From an uncultured Myxococcales bacterium (GTDB lineage: Bacteria > Myxococcota > UBA4151), in NCBI GenBank assembly GCA_964013405.1, contig CAXGWI010000129.1:1-10413 (forward strand): a DNA stretch of 10,413 nt, written 5' to 3'. A program made the position numbers and the translations under genes. Below are positions 1-10,413 of this stretch, in pieces. The notes beneath the pieces are model-generated. The model was not told the DNA's origin and did not search any database. It saw only the letters and a list, made by a program, of their open reading frames with translations. Each line of letters begins with the position of its first letter. Position 1 is the first letter of the stretch.

Positions 1-11
1 CCCATGGCTTA

Positions 12-1115
12 GTGATCATCATCATCGCCATCCTCTGCTTCGTTCTGGTCCTCAATTTCTCGAAAGGTCCGGAGTTTGTCTTCGCCGCCTTCTTGCCTTC
101 CATTCTGGTGGTCTACCTGATTTGGCACCTTGATCGGCACAAGGAACCTGCTCTTTATGTACTGTCCGCTTTCTTTCTCGGCGCCATTGTCGCTCCGGTG
201 GCAGTTATCTATTTGTATCCATTTCATGACCAGATTCCAGATACCCCCTTCGCAAAGGCTCTGTTTGGCGCCGCCATTCCTGAGGAGGTCTACCGGGTCC
301 TGATCCTCTTCGTGTTTTGCCGCGCCGTGAAAGAGGTCAATGAACCCTTTGATGTGTTGGTCTATGGCGCAGCCATTTGGGGTGGCTTCGCAGCCTCTGA
401 AAACTTGCTGTACGTTTGGCACGAATCGACCACGACGGGGCGGACAAGTGAACTTCTAGGGCTGCGCACCGCACTGTGTACCACCGGGCACGTGGGCATG
501 GGCATGGTGAGTGCCTCCTTCGTTGCGGCCGCTGTCTTTAGCCGAAAATACGGATACAGCCTCATCGGACTGGTGCTGGGCATCGGAGTTCACACGATCT
601 ACAATTGGGGCTGGCATCGAGTCGAGCTCGTGTATCCCGAGGGTAGCTTGGACCATGTCGGGTTCTTTGAAGCCGTTCGGCTGGAATCCCAAATTCCGGG
701 CTTCTGGATTTCGATGACCACTCAATTGATCACTCTGGTCATTGCACTGGTCCTGATTCGTTGGTTTTCGAAGCAGCAACAGAGCTCAGAGACCGAGGGT
801 GACCAAGCCATGGACACAGCCGAGACCTTTTTGGCTGAGAACCCGTTGGCGACACAGAAAGGGAGTCGATGGGTCCTGGCCTTCGGGCTCGGCGGACTGC
901 TCCTTTGCATTTTGGTTCAGATCGGGATGGGTACCACCGTCTACCTTGTTCTCGAAGCCAGTCACGGAGGTCGCTCGTATGTTTGGAGTGCGCTCGCGAC
1001 GACTGGGCTGACGGTGTGGTTCTGGCACCTGCTCATCCGACAAGTGGATCAATCCATTCATCAGCCCCAAATTCCCCCATCCAAAGAGGACATCACGGCA
1101 ACGCCACACCCTTGA
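12..1115 (+). CDS. prsW: PrsW-family glutamic-type intramembrane protease (start uncertain; frame is open to the left edge)
   Basis: Multi-TM hydrophobic protein with the PrsW motif series: DRHKEP, A-IPEEVYR (EExxK-like, nt 282-296), EPFDVLVYGAAIWGGFAASENLLY (FxxxEN), LR...GH and HTIYN (HxxxN). The symbol denotes the family, not proven orthology. Confidence 0.88.
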   Translation: MIIIIAILCFVLVLNFSKGPEFVFAAFLPSILVVYLIWHLDRHKEPALYVLSAFFLGAIVAPVAVIYLYPFHDQIPDTPFAKALFGAAIPEEVYRVLILFVFCRAVKEVNEPFDVLVYGAAIWGGFAASENLLYVWHESTTTGRTSELLGLRTALCTTGHVGMGMVSASFVAAAVFSRKYGYSLIGLVLGIGVHTIYNWGWHRVELVYPEGSLDHVGFFEAVRLESQIPGFWISMTTQLITLVIALVLIRWFSKQQQSSETEGDQAMDTAETFLAENPLATQKGSRWVLAFGLGGLLLCILVQIGMGTTVYLVLEASHGGRSYVWSALATTGLTVWFWHLLIRQVDQSIHQPQIPPSKEDITATPHP

Positions 1116-1160
1116 CCCTTTCGGCCAGTTCCTCAAACCTAGCGACCCAGGGGCGAGTGC

Positions 1161-1358
1161 ATGAGTGCAACGAGTGATAAACAGCCCGATCTCGAAGCGC
1201 TCTTCATTGCCTTTTGCGATGAAGAGACCGAAGTCTGGCGCCAAGCGGCTCTGAGCCTCGGTGCCCTCGCCGTCGAGCATGAGGAGGCTCGCAATCTCCT
1301 TTTAAGCCCCCTTAAGCAGGAAGATAATCATCACCGGCGCCGGCATGGCTCTCGATGA
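1161..1358 (+). CDS. Short HEAT/PBS-lyase-like repeat peptide, probably a truncated gene remnant
   Basis: LEALFIAFCDEETEVWRQAALSLGAL matches the HEAT consensus L..L.D....VR..AA.ALG.L. A second repeat starts (LLLSPLKQEDN) and then degenerates. Purine-rich GGGGCGAG lies upstream of the ATG. Overlaps the next gene by 14 nt. Confidence 0.55.
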   Translation: MSATSDKQPDLEALFIAFCDEETEVWRQAALSLGALAVEHEEARNLLLSPLKQEDNHHRRRHGSR

Positions 1359-4300
1359 CGAATCGCAGCTGCGCCAACAACTGGCGCAACTGGAATTGCA
1401 AACCCGCACCCAAGCCCTGTTGGCGTTGGCCGCTTGGCAGCGCACCGGGATCGTAGCGGAGCGTCTCTTTCACAGCGTCGCCGCCCTGCAGCGACCCGCC
1501 TGGGGCAGCTGGAATGGGCTCCTCAGCAGCCTCGCCAAAGCACGCCGTAACGTCCTGCAAACCGGCACCCCGGAACAACGGGAGGCGTTACGGGCCGAAA
1601 CCCTGCTCGGCAGCCTCCTGGATGCCCACGAAACCGTGCCGGAGGGCTTAGAAAAGGCAAACCTAGAAGCCTTAGCGAACCTCCTCGGCAGCCAAGTGCC
1701 CCGCCGCCTCCGCCGGGATCAACTCCTGGGCCTCGCCATCAGCCTGCGCAATCGGGTCGCCCACGACCAACCCACCGACCCCGTCTGGTGGCAGCAGGGC
1801 GCTGCAGCACTCCGCCCCCTCAGCGAGGCCCTGGACGCCCCGCTGCCCCCGGAAGCCCCAGCACCCTGGTTCCTTCAGGCCGATGGCAAACGCTGGAGCT
1901 TTAACGGGCTGCGTAAAGACTTGGTGGGCATCTTTGTGGATGCCGGTGGCAACAGCCGCTTTGAAGACGAACAAGGCGAAGCGGTCGTCGCAGCCTTTCA
2001 AAGCCTTTTAGGCCAAGAGGCGGTCCAGGCTGAAGACTTAAAGCGGCTCTTAGGCAAGTTGGCGCCCGAGGATTTAAAGGGCGTGCTGATGGATGACTAT
2101 CTTGTGGGTCCCCTCGCCGGTGAAGGTGGCTTCGCCAGCGTCCACGTGGGTCGCCAGCTCAGCACCGGCCGGAAGGTGGCGATCAAGTTCCTCAAGCCGG
2201 GCTTGCCCGAGGAAGCCAAACAGCGATTCCTGCAGGAAGCCACCTTCCTCAGCCGCTTTCACCACCCCCACATCGTGGAGGTGCTGGGTCGGGGCGAAAG
2301 CATTTGGCGTGCGCCCCGCAGTTACAGCCTCGACGATGAGGACTGGTACGGCGCCTTTAAAGCGGCCGGCAAACAGCGCACCTGGATGGCCTTGGAATGG
2401 GTCGACGGTGGCACCCTGGAGCGTTGCCCGGAAGGCGCCAGCGAGGATCAGATCCTGCAATGGTTCGCCCAGGCGGCCGATGCCCTGCAGGCTGTCCACG
2501 AACAGGGCGTGATTCACCGGGATGTGAAGCCGGCGAATCTGATGGTCAGTGAACAGGGGCAGTTGAAGTTGATGGACTTTGGCATCGCCCGTTCCCAAGA
2601 GCTTCAGCGCACCTTAATGACCGTGGAAGGTGTGGTGGGCACACCGGCCTACATGGCGCCGGAGCAGCTGCGAGCGACCGCAGCGGAAGCGGAGGTGGGT
2701 CCCCAGGCTGATGTCTATGCCCTGTGTGCCACCTTTTATGAGTTACTGACGAGCACCCGGCTCTTTGATCACGACACCGCGCCGGTGGAGACCATCACCC
2801 TCAAAAAGATCCAAGGGGTGCGACCGCCCCGGGCCCGTCGGCTTCAAGACGAATTGTCCTGGGAAATCGAAACTGTTTTGATGGGCGGTCTCGAGCCAGA
2901 AGCTAGCGACCGTTATCGTTCAGCCGAAGCCCTGCGACGGGACGTGGAGCGGATTCGAGCCAGTCACCCAATTCAGTATCGAAAAACGAGTATCCCACGT
3001 CGGGCAATACTCGCCTATCGACGCAACAGAGCGCTGATGAATGTGGTCGTATTGTCCCTCGCTATTTTCTCGGCGGGGGTTGCTCAATATGTGGTCGACC
3101 TACGACTCGAAGAGCAAAATACGAGAAAGGCTAATGAGCGGGCGAATATCGCACTCCGAAAGAGCCGAGAAAACTTGGCCGTTAGTTCGGCTGCCCGTAT
3201 CGCAAAAGACGATCGACTTGCTGCAACGCTCTTACTCAAAGAAGTACCAGCGAAGAGTACGATCCCGAATTGGAGTAATTTAACATTTCAAGTCCTCCAG
3301 GGACCGGCACTCCCAGCGCGCCTCCCTCATGGCACTCTTGTCCGGTCTGCTCGCTGGTCGAACGACTATAAGGAAATTTGGACATTCGGAACCGATGGCT
3401 CTGAAAAGCGCTGGAGCCACCCCAGGGGTAGCCTCCAGGGCTCCGTCATTTCTCACAACCAAGCCATCGGAGCTGCCCATTACGATCAAAGCGGACGCTA
3501 TCTAGCAATCAGTTCAAAGGATGGCTCGGTGAGCATTCGAGACGAGGAGACGAAAACGGCAATAATTCGCCTCAACAGTTCGGCATCCGAAAGACCACTG
3601 ATGGCATGGCATCCAACGAAACCTATACTAGCCATTAGGGGTAAAGGGAGCCGGTTGGTTCTCCTATCGCCGAGACCTAGAAAGAAGCATTCAGTCGACA
3701 CCGAAGAAGGCAGGATAATCTGGCTTCAGTGGAGTCAAAACGGCAAAACGCTTACCGTATTGACCGACAATGATGTCCTTCAAAACTGGACACACACTTT
3801 GGAACCAATCGCCAGTATCCCTAACAAAGGGGATGGAAGGCGAGTTGGTCTATTCGAGAATCCAAATCAAGATATCCTCATCGCTAAACTCAGCGATGGC
3901 AGGCTCTGTCTACTGGCGGCTGCAACATCGCTTGAAACCACCTGCATACGACCGGGATACCAGATAAGGACGGCTGCGCTAAACTCGACAGCAAGGCTTT
4001 TGGCAACGGTTCCGATGACCGGATTTTCTGTCGACATTTGGGATGCTCAAACGGGCCAACACAACAAGCGACTCAAAGGTCATACCGGTTATATCTACAA
4101 GGCGGTATGGAACCCACGTGGCGATGCACTTGCAACCGTCTCAGAGGACCAGACCGCTCGCGTCTGGAGCTTAAACAGTCCCGCCCCCTCTATTCTACTT
4201 CATGGGCACACTGGGATTGTGCAGGACGCAGCTTGGCACAAGGATGGCATCCACCTTTTAACAGCATCGCTAGATGGAACCGCCCGTGTGTGGGATACCC

Positions 4301-5379
4301 AAACATCCCGTAAGCAGTCGGTCCACCAAATCCATGGTGGAAGTACAATCAGAAGCGTTGGTCGCGCTCCTGGAGGAGGTCGTATCCTGACCTCTGGTGC
4401 TGATGGGTTCATCAAAATCTGGCGAGAAGCGGACTTTGACCAAGAACTCAGGTCGACGAGAGCTCACAAAAGATGGATCCGCACCGCCCGCTGGAGCCCG
4501 AACGGAAAGCGTATTCTCAGCGCATCGGACGACCAAACGGTCCGTCTTTGGAATAGCGAAACCCTGGAGCTGATTGGAGAGTTCGTCGGTCATCAAGGAA
4601 CCGTGACGGCAGCGGAATTTCACCCAAATGAAGAAATCATAGCTTCAGTTTCGGTTGATCGGTTCTTGCACGTCTGGGACGTGAAGCCGCCCCACAAAGT
4701 GGTGATGTCCTTTGAACACAGTAGTCGGCTCGATGATGTTGCCTGGCATCCAAAGGGGAACGTACTTGCGCTCGCAGGAGACGATGGAGACATTGTATTG
4801 GTACCGCGGGACAGCGGAAAGCCCGTTACGGTACTAGAGGGCCACCAAGACGAGGTGAATAGTGTCGTCTGGAATCAGGACGGCTCACTACTTCTCTCCT
4901 CCTCCAGAGATCGGTCGGTCATGATTTGGCAACCATTTAGCAAAAAGTTGCCCACTCGTTTCTCAGGTCACTCCAGTTCCGTCCGAAGGGCTATATTTTC
5001 GCCGGACGAGAAATACATTGCCAGCGTTTCTTCAGACCATTCTCTGCGCATCTGGATGGCCACTAGCACGCAAGCTATTCTTTCAATGACCGGACACGAG
5101 CATACGGTCTACGACCTCGACTGGCGCTCATCTCAGGAACCACTTCTAACCGTTTCTCGAGATGGAACCTTACGTCGTTGGAATATGCCTCAGGAGGGCC
5201 CGACCTCAGAAGCCTTAGAAAAATGGCTACATCGGCTCACTCATTCCTGTCTAACCGCGTACGAACGCCAACAGTACCTGGCGGAGTTAGCCGACGAAGC
5301 CCAAGCCAACGAGCGCCGTTGCCGCCAAGACAAAGGCACCCTCCCCCTGTCGCCGGCAGCCGATCCGACAAGCCCTTAG
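1345..5379 (+). CDS. Multidomain protein: N-terminal HEPN-like helical domain, Hanks-type Ser/Thr kinase, TM helix, ~15 WD40 repeats
   Basis: Kinase (~nt 2098-2960) has GEGGFASV, VAIK, RFLQE, HRDVKPAN, DFGIA, GTPAYMAPEQ and DVYAL. Hydrophobic helix at aa 563-584 (nt 3031-3096) is preceded by RRNR. WD40 repeats such as GHTGIVQDAAWHKDGIHLLTASLDGTARVWD span ~3316-5190. LRNRVAHD is at aa 134-141. Confidence 0.93.
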   Translation: MALDDESQLRQQLAQLELQTRTQALLALAAWQRTGIVAERLFHSVAALQRPAWGSWNGLLSSLAKARRNVLQTGTPEQREALRAETLLGSLLDAHETVPEGLEKANLEALANLLGSQVPRRLRRDQLLGLAISLRNRVAHDQPTDPVWWQQGAAALRPLSEALDAPLPPEAPAPWFLQADGKRWSFNGLRKDLVGIFVDAGGNSRFEDEQGEAVVAAFQSLLGQEAVQAEDLKRLLGKLAPEDLKGVLMDDYLVGPLAGEGGFASVHVGRQLSTGRKVAIKFLKPGLPEEAKQRFLQEATFLSRFHHPHIVEVLGRGESIWRAPRSYSLDDEDWYGAFKAAGKQRTWMALEWVDGGTLERCPEGASEDQILQWFAQAADALQAVHEQGVIHRDVKPANLMVSEQGQLKLMDFGIARSQELQRTLMTVEGVVGTPAYMAPEQLRATAAEAEVGPQADVYALCATFYELLTSTRLFDHDTAPVETITLKKIQGVRPPRARRLQDELSWEIETVLMGGLEPEASDRYRSAEALRRDVERIRASHPIQYRKTSIPRRAILAYRRNRALMNVVVLSLAIFSAGVAQYVVDLRLEEQNTRKANERANIALRKSRENLAVSSAARIAKDDRLAATLLLKEVPAKSTIPNWSNLTFQVLQGPALPARLPHGTLVRSARWSNDYKEIWTFGTDGSEKRWSHPRGSLQGSVISHNQAIGAAHYDQSGRYLAISSKDGSVSIRDEETKTAIIRLNSSASERPLMAWHPTKPILAIRGKGSRLVLLSPRPRKKHSVDTEEGRIIWLQWSQNGKTLTVLTDNDVLQNWTHTLEPIASIPNKGDGRRVGLFENPNQDILIAKLSDGRLCLLAAATSLETTCIRPGYQIRTAALNSTARLLATVPMTGFSVDIWDAQTGQHNKRLKGHTGYIYKAVWNPRGDALATVSEDQTARVWSLNSPAPSILLHGHTGIVQDAAWHKDGIHLLTASLDGTARVWDTQTSRKQSVHQIHGGSTIRSVGRAPGGGRILTSGADGFIKIWREADFDQELRSTRAHKRWIRTARWSPNGKRILSASDDQTVRLWNSETLELIGEFVGHQGTVTAAEFHPNEEIIASVSVDRFLHVWDVKPPHKVVMSFEHSSRLDDVAWHPKGNVLALAGDDGDIVLVPRDSGKPVTVLEGHQDEVNSVVWNQDGSLLLSSSRDRSVMIWQPFSKKLPTRFSGHSSSVRRAIFSPDEKYIASVSSDHSLRIWMATSTQAILSMTGHEHTVYDLDWRSSQEPLLTVSRDGTLRRWNMPQEGPTSEALEKWLHRLTHSCLTAYERQQYLAELADEAQANERRCRQDKGTLPLSPAADPTSP
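3316..5190 (+). repeat. WD40 repeat array (protein level), ~15 repeats, probably two beta-propellers
   Basis: About 15 units of ~40-44 aa counted by eye. Units 7-15 are largely canonical (GH...D...W[DN]); units 3-6 are divergent. No near-identical DNA-level repeats. Confidence 0.85.
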
Positions 5380-5444
5380 CCGGCCTTCCCGAGCCACTGA
5401 ATGCCAAAGCGGCTAAAAGCGCTCCCCTTAGCCTTCGCCAGTCC

Positions 5445-6197
5445 TCAGGGCTTTGGCGCCGGTAAGACCTCCCGGGGGTCAAAGTAGCGGGTGGTTTTAC
5501 TCGAAGGCTCGTAATAGGCCGTCTCCAGACGGAGCATGGTGCCGATGGTCGCCGCTTGCCCCGTGTCCCCCACCCACGCAAAAACCTCACCGGCTTGGAG
5601 CCGGTCACCCTCTTTCACCCGATGGCCCATCAGGTGCTTGTAGTTGCTCATAAAGCCCAAGTCATGGCGCAGCGTAATCACGTTGCCCGAACCCCAATGG
5701 TCGCAGCCGACAAAGACCACCTCCCCAGCCGCGATGGCCCGGATCGGCTTGCCCTTGCCTGCCCCCAGGTCGAGCCCTGAGTTGGTGATCTCATGACCCT
5801 CCACGAAGAACGAGGGCTGCTTGCCATAGGCCCGCAACAGCTCGAAGCCAGTCAAAGGCCAGACCGTCTTGCCCTTCGCCGCCAGCCGCGTCTCAGCGCT
5901 CGCTTGGACCAGATAAACCGGTGCTTCCATCTCTTCGGGCTTCAGGTTGTCCTCGTACTTCATGTATTTGGGTTTCAAGTTGCGCCCGCAAAAGACTTGC
6001 CGGGGTTCATCGCCTCCACTCAGGCTCTCGGTGAGCTCCCCTTCGATGCCGGCGGCCAATTGCTCATCACCGCTTTTCACCGGGTCGGGGTTCAAGGGCC
6101 CCTCGTGATCCATCGCCGCTGGCGTTCCACAGGCAACGCAAGCAACGACGAAGGCCAACAGCTGCCAATGCTTCAGTTCGGGAGAATGGAAGTTCAT
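5445..6197 (-). CDS. M23/LytM-domain lipoprotein with degenerate active site (NlpD/EnvC-like), 250 aa
   Basis: Start reassigned to ATG 6197, with AAGGAG at 6205-6210 on the minus strand and a signal peptide with lipobox (VVAC/CVAC). M23 fold motifs: WPL, GLDL, PIRAIAAGEVVFVG, GNVITLRH, YKHL, VKEGDRLQAGE, VGDTG, FDP. HxxxD reads NSGLD and HxH reads MLR. Confidence 0.85.
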   Translation of the reverse strand: MNFHSPELKHWQLLAFVVACVACGTPAAMDHEGPLNPDPVKSGDEQLAAGIEGELTESLSGGDEPRQVFCGRNLKPKYMKYEDNLKPEEMEAPVYLVQASAETRLAAKGKTVWPLTGFELLRAYGKQPSFFVEGHEITNSGLDLGAGKGKPIRAIAAGEVVFVGCDHWGSGNVITLRHDLGFMSNYKHLMGHRVKEGDRLQAGEVFAWVGDTGQAATIGTMLRLETAYYEPSSKTTRYFDPREVLPAPKP

Positions 6198-6201
6198 CGG
6201 G

Positions 6202-7140
6202 CTACTCCTTGGTTGTCGAGACCGGTGCGATCGGGCTCGCCGCCAGCCAGGAGGTCTGGGGGAAATGCCCACCCCAGCGGTAAAAGGGCTGGGGTAGCGA
6301 TTGAAAGCGATGGGCTGCCCCATCGAAGTCGTGCCCGTAATCCAACGAGACACCGCCGTCGGGTACCATGCCGTTGTACACACCGACATGGCGGGCCACG
6401 CAGGCGATCTCCGGCAAGGTAACCAGACCCCCCGGCCCCGACACCACCAGGATGAGGTCACCGTTCTTTGCTTGGCCCAAGAGGCTGCGGAAGTTTCGCA
6501 GCGACGCGTTCGGCTTGACCTTCGTGTTGCGGCGACCGTTGCCCACGAGTCGCCCTTGGCGCAGGGGCATCTCCCGGCCCTGAAAGCCCGCTTCGAGCCC
6601 CTTCAACGGCCCGGGCCGCCGCTGAACCCGTGGGCCCCCCTTGCCGACCACGAAGACCCCATTGGCTCGATCAGGCTTCTGGATCACTCGGCCCTGACTC
6701 AACAAGAGGCCCAAGGGGAGGCCTTGTTTATCGTGAAAGTTGGCGTTGATGAAGAAGGCGCCGTCGGCGGGTTTTTCGGTCAGCACGCGCCAGCGAAAGT
6801 CCCCTCTTCGGAATCGGTACACCTCAAGAGCGCCCTCCCGGAAACCCCCCGCTCCGGGCACCTGGATACGCTGATGATCCAGACCCGGTCGTAATGGGTT
6901 CACCGGGCCCCGACTCATGAATTCTGGCTTCTGTCCCCAAGCCTCAGGCGAGTCAGGGCAACGATTATCTGCCCCCATCCCTTCGCCCTGGTCCGGGGTG
7001 GACAGCGAAAATGCGCTCCAATCCAGCAGCACGGGCTGCTGCCACAGGACCACGCTGCCGCTCAGCAGAAGACCCACGGGAATCACCAACAGGAGGCTTG
7101 CGTTCGCTCGCCAGCGTGAAGCTTTGGGCTCGGTGTTCAT
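6202..7140 (-). CDS. Phosphodiester glycosidase (NAGPA/DUF2233-like) family protein, N-terminally anchored
   Basis: Motifs FFINANFH..PLGLLLSQG, NGVFVV, RSLLGQAKNGDLILVV, VTLPEIA and GVYNGMVPDGGVS (cf. family LDGGGS). N-terminal hydrophobic segment. The start overlaps the upstream stop as ATGA at 7137-7140. Confidence 0.78.
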   Translation of the reverse strand: MNTEPKASRWRANASLLLVIPVGLLLSGSVVLWQQPVLLDWSAFSLSTPDQGEGMGADNRCPDSPEAWGQKPEFMSRGPVNPLRPGLDHQRIQVPGAGGFREGALEVYRFRRGDFRWRVLTEKPADGAFFINANFHDKQGLPLGLLLSQGRVIQKPDRANGVFVVGKGGPRVQRRPGPLKGLEAGFQGREMPLRQGRLVGNGRRNTKVKPNASLRNFRSLLGQAKNGDLILVVSGPGGLVTLPEIACVARHVGVYNGMVPDGGVSLDYGHDFDGAAHRFQSLPQPFYRWGGHFPQTSWLAASPIAPVSTTKE

Positions 7141-7772
7141 TCATCTCCCTCATAGGCCACATTGTTGCGATTCGCGACGGAGCGGTACCGGCAAAGCCCC
7201 AGGGCTTTGGCCGGGTCTTTATGCAGGACGTTGCCGCTCCTTGGATCCTTCTCCCGCACCCCCAAGTGCAGGTGGGCCGAGAAGGCCCAAGGCACCCCAC
7301 CCGGCCGACCCGAGCCCGTATTGCCCACGGTGCCGATGATCTGCCCGAGGGCGACGTGGTCGCCACGGGCCACGTGAACATCCCGCAGATGGCTGTAGCT
7401 AACGTGCTGGGAGAAGCGCCCATAACCGGTCCACACGGTGACCGTATGATCGGGCCCGCCCGCGGCGATGACTCGACCGGGCTGCACCGCACGAACCGGC
7501 ACACCCGCTTTGGCAGCGAGGTCAATACCGGGGTGAAACTCCCGGGGGTAACCGGCCACTTTCCGAGGGCCAAAATGAGAAGAGACCGTGGCGCTGTCGA
7601 GGGGTAAGGGCTGGGCGCATTGGAGGCGAGACCGGAGTAAGTCTCGCAAATGATCGCCTTCGCCTACCGGGCTCGCCTGCTGACTCGGCCCAGCGACGCT
7701 GGGAAGCCCCACGGCCCGGGGGCTACTGCAGCCCAGGAAGGCAAAGAGGGCAAGGTATCGAGTCAACGGCAC
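7137..7772 (-). CDS. M23 family metallopeptidase, lipoprotein, zinc ligands intact
   Basis: GTG start with GGAG upstream (7782-7785). Lipobox FLGC at Cys15. Motifs VSSHFGPR, FHPGIDL (HxxxD), YSHL, VGNTG, AHLHLG (HxH) and KDP. Confidence 0.92.
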   Translation of the reverse strand: MPLTRYLALFAFLGCSSPRAVGLPSVAGPSQQASPVGEGDHLRDLLRSRLQCAQPLPLDSATVSSHFGPRKVAGYPREFHPGIDLAAKAGVPVRAVQPGRVIAAGGPDHTVTVWTGYGRFSQHVSYSHLRDVHVARGDHVALGQIIGTVGNTGSGRPGGVPWAFSAHLHLGVREKDPRSGNVLHKDPAKALGLCRYRSVANRNNVAYEGDE

Positions 7773-7921
7773 GTGTTGGGTCTCCAGAGGCTAGCCGGGC
7801 GGTTCGGGCTGGGGTCCGCACCGGCGAAGATGACAGGCGCCCTGGGCTCATTCAACAGGATCGAGAGCATATTATTCGAGATTGGGATCCAAAGAGCCAC
7901 CGGAGCCGCGGTTCGGTGGCG

Positions 7922-7946
7922 GGAATCAAGAGGCTCAAGTTCCGTT
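7922..7946 (+). promoter_or_regulatory. Putative ECF sigma promoter GGAAT-N16-CGTT
   Basis: GGAAT at 7922-7926, a 16-nt spacer, and CGTT at 7943-7946, about 40 nt upstream of ATG 7987. A second copy lies at 9713-9738 on the minus strand. Confidence 0.55.
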
Positions 7947-7986
7947 GTTTTTGCACGAAGGGCTGCAGGACACCGGAGGCATCGAC

Positions 7987-8625
7987 ATGAGACGAGCTGG
8001 GATCATGCTCTTGCTCATCACCGGTGCTGGCGCGGCGTTGGCGTCGTGGCCGAAGGCCCCCGAGCCAGTCTATCAGCCTCGCTCTGGCGATTTGATCTTT
8101 CAACGGGAAGCGAACGTCCAGAGTGCCATGATCAAGGTGGCAACCCTCTCGCGCTACAATCACGTGGGCATCGTCTTTGTGGAGCGGGGTAAACCCTATG
8201 TTTACGAAGCCATTGGCCGAGTCGTCAAAGTCCCTCTTAAGGACTTCATCAAGCGGGGCAGTGGCGCCCATTTTATCGTCCGGCGCCTGAAGGAACCCTT
8301 GCCGAGCCAAGCCCAGGTCAAACTGCGTCGAGAAACCCGCCGCCATTTAGGTAAACGTTACGACCCAATGCTCTCCTGGGATGATTCCCGGATGTATTGT
8401 TCGGAATTGGTGTGGAAGGTCTACAAGCGAGCTCTTGGCCTAGAGATCAGTCCGAAAGTGAAGATTCGAGACTTTGCCCATGTGGCCAATGGTCCCGTGA
8501 TGTGGGCCCTGAAGAAAGCCGGCCCCACGGGCTTTGATCTGAGCAAGATCAAGTGGGATGAAAGCCTGGTGGCCCCAGGCACCTTGCTCAAGTCCAGCGC
8601 CCTCCACACGGTCTATGGGAACTAG
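7987..8625 (+). CDS. YiiX/YebB-like permuted papain-like (NlpC/P60) amidase/peptidase with signal peptide, 212 aa
   Basis: Start reassigned to ATG 7987, with GGAGG at 7975-7979. Motifs GDLIFQ, SRYNHVGIV (catalytic His), YVYEA, GKRYD and RMYCSELVWKVY, so the catalytic Cys follows the His (permuted order). Confidence 0.92.
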   Translation: MRRAGIMLLLITGAGAALASWPKAPEPVYQPRSGDLIFQREANVQSAMIKVATLSRYNHVGIVFVERGKPYVYEAIGRVVKVPLKDFIKRGSGAHFIVRRLKEPLPSQAQVKLRRETRRHLGKRYDPMLSWDDSRMYCSELVWKVYKRALGLEISPKVKIRDFAHVANGPVMWALKKAGPTGFDLSKIKWDESLVAPGTLLKSSALHTVYGN

Positions 8626-8666
8626 GCGGCTGGTCCCTAGGGCTGCGCTGGGGCTCGTCGGTGGGC

Positions 8667-8695
8667 TTGCCCCATCGAGATCGAGTCTTTAGGCT
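8667..8695 (+). promoter_or_regulatory. Putative housekeeping sigma70-type promoter TTGCCC-N17-TAGGCT
   Basis: -35-like box at 8667-8672, exact 17-nt spacer, TANNNT box at 8690-8695, then GGAGG at 8707-8711 and ATG 8720. Confidence 0.5.
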
Positions 8696-8719
8696 GCCCC
8701 ACGACCGGAGGAATCCGCC

Positions 8720-9013
8720 ATGGCATCTTGGCAAAGAACAGTCGCCCTCTTCTGCTTTATCGGCCTCGGTTTGGGGGCTTGTACCAAGTCGCCTGTCGAC
8801 AAGCTCGAGAGTTGGTCCAACGAAGTCTGTGCCTGCGAGAACGCAGAGTGCGTCAAAACCGTCAGCGACAAATACGGCGGCTTAGCCGAGAATCCCCCCA
8901 AGGACCTCAGCGACGCGGACCAAAAGCGCGTGCTTGCGGCGGTCCAGAAAGGCCTCGGCTGCTCCATGAAGGCAGCCGCAAAGGACTTAAAGGATCGCTT
9001 AGGAGGCAAGTAG
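8720..9013 (+). CDS. Small Cys-rich helical lipoprotein of unknown function, 97 aa
   Basis: GGAGG RBS at 8707-8711. Lipobox LGAC at Cys21. The mature part has C37-x-C39-x4-C44 and C81. Confidence 0.82.
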   Translation: MASWQRTVALFCFIGLGLGACTKSPVDKLESWSNEVCACENAECVKTVSDKYGGLAENPPKDLSDADQKRVLAAVQKGLGCSMKAAAKDLKDRLGGK

Positions 9014-9031
9014 TAACCCCCTGTTACTACT
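9009..9031. terminator. 9-bp perfect inverted repeat between convergent genes, possible terminator or stability hairpin
   Basis: AGTAGTAAC (9009-9017), loop CCCCT, GTTACTACT (9023-9031). It overlaps the lipoprotein stop codon and has no U-tract. Confidence 0.4.
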
Positions 9032-9069
9032 GTCAACTAGCCAAGCGGAGTCAGGGCGGAGGAGTCAAC

Positions 9070-9702
9070 TCAGGGTCGAGCCGACCGAGTCCTTTCGCCA
9101 TGTCCCTTGGTCTTGTGATGACCTCGCTTCGAAGTGACCGCTCGACGGGGGCGGGGCTTATTCACCGAATCCACAATGCGCTGGGCATGGGCACACACAA
9201 AGGGCTCAGGGTCTAGGAAGTCAGCGTCATCATGCCCATGGTTCCGATAGATCTCTAAATGCAGATGGGGCCCCTTGGAGCGCCCCGTACTGCCGACCTC
9301 ACCAATCACCTGCCCCGCTTGCACCCGAGCGCCCCGCTTCACCAGCAGCTTGGAGAGGTGAGCGAACTTGAACTTCAAGCCACCGGGACTGCGCATCATG
9401 ACCGCCAGTCCCCCGCCAGTTTTCGAGCGCCGTGCGAAGTAAACATAGCCATCCTGTATCGCCCGGACCGGGGTCCCCTCATCGGCGGCGATGTCGATGC
9501 CATAGTGAAAAGTCAGGCGACTCCGATCCCAGGGGTAGTCACGCAGCCCATAGTGGGAGCTGATGTGGCCGTCGTTGATGGCGATGGGTCGATCGCACTG
9601 GGCCGAGGCGAGGATCTGCTGGGGCTGCATCTCCACCACCGGCGCCACCGGGCGAGGGCTAAGGAGCAGGGGCAGAAGGGCCAGTGGGACAAGTGGGTTC
9701 AC
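9070..9702 (-). CDS. M23 family metallopeptidase, exported, zinc ligands intact, basic C-terminal tail
   Basis: Motifs ISSHYGLR, FHYGIDI (HxxxD), FAHL, VKRGARVQAGQVIGEVGSTGRSKGPHLHLEI (HxH) and LDP. Hydrophobic N-terminus. GTG start with no obvious Shine-Dalgarno. Confidence 0.93.
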   Translation of the reverse strand: MNPLVPLALLPLLLSPRPVAPVVEMQPQQILASAQCDRPIAINDGHISSHYGLRDYPWDRSRLTFHYGIDIAADEGTPVRAIQDGYVYFARRSKTGGGLAVMMRSPGGLKFKFAHLSKLLVKRGARVQAGQVIGEVGSTGRSKGPHLHLEIYRNHGHDDADFLDPEPFVCAHAQRIVDSVNKPRPRRAVTSKRGHHKTKGHGERTRSARP

Positions 9703-9712
9703 GGGCTACTGT

Positions 9713-9738
9713 AACGGAAAGGCTGTAGCGCTTATTCC
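9713..9738 (-). promoter_or_regulatory. Putative ECF sigma promoter GGAAT-N17-CGTT
   Basis: The minus strand reads GGAAT (9738-9734), a 17-nt spacer, then CGTT (9716-9713), ending 10 nt before GTG 9702. Confidence 0.55.
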
Positions 9739-9793
9739 GCCCTTAAGCTGATCTTGCGAGATCCTTTGAAAGGCCCCGAGGCCTGAACCCAGA

Positions 9794-10345
9794 CTATCGA
9801 GCAGGCCTTGAACGGACAGGGCCACAGGGCTCGTTGATGAAAAAATGAACCCGGTCGGGGCGCGAGAAATAGCCCCCCCACTTCAGACCGTGCCGCTTCG
9901 CCACCGCCACCACCCCCGTCTCGAGCCAGCGCTTGGTGCTGCTCTTCTTCACCCGCCAGAGGCTGCGATTCATCAAGGAGCGCCAGCTCAACTGAAACAG
10001 GTTGATGTCGATGGCGAGTCCATGACTGTGTCGGCTGCAGCCTTTGGTGGCATCGGGATTCGTCTTCGCCTCTTCTTTTTGCTGCGCTGGACTGCGATAA
10101 CCGGAGGTCACCAGAACTCGCCAGGCGGTCTCAGCCTCGACCCCATCGATGAAGGCTTCAAACCGAGCCTGATTGGCCGGCAAAGCCTCCAGCCGACTGG
10201 CGTTGTTACTCGCCACCCCCTGCAAAAAGATGAGCAAGCCACCGCCCAAGAGCAAAAGGGGCAACATCACCAAGGCAGCGAGCCCCCAAAGCACGAAGCG
10301 CCGCCTGGATCGGGGCGCTTCGGGCGCTGGGGTCGTGACGGTCAT
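9794..10345 (-). CDS. M15 family Zn peptidase (L-Ala-D-Glu endopeptidase/D,D-peptidase-like), membrane anchored
   Basis: Motifs VTSGYRSPAQQ, SRHSHGLAIDI (SxHxxGxAxD) and GLKWGGYF..DRVHF. N-terminal RRRF is followed by a long hydrophobic helix. Confidence 0.9.
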   Translation of the reverse strand: MTVTTPAPEAPRSRRRFVLWGLAALVMLPLLLLGGGLLIFLQGVASNNASRLEALPANQARFEAFIDGVEAETAWRVLVTSGYRSPAQQKEEAKTNPDATKGCSRHSHGLAIDINLFQLSWRSLMNRSLWRVKKSSTKRWLETGVVAVAKRHGLKWGGYFSRPDRVHFFINEPCGPVRSRPAR

Positions 10346-10359
10346 TTAACGGGCTTAAG

Positions 10360-10413
10360 ATGCAGGTGCACGTGCTCGTCGTGGATGACCCAAACACAGT
10401 CTTTCGAAAACGG
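10360..10413 (+). CDS. Probable 5' fragment of a gene running off the window (MQVHVLVVDDPNTVFRKR)
   Basis: 18 open codons from ATG 10360. HVLVVDD resembles the first beta-strand of receiver or other Rossmann-like domains. Too short to assign. Confidence 0.4.
   Translation, partial: MQVHVLVVDDPNTVFRKR

Follow-up and report, generated by a model that had tools for sequence, protein, structure and literature searches.

A predicted HEPN RNase domain fused to a bacterial membrane kinase with exchangeable repeat tails

Introduction

Whether a bacterial membrane kinase can carry its own RNase is the question raised by one gene in the window analysed here, a 10,413-nt stretch of DNA from an uncultured Myxococcales bacterium. 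Typical of HEPN RNases are a composite active site built from two HEPN copies and metal-independent activity, and IRE1 is a single-pass protein. Both IRE1 and RNase L consist of a kinase joined to KEN, an RNase derived from HEPN (PMC3710099). Bacterial membrane-associated HEPN groups, in which a cytoplasmic HEPN domain is tied to a TM helix, have been proposed to cut RNA when triggered by a stimulus (PMC3710099, section 15); all three lack both a kinase and an ectodomain of repeats, whereas the protein described here has a kinase and a predicted repeat ectodomain. If the reading favoured below is true, the sensor-kinase-RNase design arose twice, in eukaryotic IRE1 and RNase L and in a bacterial receptor, and a direct, measurable output would be at hand for part of the large set of orphan membrane kinases in planctomycetes and myxobacteria.

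Organization of the gene and its product

The gene is an ORF without internal stops (Table 1). From N- to C-terminus its product has a helical head, an intact Hanks kinase, a single hydrophobic helix and ~15 WD40 blades, an arrangement proposed in an earlier, sequence-only reading and borne out by the ORF, Pfam, motifs and hydropathy. LRNRVAHD begins at aa 134, which puts R135 and H140 where that reading had placed them, and LQRPAWGSWNGLL begins at aa 48. That reading did not include E17-x3-R21 as a motif, nor the shift in composition at nt ~2836. One candidate, L002, was discarded as spurious because it sits opposite a longer ORF.

Table 1. Coordinates of the gene and its features within the window
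Feature	Position (nt)	Strand	Size or basis
HEPN-like/kinase/TM/WD40 protein gene	1345..5379	+	1344 aa
64-aa HEAT-like ORF over gene start	1164..1358	+	HEAT_2 E 0.007
HEPN-like helical domain, aa 5-162, with helical insert ahead of catalytic-motif helix	1357..1830	+	model pLDDT 95.6; structure search
E17-x3-R21, fits HEPN Ex3[KR]	1393..1407	+	conservation; motif definition PMC3710099
Family signature aa 48-60 (P51, G54, W56)	1486..1524	+	common to remote head on ATPase-TPR protein
R135-N136-x3-H140, predicted RNase active-site motif	1747..1764	+	136/141 covering rows
Conserved small beta subdomain with kinase linker, aa 172-250	1858..2094	+	model; conserved residues
RD-type Hanks Ser/Thr kinase, all catalytic motifs	2095..2964	+	Pfam, motifs, conservation
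Insert of ~23 aa in kinase N-lobe, specific to the family, within aa 317-347 (W321, W334)	2293..2385	+	conservation
Variable segment of low GC3, from kinase end through TM and stalk to propellers	2836..5261	+	GC3 change point
Single predicted TM helix aa 563-584, after basic stretch	3031..3096	+	hydropathy only
Polar stalk, likely helical (read from sequence)	3097..3294	+	no Pfam match
WD40 blades, ~15, probably forming two propellers and predicted to lie outside the cytoplasm	3307..5193	+	topology by analogy with PMC11032199

The kinase is matched by Pfam Pkinase over aa 258-531 (E 1e-43), and the catalytic K and E, the HRD-N and the DFG that mark a kinase of the Hanks Ser/Thr type are all found, with VAIK at 278, HRDVKPAN at 391, DFG at 411 and APE at 438. 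The two Trp residues of the N-lobe insert are kept in 130/135 (W321) and 133/136 (W334) relatives, and 22 of the 23 alignments of other kinases from the same genome that cover the insert show 10-25 gaps there. The beta subdomain between head and kinase has conserved P174, W175, G188, G223 and G246; aa 172-250 have no Pfam match, and the ESM Atlas gave no match for aa 165-250. Equating this subdomain with the beta-rich region of remote ATPase-TPR relatives found no support in a comparison of the two.

Conservation and fold of the head

The family defined by the head comprises 196 clusters, with a median pairwise identity of 36% in the head domain. R135, N136 and H140 are kept in 136 of the 141 relatives that cover the motif, which gives R-x4-6-H with a polar residue after the Arg as in HEPN domains. 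E17 and R21 occur in 145/147 and 146/147 of the alignment rows with a residue there, in agreement with the HEPN motif Ex3[KR] defined in PMC3710099. These five residues are the best conserved of 93 polar columns (96-99%, against 47% for the median column). Since R-x4-H occurs 6 times within the 1344-aa protein, the motif by itself means little; judged from the alignment, it is its conservation, not its presence, that exceeds chance. The earlier RNase proposal had been made to depend on conservation of R135 and H140 among homologues, and the family displays it.

The modelled head (aa 1-176) very probably has a HEPN fold. A structure search with this confident model returned a known HEPN protein, 1wwp, at rank 1 (Z 6.5, rmsd 3.1, 99 aligned), and HEPN-type entries, aligned over roughly aa 1-172, make up 12 of the top 50 from 48,161 chains searched; the Z scores of 4.5-6.5 are modest and lie where the tool also scores helical bundles by chance, and bundles unrelated to HEPN tie the top match. 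With the 250-aa model, generic bundles dominate and only 2 of 50 rows are HEPN-type. The aa 1-176 model resembles HEPN folds at modest Z, and the sequence-only reading is partly supported: those of its refuting conditions that were checked (fold of the head, conservation of R and H, the hydrophobic helix) did not go against it. In the model, helix 124-141 carries the motif at its end and is followed by the final helix (146-162), and the insert precedes the motif, as expected of HEPN domains. E17-x3-R21 sits in the first model helix; the text of PMC3710099 puts the acidic residue in helix 2.

In 1 genome of 401 the family profile picked up a HepT/DUF86 RNase (E 4.7e-6). Profile-profile comparison gave probabilities of 9% for HepT (P 0.004) and 22% for Swt1 (P 0.001), with matches limited to the helix that carries the motif and the one after it; in global hhalign, helix 1 aligned to neither. 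HepT/DUF86 toxins (PF01934) and Swt1-like HEPN proteins (PF18731) share with the head an RNxxxH motif and, directly after it, a helix that contains a Trp, whereas the head has no Pfam match or MNT partner and has a large insert and a kinase fusion. Foldseek against the PDB found nothing at E <= 0.001 with either model (Csm6 was only at rank 13, E 1.4), KEN was absent among the structure matches of the head, a PDB sequence search returned armadillo-repeat noise only, and all ESM Atlas matches were below 0.8. A homodimer prediction for aa 1-176 scored 0.38 against a mark of 0.42 and controls of 0.00-0.02 and is weightless either way. A head that is not HEPN, and is instead some other helical bundle whose motif happens to look similar, would agree with the low Z scores, the tied bundles and the weak profile probabilities, but it is very improbable in view of the two HEPN motifs, each placed relative to the insert as expected, the enrichment of HEPN entries in the structure search and the HepT match by the family profile.

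The head is nameless in Pfam, NCBIfam and PADLOC: no Pfam family was matched by more than one of 33 head sequences, and PADLOC 2.0 gave 0 families for the head, no full system and generic kinase matches only. Planctomycete and myxobacterial kinase-TM-WD40/TPR/FGE kinases (PMC11032199) and PkwA (PDB 5yzv) likewise join a kinase through a single TM to tails from this repertoire of repeats, and the protein here adds the 245-aa head and the kinase insert. HEPN and nuclease have 0 occurrences in the main text of PMC11032199, and a fusion of a HEPN head to a membrane kinase was not found in the literature searched. The family, in which a predicted HEPN domain, a membrane kinase and one of several interchangeable repeat tails share a chain, is unannotated.

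Membrane topology and tails

The top hydrophobic window, aa 563-581, has a Kyte-Doolittle value of 1.87 (runner-up 1.22), and the net charge is +5 before the helix and 0 after it. A hydrophobic helix follows the kinase in 118/123 relatives, with mean charges of +5 before and +0.5 after, so on hydropathy and charge only, the membrane span proposed earlier for aa 563-584 is conserved with an N-in bias. The predicted topology is N-in/C-out with one TM, the kinase inside and the repeats outside. Ten Pfam stretches fall in the WD40 region, and between aa 660 and 1283 a Trp recurs about every 42 aa, which by eye makes ~15 blade slots, of which some five are degenerate.

Across the family the head, kinase and membrane helix are constant and the tails differ (WD40, TPR, FGE, OmpA, PQQ, PEGA). 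WD40 is thus only one of several interchangeable tails, a wider picture than the sequence-only reading described. On another reading the tail would be cytoplasmic and would detect phage proteins in the manner of NLR-like immunity, with the hydrophobic helix serving only as an anchor. This finds some encouragement in a remote relative, an AAA_16-TPR protein whose N-terminus is formed by the same head. The single helix with its N-in charge bias, the OmpA, PQQ, PEGA and FGE tails and the periplasmic placement of such kinase tails by DeepTMHMM (PMC11032199) make this arrangement highly unlikely.

Proposed mechanism

The best reading, with a probability of roughly 0.6, is a receptor kinase whose clustering switches on a predicted RNase. 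A signal would arrive at the outer tail of a single-pass receptor, the kinases would cluster and be activated back to back in a PknB-like manner, and the clustered heads would form a composite HEPN active site inside the cell. In favour of this reading count the five conserved residues, the structure search, the HepT match, the joint retention of motif and kinase, the charge-biased helix after the kinase with its OmpA, PEGA, PQQ and FGE tails, the head on the remote AAA_16-TPR protein, the exchange of tails and the mostly synonymous strain differences. The predicted RNase would then cut tRNA, rRNA or mRNA, and the likely output would be growth arrest or cell death on envelope attack or contact. 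An active RNase is probable, and coupling of a switch to the receptor by ligand sensing and dimerization is somewhat favoured; a role in conflict or defence, or in dormancy, is plausible, with the odds for conflict or defence slightly below even. As in IRE1 and RNase L, one chain would hold a sensor, a kinase and a HEPN-type RNase (predicted here). KEN lies C-terminal to the kinase, whereas here the HEPN-like domain is N-terminal and the sensor last, and the kinase is bacterial and PknB-like, an independent assembly. The likeness to IRE1 is one of analogy and not of homology, as the sequence-only reading held from the reversed domain order.

Instead of cutting RNA, a HEPN-fold head might bind RNA or nucleotides or only dimerise, leaving an ordinary receptor kinase with phosphorylation as its output. 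Roquin, among the best structure matches, is described as an RNA-binding HEPN protein (PMC4614863), the paralogs are expanded with tails typical of planctomycete kinases, and an antitoxin partner was not found, but the conservation of all five predicted active-site residues in a domain of 36% median pairwise identity, and the inference of RNase activity wherever Rx4-6H is intact (PMC3710099), make this unlikely. Less probable still is a real RNase held off by kinase phosphorylation, a built-in antitoxin, and freed by ATP loss, dephosphorylation or proteolysis. This would suit the missing separate antitoxin, the constant pairing of the head with a single kinase clade that has an insert of its own and, as reported in PMC13000451, the self-inhibition in cis of fused MNT-HEPN proteins; ligand activation, by contrast, fits a kinase of the RD type whose outer tail varies. 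HEPN motif and kinase are intact together in 118/126 rows and 3 of the 5 rows without the motif lack kinase residues too; kinase-defective members mostly have no motif either, or carry an E-to-D change only.

Regarding the receptor kinase with a clustering-activated RNase, one planctomycete genome has 10 intact paralogs, which fit ordinary signalling too and count against it. Also against it, neither a conserved partner gene nor a defence-island setting was seen, and no MNT antitoxin was found in the window or among 56 neighbour ORFs scanned. Five genomes of the same family show little synteny with this locus; no relatives were found on viral contigs or plasmids, and no RNA dataset was among those listed as containing the sequence.

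Variation of the outer segment

Contigs of other runs have loose ends at 2822/2838 and at 5262, where the sequence turns divergent but stays in frame, at both edges of the low-GC3 segment. Tails are exchanged between family members. A tentative extension is that these are polymorphic receptor kinase-RNases, in which a constant cytoplasmic RNase-kinase core with a recombination-swapped outer sensor would detect phage, predator or non-kin contact at the envelope and trigger RNA destruction. They would then be a convergent bacterial counterpart of IRE1/RNase L with an immune-like repertoire (10 paralogs in one genome, alleles differing among close strains).

Runs X1, X2, X3 and X5 gave no cover across nt ~2850-5150, X2 and X5 not even at 80% likeness, and X11 yielded no match; such holes prove nothing. 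No contig among those listed spans nt 1347, 2836 or 5262, so misassembly is possible. It is less likely inside the gene, because frame and family homology continue across 2836 and because two runs of one sample code (not counted as independent) match both sides of it with 0 differences. Past 1347, the sequence in X3 and X5 runs on from the HEAT-like ORF into other DNA; the ORF is apparently truncated here and not a conserved component of the system. Among the 39 strain differences listed, beyond which there are 30 more, 31 codons are synonymous and 7 non-synonymous, none of them in the motifs.

Domain architecture and conservation of the family

The protein is probably a receptor coupled to a predicted RNase. 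Re-reading of the ORF bore out the positions given in the sequence-only reading for the N-terminal motifs, kinase domain and WD40 repeats, as well as for the hydrophobic helix, here mapped to aa 563-581. Since R-x4-H occurs six times within this one protein, conservation of the motif had to be assessed at the level of the family. The head (first 250 aa) has no match in Pfam, PADLOC or NCBIfam, and it matches 196 clusters at the 50% identity level, the best 150 of which were listed. Among 155 aligned relatives the proposed R135, N136 and H140 proved conserved, being intact in 136 of the 141 covering rows (14 rows gapped at these positions were left out of the count); E17 is retained in 145 and R21 in 146 of 147 rows. 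These five residues are the most conserved among 93 polar columns (median column, 47%). The family is real, and it is without annotation. The accessible text of PMC3710099 gives the HEPN hallmarks as Rx4-6H with a polar residue after the arginine and an Ex3[KR] motif.

Of 156 rows, 123 extend at least 60 aa beyond the kinase end, and 118 of these 123 have a hydrophobic window of at least 1.6 after the kinase, with a mean net charge of +5 before it and +0.5 after it. The remaining 33 rows are mostly fragments, and a few (P0082, P0099, P0142) enter unrelated sequence. Both the motif and the kinase residues are intact in 118 of 126 rows; the losses comprise both in three rows, the motif alone in two and a kinase residue alone in three (one a gap). 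The kinase of the family has a private insert in which two tryptophans are near-invariant. Head identity and kinase identity are correlated (Spearman 0.84, 6903 non-independent pairs), which fits a single ancient head-kinase fusion.

Fold of the head

A model of aa 1-176 (pLDDT 95.6) was searched against 48,161 chains. 1wwp ranks first (Z 6.5, rmsd 3.1, 99 residues aligned). Z values of this size are also reached by chance bundles, and other, unrelated proteins are level with the top match, so the weight rests on the enrichment of HEPN-type entries. These account for 12 of the top 50 matches, including 2jpu, 5yep and 1ufb, which we take to be HEPN-type. Seven (1wwp, 2hsb, 4rgp, 7ae2, 3c8g, 1ylm and 8jbc) are identified as HEPN in their entry titles or in PMC3710099, and two are Roquin, which is HEPN according to PMC4614863. 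Independently of the structure search, the family profile matched a HepT/DUF86 gene in one of 401 genomes searched (E 4.7e-6). The ORF preceding that gene presumably resembles an MNT gene. Profile comparisons with 22 HepT sequences (P 0.004; reversed control, 0.26) and 8 Swt1 sequences (P 0.001; reversed control, 0.38) gave matches confined to the motif surroundings. The modelled head likely adopts a HEPN fold.

Tails, paralogs and distribution

At least three WD40 repeats were found in 46 of 123 proteins with a crude local profile. Of the 77 others, 38 were scanned for tail domains, giving 12 TPR, 8 WD40-type propeller, 4 FGE, 3 PQQ-type (one also with PEGA), 1 OmpA and 10 unnamed tails. In 54 of 118 proteins the tail has no match from the nearest core relative. 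One Planctomycetota genome (G401) encodes 10 paralogs, all of which keep Ex3R, RNxxxH, HRD and the helix; their tails are propeller (5), TPR (2), FGE (2) and unnamed (1). Four of them form two tandem pairs (L098, L099; contigs C38, C82), one propeller-tailed and the other FGE-tailed. The same tail types in planctomycete kinases are predicted to be periplasmic in the accessible text of PMC11032199.

With 8 candidates scored in each genome, a search of 400 other genomes from the host's phylum found no family member. Of 401 genomes in the planctomycete's phylum, 11 had matches, 7 strong (centre genome included) and 4 weak. Three of the weak matches (L102, L103, L104) are 1336-1378 aa long and have the same two N-terminal motifs, with R-x5-H. 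The unannotated head of the L103 protein aligns over aa 6-139 (72% probability) and is fused to an AAA_16 ATPase and TPRs, so the head is also present on an NLR-like protein, which may use it as an RNase effector.

Features of the window and of loci of relatives
Feature	Location	Strand	Remarks
PrsW-family intramembrane metalloprotease gene	window 12-1115	+	upstream of kinase gene, same strand
HEAT-like ORF	window 1164-1358	+	64 aa; end overlaps kinase gene start
Head-kinase gene	window 1345-5379	+	encodes 1344 aa
Envelope-enzyme cluster	window 5445-10345		three M23 peptidases, NAGPA phosphodiester glycosidase, C92 amidase, M15 peptidase
Cys-rich ORF	window 8720-9013		97 aa; within envelope-enzyme cluster; no Pfam match
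L013 locus	L013:7150-16866		family gene flanked by umuDC-like genes and DUF4145 gene
Unannotated ~520-aa protein	L013:17191-18759; L019:1129-2673		near family gene
Candidate NLR-like protein	L103:496-4503	+	
Family paralog	L101:5373-11021	-	open frame has ~590 extra unannotated residues ahead of head

Proposed mechanism

Back-to-back dimers activate PknB and UPR kinases (10.64898/2026.10.08.757607, accessible text), and a dimer is the typical form of HEPN RNases (PMC13092281, accessible text). Back-to-back dimerisation of the kinase would at once pair heads tethered to its N-lobe; the ligand, RNA target and biological role are supplied by inference in this proposal. No published description of a HEPN head-kinase fusion was found in the literature searched, and supplementary architecture lists could already contain one. 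The fusion is not described in the accessible portions of PMC3710099 (including section 15), PMC8195603, PMC10542128, PMC7159879, PMC13092281 and 10.64898/2026.10.19.760177, or in the abstract and outline of PMC13000451.

Proposed mosaic structure of the gene

At codon 497 (nt 2836) GC3 drops from 0.74 to 0.53; the gain in log-likelihood is 29.9, against 8.6 for the best of 200 permutations. Beyond this point GC3 lies below the first percentile (0.58) of the genome's long ORFs. Contigs of another run, X2 (30-base overlaps), track the gene from 1540 at ~96% identity and depart at 2822-2838, where 30 letters, translated by eye, share about half their bases and 7 of 10 residues with the window. 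Two further runs, X3 and X5, join the window at 5262 from in-frame sequence, with 5 of 9 residues kept. X2 parts from the window again at 5349, so the last codons (5350-5379) differ between strains too. No contig spanning an alternative middle of the gene was present in the runs compared. From these junctions we infer that the sensor half is exchanged among close strains. Other DNA precedes the gene in X2 and X3. The HEAT-like ORF runs on past 1347 in frame into different DNA in X3 and X5, and hence looks truncated here at nt ~1347 by rearrangement (or misassembly).

Genomic neighbourhood

The window is the entire contig within a 3.9-Mb assembly, and three MYXO-CTERM matches in the genome are consistent with a Myxococcota host. 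A comparison of the window with 35 related loci showed no conserved neighbour gene, no MNT was found among 56 neighbours scanned, and the PrsW-family gene was not seen next to relatives. An FHA gene lies upstream of the family gene at one locus, and another, L013, is the only locus to resemble a mobile or defence region. The ~520-aa proteins of L013 and L019 are 43% identical to each other and have partial matches in L017 and L020.
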